Part shown: piece after piece, positions 1 to 11,212 of the stretch
Layout of the letters: each line of letters begins with the position of its first letter
Position numbering within the stretch: position 1 is the first letter of the stretch
The notes under the pieces: model-generated
What the model was told of the DNA's origin: nothing
Databases searched by the model: none
What the model saw: only the letters and a program-made list of their open reading frames with translations
Program-made: the position numbers and the translations under genes
Source of the DNA: a virus
Lineage: Duplodnaviria; Heunggongvirae; Uroviricota; Caudoviricetes
Direction: 5' to 3' (one strand)
Length of the DNA: 11,212 bases
Virus record (IMG/VR): IMGVR_UViG_2534681675_000018
Location: 1 to 11,212 of that record

Positions 1-435
1 GTGTTTTTTAGTCCATCTTTAAATATTTTTGTGAATCCTGCGCTTAAGGATGACTACATCAATGTAAATTCATGGCCAGATGATGCTGTTGAAGTTGATG
101 AGCAGGTGTATATTGAGTTTTCCGGATTACCGCCGAAAGGAAAAATCCGTATCGCTGGGGAAAATGGTTTTCCTGCATGGTCTGAAATTCCACCACCAAC
201 GCATGAGGAACAGATTGCCGCAGCCGAATTGAAAAAACAGCAATTGATTAATCAGTCCAACGAATATATGAATACCAAGCAATGGCCTGGTAAAGCGGCT
301 ATTGGTCGTCTGAAAGGTGAGGAACTGGCGCAATATAATTTGTGGCTGGATTATCTGGACGCACTGGAACTGGTTGATACCTCCAGTGCTCCAGATATTG
401 AATGGCCTACGCCTCCGGCAGTTCAGGCCAGATGA
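1..435 (+). CDS. tfa: Tail fibre assembly protein (Tfa, P2 gpG / Mu U-like chaperone); 5' end may lie upstream of the window
   Basis: C-terminus ...NLWLDYLDALELVDTSSAPDIEWPTPPA matches the conserved Tfa C-terminal motif and parallels the C-terminus of the convergent copy at 407..1000. ORF starts with GTG at base 1, so the N-terminus is uncertain. Stop TGA at 433..435. Confidence 0.78.
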   Translation: MFFSPSLNIFVNPALKDDYINVNSWPDDAVEVDEQVYIEFSGLPPKGKIRIAGENGFPAWSEIPPPTHEEQIAAAELKKQQLINQSNEYMNTKQWPGKAAIGRLKGEELAQYNLWLDYLDALELVDTSSAPDIEWPTPPAVQAR

Positions 436-1000
436 CATCCGGCGCGGTGCTCGTATCTGTTGCCGTCACCGCGTCAATGTAATCAAGCACGGCGTTAAGC
501 CGGGTGGTTTCTGCCTGCGTCAGCTTCCGCCCGGCCTGTAATTTCAGCTGAATCAGACTGATGGAAGCCATTGCAGCATCAATCAGTGACTGGCGCTGTG
601 CTTCTGCCGCTTCTACTGCGGCACCGTGTTGTGCCTCAGTATCTGTCACCCATTTCTCACCATCCCATTTATCGTATGGCGTTAACGGTGAAAGCGTGAC
701 ATAACCGTCTTTGATGGCACCGATATAATCCACTGTAACAGCAGCACCATTTTCGATTGAGTAAACAGTCTCATTGCGATGGTCTTCTTCATGGCTCCAT
801 CCCTTACCTGTAAATACTGCCACTCTTCCCGGAATGTTTTCGCCAGGGTCAATACCAGTTGAACAGGCGGGCATACTTACGCCAGTATTAATATATTCAT
901 CAGACCAGCCCGTATACTCAGATGTTTCAGCATCATAATAAAAACAACGCATATCACCCGGCACTGTAGCCAGCCCATTTTCATCAAAAACAGGTTTCAT
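407..1000 (-). CDS. tfa: Tail fibre assembly protein, alternate copy (Tfa') inside the invertible segment
   Basis: 197 aa ending ...LNAVLDYIDAVTATDTSTAPDVIWPELPEA (conserved Tfa C-terminus). Convergent with and overlapping the 3' end of the plus-strand tfa by 29 nt. Its ATG overlaps the TAA of the upstream fibre cassette by 1 nt (TAATG), implying translational coupling. Confidence 0.85.
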   Translation of the reverse strand: MKPVFDENGLATVPGDMRCFYYDAETSEYTGWSDEYINTGVSMPACSTGIDPGENIPGRVAVFTGKGWSHEEDHRNETVYSIENGAAVTVDYIGAIKDGYVTLSPLTPYDKWDGEKWVTDTEAQHGAAVEAAEAQRQSLIDAAMASISLIQLKLQAGRKLTQAETTRLNAVLDYIDAVTATDTSTAPDVIWPELPEA

Positions 1001-1506
1001 TATGCAGCCCTCACAATATAATTAAAGGCGATGTTACGTGGACGGTTTTCATTAGCTGTTGGCACGACACGAGAGGCGTCGAATCCAAGGTCATCGGTTT
1101 TGTCTATAGTAGTTGTGTTATTCGGCATTCTCGCTGATCGTGTTCCTGCATCGTAAAAAGCCCCTCTGATTGCATCAAAAGACATACCGATCCCGCCATC
1201 TGCGAATCCCTCAATATTTCTTATTGCATCCCCCTGTGAAGATAATAATTGTCGCCCGGCATCCACTCCACGTCCGTCATCCCAGCCACGAATAAATTCA
1301 CCGCGTAAATCAGGCAATTTATTTTTCGGATAAACCTTTGCCAGTTCCGGGTATTCTTCAGCAGAAAAAGCCGCACCGTTGCATTTCAGCCAGCCAGTAG
1401 GCGGTGTGGCTGAAGGCCACGGAACAGGCACACCAACGGGTAATGCTGAACCTTCTCCCAAACCAACGTTTAAGAAAATGCAGAGATTACGGCTAACTGG
1501 CATCAT
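1000..1506 (-). CDS. Alternate tail-fibre C-terminal (receptor-binding) cassette, promoterless in this orientation
   Basis: Gly-rich sequence with ...GVPVPWPSATPPTGW..., as I recall for variable C-terminal parts of Mu S/S', P1 S and e14/Rac Stf side fibres. No own promoter or RBS context; lies between tfa' and the invertase; contains a gix-like site near its 5' end. The first ATG reported by the ORF track is probably not a real start; the frame would be joined to a constant fibre N-terminus after inversion. Confidence 0.7.
   Translation of the reverse strand: MMPVSRNLCIFLNVGLGEGSALPVGVPVPWPSATPPTGWLKCNGAAFSAEEYPELAKVYPKNKLPDLRGEFIRGWDDGRGVDAGRQLLSSQGDAIRNIEGFADGGIGMSFDAIRGAFYDAGTRSARMPNNTTTIDKTDDLGFDASRVVPTANENRPRNIAFNYIVRAA
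1453..1478. other. Candidate Gin/Hin/Pin-type recombination (crossover) site
   Basis: TTCTCCCAAACC AA CGTTTAAGAAAA: two 12-bp imperfect inverted half-sites around a central AA. By eye about 19/26 identical to hixL (TTCTTGAAAACCAAGGTTTTTGATAA) and similar to gixL, both recalled from memory. Sits at the invertase-proximal edge of the alternate fibre cassette, where Mu gixR / e14 pix sites lie. Confidence 0.45.
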
Positions 1507-1533
1507 CCCCGGTTTTTATTCAGGGGATCCATC

Positions 1534-2133
1534 ATGCTTATTGGCTATGTCCGCGTATCAACAAATGACCAGAATACAGAATTGCAGCGTAACGCGCTGG
1601 AGTGCGCAGGATGTGAACTGATTTTTGAAGATAAAATCAGCGGAACGAAATCAGCCAGACCGGGATTGAAAAAACTGATCAGAACGCTATCAGAAGGAGA
1701 TACGCTGGTTGTCTGGAAGCTGGACAGACTGGGCAGAAGTATGAAACACCTGATCACGCTTATTGAGGAATTGCGGGAAAAAGGTGTTAATTTCCGTAGT
1801 CTGACGGACAGCATTGACACATCAACACCCATGGGGCGTTTCTTTTTTCACGTCATGGGGGCTTTAGCCGAAATGGAACGTGAATTAATTGTAGAGCGTA
1901 CACTGGCCGGGCTGGCGGCAGCGCGCGCACGGGGGCGCATTGGCGGACGTCGCCCGAAGTTGACAAAAGAACAACACGAGCAAATAGCGAGGCTGATTAA
2001 AAACGGTCATGACAGGAAACAACTGGCGATCATTTACGACATCGGCATATCGACGATTTATCGTTATCACCCTGTAGGCGATATACAGGCTGAAGAAACA
2101 ACCAGGCAGACTCAGGAAAATGAAAACCGCTAA
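1534..2133 (+). CDS. Serine DNA invertase (Gin/Hin/Pin/Cin family)
   Basis: 199 aa beginning MLIGYVRVSTNDQNTELQRNALECAGCE...VVWKLDRLGRSMKHLI...FRSLTDSIDTSTPMGRFFFHVMGALAEMERELI..., near-identical in motif content to Mu Gin as I recall it. Catalytic Ser in the RVS motif at residue 9; C-terminal HTH (GISTIYRY). SD AGGGGA 6 nt upstream of the ATG. Confidence 0.95.
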   Translation: MLIGYVRVSTNDQNTELQRNALECAGCELIFEDKISGTKSARPGLKKLIRTLSEGDTLVVWKLDRLGRSMKHLITLIEELREKGVNFRSLTDSIDTSTPMGRFFFHVMGALAEMERELIVERTLAGLAAARARGRIGGRRPKLTKEQHEQIARLIKNGHDRKQLAIIYDIGISTIYRYHPVGDIQAEETTRQTQENENR

Positions 2134-2152
2134 TCTGACCATTAGCGGTTTT
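2123..2152. terminator. Bidirectional hairpin between convergent invertase and gpU genes
   Basis: Perfect 12-bp inverted repeat AAAACCGCTAAT / ATTAGCGGTTTT separated by 6 bp (ctgacc), with A-run on one side and T-run on the other, so it can act as an intrinsic terminator in both directions. The invertase TAA stop (2131..2133) lies inside the left arm. Confidence 0.45.
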
Positions 2153-2159
2153 GCGTTAA

Positions 2160-2654
2160 TCAAAACAGCCCTTTAACGGAGCTGGCCGCGCTGTTAAGGG
2201 ATGATGTGACCTTATCTTTGAAGCCGGACAGCATATCGCTGAACGATGAGGATTGCAGGCGCTCCCGCAAATCCTCATCACAGCGTTCAAGGGTCAGTGA
2301 AAATTCTATCTTTTTCGCCTTACCGTAGCGATCAAACTCGGAGCGGGTCGTATTCGTTCCGGTCAGGACATACATGCCGTAAATCTGCCCGACACCATCA
2401 ATCAGAGGCCAGGGGCGTCCTGTATATGCCTGCGTGGTCAGCAACGAAAGCGATACTTCGCCACCTGTAATTTCAGGATAAAGCACACCAGAAAGAACGA
2501 TGCGATCATCGCCTGCCCCGATATACTGCCAGCTTGCTGAACGGTTAACGCGTTCATTTTTCACATGCCGCCAGCTTTTGTTTTGCTGTAACTGCTGATG
2601 CGGCAATGTGCGCAGCTCAAAAACAAACATGCCGTAGATCATCATCATGGCCAT
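2160..2654 (-). CDS. U: P2 gpU-like tail protein
   Basis: 164 aa, M(A)MMMIYGMFVFELRTLPHQQLQ... resembles the N-terminus of P2 gpU family tail proteins. Immediately downstream of the tape measure on the same strand (T stop 2661..2663, GAGGAG SD in between). True start may be the third ATG (2648). Confidence 0.75.
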   Translation of the reverse strand: MAMMMIYGMFVFELRTLPHQQLQQNKSWRHVKNERVNRSASWQYIGAGDDRIVLSGVLYPEITGGEVSLSLLTTQAYTGRPWPLIDGVGQIYGMYVLTGTNTTRSEFDRYGKAKKIEFSLTLERCDEDLRERLQSSSFSDMLSGFKDKVTSSLNSAASSVKGLF

Positions 2655-2660
2655 GACTCC

Positions 2661-5498
2661 TCAATCTTTATCGTAAAAACTGCCACGCCCGGCACGGGCG
2701 CGCCGTTCCATTTCTGCCCTGACCATTTCACCGACCAGTTTCGCCAGTTCGCGGGGATTCTGCGTAACAACGTTATGCAGATGAACATGAATTTCACCGC
2801 CAAATCCGGAGACAACAGGCTCCCGGTTACGGGAAGTTGCAGGAACTGATGCCACTGGCGATCGTATGGCCTCCGCCACCGGGCGGGAGCTGGCCGCAAC
2901 AACAGGGACCAGCGCCGGAGGCAGAGGAGTCGGGACCACGGGTGTGATGTTGATTGCGGAAGCTGGCTTACTGATCTGCGCAATCTTCCGCTCCTGCCAC
3001 TCCCCACGAACAGCAAGTGCGCGGGGCAGGTTCTTAAAGACAATATCGCCGGGGCCAATGCGTTTTTTCGTCTCATCAACCAGCTTACCTGTGTTATCAG
3101 CAATTTTGCTGAGTCTGCGTAGCGTACCGGTATTGCTGTCTGTGAGCGGTTTGTTGTCTTTGGGTTTATCACCTCCGGTGCCATTTTCCACAGGCTTCGG
3201 CGGATTGATTTTCGCCAGGTCCCCCTGAAGCAAGGCAACCTTGTCCTGAAGAATGGCCGCACGCTGTGCGTCTTCGATTTTCTTTCTCGCCCTTTCCGCT
3301 TCATCCGGAAGCACACCGAGTTTTTCAAGTATCCACGCCAGCGTATCCAGCAGCATTTTTGCAGGCGTCAGAACAAGCTGTAGCGCGCCACCAAGAACGT
3401 TACCGAATATCTCGCCAGCACTGGTACATTTATCCAGCGTTTCCTTGCTGGACTCCATCGGTGACAGCAGCGATTTAAACCAGTTAAAGAGCTGAATAAT
3501 CCCATCGCGCACGACATCAAAAACAGGACCAAACCGTTCAAAGGTTTCGCGCAACGGAGCCAGCCGTTCCATAATCCCACTGAACACCCCGGCATAAAAC
3601 GCCTTGATGGGTTCCCAGTATTTCCAGATGAGAACCGCCGCAGCCACAAACGCGGCAACAATCAATCCGACCGGACTGAACAGCGCCCCGATAGCGCCAC
3701 CCAGCAACGAGATGGAACCTGTTACCATTCCCCATAGTGCTGGCAGCACCCTGACGACATTCATTGATCCGGTCAGGAGAGAAAAACCAAGACGTAACGT
3801 GGCCAGTTTCCCGTGAAGCACGCCAATAACCAGCGACAACGAGCCAATCGTTGCAGTCATTGCCAGCAACGCACCGCCTGCTATCAGTAGCTGGCGCGTC
3901 AGTGCCGGATGGGCCTGCGCCAGCGCCGTCACCCTTGATACCACCCGCGTGAGCCACTGCGTGACAGAACGCAGCGGGCCGTCAATCAGATCTGCAATGC
4001 GGATGCGCAACCCTTCCCATGCACTGCCGAGTGATTTCAGATCGCCATCAAGGTTGTTGGCCATAACCTTTGCCGTGCGTTCAGCCTCACCGCGTGCGCC
4101 TTCAAGTTCTTTTCTCAGTTTGGGTAAGGAACCGTCACCTGCCGCATCAACGAGGGCCATAAACGATGTGAAAGCCTCTTCCCCGGCGATGTCCTTAAAG
4201 AAGGATACCCGGTCAACTTCCCCGTATTTGCGGGTGGCTTTATAAAGGTCGGCCAGCACATCCTCCATCGGGCGCATTTTGCCGTTCGCGTCAGAAACTG
4301 CCACACCAAGCTCTTTCAGCGCCTCTGCTGCTGCCTTTGGCGGTGATGCCAGACGAGCCAGGCTGGCACGCATTGCCGTCCCGGCATCACTCCCTCTGAT
4401 ACCCATATTCGCCAGCACGCCCGCCATCGCTGCGGCCTGCTCCAGCGATATTCCCAGCTTACCCGCCACCGGACCTGCATATTTCATGGTTTCGCCCAGT
4501 GCGCGAAGGTCAGTGTTGGTACGGGTAAACGCTGCGGTGAGTGTGTCACCAACCCGGTCCATCTGGTCAGCAGAAAGGCCGAACTGCGTCAGGATATTTG
4601 AGCCAATATCCGCCGTCTCGCCGAGATCCATGCCGCCAGCCGTTGCCATGCTCAGCACGCCCGGAAGCGCAGCCTGAATGGCCTGCGGTGTGAAGCCAGC
4701 CATTGCAAGAAATGCCTGTCCACTGGCGGCATCGCCTGCGGTGAACTGCGTTTCAGAGCCAAGTTTTAACGCCTGCTCACGCAGCGCCTTAAACTGTGGG
4801 CTGTTCTGGTCGATTCGCGTCAGTGCCTGAACGCGGGACATCTCTTTCCCGAACCCGATCGCAGGCTGCAAAAAACGCCCGGCAGCATAGCCGCCAGCCG
4901 CTGCCGCACCAATTGCCAGCGCACCACCTGTTTTCAGTTTTCCAGCAGTTTCCTGCGCGCGCGAATACCGCTCACGCGCCCGCGTTACACGCGCAAGCGT
5001 CTGCCGTTCGCGTTCAAGCTGGTTGTTGTACTGTTCGGTGCGTCTGATGGCCTGCTGGATGGTGTTATCGCTGCCTGTCAGGGAAATGCCGTGGCGTTTC
5101 AGCTCTCCGCCAAGCTCCCGCATTTTCTGAATTTCCCGTGTGCGCGATTCATTCAGGCGTTCAAGCCGGGTGCTTAACTGCTGCATCAGCTTTTGTTGTT
5201 TTTCGCTGAGCACTGTACCCGTGCGTTGTAACTGATTAAGGGCGTTAAGCTGGCGTCGTGCTTTCACGATGCTCGCATCCGCTTTACTGACAGCGTCACG
5301 GGCGCGCTCAAATGAACGCGCCTGACGCTCGAGATTTTTGATCGCCCCCTGCGTTCGCTGGATGGAGTCACCAAACTGCCCCATCAGGCGGCGGGCGTTT
5401 TCGGCAGGCCGGGTCAGCCTGTCAACGGCGCTGAAAGCGACCCGGATATCAAGAGTCTTCATTGTCTGCATTCCCGCTGCGAAGTGCCGCCCGCTCAC
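2661..5498 (-). CDS. T: Tail tape measure protein (P2 gpT-like)
   Basis: 945 aa with coiled-coil-rich N-terminal third (repeated Q/R/E/L heptad-like stretches), Gly/Ala-rich central region and hydrophobic segments, typical of tape measure proteins. Position after the E/E' chaperone pair and before gpU. GTG start at 5498 is the longest option; ATG at 5471 or 5462 are alternatives. Confidence 0.9.
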   Translation of the reverse strand: MSGRHFAAGMQTMKTLDIRVAFSAVDRLTRPAENARRLMGQFGDSIQRTQGAIKNLERQARSFERARDAVSKADASIVKARRQLNALNQLQRTGTVLSEKQQKLMQQLSTRLERLNESRTREIQKMRELGGELKRHGISLTGSDNTIQQAIRRTEQYNNQLERERQTLARVTRARERYSRAQETAGKLKTGGALAIGAAAAGGYAAGRFLQPAIGFGKEMSRVQALTRIDQNSPQFKALREQALKLGSETQFTAGDAASGQAFLAMAGFTPQAIQAALPGVLSMATAGGMDLGETADIGSNILTQFGLSADQMDRVGDTLTAAFTRTNTDLRALGETMKYAGPVAGKLGISLEQAAAMAGVLANMGIRGSDAGTAMRASLARLASPPKAAAEALKELGVAVSDANGKMRPMEDVLADLYKATRKYGEVDRVSFFKDIAGEEAFTSFMALVDAAGDGSLPKLRKELEGARGEAERTAKVMANNLDGDLKSLGSAWEGLRIRIADLIDGPLRSVTQWLTRVVSRVTALAQAHPALTRQLLIAGGALLAMTATIGSLSLVIGVLHGKLATLRLGFSLLTGSMNVVRVLPALWGMVTGSISLLGGAIGALFSPVGLIVAAFVAAAVLIWKYWEPIKAFYAGVFSGIMERLAPLRETFERFGPVFDVVRDGIIQLFNWFKSLLSPMESSKETLDKCTSAGEIFGNVLGGALQLVLTPAKMLLDTLAWILEKLGVLPDEAERARKKIEDAQRAAILQDKVALLQGDLAKINPPKPVENGTGGDKPKDNKPLTDSNTGTLRRLSKIADNTGKLVDETKKRIGPGDIVFKNLPRALAVRGEWQERKIAQISKPASAINITPVVPTPLPPALVPVVAASSRPVAEAIRSPVASVPATSRNREPVVSGFGGEIHVHLHNVVTQNPRELAKLVGEMVRAEMERRARAGRGSFYDKD

Positions 5499-5987
5499 GC
5501 CAGCTAACCACTTCGCCGGGCGTCATCATGAAGATTTCGGCGGGCGACCAGTTAAAAATGGCGGCGATATCTGCCACCAGATCTTCGATGTGCTCAAAGC
5601 ACACCAGGGTGATTACGCTGCCGTCTCCTGCACGCTCTTCGCGCCAGAGTCTGGCTCGCTCATAAAATTTACAGCCACAGCGCACAACTGAATAAAATCG
5701 CGTGACGACATTTTTTTAATCATCACTTCATCCAGTCGTGGCGAGGTCACGCGAGGCAACAGCGTGAACATGGTATCCGCTTTCAGATTCAGCACATCAG
5801 ACAGCGACAGACCACGCAGGGATCCAGCCTGTTCAATAGCCCCGGTGATCTCCACATACGTGATTTTTTCGCCACCACGCTCAATTGGTCGGGTCAGTTT
5901 TACGCCACGTTCGACAGCCATATCCTCACCTGCCGTCACATCATCCACCACGGTGTTATTCCGGGTTTCAGTATCGATGTCTTTCAT
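5449..5987 (-). CDS. Predicted E+E' fusion chaperone made by programmed -1 ribosomal frameshift (E codons 1-92 joined to the -1 frame ending at 5449)
   Basis: The -1 frame relative to E has no stop from the A7 run at 5711..5717 down to 5449 and overlaps the tape measure start. This matches the conserved tail-chaperone frameshift architecture (lambda G/GT, P2 E/E+E'). Confidence 0.55.
5613..5987 (-). CDS. E: Tail assembly chaperone (P2 gpE-like)
   Basis: 124 aa ORF directly between the tube gene and the tape measure, with AAGGAG SD 6-7 nt upstream of the ATG at 5987. An A7 run (5711..5717) lies in the coding sequence and a -1 frame is open from that point to 5449, the hallmark of the E/E+E' pair. 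Confidence 0.7.
   Translation of the reverse strand: MKDIDTETRNNTVVDDVTAGEDMAVERGVKLTRPIERGGEKITYVEITGAIEQAGSLRGLSLSDVLNLKADTMFTLLPRVTSPRLDEVMIKKMSSRDFIQLCAVAVNFMSEPDSGAKSVQETAA
5711..5717 (-). other. Putative -1 frameshift slippery site (A AAA AAA on the coding strand)
   Basis: T7 on the plus strand = A7 on the coding strand, read as AUU AAA AAA AUG in the E frame. Slipping back one base on the Lys codons reads AAU GUC GUC... in the open E' frame. Confidence 0.5.
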
Positions 5988-6042
5988 CAGTTTTCTCCTT
6001 TTCAGTCAGAGGCGACGCACTGCGCCGCCTGCATATTACTTA

Positions 6043-6555
6043 TCAGCCAAGCCCGAGCGCGGAACGGATACGGTCAGGCACAATGTCCTTGCCGTCCTTC
6101 CGGTAGATGTGGTTCAACAGGTCGATTTCCCACAGCGGGCGATCGTTAACGCTCAGCTTGTAGTAGGTGTTTTTGACAGCGTAAGTGTGTGATGTGGCTT
6201 CGCCCTGTTTGGCTTCCCCCATATCAATTTCCGTCACACGTCCGCGCATCTCGATTTCATACAGATCGCTTTCTGCATCGGTGTAGTATTCACCCGCAAA
6301 ACGCAGCAGCGTGCCGTCAATCGCGCCGCCATATTTAAGGAACAGCGCACGAACAGCTCCCCCCATGACAAAACTCGCATCAAGCGCGGAGTCGTCCAGA
6401 CCGAGATCAATACTTACCGCCCCCATCATGCCACCACCACGATAGCTGTCGGTTTTGCGCGTCAGTTTGGGCGGCGTGACGGATGTCACTTTACCCACTT
6501 CGTTTTCACCATCCACAAACAACGTAAAAAAGCGAAGATGTTTTGGTACAGCCAT
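6043..6555 (-). CDS. FII: Tail tube protein (P2 FII-like)
   Basis: 170 aa immediately downstream of the sheath gene. Sheath stop and tube start overlap (TGATG) at 6553..6557. Size and position match the contractile-tail tube protein. Confidence 0.88.
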   Translation of the reverse strand: MAVPKHLRFFTLFVDGENEVGKVTSVTPPKLTRKTDSYRGGGMMGAVSIDLGLDDSALDASFVMGGAVRALFLKYGGAIDGTLLRFAGEYYTDAESDLYEIEMRGRVTEIDMGEAKQGEATSHTYAVKNTYYKLSVNDRPLWEIDLLNHIYRKDGKDIVPDRIRSALGLG

Positions 6556-7739
6556 CAGGCACCTCCCAGCACCGCAAATGCGGGACCAAAGAATTCATCA
6601 GTAAACGTCTGGTAAAGCTCCATGTCTTCCAGCGGGGGAACAGGCGTATATTTGTAGCGAATACGCACACGTCCCTGACGTAAATTCGTGGTGCCGTTAT
6701 CCACCACGTCATACCAGCACTCCGCACCAATCAGTTTCCCGGCAGTAACCAGCGAATCCAGTTTTGCCCTGATGGCGCTGATAACATCCTTCACGTTCGC
6801 AGGTGTCAGTGGACTGTCGATGGTTTCAAACTGCGCTTCCGCAATTGAATCAGCCAGCACCTGTGCGGTTCGGGTATACACCTCAAAGATGTAGGCGTTC
6901 GTTTCCGGTGTGCGGTTGCCCCAGAAGCGGAACCCGTTGCGACGAATAATGGTCGTGATTTCTTTGTTGTTGAGGCTGTTGGCATCGCTGTCTTCGGCCT
7001 GCAACGACCAGAACACATGCCTGGACATCCCCAGCACATTTTTAACCGGAACGTTGGACAGCGATTTGTGCCAGCCCTGTTCATGGTCAATGTACGCACG
7101 AAGGCCGCACGCATAGGCAGGCGCGGGGAACGTTTCGTTTTCGCCACTTTTCGGGTTGTAGGCGATGAAGTCCGGCCATAAGAGCATCACTTCACGTTCG
7201 TTGAATTTCTGGCGGTAGGTAATCGCTTCAGCCATCGTGTTACAGCCGTGACATGAGGCATACACAAATGCGCGCAGTTTACCCGCAATCACGCACAGGG
7301 ATTTTGTCACCGCCTCCGTGTCCAGCTCCGGCGCGGCCAGAATACGCGGACGGTATCCGATGCTTTCATCCTGCTCTGCAACAAGCAGCGCATACATCCC
7401 CGTATAGCTGCCGTCATCCTCAGAACCACCGATAACCAGTTGATCCTGCGTCTTTTCGTCTTCTTCTTTGTGTTCAGCCACGCGAACGACGATCACCTTT
7501 GTGCTCACCTGGTCTGCGATGGCCTTAAGCGCACGATAAAGCGTCCCCGTTGTCCCGCATTTCCCCAGCACGTCATTGACGCGGGTCAGCAGTGTGGGCT
7601 TGTTCAGCGGGAACAGCTTCGCGTCCGCATCATCCGCCGTTGCCACGATACCGATAACGCTGGAATCAACATCGTTAATCGCTGTTACCAGGTCGGTATT
7701 TTCCGTAACACGGGCACCATGAAAACGAGTTTCACTCAT
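6555..7739 (-). CDS. FI: Contractile tail sheath protein (P2 FI-like)
   Basis: 394 aa, the size of P2 FI; first gene of the sheath-tube-chaperone-tape measure order; AAGGGG SD upstream of the ATG at 7739. Confidence 0.9.
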   Translation of the reverse strand: MSETRFHGARVTENTDLVTAINDVDSSVIGIVATADDADAKLFPLNKPTLLTRVNDVLGKCGTTGTLYRALKAIADQVSTKVIVVRVAEHKEEDEKTQDQLVIGGSEDDGSYTGMYALLVAEQDESIGYRPRILAAPELDTEAVTKSLCVIAGKLRAFVYASCHGCNTMAEAITYRQKFNEREVMLLWPDFIAYNPKSGENETFPAPAYACGLRAYIDHEQGWHKSLSNVPVKNVLGMSRHVFWSLQAEDSDANSLNNKEITTIIRRNGFRFWGNRTPETNAYIFEVYTRTAQVLADSIAEAQFETIDSPLTPANVKDVISAIRAKLDSLVTAGKLIGAECWYDVVDNGTTNLRQGRVRIRYKYTPVPPLEDMELYQTFTDEFFGPAFAVLGGA

Positions 7740-7896
7740 AGCTTCAGCCCCTTGTATCCGTTAAATGATTCAGCAACAATCATCACCCACCACGCGCGTA
7801 ATCTCACCCCTGCGCTATTCTCCCGTCACGGCGACAACAAAAAGCAGTAACCCACTCCGCACGCACATGCGACCATGCCGCACAGGGAGGGAACAG

Positions 7897-9006
7897 ATGA
7901 CCGACACCACCATGCAATTGCTCAGTCAGGGCACAGACCCCGTGAAAATGCCGGATTTTGATATTCTCGCGGAGGGTAAAACGTTGTCAGGCGTGGCAGA
8001 GCGCCTGATGAGCCTGTCACTGACCGACAACCGGGGATTTGAGGCGGACCAGCTCACCATCACGCTGGATGATGCGGATGGTCAGTTGCAGCTACCGCTA
8101 CGGGGCGCGCGCCTGACGGTTCTCATTGGCTGGAAGGGAGAACCGCTGACAGAAAAAGGCACTTACATTGTTGATGAAATCGCTCACGAAGGACCGCCGG
8201 ACAGGCTGACTGTTTCAGCCAGAAGCGCAGATTTTCGGGATGAATTTAACGTTAAACGTGAGGTGTCCTGGCATGATGTGACCATTGAGCGTGTGGTATC
8301 CGCCATCGCTCATCGGTATGGTCTGAAACCGCAAATCAGCGAAATGCTGATGGATATCGAAATCGACCACGCCGACCAGACCGAAGAAAGCGACATGTCC
8401 TTCCTTACGCGCATGGCGGAAATGCTGGGCGCAATCACCACGGTAAAAAGCGGCAATCTGTTATTCATCATGCCAGGTGGTGGCGTGAACGCACAGGGCC
8501 AGCCGTTGCCCTCGTTCGCCATTACACGCAGCAGCGGCGATCGCCATCAGTTCCGTATTGCTGACCGCGAGGCTTATACGGGGGTACGCGCCTACTGGCT
8601 TGATCTTAATTACGGGAAAAAGAAAAAAGTCAGCGTAAAACGCCGTAAACCGCCAAAACCCAAAAAGGAGAAAAGCAGCAGCCGTGAAGGTGATTATATG
8701 GAAGGCGCGGAAGGCAATGTGTTTGTGTTACGCAAGACTTATCAGAACGAGCAGGCAGCAAGACGCGCAGCGGCGGCAAAGTGGCAGCAACTACAACGCG
8801 GAGCCGCAGCGTTCTCCATCACGCTGGCGCGTGGACGTGCAGAACTCTACCCCGAAATGCATGGCACGGTAACAGGATTTAAAAGCGAGATTGATAATCA
8901 GGACTGGATCATTGCAAAAGCCGAGCACACCATTGATAACAGTGGCTTTACCACGCAGCTTGAGCTTGAAGCAAAAATCCCGGAATGGATAGCAGAAACA
9001 GAGTGA
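7897..9006 (+). CDS. D: P2 gpD-like tail protein (late control gene D family)
   Basis: Start chosen at ATG 7897 (MTDTTMQLLSQGTDPVKMPDFDILAEGKTL...) because it has a strong SD AGGGAGG 6 nt upstream. The upstream part of the track ORF (7765..7896) is low-complexity and not protein-like. About 369 aa, the size of gpD, and followed directly by ogr as in P2. Confidence 0.85.
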   Translation: MTDTTMQLLSQGTDPVKMPDFDILAEGKTLSGVAERLMSLSLTDNRGFEADQLTITLDDADGQLQLPLRGARLTVLIGWKGEPLTEKGTYIVDEIAHEGPPDRLTVSARSADFRDEFNVKREVSWHDVTIERVVSAIAHRYGLKPQISEMLMDIEIDHADQTEESDMSFLTRMAEMLGAITTVKSGNLLFIMPGGGVNAQGQPLPSFAITRSSGDRHQFRIADREAYTGVRAYWLDLNYGKKKKVSVKRRKPPKPKKEKSSSREGDYMEGAEGNVFVLRKTYQNEQAARRAAAAKWQQLQRGAAAFSITLARGRAELYPEMHGTVTGFKSEIDNQDWIIAKAEHTIDNSGFTTQLELEAKIPEWIAETE

Positions 9007-9048
9007 GCAACTTAGAATAGCGGCAGCACCACGTTAAGGGAGGTCGCT

Positions 9049-9309
9049 ATGTTCCGTTGTCCGCTTTGTGGCGCATCTGCCCGTATCCGCACCAGTCGTC
9101 CGGAAAATGATTCAAACACCGTGCGGCAAAAGTATTACCAGTGTAACAATCTGGAATGCGGCGTATGCTTCTCAACACTGGAAGCTTTCCATAAATTCAC
9201 ATCGAAACATGCCTCCGGCGTTCACTCTTCAGAAGGTATCCCGTGGCATGAGCTGCCAGCTTCACACAGGGGAAACAATCAGATGAGCTTGCCTTTATCT
9301 CAGAATTAA
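9049..9309 (+). CDS. ogr: Ogr/Delta-family zinc-finger late transcription activator
   Basis: MFRCPLCGASARIRTSR...YYQCNNLECGVCF... has the C-x2-C-x22-C-x4-C arrangement and the MFxCPLC N-terminus of P2 Ogr. SD AAGGGAGG 5 nt upstream. Confidence 0.85.
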   Translation: MFRCPLCGASARIRTSRPENDSNTVRQKYYQCNNLECGVCFSTLEAFHKFTSKHASGVHSSEGIPWHELPASHRGNNQMSLPLSQN

Positions 9310-9318
9310 CAGGCAGAA

Positions 9319-9347
9319 TTGCCGGAGTAACAAAAAAGCGATAGATT
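9319..9347 (+). promoter_or_regulatory. Candidate sigma70 promoter for the Hok-like toxin transcript
   Basis: TTGCCG - 17 bp - TAGATT immediately after the ogr stop. The predicted transcript 5' end (about 9352..9356, GCGCGGGUGCC) would give a roughly 400-nt RNA ending at the 9720..9744 hairpin, the size class of hok mRNAs. Confidence 0.3.
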
Positions 9348-9369
9348 ACGCGCGGGTGCCTTTCGGCTG

Positions 9370-9633
9370 ATGGTCGGAGGGAATACCCGAAGGCCGGATG
9401 TGGAAAGGCCCCGGAAAACATTTCTGTTTAACCGAGGCCCTAACCGCATTACCTTGACAAGTGAAAGGTTAGCGCCTCTCCGGAAAAGGAGCAAGTGCTA
9501 TGTCGCAAAAATCGCTTACGGCCATCACGTTCTGCGTGACGGCAATCCTCATCATCTGGATGCTGCATGGTTCGCTGTGCGAAATACGGATGAGCTTCTG
9601 GGGAGCGGAGTTTGCGGCGTTCTTACAGTGTAA
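9370..9633 (+). CDS. Possible mok-like overlapping reading frame (modulator of toxin translation)
   Basis: Open frame starting upstream of the toxin ORF, overlapping almost all of it and ending 7 nt before its stop, the same geometry as mok/hok. Protein is low-complexity, so it may only serve translational coupling. Real start uncertain (ATG 9370 or GTG 9400). Confidence 0.3.
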   Translation: MVGGNTRRPDVERPRKTFLFNRGPNRITLTSERLAPLRKRSKCYVAKIAYGHHVLRDGNPHHLDAAWFAVRNTDELLGSGVCGVLTV

Positions 9634-9640
9634 GCAGTAA
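9500..9640 (+). CDS. hok: Hok/Gef-family type I toxin (46 aa small membrane protein)
   Basis: Not in the ORF track (below 60 aa). ATG 9500 with SD AAGGAG 8 nt upstream; TAA at 9638..9640. Protein MSQKSLTAITFCVTAILIIWMLHGSLCEIRMSFWGAEFAAFLQCKQ has an N-terminal hydrophobic helix with C-V-T-A-I and C-terminal SLCEIR...E.AAF, matching Hok (...KSLCEIRYRDGHREVAAF...). Confidence 0.65.
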   Translation: MSQKSLTAITFCVTAILIIWMLHGSLCEIRMSFWGAEFAAFLQCKQ

Positions 9641-9719
9641 GGAAACCGCGACGGGGGAGCAATCCCCCGTCAATCGGTTGCCAGGGTATGGTCGAAGTGG
9701 CACCCAAATTTAAATTGAG

Positions 9720-9744
9720 GCCCACCAGTAAGAGTGGTGGGTTT
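9720..9744 (+). terminator. Weak hairpin/terminator at the 3' end of the toxin transcript
   Basis: CCCACCA gtaagag TGGTGGG followed by TTT; flanked by palindromic AAATTTAAATT-type repeats. Confidence 0.3.
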
Positions 9745-9775
9745 AACGCTTATTTAAATTTGAAAGGAACTCTTT

Positions 9776-10078
9776 ATGAGTGAAATGGTATTTTGTCGCG
9801 GATGCGGCAAGGAAATACATAAAGATGCCACATCCTGCCCCAATTGTGGAGCACCTCAAAGAACAGCAAGTTCAAAAAGCAGAATGACAGCCGCACTACT
9901 GGCTTTCTTTTTAGGTGGTCTTGGTGCACACAAATTTTATTTAGGTAAAGTGGGGCAAGGATTCCTTTACCTTATTTTTGCTGGACATTCATTCCGGCAA
10001 TCGTGGCATTTATTGAGTTTTTTATCTATCTATGCACCTCTGATGAAGACTTTGCCCGCAAATATGGCTAATGCCTAG
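9776..10078 (+). CDS. Zinc-ribbon / TM2-domain membrane protein, with apparently frameshifted C-terminus
   Basis: N-terminal CRGCG...CPNCG zinc ribbon, then LLAFFLGGLGAHKFYLGK (TM2-domain-like first helix and GAH+FY motif). After the T5 run at 9975..9979 the -1 frame encodes a clean second helix and acidic tail (CWTFIPAIVAFIEFFIYLCTSDEDFARKYG, stop 10069..10071), whereas the in-frame continuation (AGHSFRQSWHLLSFLSIYAPLMKTLPANMANA) is not helix-like. SD AAAGGA 7 nt upstream of the ATG. Confidence 0.7.
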   Translation: MSEMVFCRGCGKEIHKDATSCPNCGAPQRTASSKSRMTAALLAFFLGGLGAHKFYLGKVGQGFLYLIFAGHSFRQSWHLLSFLSIYAPLMKTLPANMANA

Positions 10079-10097
10079 TGGGCGAATCAGAATGACA

Positions 10098-10131
10098 AAC
10101 CCGCAGCATAAAAACTGCGGGTTTTCTTTTT
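10098..10131 (+). terminator. Rho-independent terminator downstream of the TM2 gene
   Basis: AAACCCGCAG cataaaaa CTGCGGGTTT followed by TCTTTTT: GC-rich 7-bp stem (extendable by A-T pairs) plus a U-run. Confidence 0.75.
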
Positions 10132-10155
10132 GTCACCCTCACAAATGAGGGTAAC
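10132..10155. promoter_or_regulatory. Near-perfect palindrome (possible operator or second terminator hairpin)
   Basis: GTCACCCTCA caaa TGAGGGTAAC: 10-bp arms matching 9/10, 4-bp spacer, directly after the terminator U-run and upstream of the GATC dyad. Confidence 0.3.
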
Positions 10156-10175
10156 ACCACTCATAAGTAATAGGC

Positions 10176-10229
10176 ATAACAGATCGATGCAATAAATCCG
10201 ATCGATAAAAACGATCGATTTGTTATCAT
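10176..10229. promoter_or_regulatory. Dyad-symmetric element with three GATC (Dam) sites overlapping a -10-like hexamer; putative methylation-sensitive operator/promoter of the com-like operon
   Basis: GATC at 10182..10185, 10200..10203 and 10213..10216, each within GATCGAT. Outer arms ATAACAGATCGAT (10176..10188) and ATCGATTTGTTAT (10214..10226) are inverted repeats (12/13), with the symmetry centre on the middle GATC. TATCAT -10-like hexamer at 10224..10229 overlaps the right arm; com-like start codon is about 35 nt downstream. Confidence 0.45.
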
Positions 10230-10263
10230 ATCGGCAGCAGTAACCACACAAGAGGTGCCGCAA

Positions 10264-10461
10264 ATGACGCAAAATGTACGATGCAAAAATTGCAACAAAC
10301 TACTTGCCCGCGCCTCATTTCACTACATTGAAATAAAATGTCCGCGCTGCAAAACACTTAACCAGATAACGAGAGCCATCGAGCACCCCACACACATGAG
10401 GAGTTATGACCGTGGGGATCGCAATCCAGCACCAACCAGCACATACACCGGAACACACTAA
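10264..10461 (+). CDS. com: Com-like zinc-finger translational regulator
   Basis: MTQNVRCKNCNKLLARASFHYIEIKCPRCKTLNQITRAIEHPT... closely parallels Mu Com as I recall it (MKSIRCKNCNKLLF...HIEIRCPRCK...EHPT), including the four-Cys zinc finger. ATG 10264 preferred over the track's GTG 10255 (SD AGAGG 8 nt upstream). The 3' end overlaps the methyltransferase start by 56 nt, as com overlaps mom. Confidence 0.75.
   Translation: MTQNVRCKNCNKLLARASFHYIEIKCPRCKTLNQITRAIEHPTHMRSYDRGDRNPAPTSTYTGTH
10386..10417 (+). promoter_or_regulatory. Predicted RNA stem-loop sequestering the methyltransferase SD and start codon
   Basis: CCCCAC (10386..10391) pairs with GTGGGG (10412..10417). The 20-nt loop contains GAGGAG (10398..10403) and the ATG at 10406; a fourth GATC sits at 10417..10420. 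Analogous to the translation-inhibition stem of the Mu mom mRNA that Com relieves. Confidence 0.35.
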
Positions 10462-11212
10462 GGTTTATCAGACTGACAATGCCACGCTCTGTCGTGGGAA
10501 TGCGCTGGAAATATTGCCGCTGATTGAGCCAGAAAGCATTGATGCCTTAATCACTGACCCGCCTTACAGTTCGGGTGCGACACACAAGGCCGGACGCACC
10601 AACCAAGGCAGCCATGCAAAATATCTGAACGGCGAGAACCTTCACCGCTTTGATGGGTTCGCGGGTGAAAACATGGACGCCCGTTCGTGGGCTTACTGGA
10701 CACAATTATGGATGGCACAGGCACACCGCGCAGTCAGGCCGGGCGGTTATGCCCTGGTATTTACTGACTGGCGACAACTACCAGCTTTAACCGATGCGTT
10801 TCAGGCCAGCGGCTTTACATGGCGCGGCATCATTGCGTGGAACAAGGGGAGGGGGTCACGAACACCCCATACGGGGTATTTCAGGCATCAGTGCGAATAC
10901 ATCGTCTGGGGCAGCAAAGGCCATTTAGATAAATCGCCTTCGGGGCCGTTCGACGGCTGCATGACGTACCCGGTTATCCCGTCAAAGAAAATGCACCCGA
11001 CCGGAAAACCAGAAGAACTAATGGCGGAACTGGTCAGGACTGTGAATAGTGGCGGAACAGTCCTTGATCCTTTTATGGGGTCAGGGACAACGGGTGTGGC
11101 TGCACTGAAAGCAGGGCGAAAATTTATTGGTATAGAAACCAGTGATCATTATTTTGAGGTAGCAGCGCAGCGGCTTCGGGGGACTATTACCACAACCATT
11201 TCGGCTACATAA
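10406..11212 (+). CDS. DNA methyltransferase, beta-class amino-methyltransferase (N6-adenine or N4-cytosine; DPPY motif)
   Basis: 268 aa with catalytic motif IV LITDPPYSSG near the N-terminus and AdoMet-binding motif I (LDPFMGSGTTGVAALKAGRKFIGIE) near the C-terminus. This motif order defines the beta group. Start at ATG 10406 or GTG 10412; stop TAA is the last three bases of the window. No restriction endonuclease partner in the window. Confidence 0.9.
   Translation: MTVGIAIQHQPAHTPEHTKVYQTDNATLCRGNALEILPLIEPESIDALITDPPYSSGATHKAGRTNQGSHAKYLNGENLHRFDGFAGENMDARSWAYWTQLWMAQAHRAVRPGGYALVFTDWRQLPALTDAFQASGFTWRGIIAWNKGRGSRTPHTGYFRHQCEYIVWGSKGHLDKSPSGPFDGCMTYPVIPSKKMHPTGKPEELMAELVRTVNSGGTVLDPFMGSGTTGVAALKAGRKFIGIETSDHYFEVAAQRLRGTITTTISAT

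Follow-up and report, generated by a model that had tools for sequence, protein, structure and literature searches.

Gene content and prophage backbone

The window analysed here, an 11,212-nt stretch of viral DNA (IMG/VR record IMGVR_UViG_2534681675_000018), begins with the genes and elements of a tail-fibre module (Table 1): two tfa genes, a cassette for the C-terminal part of tail fibre H, a 26-bp crossover site and the gene of a serine DNA invertase. The two tfa genes are convergent and overlap by 29 nt; they had been recognized as tfa genes in a preliminary description of this DNA, which was made from the letters alone, and both products are indeed assigned to the Caudo_TAP family. The rest of the window encodes P2-type tail proteins on the minus strand (U, the tape measure, E/E′, the tube and the sheath), and beyond these the D and Ogr genes lie on the plus strand.

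Table 1. Genes and elements at the start of the window (positions are those of the window; a dot marks elements to which no strand is assigned)
Feature	Position	Strand	Properties
tfa gene	1..435	+	144 aa; Caudo_TAP, E = 2.8e-35; GTG start codon at base 1
Second tfa gene	407..1000	-	197 aa; Caudo_TAP, E = 3.7e-27
C-terminal cassette of fibre H, putatively stored	1000..1466	-	Phage Tail Collar domain, E = 1.5e-14
26-bp crossover site	1453..1478	.	Two AAACC-type half-sites around a central AA at 1465-1466
Constant spacer between the site and the invertase start codon	1479..1533	+	Conserved with L001, L014 and e14
Gin/Pin-type serine DNA invertase	1534..2133	+	199 aa; Resolvase, E = 9e-52, and HTH_7, E = 1.4e-12
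Candidate recombinational (Fis) enhancer	1552..1623	.	Position equivalent to that of the P1 cin enhancer; raised conservation
Hairpin with a 12-bp stem	2123..2152	.	Lies where the invertase gene and tail gene U converge

For comparison we fetched 23 related loci (referred to by L numbers), which were found by DNA similarity, as contigs encoding exactly the same 197-aa Tfa protein, or as contigs encoding exactly the same invertase. In L001 and L014 the equivalent of the first tfa gene directly follows the stop codon of gene H. This tfa gene lies inside the invertible segment and serves the fibre tip that is currently expressed, and the second tfa gene serves the stored cassette. The collection has 303 indexed blocks with the exact 197-aa Tfa protein, which, among the contigs that were read, is found in both orientations relative to an invertase. 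NCBIfam has no family for the two Tfa proteins or for the cassette product, and Rfam gave no match in the whole window.

The backbone is that of a P88-like (Xuanwuvirus) P2-type prophage of Escherichia coli, judging from sequence similarity. Positions 1535..9705 share 94-96% identity with phage P88, Xuanwuvirus P884B11 and Citrobacter phage phiSM, all three of which carry an annotated DNA invertase at the equivalent position; the minus-strand tail operon from FI to U is in the normal P88/Xuanwuvirus gene order. That this operon owes its orientation to the invertase was considered and rejected, as there is no second crossover site in the window at up to eight mismatches and the P88/Xuanwuvirus order explains the arrangement. 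The TTTTTTG slippery site for an E/E′ frameshift is absent at the E/E′ locus.

At least 80% of the window is covered in 128 complete E. coli genomes, and the genomes with any match have a median of two matching places each. The best backbone match among the retrieved loci is ∼97% identical, and the fibre module is 88-92% identical to the modules of pro483 and SKA5; among the 20 loci with a perfect copy of the 197-aa Tfa or of the invertase, there is none that matches the window perfectly from end to end.

The invertase and its candidate enhancer

The enzyme adjoining the cassette had been called Gin-like, and comparisons of structure and motifs bear this out. Its residues 1-185 match the Gin structures 4m6f and 3uj3 (E = 1.7e-91), its Ser9 lies within a MLIGYVRVSTNDQ motif, it has a C-terminal HTH, and it is the same as Gin over the stretches MLIGYVRVS(9)TNDQ and KLDRLGRS. 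NCBIfam gave only sub-threshold matches to distant serine recombinases. The exact protein is widespread, and in different isolates it is found beside segments of either orientation.

No consensus promoter for the invertase was found in the spacer (1479..1533) by a simple sigma-70 scan; the promoter and the ribosome-binding site of the gene presumably lie within this spacer. At its other end the gene runs into the hairpin, which gives a terminator-like match on the minus strand and has a T run after the palindrome on the plus strand. It is likely, from these sequence features, that the hairpin is a terminator shielding the stored cassette from transcription of the tail operon.

Near its start the invertase gene contains a stretch (the candidate enhancer of Table 1) that aligns with nt 19-90 of the cin gene of P1, where an enhancer is annotated. 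Its identity to gin, pinE and cin is 79-85%, compared with 68-72% for the next 300 nt, and third codon positions are also more conserved within it. Two G..C 15-mers, centred at 1562 and 1611, are candidate Fis cores; their spacing is 49 bp, and the corresponding spacing for Hin is 48 bp. We consider this stretch a candidate only, consistent with (but no proof of) a Fis-dependent enhancer like that of Hin. The Hin enhancer is bound by Fis and lies inside the invertase gene, ∼100 bp from the nearer site (PMC3798978).

The crossover site and its predicted partner

The crossover site, which reads TTCTCCCAAACC-AA-CGTTTAAGAAAA, ends 55 nt before the invertase ATG. It was already marked in the preliminary description, and comparison upholds it: there is one mismatch in 26 positions to the aligned site upstream of e14 pinE, the site is identical in eight related loci (L003, L014-L016, L018-L020 and L023), and in Mu its alignment falls on the annotated boundary of the G segment. 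Homology between the window and several genomes ends at 1450-1453.

No second site was found anywhere in the 11.2-kb window, even with up to eight mismatches allowed. The preliminary description placed both the second site and the fibre's constant N-terminus outside the window, and the related loci agree with this: in 22 of 23, an inverted partner with a central TT is found ∼1.8 kb away in the 3′ part of gene H (e.g. at 6102-6127 in L014 and at 5638-5663 in L001). The one exception, L022, has no partner within eight mismatches, which shows that some lineages do lose the partner. Since the relatives have their partner within H, and their tfa gene right after the H stop codon, the partner of the window's own site is predicted to lie ∼340-365 bp upstream of base 1; its predicted form is TTCTYGNNTACC-TT-GGTTTGGGRGAA.

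Two orientations of the segment

Both orientations of the segment occur in nature, across isolates rather than within one culture, and the breakpoints lie at the centres of the sites. The clearest example is the pair L014 and L017, which encode identical invertase proteins and carry their segments in opposite orientations. When L014 is inverted in silico at the central dinucleotides, it equals L017 at 2199 of 2200 nt, compared with 62% identity in its native orientation. The inner half-sites differ by a T/C substitution that changes sides between these two loci, as expected if strands are exchanged at the centre of the site. In another example, L023 inverted in silico matches L019 and L020 at 98.3-98.6%. 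The window's own sequence behaves in the same way: positions 1..1471 are found flipped relative to the invertase in L007 (100% identical) and in L005 and L008 (both 99.93% identical). In 5,426 complete E. coli genomes, the junction of cassette, site and invertase (the OFF arrangement) was found in 125 and the junction of H, site and cassette (ON) in 54, both counts being rough because phage families are not uniform in their constant parts. For segments of this kind in P2-like prophages, sequencing of E. coli cultures has given measurements of switching (PMC4272514).

We conclude, with a probability of about 0.9, that positions 1..2133 are the invertase-proximal part of a ∼1.8-kb, two-state invertible tail-fibre segment of the Gin/Pin type. 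The cassette in the window was described earlier as OFF in the captured orientation. Comparison with relatives, in which the upstream half (outside the window here) can be read, supports this state. All defining features of the Din family that we tested are present, save for the partner site, which lies outside the window, and the enhancer, which is a candidate.

The number of states depends on what lies upstream of base 1. If there were more than one partner site, together with tandem cassettes, the locus would be a shufflon with three or more fibre tips. Such loci exist: a locus with three repeats and four variants is known in a P2-like prophage of EPEC (PMC4272514), and L007, the very locus with a perfect copy of 1..1471, has three tandem collar cassettes, each after a crossover-like site, in addition to an invertase-proximal site. 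The extra sites of L007, however, are direct repeats of the H-side site and were seen in only one of the 23 loci, while the orientation seen in the window, with a collar cassette beside the invertase, comes with a single partner in L001, L003, L014 and L023. We regard a multi-state arrangement as quite unlikely for the window. A broader proposition is unlikely: that there are several upstream partners with tandem cassettes, making a multi-state shufflon, or else that the invertase works in trans, on fibre segments that belong to other prophages of the same genome. If true, either case would be an extension of a principle already known, not a new principle.

It could also be asked if the module still switches at all. 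A once-invertible module whose partner had been lost or mutated, for example, would leave the cassette as a permanent fossil. The partner is not visible in the window, L022 has no recognizable one, and in several relatives H is disrupted or the cassette is annotated as a pseudogene. But the invertase ORF of the window is intact and the exact protein is widespread, the site is identical to those of relatives found in both orientations, and the cassette and its tfa gene are intact ORFs that are 100% identical to their copies in L007. (In L007, too, the cassette is in store, as the third in the tandem array; versions that are expressed occur in L019 and L020.) A frozen relic is in our view very unlikely, and the two-state switch is the reading that we follow below.

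Reading frame of the stored cassette

The cassette had been placed at 1000..1506 (minus strand), which is the extent of a mechanically called ORF of 168 aa. The collar domain confirms that it encodes the C-terminal part of a fibre; its start needs to be revised. The true cassette begins at the crossover centre (1465/1466) and ends at 1000. The 13 codons in 1467..1506, the ATG included, lie outside the invertible DNA and are part of the constant spacer, and neither this ATG nor the codons that follow it belong to a real gene start. The cassette had also been called promoterless, and in agreement with this a simple sigma-70 scan found no promoter-like site before it on the minus strand.

The proper reading frame appears when the cassette is joined to a constant part of H. 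The constant H of L014 followed by the reverse complement of 1..1466 gives an in-frame ORF of 532 aa with its stop at base 1000, which reads ...DYLGLGE|GSALPVGVPVPW... over the site; the stop codon of this hybrid fibre and the ATG of the 197-aa tfa gene share bases. Near-identical fusion fibres are found naturally in L019 (532 aa) and L020 (488 aa). The converse holds for L014 itself: its native H has 493 aa, and in-silico inversion produces an ORF of 533 aa that agrees with the real H of L017 in its C-terminal part. The genes, the crossover site, the in-frame fusion and the natural occurrence of both orientations are established by these comparisons. The tip encoded upstream in close relatives has a Gp53-like C-terminal domain.

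Annotation of the cassette varies between loci: in RefSeq its homologue is a CDS in L001 and L002 ('phage tail protein') and a pseudogene in L003 ('missing N-terminus'). An independent small tail protein of 168 aa made from its own ATG, which the ATG-initiated ORF and the two RefSeq CDSs might suggest, is scarcely credible: its first 13 codons would come from the spacer ahead of the invertase gene, it is not preceded by any promoter-like site, it would have no N-terminal fibre part for attachment to the baseplate, the L003 copy is marked as lacking its N-terminus, and the same sequence forms the C-terminus of the 488-532-aa fibres of L019 and L020.

Comparison with known systems

The preliminary description likened the layout to those of the Mu G segment, the P1 C segment and e14. 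The likeness in architecture stands for all three, and homology of the cargo was found for e14 only.

The closest known system is the P segment of e14, with its invertase Pin, in E. coli K-12. Gene order and orientation are identical (stfP/ycfK-tfaP-tfaE-stfE′-pinE). The cassette product shares 59% identity with e14 StfE (E = 2.5e-66), the 197-aa Tfa shares 64% with TfaE (E = 8e-86) and the 144-aa Tfa shares 58% with TfaP (E = 1e-40); PinE is a close homologue of the invertase, with 184 aa compared with 199 aa in the window. The central part of the cassette differs between the two systems, and so does the host element: e14 is a lambdoid remnant, whereas the segment in the window belongs to a P2-type (P88-like) prophage that is complete and has a contractile tail. 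The e14 segment is documented to switch in cultures (PMC4272514).

The invertible fibre segments of P2-type phages and prophages (P88, phiSM, pro483, SKA5 and the P2-like prophages of EPEC E2348/69) are of the same kind, and differ from that of the window only in the pairing of cassettes and in a few percent of sequence divergence.

The G segment of Mu (with Gin) and the C segment of P1 (with Cin) share the architecture: a constant N-terminal part of the fibre, two alternative C-termini and an adjacent invertase. Each alternative C-terminus has its own chaperone gene, in inverted order, as in the window. Similarity of the cassette product to Mu S′ and P1 S was among the earlier expectations, and it was not borne out: no BLASTP match at E ≤ 1e-3 to the three window proteins was found for Mu S, the S′ C-terminus, U and U′, or for P1 S, Sv′, U and U′. 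As neither the fibres nor the chaperones of Mu and P1 show detectable similarity, the relationship to these two systems lies in the invertase alone, and their cargo is an analogue in function. The segments also differ in length (∼1.8 kb for the system in the window, ∼3.1 kb for Mu and ∼4.3 kb for P1), and, seen from gene S, the cin gene of P1 flanks the opposite side of the segment.

A more distant comparison is with Hin/hix, the flagellar phase switch of Salmonella, whose invertase is of the same family as the enzyme of the window. Its mechanism, which uses two 26-bp sites and a Fis-bound enhancer in the invertase gene, is the one proposed here, with the enhancer of the window as a candidate. 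But Hin flips a promoter, not coding cassettes, and its cargo is unrelated.

Proposed switch and its significance

From the arrangement in the window and in its relatives we propose the following two-state switch. As captured, H would consist of its constant N-terminal part and a variable tip whose coding sequence lies upstream of base 1; the late operon of the phage would express both parts together with the first tfa gene. The collar-domain tip in the window would lack a gene start and, like its chaperone gene (the second tfa gene), be oriented against the direction of expression. The invertase would pair the crossover site with the inverted partner in the 3′ part of H, both sites would be cut at the central AA/TT dinucleotide, and the intervening DNA would be flipped. 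Inversion would then make the stored tip the in-frame continuation of the constant H part, with its chaperone gene directly downstream, and the exchange of tips would change the receptor specificity of the phage particles produced. We infer that the segment switches in the source strain itself, that switching depends on Fis and the enhancer, and that it changes the host range.

Invertible tail-fibre segments of the Gin/Pin type have been textbook material since the 1980s. The system described here is already known and ordinary: several annotated phages and many of the sequenced genomes contain near-identical copies, and as a discovery a module that recurs in so many sequenced E. coli genomes carries little weight. 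Its meaning is more practical. For annotation, a 168-aa 'phage tail protein' CDS beside an invertase gene is to be read as a gene fragment kept in store and not as a gene in its own right. For the biology of the host strains, isolates may differ in the orientation of the 1.8-kb segment, or be mixed for it, which affects both the assemblies of their genomes and the host range of the phage that they release upon induction.

Gene content outside the fibre module

The tail operon and the invertase gene point towards each other, whereas the operon and gene D point apart. In P2-type relatives, such as the related locus L001, this operon lies on the plus strand, whereas in the window it lies on the minus strand; P88-like phages normally show the latter arrangement, and no crossover-like site flanks the tail-operon block. 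The overlap between gene E and the ORF with a GpE domain is the arrangement expected for the programmed E/E' frameshift of P2; the slippery motif TTTTTTG is, however, absent from this E/GpE locus (5449-5987). The gpD-like product is annotated as 369 aa in relatives, compared with the longer mechanical ORF in the window, and therefore the first ~44 codons of this ORF are probably not translated.

Selected features of the window
Feature	Position	Strand	Remarks
Tail operon (sheath, tube, E/E', tape measure, U)	2160-7739	-	
ORF with GpE domain	5449-5685	-	different frame from E, overlaps E
Tail chaperone gene E	5613-5987	-	
gpD-like protein gene (D)	7765-9006	+	mechanical ORF, 413 aa
Hok/Gef-family toxin	9500-9640	+	46 aa; Pfam E 4e-7
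Small protein, N-terminal zinc ribbon and TM2 membrane domain	9776-10078	+	
Mu Com-like zinc-ribbon gene	10255-10461	+	
N6/N4 DNA methyltransferase gene	10406-11212	+	incomplete, continues past window end

The gene for the zinc ribbon/TM2 protein is one of the accessory genes located at the prophage end. The Hok/Gef-family toxin gene is found downstream of ogr, and a search of the window against Rfam returned neither a Sok-type RNA nor any other RNA family at threshold. The 3' part of the Com-like gene overlaps the start of the methyltransferase gene, and the two are reminiscent of phage Mu, in which a com-mom pair comes after gin. In one related locus (L012), the prophage ends shortly past the methyltransferase gene, beside raiA.

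Variation and exchange of the fibre module

The related locus L007 carries window positions 1-1471 at 100% identity. Its 6531-9363 region holds three collar-domain cassettes in tandem, all with the C-terminal sequence NYIVRAA followed by a stop. Crossover-like sites at 6531, 7009 and 7523, one ahead of each cassette, share the same orientation, and a fourth (at 9338) is inverted and adjoins the invertase. Only the first of these cassettes is fused to the fibre gene H, and only the last is followed by a tfa gene. The locus looks like a multi-state, shufflon-like form of the fibre switch.

Three other related loci (L014, L015 and L018) share the identical invertase of the window and have nearly identical tfa genes; in these loci the body of the stored cassette (window 1048-1450) is replaced by unrelated sequence, while its site-proximal start and C-terminal end are retained. 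Fibre tips are thus mosaic at a sub-gene scale. The exact 197-aa Tfa of the window (the chaperone of the stored cassette), its cassette and an invertase are found in two Mu-type prophages with baseplate genes Gp45/46/47/48 (L008 and L011), and therefore P2-type and Mu-type phages swap the whole invertible module.

Follow-up and report, generated by a model that had tools for sequence, protein, structure and literature searches.

Positions 1453..1478 of the window, the whole stretch of 11,212 nt that was analysed, were assigned to the invertase-proximal (right) site of a tail-fibre switch of the G/C/P-segment type, carried by a P88-like (Xuanwuvirus, P2-related) prophage. The probability given to this reading is about 0.9. 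The system is already known as the e14, p15B and Mu type; site, invertase type and layout are those of these long-studied elements, and nothing mechanistically new is therefore claimed. On this reading the right boundary of the invertible fibre segment is fixed for this prophage, and the expressed fibre tip can differ among otherwise identical isolates.

Crossover site, invertase and surrounding genes

The 26-mer TTCTCCCAAACCAACGTTTAAGAAAA (TTCTCCCAAACC-AA-CGTTTAAGAAAA) was present in one copy in the window, at 1453..1478 on the plus strand. It comprises an inner half-site TTCTCCCAAACC (1453..1464), a core dinucleotide AA (1465..1466) at its centre and an outer half-site CGTTTAAGAAAA (1467..1478), all read on the plus strand. 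The 12-bp halves agree as inverted repeats at 8 of 12 positions. No second copy with three or fewer mismatches was found on either strand of the window, and 200 dinucleotide shuffles gave 0 matches. The site was also the top-ranked position in the window when scored with a PWM made from published hix, gix, cix and bix sites only (pix and mix sites were excluded). Its score of 21.8 bits is above chance, the best scores in 100 shuffles having a mean of 10.6 +/- 2.7 and a maximum of 18.3. Its distance to the first base of the minus-strand ORF 1000..1506 is 28 to 53 nt, which bears out the earlier estimate of about 30 to 50 nt from the 5' end of the cassette frame; the site is read on the minus strand as ..TTC TTA AAC GTT GGT TTG GGA GAA..

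Published sites were aligned with the 26-mer, as had been proposed for checking it. In the Din-family site table (PMC3241671 Table 3), pixR is given as TTCTCCCAAACC AA CGTTTATGAAAA. This e14 site was identical to the window site at 25/26 positions, followed by pixL (21/26), mixMI''L' as the best of the p15B mix sites (20/26), hixL, cixL and cixR (19/26 each) and gix (17/26). Beside the pin gene of an e14-like element (L007) the 26-mer is present without a mismatch (26/26). The 16-mer CCTTCTCCCAAACCAA, window 1451..1466, is the e14 inversion repeat, and inversion of the e14 P segment at this repeat was shown by genome sequencing and qPCR (PMC12529663). The claim of the initial annotation, a Hin-family crossover site of two half-sites with a central AA, was thus confirmed by position, PWM rank, alignment to published sites and the adjoining invertase.

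The exact 26-mer gave 0 matches in a one-genome-per-species collection. The degenerate pattern TTCYCCYAAACCAASGTWW was tried as a detector and rejected as too permissive, with many single chance matches in unrelated phyla among the matches listed; the sole informative matches of that scan are the inverted pairs in Enterobacterales.

The adjoining gene (1534..2133, plus strand) encodes a 199-aa serine DNA invertase of the Hin/Gin/Cin/Pin (Din) group, with matches to Resolvase (9e-52) and HTH_7 (1.4e-12). The ORF is intact and the catalytic Ser10 is present in GYVRVSTNDQ. The protein is 73% identical to Gin of Mu, 75% to Cin of P1 and 82% to the e14-like Pin; the Gin structures 4M6F and 3UJ3 were matched with E about 1e-91, and the Hin DNA-binding domain 1HCR matched residues 139..185. 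Site and start codon are separated by a fixed spacer of 55 nt (1479..1533, plus strand). The corresponding spacer is 54 nt at gixR of Mu and within 1 nt of the window length in K-12 e14.

Codons 7 to 30 of the invertase gene (1552..1623, plus strand) were assigned by homology only to a putative Fis-dependent recombinational enhancer. In the P1 record the Cin enhancer is annotated at cin nt 19 to 90, and the homologous stretch is 1552..1623. For P1, identity was 57/72 in this stretch and 46/77 in the next 77 nt; for Mu the values were 58/72 and 50/77. Codon identity at conserved residues was 52% in the stretch vs 38% elsewhere. The assignment is only suggestive, because the N-terminus of the invertase is itself highly conserved and protein constraint could explain the signal.

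The right part of the window aligns collinearly with P88-like phages (Xuanwuvirus), with identities of 94 to 96%. Genes for gpU, the tape measure, gpE, tube and sheath occupy 2160..7739 on the minus strand; gpD, Ogr, Hok and further genes follow from 7897 on the plus strand. The tail genes of 2160..7739 thus lie on the strand opposite to H/G and D/ogr, unlike in classical P2 (H G FI FII E T U D). A second invertase-made inversion of FI to U relative to P2 was considered and rejected; since the same order is common to P88-like phages and many prophages, the arrangement characterises the lineage and did not arise by a local rearrangement.

Several further features were seen to the right of the tail genes. 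An ORF of 46 aa downstream of ogr (9500..9640, plus strand) encodes a Hok/Gef-family toxin; an Rfam search of the window at the gathering threshold gave no match, including none to a Sok or hok RNA element. A zinc-ribbon and TM2-domain gene (9776..10078, plus strand) has an apparent frameshift around a T5 run near 9975..9981. As read, TM2 was matched over positions 2 to 40 of 51 with 56.6 bits; with the next frame joined after ..YLIF the match covered positions 2 to 51 with 68.6 bits and had the typical ..SDEDFARKYG end. Either a homopolymer sequencing error or a real pseudogene would account for this. A Mu Com-like zinc-ribbon ORF (PF10122; 10255..10461, plus strand) shares 56 nt with the 5' end of a gene for an N6/N4 DNA methyltransferase (10406..11212, plus strand). 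This layout recalls the com-mom translational coupling of Mu, with a methylase here instead of Mom.

Fibre cassettes, partner site and inversion junctions

The variable C-terminal tail-fibre cassette next to the site is parked, that is, not fused to the fibre gene. It occupies 1000..1464 on the minus strand, contains a Phage Tail Collar domain (Pfam Collar, E = 1.5e-14) and reads GLGEGSALPVG... to its stop. The mechanically called ORF continues through the fixed flank to an ATG at 1506, and the resulting 168-aa ORF with the Collar domain (1000..1506, minus strand) is to be annotated as parked cassette plus flank and not as a separate gene. A parked tail-fibre assembly chaperone, Tfa' (407..1000, minus strand; Caudo_TAP, E = 3.7e-27), travels with the Collar cassette. 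In the flipped loci L015 and L018 to L020 its counterpart is found directly behind the fibre gene, on the plus strand. The chaperone of the currently expressed state, Tfa (1..435, plus strand; Caudo_TAP, E = 2.8e-35), also lies within the invertible segment. Base 1 of the window is its GTG start codon, and the annotated CDS of L001 begins at the homologous base. Whichever orientation a related locus has, its fibre gene is followed by a Tfa gene.

L018 and L019 have the Collar cassette joined in frame to the constant part of the fibre, with the junction exactly at the site, where ...DYL is followed by GLGEGSALPVG... The last 155 residues of the complete 532-aa fibre of L018 are identical to the window Collar cassette at 148/155 positions. 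This in-frame fusion of a closely matching cassette identifies the site as the constant/variable junction of the fibre. Bases 1467..1506, which encode codons 1 to 13 of the 168-aa ORF (MMPVSRNLCIFLN) and part of V14, lie beside the invertase in both orientations. These codons being fixed flank, the site is the boundary of the cassette and not a point in its interior. The initial annotation was therefore right to place the site at the constant/variable junction and wrong to place it inside the cassette.

Compared with L012, which encodes the identical invertase, the window is a mosaic. Identity was 97% over 1..1048 and from 1450 on, 1049..1449 remained unaligned, and this block instead matched, at 94 to 96%, cassettes of the Collar type in L018, L019 and L001. 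The crossover site is also one edge of the swapped block, and this suggests that cassettes may be exchanged between prophages at or near the site.

No partner site was found in the window, as expected from the position of fibre gene H to the left of base 1. None was found on the source contig either (AEZI02000018.1, GCA_000194175.2). This contig is 100% identical to the window and begins 224 nt left of base 1, 127 nt short of the expected partner. The 224 nt belong to the expressed cassette and match L016 and L001 at 98 to 100% identity; in these two loci the partner follows after another 127 nt. The source contig starts exactly at an internal look-alike of the inner half-site, the 11-nt copy GTTTGGGGGAA at 224..214 nt left of base 1. 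This look-alike sits 127 nt into the expressed cassette of the Gp53-like tip, and the start of the contig at this point may be a coincidence or may point to a secondary pseudo-site. The contig start (GTTTGGGGGAAG...) was considered as the inner half of the partner, with the break at the crossover, and was ruled out by alignment to L016 and L001. As the look-alike aligns 127 nt inside the cassette, the partner was merely not assembled onto the contig.

An inverted partner with TT on the plus strand, about 1.8 kb away, was present in 8/10 loci with the identical invertase; L001 to L009 and L011 carry such a partner too. In L012 to L020 it is read on the plus strand as TTCTTGATTACC-TT-GGTTTGGG(G/A)GAA, for example TTCTTGATTACC-TT-GGTTTGGGGGAA. 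By alignment with these loci, the partner of the window genome should have its TT about 350 nt left of base 1, which would give a segment of about 1.81 kb. The upstream inverted site on which the initial annotation had made its claim depend was found in every related prophage that could be read upstream.

Inversion junctions were examined in ten contigs encoding the identical 199-aa invertase. The two sites of the eight contigs carrying both were always inverted relative to each other. Four contigs were in the window orientation (L012, L013, L016 and L017) and four were flipped, L015 and L020 with the same cassettes and L018 and L019 with a window-like Collar cassette fused to H. When L016 was inverted between the sites, L020 was obtained with 3 mismatches in 12,600 nt (different assemblies, near-isogenic). 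This fit holds for breakpoints at offsets of -2 (outward) to +8 (inward) from the core edge, and mismatches rise outside this range. In the same pair the segment carries along a T/C difference at inner-half position 4, and a C/G difference at position 15, the first base past AA, stays outside it. In window coordinates the exchange is bracketed to 1457..1466, an interval of 10 nt that includes AA and ends at its outer edge. This bracket comes from the pairs L016/L020 and L012/L015, which are other isolates with identical site and invertase. When the window itself was compared with L018 and L019, the alignment was reversed over 172..1469 and forward from 1452, with overlap on the site only. Among complete E. 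coli genomes, one junction type was found in 514 and the other in 16.

Junctions of natural isolates thus map onto the site, as had been anticipated. The initial annotation had also expected the breakpoint to be defined to a single base: its location within the site held, with a bracket that includes AA, and its one-base precision gave way to the 10-nt interval. We infer that strand exchange would occur at AA itself; this single-base placement rests on the biochemistry of Hin, Gin and Cin, since the comparative data resolve only 10 nt.

Assembly breaks or short contigs are to be expected near the site. A short contig bounded by inverted sites is the outcome of assembly when a culture holds the segment in both orientations. 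Two such contigs with inverted pix-like sites at their ends were seen, one of 1695 nt in Escherichia sp. MOD1-EC7003 (L029; sites at 52..70 and 1626..1644) and one of 1790 nt in Pantoea sp. KPR_PJ (L047; sites at 2..20 and 1771..1789).

Alternative readings and the parked ORF

The site could be a relic, with the right sequence but inactive here after loss of the partner, of the fibre gene or of invertase expression, so that the segment is frozen. The missing partner on the source contig would fit this, as would the outcome of a scan of 1350..2250, in which no sigma-70-like promoter or other promoter-like site was found upstream of the invertase. Related prophages have also decayed, the fibre gene of L002 being fragmented and the parked cassette of L003 truncated at its N-terminus. 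Against a relic, the invertase ORF is intact and the identical protein is found in isolates of both orientations. The end of the contig is an assembly break and not a deletion, and its 224-nt part of the cassette is nearly that of L016 and L001, which carry the partner. Other Pin-type invertases, moreover, can act in trans on the CCTTCTCCCAAACCAA repeat (PMC12529663). A frozen segment is accordingly considered improbable. Less probable by far is that the 26-mer is kept only as code for a fibre peptide (..NVGLGE..), with recombination elsewhere in the cassette by homologous exchange. The inner half and core are indeed coding (GLGE) and common to many cassettes. The L016/L020 junctions nevertheless fall inside the site, within the offsets given above; the outer half (1467..1478), although not part of the cassette, retains the half-site pattern of the Din family and agrees with pixR at 11/12 positions; and no other long inverted repeat common to the two cassettes was found in the window. 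The invertase-proximal crossover site of a tail-fibre switch remains the preferred reading.

The parked cassette may have a product of its own. The fixed flank (1467..1506, minus strand) provides ATG ATG and a leader of 13 codons, MMPVSRNLCIFLN, in frame with either tip when it is parked. The same flank lies at 5934..5973 in L012 to L020, where complete parked ORFs of 129 to 169 aa are seen in either orientation; all relatives examined, whatever their orientation, had ATG and leader in frame with the parked tip. In e14, as in the window, an ATG in the flank starts the leader of the parked ORF, stfE. The K-12 annotation calls stfE a pseudogene, but it is reported to be functional once inverted; StfE2, the chimeric protein that inversion creates in e14, reportedly prevents phage T2 from adsorbing (PMC12529663, 2025). 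It is conceivable, though we regard it as unlikely, that the parked cassette of the window is not silent and that the site selects the free receptor-binding-domain protein used by the lysogen in defence, in addition to setting the host range of the prophage; a response in trans to the Pin-type invertases of other resident prophages is likewise conceivable.

Proposed mechanism and comparison with known systems

The sequence features support the standard Din invertasome model as the probable mechanism of the switch. For Hin, Gin and Cin, cleavage at the core, dependence on Fis and an enhancer, and 180-degree rotation of subunits are established. By analogy, one dimer of the adjoining serine invertase would bind the two 12-bp half-sites and a second dimer the inverted partner site inside fibre gene H. 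The invertase gene would contribute, within its first ~90 nt, an enhancer bound by Fis that joins the sites in an invertasome on supercoiled DNA. At the core AA/TT, Ser10 would make cuts in both strands, staggered by 2 nt; one subunit pair would then rotate by 180 degrees and the ends would be rejoined. The segment of about 1.8 kb would thereby flip, and the N-terminal part of the fibre would be joined in frame to one of two tips. In the state seen in the window the fixed N-terminal part would carry the Gp53-like tip with its chaperone; in the alternative state it would carry the Collar-domain tip, accompanied by the chaperone that is parked with this tip at 407..1464 in the window. The swap of tips would be expected to change host range. 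Exact cleavage at AA, the need for Fis and enhancer, subunit rotation and the effect on host range are all carried over here from the known systems.

The closest of these is e14 with pixR and Pin. As in the window, a parked stfE-like cassette is followed by the site, a spacer of about 55 nt and an invertase gene reading away. The e14 pixR differs from the window site by one base, at position 21 in the outer half (A here for T). Pin of e14 has 184 aa and the window invertase 199 aa, and their C-terminal tails differ. The e14 element is a defective lambdoid prophage, whereas the window belongs to an apparently complete P88-like, P2-related myovirus prophage.

In p15B (Min), mixQ''R' is 26/26 identical to the partner site TTCCCCCAAACC-AA-GGTAATCAAGAA of L012 to L020, and the mix sites share with the window site the CGTTT start of the outer half. 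The p15B region has six sites and undergoes multiple inversions in the manner of a shufflon, whereas only two sites per locus were found here.

Mu has the gene order of the window, with fibre S, chaperone U, U', S'v, site and invertase; the gix core is GA, in contrast to AA in the window. The enhancer annotated in cin of P1 is homologous in position to the putative enhancer of the window. P1 differs in that cin reads toward the segment and cixL overlaps the 3' end of cin. The Salmonella hix sites share with the window the 26-bp architecture of two half-sites, the AA core and the invertase family. Hin flips a promoter for flagellin genes, whereas the segment that ends at the window site is a coding cassette of a fibre gene.

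Follow-up and report, generated by a model that had tools for sequence, protein, structure and literature searches.

Genes and features of the window

The window is the whole stretch of DNA analysed here, 11,212 nucleotides in length, and it belongs to a P2-family prophage of the P88 type (Xuanwuvirus-like). Genes were assigned from the listing of open reading frames and from Pfam, and are summarized with the other features in Table 1. FI, FII, E/E', T, U, D and Ogr, the components of a P2-type contractile-tail module, were all present, and the Pfam matches exceeded the curated cut-off for every tail-module gene but E. The gene identities in the block are unambiguous. All block proteins aligned over their full length with those of P88, and thus the block gives no sign of decay. 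A search of the window against Rfam at the gathering threshold detected no RNA family.

Table 1 Features of the window.
Feature	Position	Strand	Basis or remark
Tail-fibre assembly gene	1-435	+	ORF listing and Pfam
Second fibre assembly gene	407-1000	-	ORF listing and Pfam
Fibre C-terminal (Collar) segment, alternative	1000-1506	-	ORF listing and Pfam
Serine DNA invertase, Gin/Hin/Pin type	1534-2133	+	Pfam Resolvase 9e-52 and HTH_7
Hairpin, perfect 12-bp stem, T-runs on both strands	2123-2152		Terminator scan
U, gpU-like tail protein	2160-2654	-	PF06995 Phage_P2_GpU 1.5e-38; 100% to P88 U
T, gpT tape measure	2661-5498 (longest ORF)	-	PF10145 PhageMin_Tail 2.3e-58; 97% to P88 T
E', -1 frame extension of E	5449-5685	-	PF06528 Phage_P2_GpE 2.1e-12
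E, gpE tail chaperone	5613-5987	-	Phage_TAC_7, 20.5 bits (weak; cut-off 25 bits)
FII, gpFII tail tube	6043-6555	-	PF04985 Phage_tube 2.9e-45
FI, gpFI tail sheath	6555-7739	-	Pfam sheath domains; 98% to P88 FI
FI/D spacer	7740-7896		157 bp
Predicted PF -10 hexamer GATGAT	7779-7784	-	Starts 44 nt from dyad centre
Late-promoter dyad TCT-N12-ACA, predicted Ogr site	7819-7836		TCTCCCGTCACGGCGACA, then ACAAAAAG
Predicted extended -10 TG-n-GACCAT for D	7868-7876	+	Hexamer starts 44 nt from dyad centre
D, gpD baseplate hub / late control D	7897-9006	+	PF05954 Phage_GPD 1.6e-17; 98% to P88 D
ogr, Ogr/Delta-type zinc-finger late activator, 86 aa	9049-9309	+	PF04606 Ogr_Delta 5e-14; 98% to P88 ORF
Cargo genes	beyond 9309	+	ORF listing and Pfam

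A sequence-only reading of this DNA had placed U, T, E/E', FII and FI (2160-7739) on the minus strand, between a convergent junction with the invertase and a divergent 157-bp junction with D. The ORF listing and Pfam confirmed this arrangement. The stop codons of the invertase and U are 26 bp apart, and FI, the first gene of the leftward operon, is separated from D by the spacer at 7740-7896. The same reading had assigned the fibre module, the invertase, D and ogr to the plus strand. This held for the last three but only partly for the fibre module, whose part at 407-1506 is on the minus strand, as is expected of an invertible fibre segment. The invertase is part of the invertible tail-fibre module (switch at 1-1530), not of the U-FI block. 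It abuts the left side of the block, and phages SEN5 and Chuche lack it despite having the same block orientation. In this lineage, FI-FII-E/E'-T-U is opposite in orientation to V-W-J-I-H-G and D-ogr.

RNA folds of the hairpin at the convergent junction had energies of -16.9 kcal/mol (z -3.2) for the plus strand and -18.5 kcal/mol for the minus strand. Judged by its stem and T-runs, it is probably a bidirectional intrinsic terminator, which would close the invertase/U junction. Within the block, the probable start codon of T is the ATG at 5462, which gives a 14-nt overlap with the E' stop codon as in P88. By reading of the sequence only, AAATTTT at 5670-5664 is a candidate slippery heptamer for E/E'. 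The start codon of D agrees with the annotated starts in P88 and phiSM.

Gene order in relatives and its distribution

We compared the window with phage records using megablast. P88, P884B11, Citrobacter phiSM, PhiR44_2, 500465-2, 520873, 503458 and Chuche matched with 92-96% nucleotide identity spanning both junctions, in one or two alignment pieces per phage and in a single piece for most. These phages belong to the genus Xuanwuvirus, and the annotated strands in P88, phiSM and Chuche agree with those of the window. P88, which has a contractile tail, was induced and formed plaques, and its burst size was about 65 (PMC5285337). The temperate phage phiSM is active: it is spontaneously released, forms plaques and lysogenises (PMC6456863). 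As both phages are viable, the order of the block is compatible with a working virion.

We also searched complete E. coli genomes for both junctions. The one between FI and D (7340-8300) was intact in 1356 of 5426 genomes, three of which were 100% identical to the window over 961 bp. The invertase/U junction was intact in 621 genomes and 100% identical over 741 bp in one. In addition, we built a synthetic P2-type junction by joining the 3' end of U to the 5' end of D. Its halves were matched in 1413 E. coli genomes and were joined in none of them, indicating that the block is fixed in orientation and does not switch.

We mapped the window proteins onto more distant phages. The block was reversed in SEN5 (Senquatrovirus), Kp4871-3 (Reginaelenavirus) and Kp4847-1 (Reipivirus). 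The order was colinear in L-413C, SopEPhi and ST512-KPC3phi13.2, where FI, FII, E, E', T, U, D and ogr follow one another as the sequence-only reading had stated for P2. When D was compared with phages by tblastn, the identities fell into separate ranges: 90-99% for Xuanwuvirus, 60-80% for Klebsiella and Salmonella phages, and then 53% or less for P2, 186, SopEPhi and others.

To this comparison we added bacterial genomes, in which each species was represented by a single genome that aligned with D; the best 80 of 433 genome hits were taken. The sampled genome loci, the phages and the window together made 85 classified loci. All 69 loci with a D at least 61% identical to that of the window had the reversed order, and all 16 with a D 48-53% identical had the P2 order; this split describes a sample whose genome loci were the best 80 of 433 hits. 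On a neighbour-joining tree of D, the reversed and colinear sets were reciprocally monophyletic. Four ICTV genera are represented among the reversed loci, along with prophages from about 27 host genera. Nearly all of these hosts are Enterobacterales, and they include Salmonella, Serratia, Erwinia, Pantoea, Klebsiella, Enterobacter, Kosakonia, Brenneria, Pectobacterium, Edwardsiella, Xenorhabdus, Photorhabdus, Providencia, Morganella, Yersinia and Hafnia.

The order is standard in Xuanwuvirus (P88, P884B11, 520873 and 503458) and likewise in Senquatrovirus, Reginaelenavirus and Reipivirus. A recognised phage subgroup thus has this arrangement as its regular order, a finding that the sequence-only reading had itself named as a refutation. 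Of the three options which that reading had offered, the evidence selects a lineage-specific gene order. The order is almost certainly old and fixed rather than polymorphic, and descends from the ancestor shared by a large clade of Peduoviridae infecting Enterobacterales. One ancient event behind it is the simplest reading. The inversion was not mentioned in the searchable texts on P88, phiSM and SEN4/5. The gene order itself is already catalogued, being plain in deposited and classified genomes.

Predicted late-promoter architecture of the FI/D spacer

The sequence-only reading had also concluded that D, being separated from the FI operon, requires a promoter of its own. This was right, and the conserved promoter-like architecture of the FI/D spacer supports it. 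The late-promoter consensus of P2 is TGT-N12-ACA, as cited (PMC3931495). A scan of the whole P88 genome for exact TGT-N12-ACA detected two sites only, neither at a late promoter. This result indicated that the lineage uses TCT-N12-ACAAC, and a one-mismatch search was thus adopted. The box of the window, TCT-N12-ACA, differs from the P2 consensus by one mismatch. No other site in the spacer has one mismatch or less, and the box is the sole instance of T[GC]T-N12-ACAAC in the whole window.

The spacers of the reversed clade are mostly 145-164 bp in length. One central T(G/C)T-N12-ACA was present in 60 of 65 distinct spacers, with exact TGT-N12-ACA in 34 of the 65. We anchored these 60 spacers on the dyad centre and scored hexamers having A as their second and T as their sixth base. 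A -10-like hexamer began exactly at offset 44 on the FI side (minus strand) in 57 spacers and on the D side (plus strand) in 53, counts that overstate independence because the 60 spacers are phylogenetically related. At other offsets a hexamer occurred in at most 11 of 60 spacers, and the columns between box and hexamer were poorly conserved. On the D side, T at offset 41 and G at offset 42 were found in 37 and 52 of the 60 spacers, respectively. The distance to the D start codon ranges from 55 to 110 nt, while the D-side hexamer keeps its rigid offset of 44 nt, which is the pattern expected if the spacing from the box is under selection.

In the window, the hexamers span 44-49 nt from the box centre on both sides. 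An Ogr/Delta-dependent late promoter has a TGT-N12-ACA dyad whose centre is about 55 bp upstream of the start, a -10 element and a poor -35, and is transcribed with the help of Ogr and the alpha subunit of RNA polymerase; with its predicted start sites, the spacer agrees with the sequence part of this definition. Assuming about 7 nt after the hexamer, transcription is predicted to start at approximately 7772 on the minus strand and 7883 on the plus strand, which places the box centre at about -55.5 for both promoters. The predicted D start lies just upstream of a GGGAGGG ribosome-binding site.

We compared this architecture with that of colinear phages. Their PF has the same box, with the hexamer at +44 (+45 in L-413C) and the box centre 78-83 nt from the FI ATG, whereas the mirrored hexamer on the far side was detected in 1 of 14 colinear phages. 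Thus, the FI half of the spacer is an ordinary PF that was carried along with the block, and the -10 on the D side is derived in the reversed clade.

A similar layout is seen at the P and O late promoters of P2-like phages, where a divergent spacer of 154-173 bp carries one box at its centre, with -10-like hexamers mirrored on either side; these promoters serve other genes (terminase and scaffold) than the FI/D spacer. In the divergent terL/scaffold spacer of P88, a single box is flanked by hexamers at +45 and +44, which are mirrored within a tolerance of 1 nt but fail a strict +44/+44 test. The P/O spacer of L-413C has a more degenerate box (two mismatches) and the same mirrored hexamers. A single 18-bp site was assigned to both PP' and PO', the divergent promoters of Smp131 (PMC3931495), and this shared site is a precedent in the family for divergent promoters on one box.

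On this sequence evidence, one Ogr site probably serves two divergent late promoters. The single box would drive the leftward transcription of FI to U and the rightward promoter of D, with D probably reading into ogr. We also lean, with some reserve, towards the view that the bidirectional box, at an equal distance of about -55.5 from the two starts, activates both operons, and that the inversion was tolerated since a palindromic site may be used from its other face after a -10 element has arisen in the mirror position.

Alternatively, with the order specific to the lineage as above, the D promoter may be independent of the box, either as an Ogr-independent extended -10 promoter or through an unrecognised second site. 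Extended -10 promoters can function without an activator, and ogr of P2 has an Ogr-independent promoter of its own. Both are in keeping with such a promoter, as is the TG that most spacers have one base before the D-side hexamer. However, the rigid 44-nt offset to the dyad centre amid variable distances to the D start speaks against an independent promoter, as does the presence of a single box-like site in each spacer. A generic sigma-70 scan likewise found no promoter in the FI/D spacer, a null result that is uninformative for activator-dependent promoters. We consider an independent D promoter unlikely.

Origin of the reversed order and comparison with known systems

The reversed order probably arose by one rearrangement, with one breakpoint immediately upstream of PF, the late promoter, and the other between U and D. 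Such an event would have turned the block from PF-FI to U and brought the dyad-symmetric Ogr site of PF directly upstream of D, where a -10 element would later have been fixed at the mirror-image distance.

An inversion in situ would be unnecessary if the FI-U module had been replaced by a horizontally acquired module in the reverse orientation. P2-like phages are mosaic, and E of the window shares only 76% identity with P88 E, as against 96-100% for the neighbouring proteins, both of which suit a replacement. On the other hand, FI, FII, U and D are similarly diverged from the P2-type proteins (41-49%), and the geometry of PF (box, -10 and distance to the FI ATG) has been kept with the block. 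These features fit a simple inversion of resident DNA, and we regard a module replacement as improbable. The present-day outcome of the two routes is equal.

The idea that this prophage has undergone a recent 5.6-kb inversion, possibly making it defective, drew on the unlikeness of its order to P2, 186, SopEPhi and L-413C; it is rejected as having a negligible chance of being true, as the order is identical in isolated plaque-forming phages (PMC5285337, PMC6456863), in 1356 complete E. coli genomes and, across about 27 host genera, in relatives whose D is as little as 61% identical, and the ORFs of the block are all intact and full length relative to P88. A block misoriented in the source assembly, for which the unusual order alone would speak, is rejected with the same firmness, because independent closed genomes contain both junctions with 100% identity (961 bp in three and 741 bp in one) and the junctions also occur in independently sequenced phage genomes.

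The chance is also minimal that the adjoining serine invertase actively flips the block through secondary sites, with both orientations present in populations. The invertase gene does lie beside the block, and 5688-5708 and 8020-8038 weakly match a hix-like site at 1503-1523 (76-79% over 19-21 nt). These matches, however, lie inside the coding sequences of E and D, away from the junctions, and an inverted-repeat search of the whole window found no pair linking 2130-2165 with 7735-7900. The flipped U-D junction was absent from all 1413 E. coli genomes, and the orientation is the same in relatives without the invertase (SEN5, Chuche and the Klebsiella phages). The 5.6-kb block thus has neither mark of a serine-invertase segment, namely crossover sites at its ends and occurrence in both orientations. 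From their positions within E and D, the two hix-like matches were attributed to chance.

A fixed P88-type gene order combined with the shared-box promoter model is very probably the best explanation as a whole. The new element is modest in scope, namely the predicted shared bidirectional late promoter. If the model is true, it would be a natural case of promoter capture by inversion, in which a small zinc-finger activator works bidirectionally from a single site, and read-through from D into ogr would form a late positive-feedback loop. The predicted D promoter and start sites could guide the annotation and engineering of P88-type phages and tailocins. The main value of the analysis is a correction: P2 is not suitable as the synteny template for every Peduoviridae prophage. 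Thus, an "inverted" tail block beside D, an order carried by about one quarter of complete E. coli genomes, is not a flag for rearrangement, defect or misassembly.

Among known systems, the closest to the window are P88 and other members of Xuanwuvirus, including phiSM of Citrobacter rodentium. Order and orientation are identical from the invertase to ogr, with 92-96% nucleotide identity over 1535-9705 of the window and the same 157-bp FI/D spacer and box. The proteins are 95-100% identical, except for E (76% in P88, 99% in phiSM) and the invertase (86-87%). The fibre-module sequences (1-1500) differ from those of the window. Beyond 9705 the window, unlike these phages, has a TM2/zinc-ribbon ORF and a com-like ORF with a DNA methyltransferase, the last of which is common to phage Chuche. 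In total, approximately 73% of the 11.2-kb window matches Xuanwuvirus members at 92-96%, and the fibre end and the right-hand cargo differ. The ICTV genus criterion is about 70% nucleotide identity over the full genome.

Senquatrovirus (SEN4/5), Reginaelenavirus (Klebsiella 3LV2017) and Reipivirus also have the reversed block, and their divergent FI/D spacer, 153-157 bp in length, holds a dyad at its centre. The dyad is exact TGT-N12-ACA in two of these three genera and TCT-N12-ACA in Reipivirus Kp4847-1. Compared with the window, U, E, FII, FI and D are 44-72% identical, T is 28-51% and Ogr is 36-46%. SEN5 and the Klebsiella phages have no invertase beside U.

Operon F of P2, 186 and L-413C contains the same eight genes by Pfam, with 35-49% protein identity and the same E/E' arrangement. 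PF in these phages likewise has a TGT-N12-ACA-type box, with the -10 at 44-45 nt from the box centre, which itself lies about 80 nt from the FI ATG. In P2, all of the genes run in one direction and D closes the operon, directly after U on the same strand and with no promoter of its own, the stop codon of U overlapping the start of D, whereas in the window the block is reversed and D is divergent. The window is placed outside the P2-type F operon, as D is detached: U is read from the minus strand and D from the plus strand, with the whole block separating them.

Late-promoter boxes in divergent head-gene spacers

The spacer between P and O of L-413C, a colinear P2-type phage, and that between terL and the scaffold gene of P88 each contain a single central late-promoter box, the predicted Ogr-binding dyad. 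In both spacers, mirrored − 10-like hexamers are located 44–45 nt from the box centre. As one box with mirrored hexamers is present in both, these sequences suggest that a single shared box is the general layout for divergent late promoters in this family. The positions of these spacers and of the features at the window ends are summarized in the table.

Features at the window ends and head-gene spacers of related phages
Feature	Sequence	Position	Strand
Fibre-assembly gene	Window	1-435	plus
Second fibre-assembly gene, opposite to the first	Window	407-1000	minus
Alternative fibre C-terminus	Window	1000-1506	minus
hix/gix-like half-site, directly upstream of the invertase gene	Window	~1500-1525	
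87-aa ORF	Window	9370-9633	
ORF with zinc ribbon and TM2 domain, low GC (about 0.41)	Window	within 9776-10124	
Strong terminator hairpin after the zinc ribbon/TM2 ORF	Window	10097-10124	
Small ORF and N6/N4 DNA methyltransferase gene, the ORF overlapping the gene's start	Window	10255-11212	
P/O spacer	L-413C (L091)	2996-3168	
terL/scaffold spacer	P88 (L090)	14152-14305	

The tail block and its deposited relatives

E contains the heptamer A AAT TTT on the minus strand (5664-5670), a candidate − 1 frameshift site leading into the E' frame, and the E' frame matched Pfam GpE. The probable start codon of T is ATG 5462, not GTG 5498; from this ATG, T would overlap the E' stop codon by 14 nt, as it does in P88.

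Symbiopectobacterium purcellii MEX carries three copies of a P88-type prophage in one genome (L014, L015, and L018), and an insertion of approximately 1.6 kb separates FII and FI in one of them. IS100 was found within the tail block of two Xuanwuvirus records, phages 520873 and 503458.

The deposited annotation of Citrobacter phage Shae_phiSM (OR565851.1, 11029-13480; L002) is one gene out of register: 'late control gene D protein' is the label on the sheath gene, and 'ogr' that on D. A 226-kb contig labelled Vagococcus sp. WN89Y (NZ_JBQPOM010000071.1; L011) bears a P88-type prophage whose D is 98% identical to that of the window. The contig is assigned to a Gram-positive genus, which most likely reflects contamination or mislabelling of the assembly.

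Fibre segment and cargo genes

Positions 1-1530 are an invertible tail-fibre segment, whose second crossover site lies outside the window.

At the right end, the 87-aa ORF had no Pfam match, and no hok/sok RNA was detected there in Rfam at the gathering threshold; the corresponding ORFs of P88 and Chuche carry the annotation of a MokW/hok-gef-type host-killing protein. The zinc ribbon/TM2 region looks like lineage-specific cargo, because the match to the window ends at 9705 in most related phages. The equivalent of the terminal gene pair in Chuche is annotated as a Com-like translational regulator and a methyltransferase.

Follow-up and report, generated by a model that had tools for sequence, protein, structure and literature searches.

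A probable hok/sok-type toxin-antitoxin cassette beside ogr in a P88-like Escherichia coli prophage and its apparently mok-less leader

Introduction

What is encoded in the short stretch of DNA that follows ogr in a P2-related prophage, and how would its product be kept silent? We considered this question for an 11,212-nt viral sequence (IMG/VR record IMGVR_UViG_2534681675_000018, positions 1 to 11,212; hereafter the window), in which the initial annotation, made from the letters alone, had proposed an unannotated Hok/Gef-like type I toxin locus with an undefined antitoxin. Here we describe the setting of the locus, its toxin, its RNA elements and a candidate Sok gene, and we compare it with hok/sok of plasmid R1 and hokW-sokW of phage 933W.

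Results

Genomic setting and previous records

The locus lies at the tail and late-control end of a P2-related prophage, next to genes for a tape-measure protein, gpU, the tail tube, the tail sheath, gpD and ogr, and is followed by further cargo consisting of a TM2-domain gene and then com and a DNA methyltransferase gene. The 436-nt region that contains it has 100% identical counterparts in many E. coli chromosomes with P88-like (Peduoviridae) prophages. Of 5426 complete E. coli genomes, 1750 carry relatives detectable by blastn, and about 2980 E. coli copies were counted. RefSeq holds the identical gene as WP_000078916.1, 'Hok/Gef family protein', placed directly after the ogr/Delta gene of a prophage integrated by raiA/bamD, and the phages P88, P88_4B11, PhiR44_2, Chuche and 500465-2 (Xuanwuvirus, Peduoviridae) carry versions of 94-97% identity annotated 'MokW-like host killing'. 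In public collections the exact peptide is present on at least 1000 contigs under the names 'Hok/Gef family protein' and 'protein HokA', and a sister allele is called 'small toxic polypeptide'.

Further copies lie elsewhere. One of about 80% identity adjoins lom in Stx phages, and others lie in the interval that separates gpJ from a tail-fibre gene and in an island, where the neighbour is a type-B L31 gene. The cassette occupies at least four insertion contexts, with sharp boundaries.

The same peptide, at the same site beside ogr in E. coli P88-like prophages, is catalogued as 72_1621 in Table S2 of a Hok survey (Escalera-Maurer et al., bioRxiv 10.1101/2025.08.07.668861), where it belongs to 60%-identity cluster 72, a 'high-abundance cluster'. 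In that study 72_1621 was cloned as LRP137 for arabinose-induced toxicity assays, 42 of 45 Hok constructs were toxic, 72_1621 is not one of the three named as non-toxic, and the text reports it as toxic. The survey also describes an enrichment of hok in prophages, and it explicitly leaves mok, Sok and mRNA structure unanalysed. Our literature search found nothing specific on hok in P2-like prophages adjoining ogr. Since thousands of E. coli genomes carry the gene with an annotation and its exact peptide has been reported toxic, the locus is an ordinary element that was already known, widespread and catalogued; 'unannotated' was true of the ORF track from which the proposal was made, but not of RefSeq, the phage records or the survey.

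The toxin gene and its product

The toxin gene is an ORF of 46 codons that encodes MSQKSLTAITFCVTAILIIWMLHGSLCEIRMSFWGAEFAAFLQCKQ, as read from the window sequence, and an AAGGAG Shine-Dalgarno (SD) sequence at 9486..9491 precedes its ATG by 8 nt, so that the ORF and the strong SD of the initial annotation are both present (Table 1). Its assignment to the Hok/Gef-type membrane toxins is borne out by Pfam HOK_GEF (PF01848), which the peptide matches with 29.9 bits against a cutoff of 22 (E = 4.1e-7), passing the gathering score; residues 7-44 align without gaps to positions 5-42 of the 42-position profile. PHROG_251, 'MokW-like host killing', is matched with an E value of 1e-22.

One hydrophobic helix lies in the N-terminal part of the peptide, and the residues conserved in the Hok family are found at C12, T14, L26-C27-E28 and E37, equivalent to C16, T18, L30-C31-E32 and E41 in Hok R1 numbering, and alignments to both Hok R1 and HokW are gapless. 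Because of these gapless alignments, to which the Pfam alignment can be added, no residue has been lost before LCE, and the deletion first suggested at that point is not there. Compared with Hok R1, with which it has 39% identity over 31 aa and shares the toxin fold and the Cys/Thr/LCE/E residues, the peptide is shorter and ends in a QCK tail with an extra Cys. This agrees with an earlier description of a shorter protein with a different C-terminal tail, except that length has been lost at the N terminus as well as at the C terminus.

The chromosomal hokA-E genes of E. coli K-12 fall within the same Pfam family, and HokA is the best NCBIfam match of the peptide, though below its cutoff: the score is 34 against 89 for the HokA equivalog (NF007290) and 21.6 against 73 for the Hok subfamily (NF007279). 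Because it fails both cutoffs, the peptide represents a separate subfamily, and the name HokA that some sources attach to it is ruled out. The initial suggestion of a distinct subfamily is thus, judged from these profile scores, a fair label.

The hok ORF is intact in every allele examined. Its dN/dS values of 0.13-0.52 across six alleles are well below 1 and indicate purifying selection.

Table 1. Features of the hok locus, in window coordinates.
Feature	Position	Strand	Description
hok promoter	9319..9347	+	candidate; -35 TTGCCG 9319..9324, 17-nt spacer, -10 TAGATT 9342..9347; putative +1 at G9354
full-length hok mRNA (predicted, ~352 nt)	9354..9705	+	from Rfam model start, homology end and fold
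tac element (5' end)	9354..9368	+	partner is fbi 9690..9705 (full-length fold) or ucb 9400..9412 (3'-truncated fold)
'mok-like' frame, 87 codons	9370..9633	+	open in the window allele; not conserved
ucb-like box GUGGAAAGGCCCC	9400..9412	+	alternative tac partner; nearly invariant in 14 alleles
predicted Sok-like antisense RNA, ~57 nt	9402..9458	-	by positional homology to annotated SokW of 933W; ends predicted
stem GAGGCCCUAAC (9434..9445) / GUUAGCGCCUC (9467..9478)	9434..9478	+	homologous to the SDmok/dcb stem of R1 hok; 5' arm inside the Sok target
Sok promoter (candidate)	9466..9494	-	-35 TTGCTC 9494..9489, overlapping the hok SD; 17-nt spacer; -10 TAACCT 9471..9466
anti-SD CUCC 9478..9481 with GGAG 9488..9491 of the hok SD AAGGAG	9478..9491	+	hairpin 9470..9481 / 9488..9500 in folds
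hok CDS	9500..9640	+	46 aa, single TM helix, Hok/Gef family; 60%-identity cluster 72, peptide 72_1621
GC-rich 3' hairpin GACGGGGGAG-CA-AUCCCCCGUC	9650..9671	+	likely 3'-trimming stop, by analogy with R1 hok
fbi element (3' end)	9690..9705	+	pairs with tac

Predicted promoter and transcript

A candidate promoter upstream of the locus had been noted from the sequence, and its hexamers are present and kept in position in five genomic contexts and in 933W hokW. Across the P88-like, Stx-phage, gpJ/tail-fibre and island contexts, the -35 and -10 hexamers move along with the cassette. A generic scan of 9250..9800 for consensus promoters and terminators returned no promoter, the hok promoter being under its threshold, and its one terminator-like output was the 3' hairpin, read on the minus strand. 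Such a scan is uninformative for the weak, family-specific promoters of this locus.

The extent of the predicted mRNA is indicated at both ends. The Rfam model RF01794 (sok/hok leader), which represents the hok leader in the sense orientation, matches 9354..9513 over its whole length (model positions 1-157) at E = 6.2e-8 and 46.2 bits, under its gathering score of 59, and model position 1 falls on G9354, the first base of GGGTGCC. BLAST homology to P88-like and Stx phages ends at query position 396, that is, at 9705. This is the last base of fbi, and homology stops there in every context; at the 5' side its edge runs upstream into the promoter. The heptamers GGGTGCC (9354..9360) and GGCACCC (9699..9705) are perfectly complementary.

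Further downstream, we rejected a MicC-like Rfam match at 10014..10138 as a genuine sRNA, since its 29 bits lie under the gathering score of 90 and stem from the terminator hairpin.

Predicted folding of the hok mRNA

The predicted mRNA folds with -157.6 kcal/mol (z = -6.06 against shuffles), and in both the MFE and the centroid structure its ends close in a 15-bp helix between tac and fbi, in line with the 5'/3' end pairing that the complementary heptamers had suggested. In an alignment of 14 alleles the tac/fbi pairing is retained in 91.8% of cells, compared with 33-53% when the partner is slid. A covariation test on the same 14 alleles found one double change in this helix, not above shuffles, and because there is almost no covariation, comparison gives the tac/fbi helix no independent proof. 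An alignment-based search of species-representative genomes returned six loci only, from Escherichia, Salmonella and contigs assigned to Planococcaceae, Vagococcus and Xanthomonas that appear to be contaminants, and with so few loci a deep covariation analysis is impossible.

In the full-length RNA, the SD and the AUG are predicted to be held in a hairpin with 9470..9481. When the RNA is truncated to 9354..9675, tac is predicted to pair with the ucb-like box instead, GAGGCCCUAAC pairs with GUUAGCGCCUC, and the SD hairpin is reduced to a few pairs. Blocking the Sok target (9402..9458) in this truncated fold removes the GAGGCCCUAAC/GUUAGCGCCUC stem, and the SD hairpin forms again. The tac/ucb helix is also the consensus structure of both RNAalifold and Rfam. 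In the RNAalifold structure, columns 83-95 pair with 118-129 (the GAGG/CCUC stem) and are almost invariant; the helix between the start codon and the 3' coding region and the 3' hairpin are recovered as well. Compensatory changes occur in 14 pairs of this consensus structure (14 alleles), and those in the 3' hairpin affect four stem pairs (columns 305/329, 306/328, 312/322 and 313/321). Ensemble calculations of SD accessibility gave no difference between the full-length, truncated and Sok-blocked RNAs; because GGAG is paired in all three, the proposed SD switch is a property of the MFE structures only.

A candidate Sok gene

A convincing Sok promoter had not been recognised at first, and the antitoxin was left undefined. 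Homology to sokW now supplies both a candidate promoter, TTGCTC-17-TAACCT, and a predicted RNA that runs on the minus strand from about 9458 to 9402. On the opposite strand of 933W hokW, sokW starts 7 nt downstream of TAACCT, with TTGCCT a further 17 nt upstream, and the geometry of the promoter in the window is that of this sokW promoter (TTGCCT-17-TAACCT). The primers YO-421/422 of Takada et al. (PMC8621323) alter the sokW -10 from TAACCT to GAGCCG, and the resulting 'promoter-less' construct unleashes HokW toxicity. By positional homology to this annotated and mutationally tested promoter, a Sok gene would thus be recognisable in the window.

Both hexamers are also marked by conservation. 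AGGTTA, the complement of the Sok -10, is invariant in all 14 distinct alleles and in 933W, and CAAG, which encodes the TTG of the Sok -35, is invariant in the same 14. The promoter agrees with the consensus at 6 of 12 positions, a weak match that explains why the scanner missed it. The predicted Sok RNA would comprise a 13-nt single-stranded 5' tail and a long GC-rich hairpin followed by UUUCC; it folds with -24.1 kcal/mol (z = -3.5) and has the architecture of SokW. The hairpin still folds in alleles whose hairpin interiors differ, and the terminator of Sok contains just three U.

The mok frame

The frame at 9370..9633, described as mok-like in the initial annotation, does exist in the window, but it is not conserved. 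A leader ORF with an ATG, GTG or TTG start that reaches the hok SD is absent from 9 of the 14 distinct alleles, among them the 96%-identical P88_4B11, in which the frame is closed, UTI89, and the Stx-phage and island copies. Near-cognate starts (CTG, ATT, ATC or ATA) in the mok frame upstream of hok were absent from the alleles checked. The window, AZ161 and E. albertii alleles do have a leader ORF up to the hok SD, each from a different start codon, and the S. diarizonae allele has just a short leader ORF with a GTG start. Where the mokW ATG is annotated in 933W, in frame with hokW, the window reads ACC. GTG 9400 is the only start of the frame with a well-spaced SD, and in relatives indels disrupt the frame that it opens.

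A conserved upstream ATG at 9398..9400, with GAAGG ahead of it, was considered as a substitute for mok and rejected. The uORFs that it opens lie in different frames and are anywhere between 1 and 61 codons long, and S. diarizonae has lost the ATG through a deletion; the ucb box and the 3' end of Sok account better for why this ATG is conserved. From these comparisons, the frame at 9370..9633 is probably open by chance in the window allele and not a functional part of the locus.

Discussion

Our analysis indicates that the region next to ogr very probably is a hok/sok-type type I toxin-antitoxin cassette that a P88-like (P2-related) E. coli prophage carries as cargo and that acts broadly in the way proposed below. 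The core of the initial proposal, a Hok/Gef type I toxin locus with the 5'/3' pairing of hok mRNAs, is upheld by the Pfam score, by the full-length RF01794 alignment and by the tac/fbi fold.

Two characterised systems provide the closest comparisons. Like hokW-sokW of 933W and Sakai prophage 5 (PMC8621323), the cassette is a prophage-borne hok/sok module, and the two can be aligned at the 5' GGGUGC, the ucb box or GAAAGGCCCC box, AGGUUAGC (the Sok -10), AAGGAG and the GC hairpin that follows the stop codon. They differ in the sokT hairpin, about 19 nt shorter here, in a 10-nt deletion before hok, and in the 'mokW' position, which has no ATG here. At the protein level, the 46-aa peptide and the 51-aa HokW are 31% identical over 35 aa. 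Moreover, 933W itself holds hokW/sokW at 58.4-58.7 kb as well as a cluster-72 ORF at 45660..45800 of its record, between lom and L0129 in an unannotated gap of AF125520. Because of the low identity and because 933W holds both loci at different places, the hok gene of the window is a paralogue and not an orthologue of hokW. With hok/sok (parB) of plasmid R1, the locus would have in common the tac/fbi closure, the alternative tac/ucb pairing, an antisense RNA over the leader and the sequestration of the SD, all of which are predicted here; in contrast to R1, it lacks a conserved mok, resides in a prophage rather than on a plasmid and scores under the Rfam gathering score.

Taken together with what is known of these systems, the predicted elements suggest the following course of events. 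A weak constitutive promoter would produce the ~352-nt mRNA, and this full-length RNA would be translationally silent, with tac clamped to fbi and the toxin ribosome-binding site in a local hairpin. Slow trimming of the 3' end up to the GC hairpin would then free tac to pair with the ucb-like box and so remodel the leader. A short, unstable Sok-like RNA, made from a promoter that overlaps the toxin SD, would pair with the remodelled leader and so silence the mRNA; cleavage of the duplex by RNase III and recapture of the SD by the freed CUCC anti-SD are the most likely means. Upon loss of Sok, the membrane peptide would be made and the cell depolarised or killed. Our analysis shows the ORF and its place in the family, the alternative pairings, the likeness of promoter and RNA to those of sokW, conservation and purifying selection, and the toxicity of the identical peptide is taken from the survey. 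The transcript ends are placed by homology, and the processing and the action of Sok are steps that we infer. Activation by 3' trimming would follow the precedent of R1, decay by RNase III would follow that of sokW, for which it has been partly shown, and the folding models suggest that Sok pairing may return the anti-SD to the SD without any mok.

In R1, translation of hok requires translation of mok up to the hok SD. Since this requirement is mandatory in R1 and mok is not conserved here, the cluster-72 subfamily probably controls hok differently, and the R1 mechanism is not transferable unchanged. It is possible, and we suggest it tentatively, that the 46-aa 'QCK' subfamily (cluster 72) is a naturally mok-less hok/sok variant in which an RNA switch would control the toxin SD directly, with no coupling to a leader peptide. 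According to the folding models, CCUCUCC (9475..9481) would have two alternative partners: GAGG (9435..9438) in the processed mRNA, which leaves hok on, and the hok SD, with which it would pair in the full-length RNA and wherever Sok occupies the GAGG arm, leaving hok off. A classical R1-type arrangement, in which the window frame, or a shorter one from GTG 9400 or TTG 9454, is a working mok with obligatory coupling and Sok blocks mok translation, would account for a frame that is open in the window allele, overlaps hok in the R1 mok/hok register and has three possible starts, and it would preserve the R1 requirement. We regard it as unlikely, given that 9 of 14 alleles, including that of P88_4B11, have stops and no start in frame upstream of hok, that the canonical mokW ATG is replaced by ACC, and that the one start with a well-spaced SD opens a frame broken by indels in relatives.

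The absence of mok could also be read as decay. Pedersen and Gerdes are said to have described in 1999 that many chromosomal hok loci are inactivated, and a non-functional remnant like several of the E. coli K-12 chromosomal loci, with an ORF that is never expressed, would fit both the missing mok and the weak consensus match of the two promoters. A remnant is nevertheless quite improbable for a cassette that has spread to at least four sharply bounded insertion contexts, whose ORF is uninterrupted in all alleles examined and has dN/dS values well under 1, whose RNA elements are all conserved and show compensatory changes, and whose exact peptide is reported to be toxic. That the DNA after ogr is only a spacer or terminator region between genes, in which the ORF arose by chance and is no gene, might be imagined from its 46 codons and its absence from the ORF track; the Pfam, PHROG and Rfam matches, the conservation in 1750 genomes and the purifying selection refute this and leave it a negligible chance.

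The role of the cassette could, by analogy, be to stabilise the prophage, to bring forward lysis on induction or to exclude other phages. [quoted passage not shown]

As a discovery, the locus carries little weight, being annotated, widespread, catalogued and reported toxic, and the enrichment of hok in prophages is known. What our analysis adds are coordinates for the promoter, tac, ucb, Sok, the SD hairpin and fbi in a Hok subfamily whose RNA elements were undescribed, together with a flag that cluster 72 has no conserved mok; this apparent mok-lessness is the only mildly novel point. The second hok locus beside lom in 933W-type Stx phages also bears on how hokW-sokW deletion phenotypes are read. 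If the mok-less reading is true, the need for mok, which is taken to be a family hallmark, would be dispensable, and Stx phages would hold a second, differently regulated hok locus that was intact in the published hokW-sokW deletion studies.

Sequence features around the hok cassette

In the leader of the predicted hok mRNA, the window carries an ATG at 9398..9400 (+), within the stretch 9398..9457 (+) and preceded by GAAGG at 9389..9393, and this ATG is kept in 13 of the 14 hok-locus alleles compared; the region is missing from the S. diarizonae allele. The upstream open reading frame that starts there varies in frame between alleles and spans anywhere from 1 to 61 codons. The region is probably kept as RNA, namely as the ucb box (the alternative partner of the mRNA 5' end) and the 3' end of the predicted Sok antisense RNA, rather than as coding sequence.

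Immediately past the 3' boundary of the conserved cassette lies a hairpin, CCCACCA-N7-TGGTGGG followed by TTTAACGCTTATTT (9721..9741, +), which is not a consensus terminator and is missing at the same position in P88-type relatives. It may act as a stop for ogr/hok read-through ahead of the downstream TM2-domain gene. Further along, a weak MicC-like Rfam match at 10014..10138 (+) (E 0.55, with a score of 29 bits where the family's gathering score is 90) is regarded as chance, its likeness being mainly limited to the terminator hairpin 3' of the TM2-domain gene.

The TM2-domain gene itself has a T5 run at 9975..9979 where E. coli 89-3156 has T6, and its product in the window therefore diverges after residue 68, ending in an unrelated tail for a total of 100 aa, against 98 aa in RefSeq WP_001519189.1. 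The Pfam TM2 match ends at residue 70. The T5 run represents either a frameshifted allele or a homopolymer sequencing error.

At the prophage end, a Mu Com-like gene overlaps the start of a methyltransferase gene; this com-methylase combination, annotated identically in RefSeq, is a cargo pair. At the start of the window (1..2133), a serine invertase adjoins a tail-collar fragment and two tail-fibre-assembly genes in opposite orientations, an arrangement resembling the invertible host-range segments of the Gin/Cin type.

Other genes noted in the window
Feature	Position	Strand
Tail-fibre-assembly gene	1..435	+
Tail-fibre-assembly gene	407..1000	-
Tail-collar fragment	1000..1506	-
Serine invertase (Resolvase + HTH_7)	1534..2133	+
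Zinc-ribbon + TM2-domain gene	9776..10078	+
Mu Com-like zinc-ribbon gene	10255..10461	+
DNA N6/N4 methyltransferase gene	10406..11212, continues past window end	+

Related hok loci in other genomes

Near-identical E. coli-type hok/prophage DNA also turned up in assemblies that bear the labels Planococcaceae MAG, Vagococcus sp. and Xanthomonas pisi (loci L011, L012 and L015); the likeliest cause is that enterobacterial contigs contaminated these assemblies or were mis-binned.

A second hok locus is present in phage 933W, a copy (MSQKSLITVTICMTVIFTIWMLHGSLCEFRLNLWGAEFAAFLQCKQ) belonging to cluster 72, the 60%-identity Hok cluster that contains the window's peptide. Located between lom and L0129 (L018 5661..5801, corresponding to 45660..45800 of AF125520) and lacking annotation in that record, this copy comes on top of the annotated hokW/sokW, and would remain intact in the published hokW-sokW deletions in Sp5.

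Follow-up and report, generated by a model that had tools for sequence, protein, structure and literature searches.

Three modules at the ogr-attR end of a P88-like P2-type prophage, with a com-methyltransferase operon resembling Mu com-mom

Gene content between ogr and attR

The window, the whole 11,212-nucleotide stretch of DNA that we analysed, is the right arm of a P88-like (Xuanwuvirus) P2-type E. coli prophage, and all stranded features described here lie on the plus strand. The late transcription activator gene ogr (9049–9309; Pfam Ogr_Delta, 52.4 bits; also annotated in relatives) is the last conserved late gene and forms the left boundary of the cargo region. Beyond it lie the four genes named in the original prediction, hok, a zinc-ribbon/TM2 gene, com and a DNA methyltransferase gene, all in the predicted places and all with Pfam matches. 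The methylase reading frame ends on the last base of the window. In near-identical prophages the methylase gene closes the prophage, with a terminator and then the host gene raiA beyond it; host homology starts ~100 nt 3' of the methylase stop codon, and attR lies ~100 nt beyond the window end. This supports the earlier placement of the region at the cargo end of a P2-type prophage, beside the attachment site. The region is also accessory relative to P2, as had been proposed: in P2, ogr, its terminator and attP all fall within ~100 nt, with no gene from the ogr terminator to attP, and the region varies among P88-like prophages as well.

The hok gene (9500–9640) encodes a 46-residue toxin that matches Pfam HOK_GEF (29.9 bits, cut-off 22), PHROG 251 (1e-22) and, under that model's cut-off, NCBIfam HokA (34 bits). 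A mok-like frame in the ORF list (9370–9633, with in-frame starts at 9370, 9400 and 9454) overlaps hok in another frame and, by analogy with the known hok/mok/sok organisation, may play the role of mok. The full-length hok mRNA unit spans 9354–9706, as supported by its fold, its closure and an Rfam match. Its 5' GGGUGCCUUUCGGCU pairs with its 3' GGUCGAAGUGGCACCC in a closure of the fold-back type, the fold reaches −159.3 kcal/mol (z = −6.6, with 0 of 100 shuffles as stable), and Rfam sok (RF01794) matches at 9354–9513, where its 46.2 bits (E = 1.3e-8) fall short of the gathering score of 59. The ends of the UTRs are conserved in a hok allele with only 50% protein identity. Our promoter scan gave a promoter-like site, TTGCCG-17-TAGATT (9319–9347; 8/12 matches), whose position agrees with the paired 5' end of the mRNA, and the transcript is predicted to start near 9354; the same scan found no Sok antisense promoter at the hok locus.

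The Hok/Gef toxin ORF, the overlapping mok-like frame, the long mRNA closed by 5'-3' pairing and the conserved leader matching the Rfam sok region are all shared with hok/sok (parB) of plasmid R1 and with chromosomal and prophage hok loci, whereas the toxin is shorter (46 residues) and its locus lies at the end of a prophage, with attR or cargo coming directly after it. We suggest that this first module (9319–9706) is a type I toxin-antitoxin locus of the hok/mok/sok type, fixed in the phage lineage, in which the long mRNA would be held translationally closed through its 5'-3' pairing. It would most likely stabilise the prophage, and may also help exclude other phages. Homology to P88, P88_4B11, 500465-2 and other P88-type phages ends at 9705, where the hok mRNA stops. 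In the P88-like lineage, hok accompanies ogr at 95–100% identity and is often the sole gene from ogr to attR. Given this linkage and its tail-like composition, the view of hok as variable cargo is not supported. Indeed, the original prediction had itself held that core, syntenic genes of uniform composition would speak against an island, and by that measure its island claim fails for hok.

Composition and the TM2 cassette

The tail genes (2160–9006) have a GC content of 54.8%, and neither the hok unit (55.2% for 9354–9706) nor the methylase gene (53.3%) is distinct from them. The AT-rich parts of the region are only the TM2 cassette (9707–10096; 41.3% GC, GC3 0.34) and the com leader (10097–10263; 41.9%), both under 48.7%, the lowest GC reached by 390-nt windows along the tail genes. 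The proposed compositional distinctness of the whole region thus holds for the TM2 cassette and the com leader and fails for the hok unit and the methylase.

Alignments with relatives and GC statistics define the TM2 cassette as an AT-rich insertion that starts exactly where the hok mRNA ends and precedes the backbone terminator. At its left edge (9705–9762), an inverted-repeat search revealed a perfect 11-nt inverted repeat, CAAATTTAAAT/ATTTAAATTTG, flanking a GC hairpin (9720–9742); the repeat is present in the O158 relative and missing from the Chuche, ST131 and O103 relatives. The cassette carries a zinc-ribbon/TM2-domain gene (9776–10078; Pfam TM2, 56.6 bits, plus a zinc ribbon) that is frameshifted. 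The TM2 match covers only profile positions 2–40 of 51, and alignment with the intact 98-residue gene places the change in a T run at 9975–9979, which is T5 in the window versus T6 in relatives. The frameshift swaps the second membrane helix and C-terminus of the protein for out-of-frame sequence. All 95 matching records from complete genomes (95/95) have the longer form, and the intact gene is conserved at 97–100% identity in 91 of 94 carrier genomes. We located the frameshifted product on 9 contigs; the places listed span 8 different sequencing-run accessions, and the frameshift is a real allele. This second module (9707–10096) may thus be described as a cassette for a small zinc-ribbon/TM2 membrane protein that would have entered exactly where the hok mRNA ends and been inactivated here by frameshift. 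The frameshift had escaped the first reading of the sequence.

Immediately 3' of the cassette is an intrinsic terminator found by the terminator scan, AAACCCGCAG-N8-CTGCGGGTTT plus a T run (10097–10132). It is kept in the Chuche, ST131, O103 and O158 relatives, whether or not they carry TM2 or com, and among the matches listed several genomes match only its 38-nt stretch, at 100% identity. Because it is found in relatives without TM2, we assign the terminator (10097–10124) to the hok backbone. A small hairpin, TGTCACCCTCA/TGAGGGTAACA (10131–10156), identified by inverted-repeat search and alignment, follows the terminator; it occurs in some relatives and is missing from Chuche. Overall, the promoter scan gave no more promoter-like matches in the region than chance would (1 found, 2.8 expected), and terminator-like matches are modestly enriched (8 found by the terminator scan, 3.1 ± 2.1 expected). 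The earlier view that each unit has its own promoter and terminator stands only in part. The hok unit combines its 8/12 site with a 5'-3'-closed mRNA, TM2 shows just a weak promoter-like site (7/12) and ends at a terminator of the hok backbone, and the com-methylase operon has a good extended −10 promoter and a terminator just outside the window.

The com-methyltransferase operon and its control

The com gene (10264–10461) encodes a 65-residue zinc-finger translational activator (Pfam Zn_ribbon_Com, 44.5 bits; PHROG 13819) with 60% identity to Mu Com over 42 residues, and it overlaps the start of the methylase gene. The latter (10406/10412–11212) encodes a beta-class DNA methyltransferase (Pfam N6_N4_Mtase, 116 bits; PADLOC MTase_II, 213 bits) with DPPY near the N-terminus and the SAM motif FMGSGTTG near the C-terminus; because of this motif order, it is probably an N6-adenine enzyme. 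Its closest solved structures are DpnA-type enzymes and CcrM. Shine-Dalgarno spacing, homologues and 266-residue gene calls make GUG 10412 (266 aa) the likely start.

Upstream of com lie three GATCGAT sites, at 10182, 10200 and 10213 (10182–10219; spacing 18 and 13 nt), through which Dam methylation and OxyR may control the com promoter, as comparison with Mu Pmom and agn43 suggests. The GATC spacing is identical in Mu Pmom, where sequence identity is ~75%, and the core CGATCG-N7-(C/A)GATCGAT does not vary among the window, Mu mom, K-12 agn43 and other com operons. The triad region takes in three of the four ATCGAT sites of the window. A few relatives (L037–L039) have lost the triad and kept the operon. 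The agn43 (flu) OxyR/Dam switch of E. coli likewise combines three GATC sites, spaced 19/13 nt, with the core CGATCG-N7-CGATCGAT; in the window, the triad overlaps the −35 and spacer of a predicted promoter. This com-operon promoter (10202–10229; −35 TCGATA, 16-nt spacer, extended −10 TGtTATCAT; 9/12 with TG in the promoter scan) is predicted from its consensus match, and its −10 sits 7 nt 3' of the last GATC, a register common to other com operons. Transcription of com and the methylase would begin here, at a promoter overlapped by three Dam/OxyR-type GATC sites to which OxyR may bind. Mu com/mom is regulated by Com, Dam, OxyR and C (PMC3378877, PMC6483171). The activator-C site and weak promoter of Mu are not conserved at the window's com operon; with the C site missing, the timing of expression may differ from that in Mu, and expression in lysogens could occur.

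We also found signals for translational control. The Com SELEX consensus is GAGNNCC(N)2-3GAGNNCC (PMC6483171), and GAGAGCCAUCGAGCACC (10371–10387), a putative Com-binding RNA motif, matches it exactly and is its sole match on either strand of the window, where 0.028 would be expected by chance. The motif is found at the same place in com operons with other effectors. RNA folds place a translation-inhibition hairpin, CCCCAC...GUGGGG, at 10386–10417, which encloses the Shine-Dalgarno sequence GAGGAG (10398–10403), AUG 10406 and GUG 10412. Its arms are kept in the com operons of three unrelated enzymes, Mom, the window's N6 methylase family and a C5 methylase. Since the arms are invariant across the com operons compared, the hairpin gains no covariation support, and their conservation could partly reflect coding constraint, the 5' arm encoding the Com tail EHPT. 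In the mechanism we propose, Com would be translated first and bind the GAGNNCC(N)3GAGNNCC motif on the mRNA, and its binding would open the adjacent hairpin, which hides the ribosome-binding site and start codon of the methylase. On this reading the methylase would be tightly regulated, as had been suggested, and more elaborately than the first reading saw.

These elements make the com-methylase operon the most informative part of the region, a copy of the Mu com-mom regulatory cassette carrying a different effector. In addition to the related Com, the gene overlap and the identical 18/13-nt spacing of three upstream GATC sites, it shares with Mu a CC(N)3GAG Com-binding motif just 5' of a hairpin holding both the effector ribosome-binding site and a GUG start, as well as a terminal location in the phage genome. 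In contrast, the effector is a beta-class SAM-dependent methyltransferase where that of Mu is Mom, of acyltransferase type. Compared with Mu Pmom, the window lacks the C-activator site, the T-run and the weak promoter, and its predicted extended −10 promoter is 27 nt nearer com. Furthermore, the carrier is a P2-type phage rather than a transposable one. Among Mu-like prophages, com followed by a methyltransferase at the mom position has been described as anti-restriction modification for FluMu, Pnm1 and B3 (PMC3299994), and FluMu Hin1523, Pnm1 Nma1821, Hia5 and B3 ORF47/48 resemble the window in pairing a com homologue with an adenine methyltransferase (PMC3299994). These enzymes are thought to protect broadly against restriction, and they are silent in lysogens (PMC3299994). 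However, Hia5, Hin1523 and Nma1821 are related to Dam (alpha-type) and show almost no sequence specificity, whereas the window enzyme is of the N6_N4 (beta) family, in an operon carried by a P2-type prophage. We propose that this third module (10182–11212) is a copy of the Mu com-mom control cassette in which Mom would have been replaced by a beta-class methyltransferase. The enzyme would modify phage DNA, and probably host DNA too, so that progeny would escape restriction in new hosts, as with Mom. It could also be sequence-specific, with a regulatory rather than an anti-restriction role.

Module distribution and alternative readings

Over 5,426 complete E. coli genomes, D-ogr-hok is present in 759, the com-methylase pair in 183, TM2 in 94 and the TM2-com junction in 83. 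Beyond 9705, the ST131, MS198-1, O103 and M10 relatives have no genes, P88_4B11 has five other genes, Chuche has only com-methylase, O158:H23 has only TM2, and others have both. Every combination therefore occurs (hok alone, hok with com-methylase, hok with TM2, and all three), including TM2 without com and com without TM2. In agreement with the original prediction, TM2 and com-methylase at least are horizontally exchanged cassettes, each found in a minority of related prophages. The region is an ordinary mosaic of three independent, already-annotated add-on modules as opposed to a new combined defence system, and we consider it probable that 9310–11212 is the ogr-to-attR cargo end of a P88-like P2-type prophage made up of modules that were separately acquired and act separately.

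It had been suggested that hok, TM2 and the methylase form one cooperating phage-carried defence or anti-restriction system of membrane toxin, membrane partner and modification enzyme. The three units are adjacent and on the same strand at a temperate-phage cargo site, hok/sok of plasmid R1 reportedly excludes T4, and membrane effectors are common in abortive-infection systems. However, the distribution largely refutes this reading, which we regard as highly improbable: the modules are mostly apart, each has separate transcription signals with a terminator between TM2 and com, and com-methylase is still intact in the window and the other runs where TM2 is frameshifted. There is also no restriction partner, and a PADLOC search of the region returned nothing but generic methyltransferase profiles, with no match for hok, TM2 or com. 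Those best matches are type II restriction-modification methyltransferase profiles, and some databases name the methylase after DpnIIB, which would fit the surviving half of a restriction-modification system in a decayed defence locus. We give this almost no credence: no endonuclease ORF adjoins the methylase in the window or any relative examined, the terminator and attR lie directly 3' of it, and it is coupled to com in an arrangement common to other com-driven modification enzymes.

That the AT-rich patch and short ORFs are decaying junk at the end of a defective prophage, with no functional cargo, might be argued from the frameshifted TM2 gene and from pseudogenes among the tail genes of some relatives. 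This is very unlikely, as hok, com and the methylase are intact, with 100% identical proteins on ~1,000 contigs each, the isolated phage Chuche carries the same com-methylase cassette, the cis-elements are conserved across divergent com operons, and TM2 is intact in the 91 carrier genomes noted above. Finally, the com-methylase operon might be a Dam/OxyR ON/OFF (phase-variable) switch in the lysogen, like agn43 or P22 gtr, and regulate host genes epigenetically instead of, or besides, late anti-restriction. The triad core it shares with agn43, the overlap of the triad with the −35 and spacer of a predicted near-consensus extended −10 promoter, and the missing need for Mu's activator C all point this way, as does the Mu extended −10 mutation tin7, which makes Pmom activator-independent (PMC3378877). 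On the other hand, the promoter is only predicted, the elaborate translational control by Com suggests that mistimed product is harmful, and related methylases of prophages, among them M.EcoGI/II and the FluMu enzymes, stay silent in the lysogen (PMC5778455, PMC3299994); we thus think such a switch unlikely.

Work on P2-like phages (Rousset et al. 2022, PMC9122126; PMC13586616) has described defence hotspots in the gpA–gpQ interval, inside the tail genes and around int. The ogr-attR end is not among these sites and the cargo of the window is no recognised defence system, but like them it is a variable cargo site in E. coli P2-type prophages, at which cassettes are exchanged between similar phages.

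[quoted passage not shown]

The ORF map, Pfam and database matches place the window in the right arm of a P2-type prophage belonging to the P88/Xuanwuvirus group. It opens with a DNA invertase and tail-fibre segments (1–2133), and these are followed by U, T, E, FII and FI, tail genes on the minus strand (2160–7739), by D (7897–9006) and by ogr (9049–9309). In near-identical E. coli prophages (99.9% over 9000–11212), the methyltransferase is the final phage gene, and downstream of it come a terminator and then the host gene raiA. Homology to prophage-free genomes starts ~100 nt past the methylase stop codon, which makes the region the ogr-to-attR interval, attR being the prophage end beyond the window; the prediction that it leads toward attP/int was correct. 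The corresponding ogr–attP interval of P2 holds the ogr terminator and attP only.

Pfam matches showed that all four predicted genes in this stretch are real: hok (HOK_GEF, 29.9 bits against a cut-off of 22; also PHROG 251, 1e-22), a gene whose product combines a zinc ribbon with TM2 (TM2, 56.6 bits), com (Zn_ribbon_Com, 44.5 bits) and the methyltransferase (N6_N4_Mtase, PF01555, 116 bits). Similarity to P88, P88_4B11, 500465-2, PhiR44_2 and other related phages runs through ogr-hok at 93–98% identity, and P88-type similarity ends at 9705, the 3' end of the hok mRNA. In ST131, MS198-1, O103:H2, DA33133 and M10, which represent four different integration sites, hok stands alone as the final gene ahead of attR. 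This gene behaves as a near-fixed part of the phage lineage, not as variable cargo.

A six-way alignment of the window with its relatives revealed two insertion points. The first, directly after GGCACCC, is empty in ST131, O103 and phage Chuche, carries the TM2 cassette in an O158:H23 strain as well as in the window, and holds a different five-gene cargo in P88_4B11; in P88-like prophages, recombination recurs at exactly this point, just past the end of the hok mRNA. The second, at about 10160 after the backbone terminator and a small hairpin, is followed either by the attachment site and host DNA or by the com-methylase operon. Among 5,426 complete E. coli genomes, D-ogr-hok was present at ≥80% coverage in 759, com-methylase in 183, the TM2 cassette in 94 and the TM2-com junction in 83. 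The O158:H23 strain has TM2 without com-methylase, and the reverse, com-methylase with no TM2, is seen in phage Chuche and 28 of 34 IMG/VR contigs. Because they occur separately in genomes, phages and contigs, hok, TM2 and com-methylase are independent modules.

The original prediction of an accessory (moron) island thus applies to TM2 and com-methylase and fails for hok. Its proposal that the genes act together as defence is unsupported, since the modules are independent and PADLOC models gave no matches beyond generic MTase profiles for the methylase: hok, TM2, com and ogr matched 0 families. The P2 defence hotspots described in the literature are located elsewhere and do not include the ogr-attR site. 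Cargo sites of P2-like phages are well studied and every gene here already has an annotation both in RefSeq and in phage Chuche, and the region overall is an ordinary prophage-end cargo site of annotated genes.

The expected compositional distinctness was found in the TM2 cassette (9707–10096; 41.3% GC, GC3 0.34) and in the 167 nt that follow it (41.9%), both lower in GC than any 390-nt window of the tail genes. It did not extend to the hok unit (55.2%) or the methylase (53.3%), the tail genes being at 54.8%. The description of individually terminated units was partly right. The terminator at 10097–10124 belongs to the conserved hok backbone and is kept in relatives lacking TM2 or com, and that of com-methylase is just beyond the window end. 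A promoter scan of the region gave promoter-like matches, taken as a class, no more often than expected by chance. Rfam matches to MicC and BSnc120 at 10014–10171, which coincide with the terminator and the small hairpin that follows, were dismissed because their scores are far below the gathering scores.

Cis-elements of the com cassette

The com-methylase operon closely resembles the com-mom operon of phage Mu. In its zinc-finger part, Com shares 60% identity with the Com of Mu and, as in Mu, com (10264–10461) overlaps the start of the effector gene (10406/10412). Upstream of com are three GATCGAT sites at 10182, 10200 and 10213, spaced by 18 and 13 nt. The Mu mom promoter has three upstream GATC sites with identical spacing, and the two regions align at ~75% identity. 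The triad also bears a striking resemblance to the OxyR/Dam switch of K-12 agn43 (165–207 of the comparison locus), which has a spacing of 19/13 compared to 18/13 in the window (10182–10219) and shares the core CGATCG-N7-CGATCGAT. A core of CGATCG-N7-(C/A)GATCGAT is invariant between the window, Mu mom, the agn43 regulatory region and other com operons.

We compared 46 distinct regions upstream of com. In most loci not of the Mu type, the GATC pair lies 51–52 nt upstream of the com start, compared with 77–78 nt in Mu-type loci, and a recognisable -10 hexamer is found 7 nt past the last GATC in the window and in loci of the type of L070, another comparison locus. The GATC sites in Mu mediate transcription control by Dam and OxyR (PMC3378877), and on the basis of this similarity we regard the triad in the window as putative Dam/OxyR-type control sites. 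In three related contigs (L037–L039), the whole GATC triad is lost while the -10 region, com and the methylase are kept; these are natural variants and may be deregulated.

Further downstream, GAGAGCCAUCGAGCACC at 10371–10387 exactly matches the SELEX consensus for Com, GAGNNCC(N)2-3GAGNNCC. This match is unique in the window, with 0.028 expected by chance, and the SELEX-type motif is conserved in other com operons. The motif lies directly 5' of a hairpin, CCCCAC...GUGGGG (10386–10417), in which CCCCAC at 10386–10391 pairs with GUGGGG at 10412–10417, enclosing the Shine-Dalgarno sequence, an AUG at 10406 and a GUG at 10412. The same motif and hairpin arms recur in com operons that drive Mom, in those driving an N6 methylase with 75% identity, and in those driving a C5 cytosine methylase. 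All the com-driven effectors compared share their first codons, GUG GGG AAC, across unrelated enzymes, the GUG being the one in the 3' arm. The arms are invariant in 43/43 distinct sequences, leaving no covariation possible for the start-codon hairpin. Three IMG/VR loci (L041, L052 and L071, about 3100–4200) carry the same com, motif and hairpin cassette, with Mom in some and a C5 methyltransferase in others.

The Mu com-mom control cassette, comprising Dam/OxyR-type GATC sites, Com, a Com-binding motif and a start-codon hairpin, is thus a portable module that is not confined to Mu-like phages. Under its control are at least three DNA-modifying enzymes unrelated to one another: Mom, the beta-class N6 methylase and a C5 methylase. 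The cassette provides a simple sequence signature with which to find tightly regulated phage DNA-modification genes that are probably harmful if mistimed. The arrangement of com followed by a methyltransferase in the place of mom has been documented in Mu-like prophages (PMC3299994). We found no description of a Mu-type cassette in P2-type phages, nor of the GATC, Com-motif and hairpin signature shared across the three effector types.

The methylase and its predicted control

The window and Mu differ in their promoters and effectors. The segment of Mu that contains the activator-C site, a T-run and a weak -10 promoter has no counterpart in the window, where the distance from the last GATC to com is 27 nt shorter. 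Instead, the window has a predicted extended -10 promoter, TCGATA-16-TGtTATCAT (10202–10229), overlapping GATC sites two and three. Pmom of Mu becomes activator-independent through a single change that generates an extended -10 (PMC3378877). No P2 Ogr-type late promoter (TGT-N12-ACA) was seen by eye upstream of com. The effector is an N6_N4_Mtase and not Mom (PF25680), which is present in other com loci.

The cis-elements are conserved, and from them we infer the most likely mechanism of the com-methylase operon. The operon would be transcribed from the GATC-overlapped promoter, Com would be made first, and its binding to the motif would open the hairpin and allow translation of the methylase. 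Phage DNA modified in this way would then escape restriction in the next host, a role that is established for Mom and has been suggested for methylases linked to com in FluMu, Pnm1 and B3 (PMC3299994). Because the promoter appears activator-independent, a minority reading goes further and holds that fusion of the Mu-type GATC/OxyR triad to an extended -10 has created a heritable ON/OFF (phase-variable) switch in the lysogen. We consider such a switch unlikely. If it did operate, a prophage methylase subject to epigenetic control would rewrite the methylome of the host in a fraction of cells and pre-protect phage DNA from restriction. About 3% of complete E. coli genomes carry the methylase, and expression of the enzyme could have consequences for restriction barriers and for methylome studies.

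In the methylase translation, ITDPPYSS (near residue 50) precedes FMGSGTTG (near residue 222), the order found in beta-class enzymes. Its PDB relatives are DpnA, CcrM, MboIIA and RsrI, the best being DpnA-type and CcrM enzymes. Judged from its sequence, the enzyme is probably an N6-adenine methylase. The annotated start is the AUG at 10406, only 2 nt from the Shine-Dalgarno sequence that begins at 10398, while the in-frame GUG at 10412 is 8 nt away. This spacing, together with several independent gene calls that give 266 aa and the GUG start of the other com-driven effectors, suggests that the GUG is the real start of the methylase.

Three other assignments for the enzyme were rejected. M.EcoGII and M.EcoGI, compared by description only, are 349 aa long (PMC5778455) versus 266–268 aa here. 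The non-specific Hia5/Hin1523 family, likewise compared by description, is Dam-like (PMC3299994), in contrast to the N6_N4 beta-class, DpnA/CcrM-like enzyme in the window. A restriction-modification system would have an adjacent endonuclease ORF; none is present, and the terminator, attR and raiA come next. A methylome paper on O145 held no information on the methylase of the window.

The hok locus, the TM2 cassette and variation among relatives

A mok-like ORF (9370–9633) lies in a different frame from hok and overlaps nearly all of it. The hok mRNA is a 353-nt RNA from 9354, in which GGCACCC (9699–9705) and the preceding bases pair with the 5' end, GGGUGCCUUUCGGCU. Its minimum-energy fold contains a 15-bp helix between the 5' and 3' ends and is far more stable than those of shuffled sequences (z = -6.6). 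Rfam gave a sub-threshold sok match on the plus strand, on the hok leader (46.2 bits; gathering score 59). The 5'-3' closed RNA, the mok-like frame and the sub-threshold sok match on the leader identify 9354–9706 as a hok/mok/sok-type locus. No convincing Sok promoter was found on the minus strand, none reaching the scan threshold of 7/12 matches. A second hok allele with 50% protein identity occupies the same position in related phages (L009, 2460–2830); both of its RNA ends are nearly identical to those in the window, and a one-sided G-to-A change preserves the pairing.

The TM2 match in the window covers only profile positions 2–40 of 51, an incomplete version of a domain expected to have two membrane helices. 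This is due to a 1-nt deletion at 9975–9979, where the window has T5 and every matching record among complete E. coli genomes has T6, shifting the frame inside the second membrane helix. The intact form found in relatives is 98 aa long. The exact frameshifted product, of 100 aa, occurs in 9 contigs (8 places listed, from 8 different sequencing-run accessions), all within the same prophage at raiA. Because the same product recurs across separate sequencing-run accessions, T5 is a real allele and not a one-off error, representing either a lineage variant or a recurrent homopolymer slip. The sole phage relative with >50% identity to most of the intact protein is from Escherichia phage BUCT618, and a literature search on the role of TM2-domain proteins in phages returned nothing usable. 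At the left edge of the cassette, a perfect 11-nt inverted repeat (CAAATTTAAAT/ATTTAAATTTG) surrounds a GC hairpin (9705–9762), which has a 6-nt duplication in its loop in the O158 relative. Possible readings of the repeat are a recombination scar, an insulator terminator and a leader structure.

Several differences were also observed outside the cargo region. U, T, E, FII and FI are opposite in strand to D and ogr in the window (2160–9309), whereas T, U, D and ogr of P2 all run in one direction; this difference reflects a block inversion typical of P88-like phages. The longest gpD ORF begins at 7765, compared to the equivalent of 7897 or later in RefSeq relatives (7765–7896), some of which call gpD only as an 800-nt VgrG-like fragment. 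A Cin/Gin-type DNA invertase adjoins alternative tail-fibre and assembly segments in 1–2133, a part of the window in which no long inverted repeats were found. The place equivalent to the invertase in strain 89-3156 (1–1999 of its locus) has a macro-domain protein and a serine O-acetyltransferase instead. Between gpD and ogr, strain M10 carries an insertion of two hypothetical genes (3770–4721 of its locus), indicating a further cargo site in P88-like prophages. Finally, ogr-hok-TM2 in the O158:H23 strain adjoins Ail/Lom and lambdoid-looking tail-fibre genes (1–3400 of its locus), which suggests a mosaic or decayed prophage with the same right end at raiA.

Follow-up and report, generated by a model that had tools for sequence, protein, structure and literature searches.

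Genomic setting of the TM2 gene

The stretch of DNA analysed here (the window; 11,212 nt) forms the right arm of a P2-like prophage of E. coli. Its early part carries, in order, tail fibre and assembly genes, a Hin/Cin-type recombinase, gpU, tape measure, tube and sheath, while the order at the right end is gpD, ogr, hok, a zinc-ribbon/TM2 gene, a com-like gene, a DNA methyltransferase gene and the host raiA. The TM2 gene follows a Shine–Dalgarno-like motif and is read, as it stands, as an ORF that passes through a homopolymer of five T residues (Table 1). On re-reading of the window, the coordinates that the earlier note gave for this ORF, for the T run and for the alternative frame were all correct, as was the peptide quoted there.

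Table 1. Features of the window considered in the text (nt positions of the window; residue numbers are those of the frameshifted ORF)
Feature	Position	Strand	Remarks
Tail tube ORF	6043–6555	+	170 aa, intact
gpD ORF, as called mechanically	7765–9006		413 aa
Hok/Gef-family type I toxin ORF	9500–9640	+	46 aa
TM2 accessory cassette (moron)	9696–10094 (approximate)	+	~390 bp; absent from the P2-like relatives L118–L120
Hairpin CCCACCA-gtaagag-TGGTGGG, then TTT	9721–9741	+	Upstream edge of the cassette; absent from relatives without the TM2 gene
Shine–Dalgarno-like AAGGA	9764–9768	+	7 nt before the ATG at 9776; predicted from the sequence
Frameshifted ORF	9776–10078	+	100 aa, ATG start
Residues 1–68 of the frameshifted ORF			Native: zinc ribbon (C7, C10, C21, C24), TM helix 1, conserved GAHKFYLGK loop
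Residues 69–100 of the frameshifted ORF			Out-of-frame sequence
T5 homopolymer, site of the one-T deletion	9975–9979	+	T6 in every other copy found outside Logan assemblies
Ancestral frame, −1 relative to the ORF	9979–10071	+	Rest of TM helix 2 and acidic tail, CWTFIPAIVAFIEFFIYLCTSDEDFARKYG; stop TAA at 10069–10071
Second T6 run of the same TM2 gene	10018–10023	+	Loss of one T from this run yields product P0025 (three short Logan contigs)
Intrinsic terminator	10097–10134 (strong part 10097–10124)	+	10-bp stem, 8-nt loop, T-rich tail; SNP 10108A in the loop
Inverted repeat with promoter-like site	10198–10229		CGATCGAT...ATCGATCG; just upstream of the Com-like ORF
Com-like zinc-finger ORF	10264–10461	+	65 aa
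N6/N4 DNA methyltransferase	10406–11212	+	Start overlapped by the Com-like ORF by 56 nt

The TM2 gene is carried on a small cassette between hok and an intrinsic terminator. In three IMG/VR relatives the end of hok runs straight into this terminator (L118:4050–4180, L119:222–350 and L120:2325–2455), and over 10095–10132 they are 100 % identical to the window, including the A at 10108. In phages P88 and Chuche the terminator alone was matched, in P88 at positions 396–432 of the query. The G+C content is 0.41 at 9900–10199 against 0.53–0.57 in gpD, which agrees with the remark of the earlier note that the gene is AT-richer than the tail genes. A low-G+C unit of about 390 bp between hok and the terminator, present or absent among relatives with conserved flanks and of deviant base composition, is like the morons of other phages. 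Morons are also characterized by a promoter and a terminator of their own; the cassette has a clear terminator, whereas a consensus scan found no sigma-70 promoter upstream of the TM2 gene.

Several neighbouring features may be recorded in their own right. The Hok/Gef-family ORF matches NCBIfam HokA with E = 2e-8, which is below the cut-off of that model, and a search of the whole window with Rfam at gathering thresholds returned no family, hence no Sok, hok-mRNA or other RNA. The Com-like ORF corresponds to the RefSeq ‘Com family DNA-binding transcriptional regulator’, and its overlap with the start of the methyltransferase gene recalls com/mom of Mu. Homologues of gpD are called at 369 aa, and the first 44 codons of the longer ORF in the window are probably untranslated.

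Products of the two reading frames

The protein obtained by restoring one T to the run matches the TM2 domain of Pfam (PF05154; 51 profile positions, gathering cut-off 27.9 bits) with 68.6 bits over positions 2–51, whereas the product encoded by the window as it stands scores 56.6 bits and covers positions 2–40 only. A full-length match to the domain is found only after repair of the frame. The zinc ribbon scores 24.1 bits against PF13240 (Zn_Ribbon_1), just below the cut-off of 25, and its four cysteines (C7, C10, C21 and C24, in a CxxC...CxxC arrangement) are invariant in alignment A1. Beyond residue 55, the best 19-residue Kyte–Doolittle window falls from 2.31 in the repaired protein to 1.03 in the window product, and the second TM helix is therefore lost. 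Two TM helices separated by a short conserved loop, the defining arrangement of the TM2 domain, are found in the repaired (ancestral) form and not in the window product. The earlier note had claimed that the second TM helix is lost in the annotated frame and completed in the −1 frame, and both hydropathy and Pfam coverage bear this out. In an AlphaFold model of the intact form, of modest confidence (mean pLDDT 65, pTM 0.31), a small beta zinc ribbon is followed by helices at residues 36–55, 59–87 and 90–97; as modelled helix 2 comprises residues 59–87, the change of frame at residue 69 is placed by the model inside it.

The missing part of the protein lies in the −1 frame. In two alignments the family ends in the consensus FCWTFIPxxIAFIEFIIYLCxSDExFARKYG, and the four cysteines and the GAHKFYLGK loop are invariant or nearly so in two alignments as well. 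As judged by this comparison, the match between the peptide translated from 9979 to the stop (Table 1) and the conserved C-terminus of the family is far beyond chance. In a collection of 5.8 billion proteins, 1567 clusters of homologues were found; those listed are mostly of 98–100 aa and cover the repaired protein in full, at 65–99 % identity. With the 100-aa window product as the lead against GTDB species representatives, the tblastn match ends at residue 68 for the majority of the 80 loci obtained. Because the matches stop exactly at the residue at which the frame changes, and because the TM2 domain is complete after repair, the ORF is read as frameshifted. Neither homologues that share the annotated C-terminus nor a repaired protein without TM2 similarity, the two observations that the earlier note had set against its own reading, came to light in these searches: most tblastn matches stop at residue 68 and the match to PF05154 is full length.

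Length of the T run in relatives

Region 9700–10150 was compared by megablast with 5,426 complete E. coli genomes. The TM2 gene is covered in 95 records, the best matches spanning 452 bases against 451 in the query and carrying the RefSeq annotation ‘TM2 domain-containing protein’. In a base-by-base alignment the nearest complete-genome relative, NZ_CP027366 (L001), has TTTTTT at the T5 site of the window, and its gene product, the 98-aa protein WP_001519189.1, is identical to residues 1–68 of the window ORF followed by the tail encoded in the −1 frame. Together with the Pfam result, this relative bears out the claim that the zinc-ribbon/TM2 gene is frameshifted at the T5 run and that a sixth T would restore a protein of 98 aa. 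The T run is the only gap on the side of the window; positions 6324–11212 otherwise differ solely by the SNP at 10108, and over 7.5 kb there is no other indel in the window. The other gap of the alignment is an annotated frameshift of L001 itself, at a run of C residues within the tail tube gene.

The tail tube gene of NZ_CP027366 has lost one base of a C6 run (L001:2660; window 6359) and is annotated ‘frameshifted’; the corresponding gene of the window is intact (Table 1).

WP_001519189.1, which also goes under the names ‘zinc-ribbon domain and TM2 domain-containing protein’, ‘NINE protein’ and ‘YozV’ (PF05154, COG2314), is thus encoded by DNA identical to that of the window bar one T, and at the same locus, after ogr and hok in a P2-like prophage beside raiA. 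Unlike it, the window copy is frameshifted at codon 69 and has neither TM helix 2 nor the conserved tail at the C-terminus.

The six-T form is uniform among the copies that were found outside Logan assemblies. A 66-nt probe across the tract matched 95 records in 94 complete E. coli genomes; 40 of the 40 matches listed span 67 bases and none of the 95 falls in the band of at least 99 % identity, and the T5 allele is therefore absent from the complete E. coli genomes. A gapped exact pattern gave matches of 38 nt, that is T6, in IMG/VR (7 of 7) and in metagenomes (5 of 5), so that frameshifted alleles number 0 among 107 copies (95 from E. coli, 7 from IMG/VR and 5 from metagenomes). An exact-pattern scan of GTDB species representatives for the tract with its flanks gave no match, the representatives being without this allele.

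In more distant homologues the run varies in length. Among 65 GTDB species-level homologues with the conserved motif, the homologous T run is of 2 to 7 residues, following synonymous choice among the Ile/Leu-Phe-Cys/Phe codons, and 63 of the 65 are read in one frame through to the conserved C-terminus. The two others are shortened, one by a contig end (L053) and the other as a 60-aa fragment in Sodalis (L074). Comparison of T-run length in homologues, a check that the earlier note had proposed, accordingly gave six residues in all non-Logan copies of the gene itself and 2 to 7 in species-level homologues.

The T5 allele in public assemblies

Sequencing errors are classically found at homopolymers, and the T5 site is such a run. 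It could be supposed that the true DNA has six T residues and that the fifth-to-sixth difference arose in sequencing or assembly. The Logan assemblies of SRA runs bear on this: the exact 100-aa frameshifted product is encoded on 9 contigs, the exact intact product on at least 1000. Comparison with the window divides the T5 contigs into three groups, namely the lineage of the window itself, a possible independent event and probable read errors.

To the lineage of the window belong L009 (SRR387479, with the same contig in two more samples), L010 (SRR23828422), and L013 and L014 (SRR12406483 and SRR12406485). The four contigs come from different SRA runs; over 9650–11212 their sequence is exactly that of the window, with no indel. 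L009, L013 and L014 are 100 % identical to it over the whole overlap, L010 has one mismatch in 9,756 bases, and the indel-free match extends up to 9.7 kb. A fifth contig, L011 (SRR070451), also has T5 and matches the window, but with one extra G deletion. All five combine T5 with the SNP 10108A, the private marker of this lineage, and the runs with window-matching T5 contigs are dated roughly 2010 to 2023. Other genes of the T5 prophage in the compared stretch are intact ORFs of the expected length.

The prophages of L009 and L010 are 99.91 % identical, whereas the host flanks, from bamD to clpB, reach only 97.3 %. An IS4-family remnant (L009:10313–11092) lies between raiA and bamD in L009, L011, L013 and L014 and is absent from L010 and L012. 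A near-identical prophage within flanks that differ by 2.7 % and by the IS4 remnant indicates that the T5 prophage resides in at least two different host chromosomes. The runs with the window haplotype could in principle represent repeat sequencing of just two strains.

The haplotype of L012 (SRR24058790), which also has T5, is a divergent one: over 1561 nt it shows 34 mismatches and 0 gaps, and L012 is possibly an independent T5 event. The remaining contigs are of another kind. L015, L016 and L017 have T5 together with further single-base deletions in T or G runs, and their T5 calls are probably read errors. Likewise, the product of a deletion in the second T6 run (P0025) is encoded on L110, L111 and L112, of which L110 and L112 carry further homopolymer deletions, and L015, L017, L110 and L112 all derive from runs SRR22784784 to SRR22784923.

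That T5, or a deletion in the second T6 run, also occurs on contigs with other homopolymer deletions (L015, L017, L110, L112, L016 and L011) would favour an error in the window, as would the C-run frameshift of L001. However, the window haplotype recurs with T5 in several independent runs, on four contigs without any indel; the prophage sits between flanks 2.7 % apart; and over 7.5 kb no second homopolymer of the window has an indel, so that an error at this one run is improbable. Because it is reproduced across unrelated runs, in two host backgrounds and without any other window indel relative to L001, the T5 of the window is, on the strength of these alignments, a genuine, heritable one-base deletion and not an assembly error.

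Some details of the contigs stand apart from this question. In L015, L017, L110, L112, L016 and L011, single bases are missing from homopolymers of T, G or C close to the gene (examples are 10127, 10149, 10851, 10134 and 9653), a pattern that points to a homopolymer-error-prone sequencing chemistry. Frameshifted ‘proteins’ in collections derived from Logan should accordingly be checked for homopolymer errors. The SNP 10108A was considered as a pointer to the T6 ancestor and rejected, being the allele of relatives without the TM2 gene. A query across the raiA–IS4–bamD junction is matched over 80 % or more of its length in 336 complete E. coli genomes. The contigs of the window lineage all break at 1457 or 1584, beside a Resolvase/HTH_7 recombinase gene and tail-fibre assembly ORFs (1457–1584 and 1534–2133), which would fit an invertible tail-fibre segment.

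Phase variation and programmed frameshifting

A heritable change of length in a homopolymer may also be a switch. If the T tract were a slipped-strand contingency locus, the TM2 gene would be turned on and off by gain and loss of a T. Frameshifts do recur at homopolymers of this gene, at T5, at the second T6 run and at a run of four G residues (P0002; the G4 run is deduced from the protein), and T5 is found on at least one divergent haplotype without other indels (L012). However, the tract has only 6 nt, and 6 nt is short for a contingency tract. OFF alleles are found in 0 of 95 complete E. coli records, 0 of 7 IMG/VR copies and 0 of 5 metagenome copies, and the T5 product on some 9 Logan contigs against at least 1000 for the intact one; the remaining OFF calls in Logan mostly coincide with other homopolymer errors. 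The T5 lineage itself is uniformly T5 (5 of 5 contigs), no T6 copy with 10108A having been found, and the homologous tract is T6 in just 16 of the 65 species-level homologues, being usually T3–T4. On these counts phase variation at the T tract is very unlikely.

Alternatively, the T5 allele could still yield the full-length protein, by a programmed −1 ribosomal frameshift or by transcriptional slippage on the U run. As read from the sequence, a P-site tRNA-Phe paired with UUU at 9977–9979 could re-pair with UUU at 9976–9978 and translation would then continue in the correct frame. Against a programmed event, no homologue is encoded in two frames: the 63 complete species-level copies and all T6 copies are single-frame. 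The zero-frame heptamer is U AUU UUU and not X XXY YYZ; the RNA from 9980 to 10075 (96 nt) folds no better than shuffled sequence (z = −1.39); and the sole local hairpin begins right at the end of the run, without the spacer of 5–9 nt that would be expected. The T5 allele is, moreover, derived and rare. As for transcriptional slippage, the run is of five U residues only, too few for slippage to be efficient. Programmed recoding of either kind can hardly be credited here, although a low level of unprogrammed tRNA-Phe slippage from UUU to UUU would still be conceivable in the T5 allele, with no sign of its being functional.

Given that no more than 16 of 65 homologues have T6 at the tract, that the complete copies are single-frame, and that neither a slippery heptamer nor an RNA structure is found, phase variation and programmed frameshifting at the T5 tract are not supported.

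Probable inactivation of an accessory gene by loss of one T

The evidence makes it highly probable that the window records a real, heritable T6-to-T5 deletion in an accessory gene of a P2-like E. coli prophage, with slippage as its most likely cause and loss of function as its expected effect. The intact gene would encode a 98-aa inner-membrane protein with an N-terminal four-cysteine zinc ribbon, a TM2 helical hairpin and a short acidic tail. Replication slippage most likely removed one T from the run of six. Within helix 2, at codon 69, the deletion changes the frame, and the T5 allele accordingly codes for the zinc ribbon and helix 1, the 30 conserved C-terminal residues being replaced by 32 unrelated, weakly hydrophobic ones, and the T5 gene would thus be a pseudogene or, at best, the source of a crippled single-pass product. 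Of the four causes that the earlier note had listed, the inactivating mutation stands, whereas sequencing error, phase variation and a −1 translational slip are disfavoured by the reproducibility between runs, the allele counts and the reading frames of the homologues, respectively.

The three runs could also be taken together: T6 at 9975, T6 at 10018 and G4 at about 9951 would jointly allow the gene to be switched off by mutation at low frequency, with selection in lysogens repeatedly favouring loss of the membrane protein and with the T5 phage spreading because the loss is beneficial or because the truncated product is newly active. Such a switch is given a very small probability; it is retained because T5 is present in at least two host backgrounds and once on the indel-free divergent haplotype of L012.

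Taken as a deletion by slippage, the frameshift is an ordinary one-T inactivation of an already annotated accessory gene, with nothing distinctive about it. It is like the homopolymer frameshift pseudogenes of bacterial genomes, where a lineage is fixed for the loss of one base from a short mononucleotide run. In annotation, the 100-aa ORF is to be marked as a frameshifted pseudogene of a 98-aa TM2 domain-containing protein and not as a new protein. With the natural T5 allele, an isogenic knockout is already at hand for functional tests of the zinc-ribbon/TM2 family.

The zinc-ribbon/TM2 family and the intact protein

The family is very widespread in Enterobacterales, as fixed chromosomal genes in Yersinia and Enterobacter and as cargo of P2-like prophages in E. 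coli. The chromosomal genes of Yersinia and Enterobacter encode proteins of 98 aa that are 76–79 % identical to that of the prophage and have the same architecture and conserved C-terminus; unlike the gene of the window, they are single and intact, and they occupy fixed chromosomal sites and are not prophage cargo. The Yersinia orthologue lies between a DUF2502 gene and ihfA–pheT, the Enterobacter orthologue between cpxP and fieF (L102–L109). A paralogue of 71 % identity is located directly after ogr in another P2-like E. coli prophage. Since the Yersinia and Enterobacter homologues are single genes at fixed chromosomal sites, the prophage copies look like captured host genes. The proximity of the Enterobacter orthologue to cpxP is a hint of a link to envelope stress.

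Because R29, K34 and R36 precede helix 1, the positive-inside rule would place the zinc ribbon and the acidic tail of the intact protein in the cytoplasm and the GAHKFYLGK loop in the periplasm. Searches with the TM2 protein for a function gave little: PADLOC-DB, searched for anti-phage defence, returned 0 families at E ≤ 1, NCBIfam returned 0 matches, and PHROGs returned matches only to families of unknown function. A sequence search of the PDB found no related solved structure, only generic zinc-ribbon similarities with E > 0.08. In the searchable literature the TM2 domain is described only as a helical hairpin of unknown function, and a search on the TM2 domain, prophage or phage, and PF05154 found no functional study of bacterial members. 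Relatives of the protein are encoded in 19 of 50,697 phage records by protein search, none of them functionally annotated. As a best guess, held with low confidence, the intact protein may be a membrane factor that is expressed by the prophage and whose gene was co-opted from an enterobacterial chromosome.

At the DNA level, a search of the phage collection found the exact TM2 gene in no sequenced phage; the matches were the terminator in P88 and Chuche and a stretch in Streptococcus satellite phages. In the latter, the TM2 core (9896–10016) is 72 % identical at the DNA level, over 121 nt, to hypothetical genes in the Streptococcus agalactiae satellite phages Javan12, 13, 24, 43 and 50, a nucleotide similarity that is unusually far-reaching for so short a membrane domain.

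Follow-up and report, generated by a model that had tools for sequence, protein, structure and literature searches.

What governs the expression of a phage-borne DNA methyltransferase gene when three Dam sites lie directly in front of its operon? The question is raised by an 11,212-nt stretch of DNA (hereafter the window), identified here as the right end of a P2-like Escherichia coli prophage, in which an initial annotation had proposed a Dam-methylation switch upstream of a com-like gene by analogy with the Mu mom promoter. Our analysis favours a more specific reading, in which positions 10170 to 10216 are probably a methylation-sensitive OxyR operator at the promoter of a com-methyltransferase operon, carried as a cassette by the prophage.

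Both genes that had been proposed downstream of the sites were identified on the plus strand. The com-like gene (10264-10461, 65 aa), preceded by a Shine-Dalgarno sequence read directly from the DNA (AAGAGG, 10250-10255), matched the Pfam family PF10122 (Zn_ribbon_Com, E=9.5e-12), and its four cysteines were invariant in an alignment with Mu Com. It is overlapped by 56 nt by the second gene (10406-11212), whose product is, as had been suggested, a methyltransferase and not Mom: a beta-class N6/N4 DNA methyltransferase of 268 aa with a DPPY motif (PF01555, E=2.3e-33), related in the PDB to DpnA-type enzymes, CcrM and MboIIA. Among the com loci that we grouped, Mom-type cargo was found only in groups B, C and D. 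We rejected identity of the enzyme with the non-specific M.EcoGII and M.EcoGI, since M.EcoGII has 349 aa and resides on another prophage, and identity with the non-specific Hia5, which is alpha-class. Inside the 3' end of com, an mRNA hairpin on the plus strand (10383-10422; -17.5 kcal/mol, z=-2.3), in which CCCCAC at 10386-10391 pairs with GUGGGG at 10412-10417, buries the Shine-Dalgarno sequence (10398-10403) and the AUG (10406) of the methyltransferase gene. This hairpin is analogous to the structure that inhibits translation of Mu mom and is presumed to be the target of Com; the resemblance implies that translation of the methyltransferase depends on Com.

In the remainder of the window, the minus strand encodes the tail sheath, tube, E/E', tape-measure and U genes, and the plus strand gpD (7765/7897-9006) and an Ogr/Delta zinc-finger gene (9049-9309); unlike in P2, the sheath-tube-E-T-U tail operon lies on the strand opposite gpD and ogr. 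In this part of the window (~400-2150 and 2160-7739) a serine recombinase (invertase) gene at 1534-2133 adjoins oppositely oriented tail-fibre assembly genes, both named from the annotation of the near-identical locus L002 (L and H numbers are our labels for loci), which suggests that the tail-fibre segment beside it is invertible. Accessory genes abound in the interval from ogr to com: a Hok/Gef-type toxin gene (9500-9640, from RefSeq annotation; MokW-like in phage Chuche) and a gene for a membrane protein with an N-terminal zinc ribbon and a TM2 domain (9776-10078; PF05154). The latter is followed by an inverted repeat that forms a strong intrinsic terminator (10097-10124, plus strand; 10-bp stem with 6 GC pairs, then a T-run), and since this terminator precedes them, com and the methyltransferase gene form a separate transcription unit. 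Between terminator and operator, at 10131-10156, lies a further 11-nt inverted repeat (TGTCACCCTCA/TGAGGGTAACA, 4-nt loop), which is present in L005, L034 and L086; unrelated sequence takes its place in L004, L012 and Chuche, and because it is replaced in some relatives we place it outside the conserved cassette.

In complete genomes the prophage terminates after the methyltransferase gene, where raiA adjoins. The same com-methyltransferase cassette occurs in the isolated phage Chuche, which is 94% identical from window position 10095 onwards and then continues into an integrase gene. Overall the cassette was carried by 173 of 5426 complete E. coli genomes (~3%) and was present in Salmonella as well. 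One copy (H60, NZ_CP035755.1) sits on a 25.4-kb sequence of E. coli E110019 that carries the label of a plasmid. Another (L086, NZ_JBQPOM010000071.1) is on a 226-kb contig of an assembly named 'Vagococcus sp. WN89Y', a member of the Firmicutes; its cassette is of the E. coli type, with 92% Com identity, and is probably contamination.

We then considered the sites themselves. The three GATCGAT repeats that had been reported within 35 bp do exist, at 10182, 10200 and 10213, and are the only three in the window. The corresponding Dam sites, GATC-I (10182-10185), GATC-II (10200-10203) and GATC-III (10213-10216), span 35 bp in total, fitting into a single OxyR-sized site (~45 bp), lie between the terminator and com and abut the -10 hexamer; the next GATCs are at 8907 and 10417. 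The symmetry attributed to the cluster held only in part. There is a 13-nt inverted repeat, ATAACAGATCGAT (10176-10188) and ATCGATTTGTTAT (10214-10226), complementary at 12 of 13 positions and centred at 10201 inside GATC-II, so the 51-bp dyad that had been drawn (10176-10226) is real in the window. The spacing of the GATCs is nevertheless asymmetric, 18 + 13, and the relatives L024, L037 and L165 lack the outer arms (ATAACA/TGTTAT) of the dyad, for which reason we rejected it as a functional unit; as drawn, the dyad is sublineage-specific.

The promoter follows directly. As had been noted, a -10-like TATCAT (10224-10229) sits at the right arm of the dyad (10214-10226); it matches TATAAT at five of six positions and, with its TG extension, forms the extended -10 element TGTTATCAT (10221-10229, plus strand), leaving a gap of 7 nt to GATC-III. 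A weak -35-like hexamer, TCGATA (10202-10207, plus strand), overlaps GATC-II, and this hexamer, a 16-nt spacer and TATCAT make up the sole sigma-70-like match between 9700 and 10500; since 1.6 such matches would be expected by chance in these 800 nt, the promoter is to be read as no more than a consensus match. Diverged relatives retain both the hexamer and its distance to GATC-III, with TGGTATCAT in L037 and TGCTATCAT in phage Chuche; at that offset group C has TATACT, so that a -10 hexamer stands at a fixed position relative to GATC-III even in lineages with 56-65% Com identity. From this arrangement we infer a transcription start at ~10236, which would place the operator at about -66 to -21.

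Other promoter architectures were tried and set aside. P2 late promoters dependent on Ogr/Delta have a TGT-N12-ACA dyad centred near -55 and no -35; near the present promoter no such box was found, the sole match in the window being at 10339-10356, inside com, and a late promoter of this kind was rejected for the window lineage. A promoter upstream of GATC-I, in the style of agn43, was rejected too, since the agn43 -10 (TAGAAT) aligns with TAGGCA, which is unusable. In the pap-type Lrp/Dam switch two sets of Lrp sites contain two GATCs separated by ~100 bp, and here the spacing is 18 + 13 with no distal GATC.

To ask which protein might read the sites, we scanned the window with the 37-nt OxyR consensus of Toledano, ATAGnTnnnAnCTAT-N7-ATAGnTnnnAnCTAT in the form quoted in a passage of PMC2909390, scoring each of 11,176 positions out of 20. 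The top four matches (15, 15, 14 and 13) all fell within 10170-10228, and elsewhere in the window the score never exceeded 12. The best compact register, 10179-10215, scored 15; the comparison with Mu mom region I and agn43 that the initial annotation had proposed gave the same register as the best in both, with 13 and 14, respectively. An extended register of two half-sites 31 bp apart, starting at 10170, gave a still cleaner fit: it likewise scored 15 of 20, the sole score above 12 among ~22,000 positions. Its right half-site, ATCGATAAAAACGAT (10201-10215), matches at 8 of 10 positions and is bounded by GATC-II and GATC-III; its left half-site, ATAGGCATAACAGAT (10170-10184), is weak, matching at 7 of 10 with a C in place of T6 of the motif, and ends in the GAT of GATC-I. 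Half-sites at offsets of 31-32 bp also occur in Mu (1148 and 1179) and agn43 (406 and 438). All three GATCs coincide with OxyR recognition positions, and in the extended register the A·T pairs of each GATC form the outer edge of an ATAG/CTAT-like recognition element, which makes it plausible that N6-methylation would exclude OxyR. Judged from its sequence, the interval 10170-10216, whose conserved pattern can be written as ATAG-N8-GATC-N14-GATC-N9-GATC, is a predicted OxyR tetramer site in the extended mode of reduced OxyR, a prediction that draws on the motif match of 15/20 as well as on the conservation and the weight-matrix score (z=3.9) described below.

If the element is functional its key positions should have been kept during evolution, and conservation was one of the points on which the proposed switch had been said to stand or fall. 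We gathered 80 com loci from IMG/VR and 80 from GTDB genomes, and defined as window-type those with Com 71-100% identical and the same methyltransferase cargo. In 30 of 34 window-type loci all three GATCs were kept, and relative to the ATG of com they stand at -82, -64 and -51. Of the exceptions, one (L009) has GAAC at GATC-II and three (L034, L035 and L036) share a precise 31-bp deletion between GATCGAT-I and GATCGAT-III, which L086 carries as well. The deletion lies at ~1950-2000 in L034-L036 and at ~1440-1500 in L086, with the junction sequences ATAACAAATCAATTTGTTATCAT in L034/L035 and ATAACAGATCGATTTGTTATCAT in L086. The deletion alleles have lost the -35-like hexamer and retain the -10 and com, with an intact methyltransferase gene confirmed in L034, and are candidates for constitutive variants that lack the operator. 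These alleles fit a promoter dependent on its extended -10, since they lose the one hexamer and keep the other.

In seven more diverged loci (L024, L037, L165, Mu, a pair from group D, and L092), ATAG and the three GATCs, 16 positions in all, showed 3 mismatches out of 112, and the 31 positions interspersed among them 108 out of 217 (~50%; Fisher p = 3e-21, a value that overstates independence because the loci are related and ATAG was joined to the key positions post hoc). Even so, the contrast between the two classes of position is stark. Taken with the close relatives, this alignment pattern indicates that the GATCs are under strong purifying selection. In groups B and C, in which Com is 56-65% identical and the cargo is Mom, only the GATC-II/III pair is present, 13 nt apart and at the same -64 and -51. 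The 18(19) + 13 layout is preserved in Mu, group D, L092 and L088, which also carry Mom, except that group D lacks GATC-III; in these loci the operator is farther from com (GATC-II 77-96 nt before the ATG). Thus the operator travels with com whatever the cargo, Mom or methyltransferase, and is constrained precisely at the Dam/OxyR positions. In group B com-mom loci (L047, L038 and others) the sequence TGTTGTATCAATTAAACA, ~91 to 74 nt before the ATG of com, replaces GATC-I and the left half-site; it is a TGT-N12-ACA dyad resembling the P2 Ogr/Delta box, and the group B promoter may be a hybrid, both activator-dependent and Dam-sensitive.

The cluster had a clear taxonomic boundary. It was present upstream of com in Escherichia, Salmonella, Citrobacter, Apirhabdus and another Enterobacteriaceae genome, and no GATC cluster was found upstream of com in Haemophilus FluMu (L143), Eikenella, Snodgrassella, Acinetobacter, Moraxella, Methylophaga, Marinomonas, Marinobacter, Vreelandella, Desulfovibrionaceae or Magnetococcales, which confines it, among the com loci examined, to Enterobacterales. 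Enterobacterales hosts possess both Dam and OxyR.

These data also bear on whether the element does anything at all. It could be an inactive relic, inherited together with the com cassette from an ancestor resembling Mu, or a group of ClaI-like ATCGAT palindromes that came together by chance. Some natural copies have indeed lost the operator, by the 31-bp deletion or through the GAAC of L009, and a cluster of bare GATCs is not rare by chance: in Markov-1 simulations of the window, 14% contained three within 35 bp, which makes the GATC density alone unremarkable and GATC clustering too weak as a stand-alone statistical argument. Two GATCGAT within 38 bp appeared in 0.4% of the simulations. A relic or an accident would hardly be expected, however, to keep ATAG and the GATCs nearly invariant among neighbouring bases that have diverged by ~50%, to retain three sites in 30 of 34 window-type loci, or to provide the only OxyR motif match of its quality in the window, and we regard this explanation as highly improbable.

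The pattern is not limited to com loci. Exact matches to ATAG-N8-GATC-N14-GATC-N9-GATC were found in at least 120 IMG/VR loci (L166-L285) and, among the matches listed, 95 of 121 were outside com loci and 26 in them. We compared 70 distinct non-com sequences at the positions that the pattern leaves free, and the sequences listed agreed at T6 (60/70), A10 (63/70), G35 (61/70), T37 (60/70), A41 (61/70) and C43 (65/70). Because these unspecified positions agree, the OxyR half-site is in effect rebuilt twice, 31 bp apart. A weight matrix made from the unspecified positions only of 62 non-com phage operators, some of which are probably related and not fully independent, scored the window operator at z = 3.9 (7 in 100,000 random sequences were as good) and that of Mu at z = 2.3.

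The genes next to the signature were of several kinds. In at least 46 of the listed loci it stands, with its ATAG side facing the gene, 60-70 nt upstream of a small lipoprotein gene of PHROG 1119, the Cor superinfection-exclusion protein (for example L177 2465-2511, L194 and L218 5761-5807); in at least 13 it precedes a 67-aa ORF, and further listed copies adjoin a Ner/HTH_35-like gene, a membrane protein gene or tail-fibre genes. The distribution of the signature suggests that many phage morons, notably cor, are under OxyR/Dam control, and our literature search returned no paper on such control of cor and other phage morons. As a search pattern, the operator signature retrieves many further candidate OxyR/Dam-controlled phage genes.

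The same set is relevant to the identity of the bound protein. A factor other than OxyR could occupy the element: SeqA on hemimethylated DNA, Com, or a phage-encoded regulator such as Ogr/Delta, Cox or the immunity repressor. Methylation might also affect RNA polymerase directly at the -35, as in IS10 pIN. In keeping with this, GATC-II overlaps the -35-like hexamer, the 31 bp (about three helical turns) between GATC-I and GATC-III would suit SeqA, and Com is labelled a 'DNA-binding transcriptional regulator' in RefSeq. Yet outside the GATCs the conserved positions (ATAG, those of the T6/A10 type and C43) recreate the OxyR half-site, the promoter has no TGT-N12-ACA Ogr box in its vicinity, and the recurrence of the same operator in unrelated phages with different regulators and at the chromosomal agn43 gene points to a host factor; SeqA, for its part, would work beside OxyR and not replace it. 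This alternative therefore seems to us improbable, and OxyR remains the preferred candidate.

On the precedents of Mu and agn43, we infer that OxyR would bind the operator in a methylation-sensitive manner, the direction of the effect and the action of Com following the same models. With the GATCs unmethylated, or possibly hemimethylated, a reduced OxyR tetramer would occupy the half-sites 10170-10184 and 10201-10215; lying over the extended -10 promoter from ~-66 to -21, it would block RNA polymerase. N6-methyl groups placed by Dam on the outermost A/T of the ATAG/CTAT-like elements would exclude OxyR and permit transcription, and Com made from the transcript would then open the hairpin at 10383-10422, as in Mu, so that the methyltransferase could be translated.

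The sign of the effect could also be the reverse. OxyR could be an activator, acting in a class-II-like manner or like OxyR(AB) of gtr, so that expression would require OxyR on unmethylated sites and Dam methylation would switch the operon off, opposite to Mu mom. The -35 hexamer TCGATA is poor, the predicted OxyR site at ~-66 to -21 lies partly where activating OxyR sites lie, and passages of PMC2909390 describe how gtr is activated by OxyR bound to a GATC-bearing site, OxyR(AB). With a -10 that matches at five of six positions and has a TG extension, though, an activator should be unnecessary, and the natural 31-bp deletion alleles (L034-L036 and L086) keep the -10 and com, with the methyltransferase gene confirmed as intact in L034. 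Moreover the homologous operators of Mu and agn43 are both repressing sites. We consider activation improbable, and repression by OxyR, relieved by Dam, is the model we retain.

In a lysogen, such a promoter could act as an agn43-like ON/OFF switch of an orphan methyltransferase (a 'phasevarion'), as part of a larger OxyR/Dam operator set that includes cor and other morons; this is a tentative proposal and on balance a doubtful one. A heritable switch is conceivable because the locus has no phage activator site, because the operator sits on a strong extended -10 and because the region is rich in morons. If the proposal were correct, subpopulations of cells would express or silence an orphan DNA methyltransferase, and were the enzyme also to methylate GATC, its own promoter could be locked ON. 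The switch would then be one instance of a much larger and undescribed set of phage-borne OxyR/Dam operators. The cassette would also offer a simple model for asking whether lysogens express prophage methyltransferases bistably, and may help to explain why prophage methyltransferases are frequently silent in methylome surveys. In our literature search, which covered few subscription papers, we found no description of the present operator in the P2-like com-methyltransferase cassette, and the SMRT methylome papers on O111, ST131 and O145 strains that we consulted did not mention the com-methyltransferase locus.

Dam/OxyR control is established for Mu mom, agn43, gtr and opvAB, and heritable ON/OFF switching has been proven for agn43. 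In Mu, this control was reportedly worked out by Hattman in 1982, by Bolker and Kahmann in 1989 and by Hattman and Sun in 1997. Its mom region I contains three GATCs and is repressed by OxyR (MomR) until Dam relieves the repression, according to passages in PMC4461284 and PMC2909390. The analogy drawn with this promoter has gained considerably in detail. In the Mu genome (NC_000929) the GATCs upstream of com are at 1160, 1178 and 1191 of L003, a spacing of 18 + 13 identical to that in the window; in both, ATAG stands 8 nt ahead of GATC-I, and the operator cores agree at 25 of 37 positions in the best OxyR register. In both as well, com overlaps the downstream DNA-modification gene and a hairpin covers the start of that gene. 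Together with the shared com homologue, these features indicate from position and sequence alike that the window element is homologous to Mu mom region I.

The differences from Mu concern what surrounds the operator. Mu has ~40 more nt between GATC-III and com, holding the C-activator site and the C-dependent -10 (TAAGAT), whereas in the window the operator directly covers the -35 and the spacer, which leaves no room for a C-activator site. A 9-mer, TAACCACAC, is common to window 10241-10249 and Mu L003 1209-1217; in Mu it belongs to the region bound by the C activator, ahead of the -10, and in the window it falls in the predicted 5' UTR before the com Shine-Dalgarno sequence. It may be a remnant of common ancestry, the ~40 nt having been inserted or deleted between the lineages. 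The cargo and the vehicle also differ, with a beta-class methyltransferase on a P2-like element in the window and Mom on a transposable phage in Mu. Genes for adenine methyltransferases after com, with no mom, are described in a part of PMC3299994 for FluMu (Hin1523), Hia5, Pnm1 (Nma1821) and B3 (ORF48), and the com-linked methyltransferases of Mu-like prophages are called alpha-class and Dam-related in a part of PMC5778455. The window enzyme, in contrast, is of the beta class (PF01555), and the FluMu com locus (L143) is without a GATC cluster, where the window has three sites.

In agn43 (flu) of K-12 the GATCs are at 418, 437 and 450 of L084, a 19 + 13 layout with one extra base between GATC-I and GATC-II. 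Like the window, the gene has an ATAG ahead of GATC-I, and its right half-site is almost the same (ATCGTTTATATCGAT versus ATCGATAAAAACGAT). Its operator lies at and downstream of the transcription start, the 5' end of isrC/flu being at GATC-I, whereas that of the window is upstream of the -10; in both cases OxyR would be expected to repress by occlusion.

The gtr genes of P22 and Salmonella and opvAB are, like the methyltransferase gene of the window, phage-borne accessory genes, and in them an OxyR half-site lies between paired GATCs with a spacing of 13 nt, an arrangement also seen at GATC-II and GATC-III of the window. In gtr the four GATCs form two pairs, separated by 51 nt, and there are three half-sites, which gives alternative activating and repressing occupancy; the window has a single tetramer site and three GATCs. 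At gtr it is the promoter-overlapping OxyR site that represses, as stated in part of PMC2909390, and the position of the window operator is closer to this repressing OxyR(BC) site of P22 gtr than to that of Mu. The logic of Mu mom would extend to a com-methyltransferase cassette present in ~3% of complete E. coli genomes and in Salmonella, in a variant layout with the operator directly on the promoter, no activator site and a beta-class methyltransferase as cargo.

Follow-up and report, generated by a model that had tools for sequence, protein, structure and literature searches.

The stretch of viral DNA analyzed here (the window, 11,212 nt) quite probably carries a self-contained DNA-modification cassette, in which the control module of the Mu mom operon has an orphan beta-class DNA methyltransferase as its cargo. 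An earlier note on this DNA had proposed a mom-operon architecture, and the comparison with Mu bears this out: Com, the RNA motif, the inhibitory stem and the GATC triad all align between the two systems, and by these alignments the resemblance is one of homology. The association of Com with a methyltransferase is in itself already known, having been published for FluMu, Pnm1 and B3, where it replaces mom (PMC3299994), and the gene pair is also present in public annotation. Our analysis adds three likely refinements to this picture, namely a methyltransferase start at GTG 10412, a layer of Dam/OxyR control and the lack of a visible Mu C or P2 Ogr site.

The cassette and its genomic setting

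The cassette, composed of com and the beta-class methyltransferase gene, is located at the terminus of a P2-like Escherichia coli prophage, and the last base of the window is the end of the methyltransferase open-reading frame (ORF; 10406-11212). E. coli 89-3156, with 99.9% identity, has the methyltransferase gene as the final gene of its prophage, adjoining the host gene raiA. On the 5′ side of the methyltransferase gene lie com, a TM2-domain gene and hok. The 3′ neighbor of the cassette changes with the host element, being raiA in E. coli 89-3156, ihfA in Yersinia and an integrase gene in phage Chuche, an isolated phage in which the same com-methyltransferase pair is already annotated. The com operon of Mu likewise sits at the extreme end of its prophage, the host element being a transposable phage for Mu and a P2-like myovirus for the window. 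No adjacent cognate endonuclease was found among the neighboring genes in the window, E. coli 89-3156, Yersinia or phage Chuche, and this genomic context, with the methyltransferase as last prophage gene beside raiA, agrees with the earlier description of the enzyme as an orphan with no restriction endonuclease.

All features reported below are on the plus strand of the window, except for the putative OxyR/Dam control region, to which no strand is assigned. Upstream of the cassette, an intrinsic terminator of the TM2-domain gene (10097..10124; plus strand), comprising a 10-bp stem in which six pairs are GC and a T run 3′ of it, is predicted to insulate the cassette against transcription from upstream.

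Predicted promoter region and GATC triad

Upstream of com, the window contains a putative OxyR/Dam control region (10170..10216) with GATC sites at positions 10182, 10200 and 10213. Their spacing (18 and 13 bp) is that of the three upstream GATC sites in region I of Mu Pmom, the corresponding spacing in agn43 being 19 and 13 bp. In both agn43 and Mu Pmom region I the three sites fall in an OxyR-type consensus that aligns column by column with the window, and this region has the best OxyR-consensus score in the window (15/20), with agn43 scoring 14/20 and the Mu site 13/20. The triad also aligns with that of the Yersinia cassette and is kept in diverged relatives, although some relatives have lost GATC sites (L004, L104 and L105). 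The com cassettes of Mu-like prophages in Pasteurellaceae, Neisseria and Pseudomonas, unlike the window, lack it.

The sole promoter-like site in positions 9000-11212 is a predicted sigma-70 promoter (10202..10229) formed by a -35 element (TCGATA, 10202-10207), a TG dinucleotide (10221-10222) and a -10 element (TATCAT, 10224-10229), and it overlaps GATC sites 2 and 3. The placement of the GATC sites differs among the three systems: those of the window cover the -35 element and the spacer, those of agn43 come shortly after the start point, and those of Mu are situated 50-90 bp upstream. The -10 element directly follows GATC 3 in the window and is found about 40 bp downstream of it in Mu. The TGnTATCAT element is kept in the Yersinia locus L167, and sibling cassettes encoding a C5 cytosine methyltransferase show a TATACT hexamer at an equal offset from GATC 3. 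From these elements we infer that transcription starts at the 10202..10229 promoter.

The interval from GATC 3 to com contains no palindrome of the Mu C type (TTAT-N6-ATAA), which in Mu reads ATTATgccccaATAA, and no Mor/C gene was found in the window. A P2 Ogr site (TGT-N12-ACA) is likewise missing upstream of com, and a P2 Ogr-type late promoter was dismissed because the only match in the window falls inside com itself. The earlier note had envisaged two layers of control. The number of layers is probably three, with Dam/OxyR acting at the promoter in addition to the other two.

With its extended -10, the promoter looks activator-independent. Given that it is overlapped by the three-GATC OxyR-type site and that no C or Ogr site is present, com and the methyltransferase gene could possibly be phase-variable through competition between Dam and OxyR. 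We therefore entertain, as a speculative and rather improbable extension, that the cassette operates as an agn43-style epigenetic switch driving the methyltransferase in lysogens, beyond a late lytic role. If so, lysogens would split into methylated and unmethylated subpopulations, constituting a prophage-borne "phasevarion" to which the Com gate would add a further threshold.

Com and its predicted RNA site

The first gene of the cassette, com (10264..10461), encodes a 65-aa CCCC zinc-ribbon protein, with the pattern CxxC...CxxC evident in the translation of 10264-10461. The protein matches Pfam family PF10122 (Zn_ribbon_Com; E 9.5e-12, 44.6 bits against a cutoff of 22.9) and the PHROG annotated as "gpCom control of modification" (2e-17), and it retains 11 out of 11 family-invariant residues (R6, C7, C10, K12, L13, L14, E23, C26, R28, C29 and K30). 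The com-mom operon of Mu (genes 54 and 55; NC_000929 35768-36602) also encodes a Com zinc ribbon, identical to that of the window at 25 of 42 positions (60% over the finger). A Shine-Dalgarno sequence for com (AAGAGG, 10250..10255) can be read 8 nt before ATG 10264. The start annotated in phage Chuche, GTG 10255, was set aside, as it overlaps AAGAGG and the alignment with Mu Com places the N-terminus at ATG 10264. As the earlier note had stated, com overlaps the methyltransferase gene (10406..11212) by 56 nt (10406-10461) in the same orientation; in Mu the overlap between com and the payload start is 80 nt.

Com is predicted to be an RNA-binding translational activator. In Mu, direct biochemistry has shown that Com binds the mom mRNA at a hairpin, and SELEX has yielded its motifs: two copies of GAG(N)2CC, CC(N)2-3GAG, a 6-nt loop and a C-G closing pair (PMC6483171). 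The predicted Com site of the window, GAGAGCC-AUC-GAGCACC (10371..10387; GAGAGCCAUCGAGCACC), is supported by this motif and by covariation. It matches the published bipartite motif exactly and adjoins the inhibitory hairpin, its last bases (10386-10387) being common to the foot of the inhibitory stem. The same disposition is found in Mu, where a bipartite Com site lies directly 5′ of the inhibitory stem and shares bases with it. The window contains a single copy of the bipartite pattern GAGNNCC-N3-GAGNNCC, where 0.01 would be expected, and this copy lies in the sense orientation, inside the transcript and just 5′ of the payload start.

A GA-NNGC-C...GA-GCNN-C motif is present, independently of reading frame, in 108 of 131 distinct com junctions. 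Of its two variable positions, one is paired in 53/57 distinct sites and the other in 47/57, values that none of 10,000 shuffles equaled for either position. The binding hairpin covaries across the family, implying selection for a protein-RNA contact. In the window, the hairpin comprises pairs G73-C86, G75-C84 and C76-G83, the last of which closes a 6-nt loop (CAUCGA), and only three of its four stem pairs form due to an A74.A85 mismatch. An internal A.A (or A.C) mismatch is shared by the window and all its close relatives, unlike in Mu, and the unconstrained fold of the window junction does not contain the predicted Com hairpin. Neither the Com site nor the inhibitory hairpin (10386-10417) belongs to an Rfam family, and the Rfam matches within 9000-11212 are limited to a sub-threshold sok match and noise.

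Predicted inhibitory hairpin and candidate methyltransferase starts

The translation-inhibition hairpin (10386..10417) pairs an outer CCCCAC arm (10386-10391) with GTGGGG (10412-10417) and contains an inner CAUGA/UUAUG stem and an apical GGAG loop. The sequence enclosed by the arms includes AGGAG (10399-10403) and ATG 10406, which confirms the location assigned by the earlier note to the Shine-Dalgarno and ATG of the methyltransferase. The AUG falls within the inner stem, and the GUG belongs to the 3′ arm. The 37-nt hairpin has a folding energy of -14.3 kcal/mol, compared with -8.0 ± 2.2 for shuffled sequences (z -2.9), with 3 of 200 shuffles folding as well. The significance is confined to the hairpin, the 101-nt fold around the junction as a whole being non-significant (z -0.9).

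Comparison of the window stem (CCCCAC/GUGGGG) with that of Mu (UCCCAC/GUGGGA) reveals a single, compensatory U:A to C:G change, and in both hairpins the loop contains GGAG and the 3′ arm a GUG; from this comparison, the window hairpin is homologous to the Mu translation-inhibition stem. The same stem is present in sibling cassettes with C5, Mom and beta-class payloads. Family-wide, the 50 nt located 3′ of the Com site have a mean shuffle-based z of -1.45, versus -0.30 in control windows, and the inhibitory 5′ arm begins in or adjoining the Com site in 67 of 75 cases. We adopted a site-blocking fold as an in-silico proxy for Com occupancy. Forcing the site to be unpaired roughly halves stability, from -15.8 to -8.1 kcal/mol in the window and from -10.7 to -5.0 kcal/mol in Mu.

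The methyltransferase ribosome-binding region (10399..10414) contains two candidate starts, ATG 10406 and the in-frame GTG 10412, which follow AGGAG (10399-10403) at distances of 2 and 8 nt, respectively. The ATG that had been named as the start is present, an extra in-frame codon 6 nt 5′ of the GTG that Mu does not have, but the functional start may instead be the Mu-like GTG 10412. Mu Mom and the sibling cassettes initiate at the GTG of the stem 3′ arm, the Salmonella locus L169 has no ATG at the methyltransferase start, and the NCBI cluster representative of the enzyme is 266 aa long, in agreement with a GTG start.

The com ORF (10264-10461) reads straight through the hairpin (10386-10417), and com-translating ribosomes could conceivably open it by translational coupling only, with the Com protein having little or no part in trans and being a relic or having a role elsewhere. 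The imperfect Com hairpin of the window, with its mismatch and its absence from the unconstrained fold, would fit such a reading. Mu com, however, also reads through the stem, and yet Com is required there and is bound to the RNA (PMC6483171). In the window the zinc ribbon is conserved, as is the bipartite motif in its exact form, and the family-wide covariation of the binding hairpin speaks for a selected protein-RNA contact. We hence consider coupling as the only mechanism to be unlikely, and favor a hairpin that is opened by Com.

The methyltransferase

The payload (10406..11212) encodes a putative orphan beta-class N6/N4 amino DNA methyltransferase of 268 aa from the ATG, or 266 aa from the GTG. 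A Pfam search assigns it to PF01555 (N6_N4_Mtase; E 2.3e-33, 116 bits against a cutoff of 26.7). Its DPPY motif spans residues 51-54 (nt 10556-10567) and its FMGSG motif residues 223-227 (nt 11072-11086). This is the motif order of the beta class and the opposite of that in D12 enzymes, and the protein yields no match to PF02086 (D12). Conserving 47/47 of the columns that are invariant among 40 homologues, the methyltransferase is intact, with catalytic and AdoMet-binding residues present.

The AlphaFold model of the enzyme (pLDDT 87) has CcrM, M.BceJIV, M1.HpyAVI, N4CMT and RsrI as its nearest folds, and it is only 20-25% identical to any of the solved structures. The model and its fold comparison confirm the beta class and do not separate m6A from m4C: the DPPY motif and the best sequence neighbors (M1.HpyAVI and CcrM) favor m6A, and the top structural match is an N4-cytosine enzyme. 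Judging from motif and neighbors, the enzyme is most likely an N6-adenine methyltransferase. The earlier assessment that neither target nor base specificity can be read from the sequence stands, as the fold comparison settled neither, and the literature provided nothing usable on the characterized specificity of this methyltransferase or on the cassette in P2-like prophages.

CcrM, M.BceJIV, M1.HpyAVI and M.EcoGII share fold and motif order (N-terminal DPPY, C-terminal FxGxG) with the window enzyme, and we know of no Com control for any of them. M.EcoGII is, in addition, a prophage-borne orphan (PMC5778455). As a close relative it was discarded, given that the phage 1720a-02 homologue aligns only at the AdoMet-binding end (33% over 67 aa). 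M.EcoGIX was also considered as a prophage non-specific enzyme and discarded as irrelevant, since the literature describes a plasmid-borne, single-strand-specific methyltransferase.

Among the com payloads, the window enzyme falls outside both the Mom-like group, of which Mu is a member, and the cluster of 66 D12-type payloads. The same methyltransferase clade is also found without com, in other late-gene contexts, indicating that Com control is not obligatory for the enzyme. This weakens the proposal, made in the earlier note, that the enzyme is harmful if produced at the wrong time.

Some relatives encode truncated methyltransferase ORFs (L085 and L102), which, together with the GATC losses described above and the silence in lysogens of prophage methyltransferases such as M.EcoGII (PMC5778455), could be taken to indicate a decaying or silent moron, a remnant without useful expression drifting towards loss. 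Both ORFs of the window, however, are intact and retain every family-invariant residue. Of 5426 complete E. coli genomes, 171 carry the cassette (at least 80% query coverage, mostly at least 95% identity), as does the isolated phage Chuche, and its regulatory elements are conserved as far as Yersinia (72% protein identity) and Salmonella (67%). These observations render decay very unlikely.

Payload exchange across com loci

Analysis of 160 com loci, in most of which com overlaps the next gene, identified four payload classes downstream of com: Mom, D12 adenine methyltransferases, beta-class methyltransferases and C5 cytosine methyltransferases. Com modules that are 88% identical can precede unrelated payloads. 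This variation in payload marks Com as a translational gate that can be moved from one DNA-modification gene to another. The earlier note had described the PF01555 methyltransferase, which stands in the window where Mu has Mom, as a swapped payload; its DPPY/FMGSG order upholds the class, and the swap is literally true, as in sibling cassettes an almost identical com module is followed by Mom or a C5 methyltransferase.

The published cases constitute the closest parallel. In FluMu (HI1522.1/Hin1523), Pnm1 (Nma1821), Hia5 and B3 (ORF47/48), a Com homologue precedes a methyltransferase in the place of mom (PMC3299994). As in the window, com cassettes of Mu-like prophages show a Com site and an inhibitory hairpin at the methyltransferase start (L055), and their enzymes, like that of the window, are orphans with presumed late expression and a presumed role in restriction protection. 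Hin1523, Nma1821 and Hia5 are Dam-like, with DpnM and T4 Dam as closest structural homologues and DPPY near residues 191-194 (PMC3299994), whereas the window enzyme belongs to the beta class (PF01555, DPPY at residue 51); our own check of the PF02086 assignment covered another com-linked locus (L014). Non-specific m6A activity has been demonstrated for Hin1523/Nma1821/Hia5-type enzymes. By analogy with the Com-gated Mom and Hia5, the window enzyme might be of short or relaxed specificity.

Proposed mechanism

In the model we put forward, the promoter at approximately 10202-10229 would drive a single com-methyltransferase transcript. OxyR bound to unmethylated or hemimethylated GATC DNA would shut this promoter and full Dam methylation would open it. 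On the transcript, the methyltransferase Shine-Dalgarno and start (ATG 10406 and/or GTG 10412) would be sequestered in the -14 kcal/mol hairpin. Com, translated first from the common mRNA, would bind the bipartite GAGNNCC hairpin (10371-10387) and destabilize the stem, permitting initiation, as expected by homology with Mu, where this step has been shown experimentally. The enzyme would then methylate phage DNA, and also host DNA if expressed, with protection from restriction in the next host as the presumed gain. We infer the binding events, the timing of expression, the modified base and the target of the cassette.

The notion that Com is instead a DNA-binding transcription factor for the operon, with an incidental hairpin, draws on its PGAP product name ("Com family DNA-binding transcriptional regulator") and on an older sentence describing the promoter as positively regulated by Com (PMC3299994), but it is extremely improbable, as that name contradicts the published biochemistry of Mu Com on the mom mRNA hairpin (PMC6483171) and the motif is an intratranscript, sense, covarying RNA stem with no copy in the promoter region in our scan of the window.

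Conclusions

A tightly gated orphan methyltransferase that shields phage DNA from restriction is expected biology. For annotation purposes, it is misleading that PGAP labels Com a DNA-binding transcriptional regulator, and translation of the payload probably begins at the GTG in the stem. Com-gated methyltransferases would usually be silent without Com, and an unassigned or absent motif is hence to be expected for them in methylomes. Hia5-type enzymes have proven value as tools, and in genome sequences a Com gate may serve as an easily recognized marker of DNA-modifying enzymes of this type, with broad specificity and potential toxicity. The window provides a second and clear case, outside Mu-like phages, of the control logic of Mu com/mom, in which Com, the RNA site for it, the inhibitory hairpin and the GATC triad of the Dam/OxyR type appear to travel as one module while the enzyme behind them is exchanged.

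Identity of the cassette and its precedents

The 65-aa protein encoded at 10264-10461 contains two CxxC pairs and hits both Zn_ribbon_Com in Pfam (E 9.5e-12) and 'gpCom control of modification' among the PHROGs. These matches, together with 60% identity to Mu Com across 42 residues, confirm the Com-like zinc-finger protein that an earlier note had read from the sequence. The PGAP product name in E. coli RefSeq (L173, 4185-4382), 'Com family DNA-binding transcriptional regulator', is misleading, because experimental work has characterised Com as an activator of translation that binds RNA. The ORF coordinates agree with the 56-nt overlap claimed between com and the methyltransferase gene (10406-11212). 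The latter encodes a 268-aa PF01555 protein in which the claimed DPPY motif, at residues 51-54, precedes FMGSG at 223-227, as in beta-class enzymes. All 47 columns invariant among 40 homologues are kept in this enzyme, its AlphaFold model is confident (pLDDT 87), and the nearest solved folds, all beta-class at 20-25% identity, are CcrM, M.BceJIV, M1.HpyAVI, a rotifer N4-cytosine methyltransferase, MboIIA and RsrI. Both the DPPY motif and the closest enzymes by sequence point towards N6-adenine specificity; likeness to the M.EcoGII type is marginal. No endonuclease was found near the methyltransferase in the gene neighbourhoods of E. coli 89-3156, the Yersinia prophage and phage Chuche, bearing out its description as an orphan.

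A com gene followed by a methyltransferase gene instead of mom is an already known arrangement. DNA methyltransferases occupy the place of mom after Com in FluMu, Pnm1, the Hia5 island and phage B3, where putative Com sites were noted (PMC3299994). The exact pair found here is annotated in phage Chuche, an isolated Escherichia phage carrying the same cassette, and by PGAP, and the cassette is present at a query coverage of at least 80% in 171 of 5426 complete E. coli genomes. In the searchable literature we found no beta-class payload (the gene following com), no P2-like host element for the com module, no conservation of the GATC/OxyR triad beyond Mu and no account of the range of payload classes.

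Predicted Com-binding site and inhibitory hairpin

SELEX and SHAPE defined the Com target as a bipartite GAG(N)2CC motif that places CC(N)2-3GAG in a six-residue hairpin loop; the hairpin is short, has a C-G closing pair and lies proximal to the inhibitory structure, whose stem in Mu contains the GUG start of Mom (PMC6483171). The motif is matched exactly at 10371-10387, its single occurrence in the window, where chance alone would give 0.01. The outer stem of the adjoining hairpin (10386-10417) pairs CCCCAC (10386-10391) with GTGGGG (10412-10417), enclosing AGGAG and ATG just as the earlier note described; its predicted folding energy is -14.3 kcal/mol (z -2.9 relative to shuffles), and an inner stem, CAUGA/UUAUG, places GGAG in the apical loop.

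The right end of Mu was retrieved and read side by side with the window. In Mu, GAAUGCCUGCGAGCAUC precedes UCCCAC-GGAGAAACAUU-GUGGGA; in the window, GAGAGCCAUCGAGCACC precedes CCCCAC-(20 nt including GGAG)-GUGGGG, the sole difference in the outer stem being a compensatory U:A to C:G change. As judged from this comparison, the likeness is homology at the nucleotide level, and the match to Mu of the stem, the Com motif and the GATC triad supports the proposed mom-operon architecture. In both systems the last bases of the Com site double as the first bases of the inhibitory stem. Forcing the Com site to remain unpaired halved the predicted stability (from -15.8 to -8.1 kcal/mol in the window and from -10.7 to -5.0 kcal/mol in Mu).

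Across a sample of 160 com loci gathered from genomes and viral contigs, the motif GA-NNGC-C-(1-6 nt)-GA-GCNN-C is present in 108 of 131 distinct junctions, in varying reading frames relative to com. Its two unconstrained positions are paired in 53/57 and 47/57 distinct sites through A-U, G-C, U-A, C-G and G-U pairs, among others, and none of 10,000 shuffles reached either count; by this covariation the Com hairpin is a real, selected RNA structure. A caveat is that its four-pair stem has an A.A or A.C mismatch in the window and in all close relatives. The 50 nt 3' of the Com site form more stable folds than shuffled sequence does (mean z -1.45, versus -0.30 in control windows), and the inhibitory 5' arm begins in or beside the Com site in 67 of 75 cases, often reusing the 3' arm of the Com hairpin.

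Translational start

Two candidate in-frame start codons lie within the inhibitory hairpin. ATG 10406 comes only 2 nt past AGGAG; GTG 10412, 8 nt past it, belongs to the stem's 3' arm. In Mu, Mom translation begins at the corresponding GUG (PMC6483171), and only that GTG is present in sibling Mom and C5 cassettes. The Salmonella beta-class cassette (L169) has no ATG and an in-frame GTG 8 nt past AAGGAG, and the NCBI cluster representative, at 266 aa, fits a GTG start. These comparisons suggest that GTG 10412 is more likely than ATG 10406 to be the start, or is at least the ancestral one.

Payload exchange

The payloads following com are Mom-like in 37 loci, D12 adenine methyltransferases of the Hia5/Hin1523 type in 66, beta-class methyltransferases in 34 (distant ones in Pseudoalteromonas and Cellvibrionaceae among them) and C5 cytosine methyltransferases in 11. 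Two enterobacterial loci have com modules that are 88% identical, fronting Mom in one and a C5 methyltransferase in the other, with identity dropping to background directly after GTGGGG; conversely, Mu and locus L134 share a mom gene at 94% identity behind diverged control modules. The description of the payload as swapped is therefore accurate.

C5 methyltransferases (PF00145) follow Com homologues in L005, L117, L119, L127-L132, L041 and L081, the enterobacterial examples having the same Com site and CCCCAC/GUGGGG stem as the window; we found no description of this pairing in the searchable literature. The beta-class clade of the window enzyme occurs with com in Yersinia and Salmonella prophages. 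Members at 54-81% identity also occur without it (L164-L166, L170, L171): some follow Mor and lysis genes in the late operons of Mu-like prophages, and others lie within a lysis cassette of HP1/P2-like type or immediately behind ogr.

Prophage context

The ORF map and Pfam matches identify the window as the late/tail end of a P2-like prophage. E. coli strain 89-3156 carries this DNA at 99.9% identity, and there the prophage ends with the methyltransferase gene, which adjoins host raiA. Tail-fibre C-terminal and assembly ORFs lie on the strand opposite to an adjoining Gin/Cin-type serine invertase (1534-2133), and this region (407-2133) may be an invertible segment that sets host range, like those of Mu (G) and P1 (C), here in a P2-like phage. 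The gpU, tape measure, tail tube and sheath genes follow, with gpD at 7765-9006 and ogr at 9049-9309.

Between ogr and a TM2-domain gene lies a hok/sok-type toxin-antitoxin locus (9354-9640), comprising an Rfam sok match (9354-9513; 46 bits, E 1.2e-8, under the gathering score) and a Hok/Gef ORF (9500-9640); the hok-com-methyltransferase order recurs in the Yersinia prophage (L167). The TM2-domain gene (9776-10078), whose product is a small membrane protein bearing a zinc ribbon at its N terminus, has its own strong terminator (10097-10124), resembles a moron just 5' of the com cassette and is missing from Chuche. Directly after the terminator, a second hairpin, CACCCTCA-caaa-TGAGGGT (10133-10155), has paired variants in relatives (GCCCTCA/TGAGGGC, ATCCTCA/TGAGGAC) and is absent from others, including Chuche; it may represent an operator or what is left of a small insertion.

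Likely Dam/OxyR control

The only promoter-like element found in 9000-11212, TCGATA-16 nt-TATCAT with TG upstream, overlaps the second and third of three GATC sites (10182, 10200 and 10213). Their 18- and 13-bp spacing is exactly that of Mu Pmom region I, compared with 19/13 in E. coli agn43, and the GATC regions of the window, Mu, agn43 and the Yersinia cassette align site by site. The best OxyR-consensus match of the whole window falls at this triad and scores 15/20; the corresponding scores are 13/20 at Mu's proven site and 14/20 in agn43. The Yersinia cassette keeps the triad although the sequence between sites has changed. Spacing, alignment, consensus score and conservation thus make a Dam/OxyR control layer likely. 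Upstream of com, no Mu C palindrome was found and no Ogr site of the P2 type, either of which could have tied expression to lytic growth; this gap leaves room for a reading, rated unlikely, in which cassette expression would be phase-variable.

A few relatives have lost the triad through deletion, and natural variants of it exist: L004 has a 31-bp deletion between GATCGAT repeats that leaves one GATC site, L088 has one site mutated to GAAC, and L104 and L105 have lost all GATC sites upstream of com. Such loci would provide ready-made tests of the Dam/OxyR layer.
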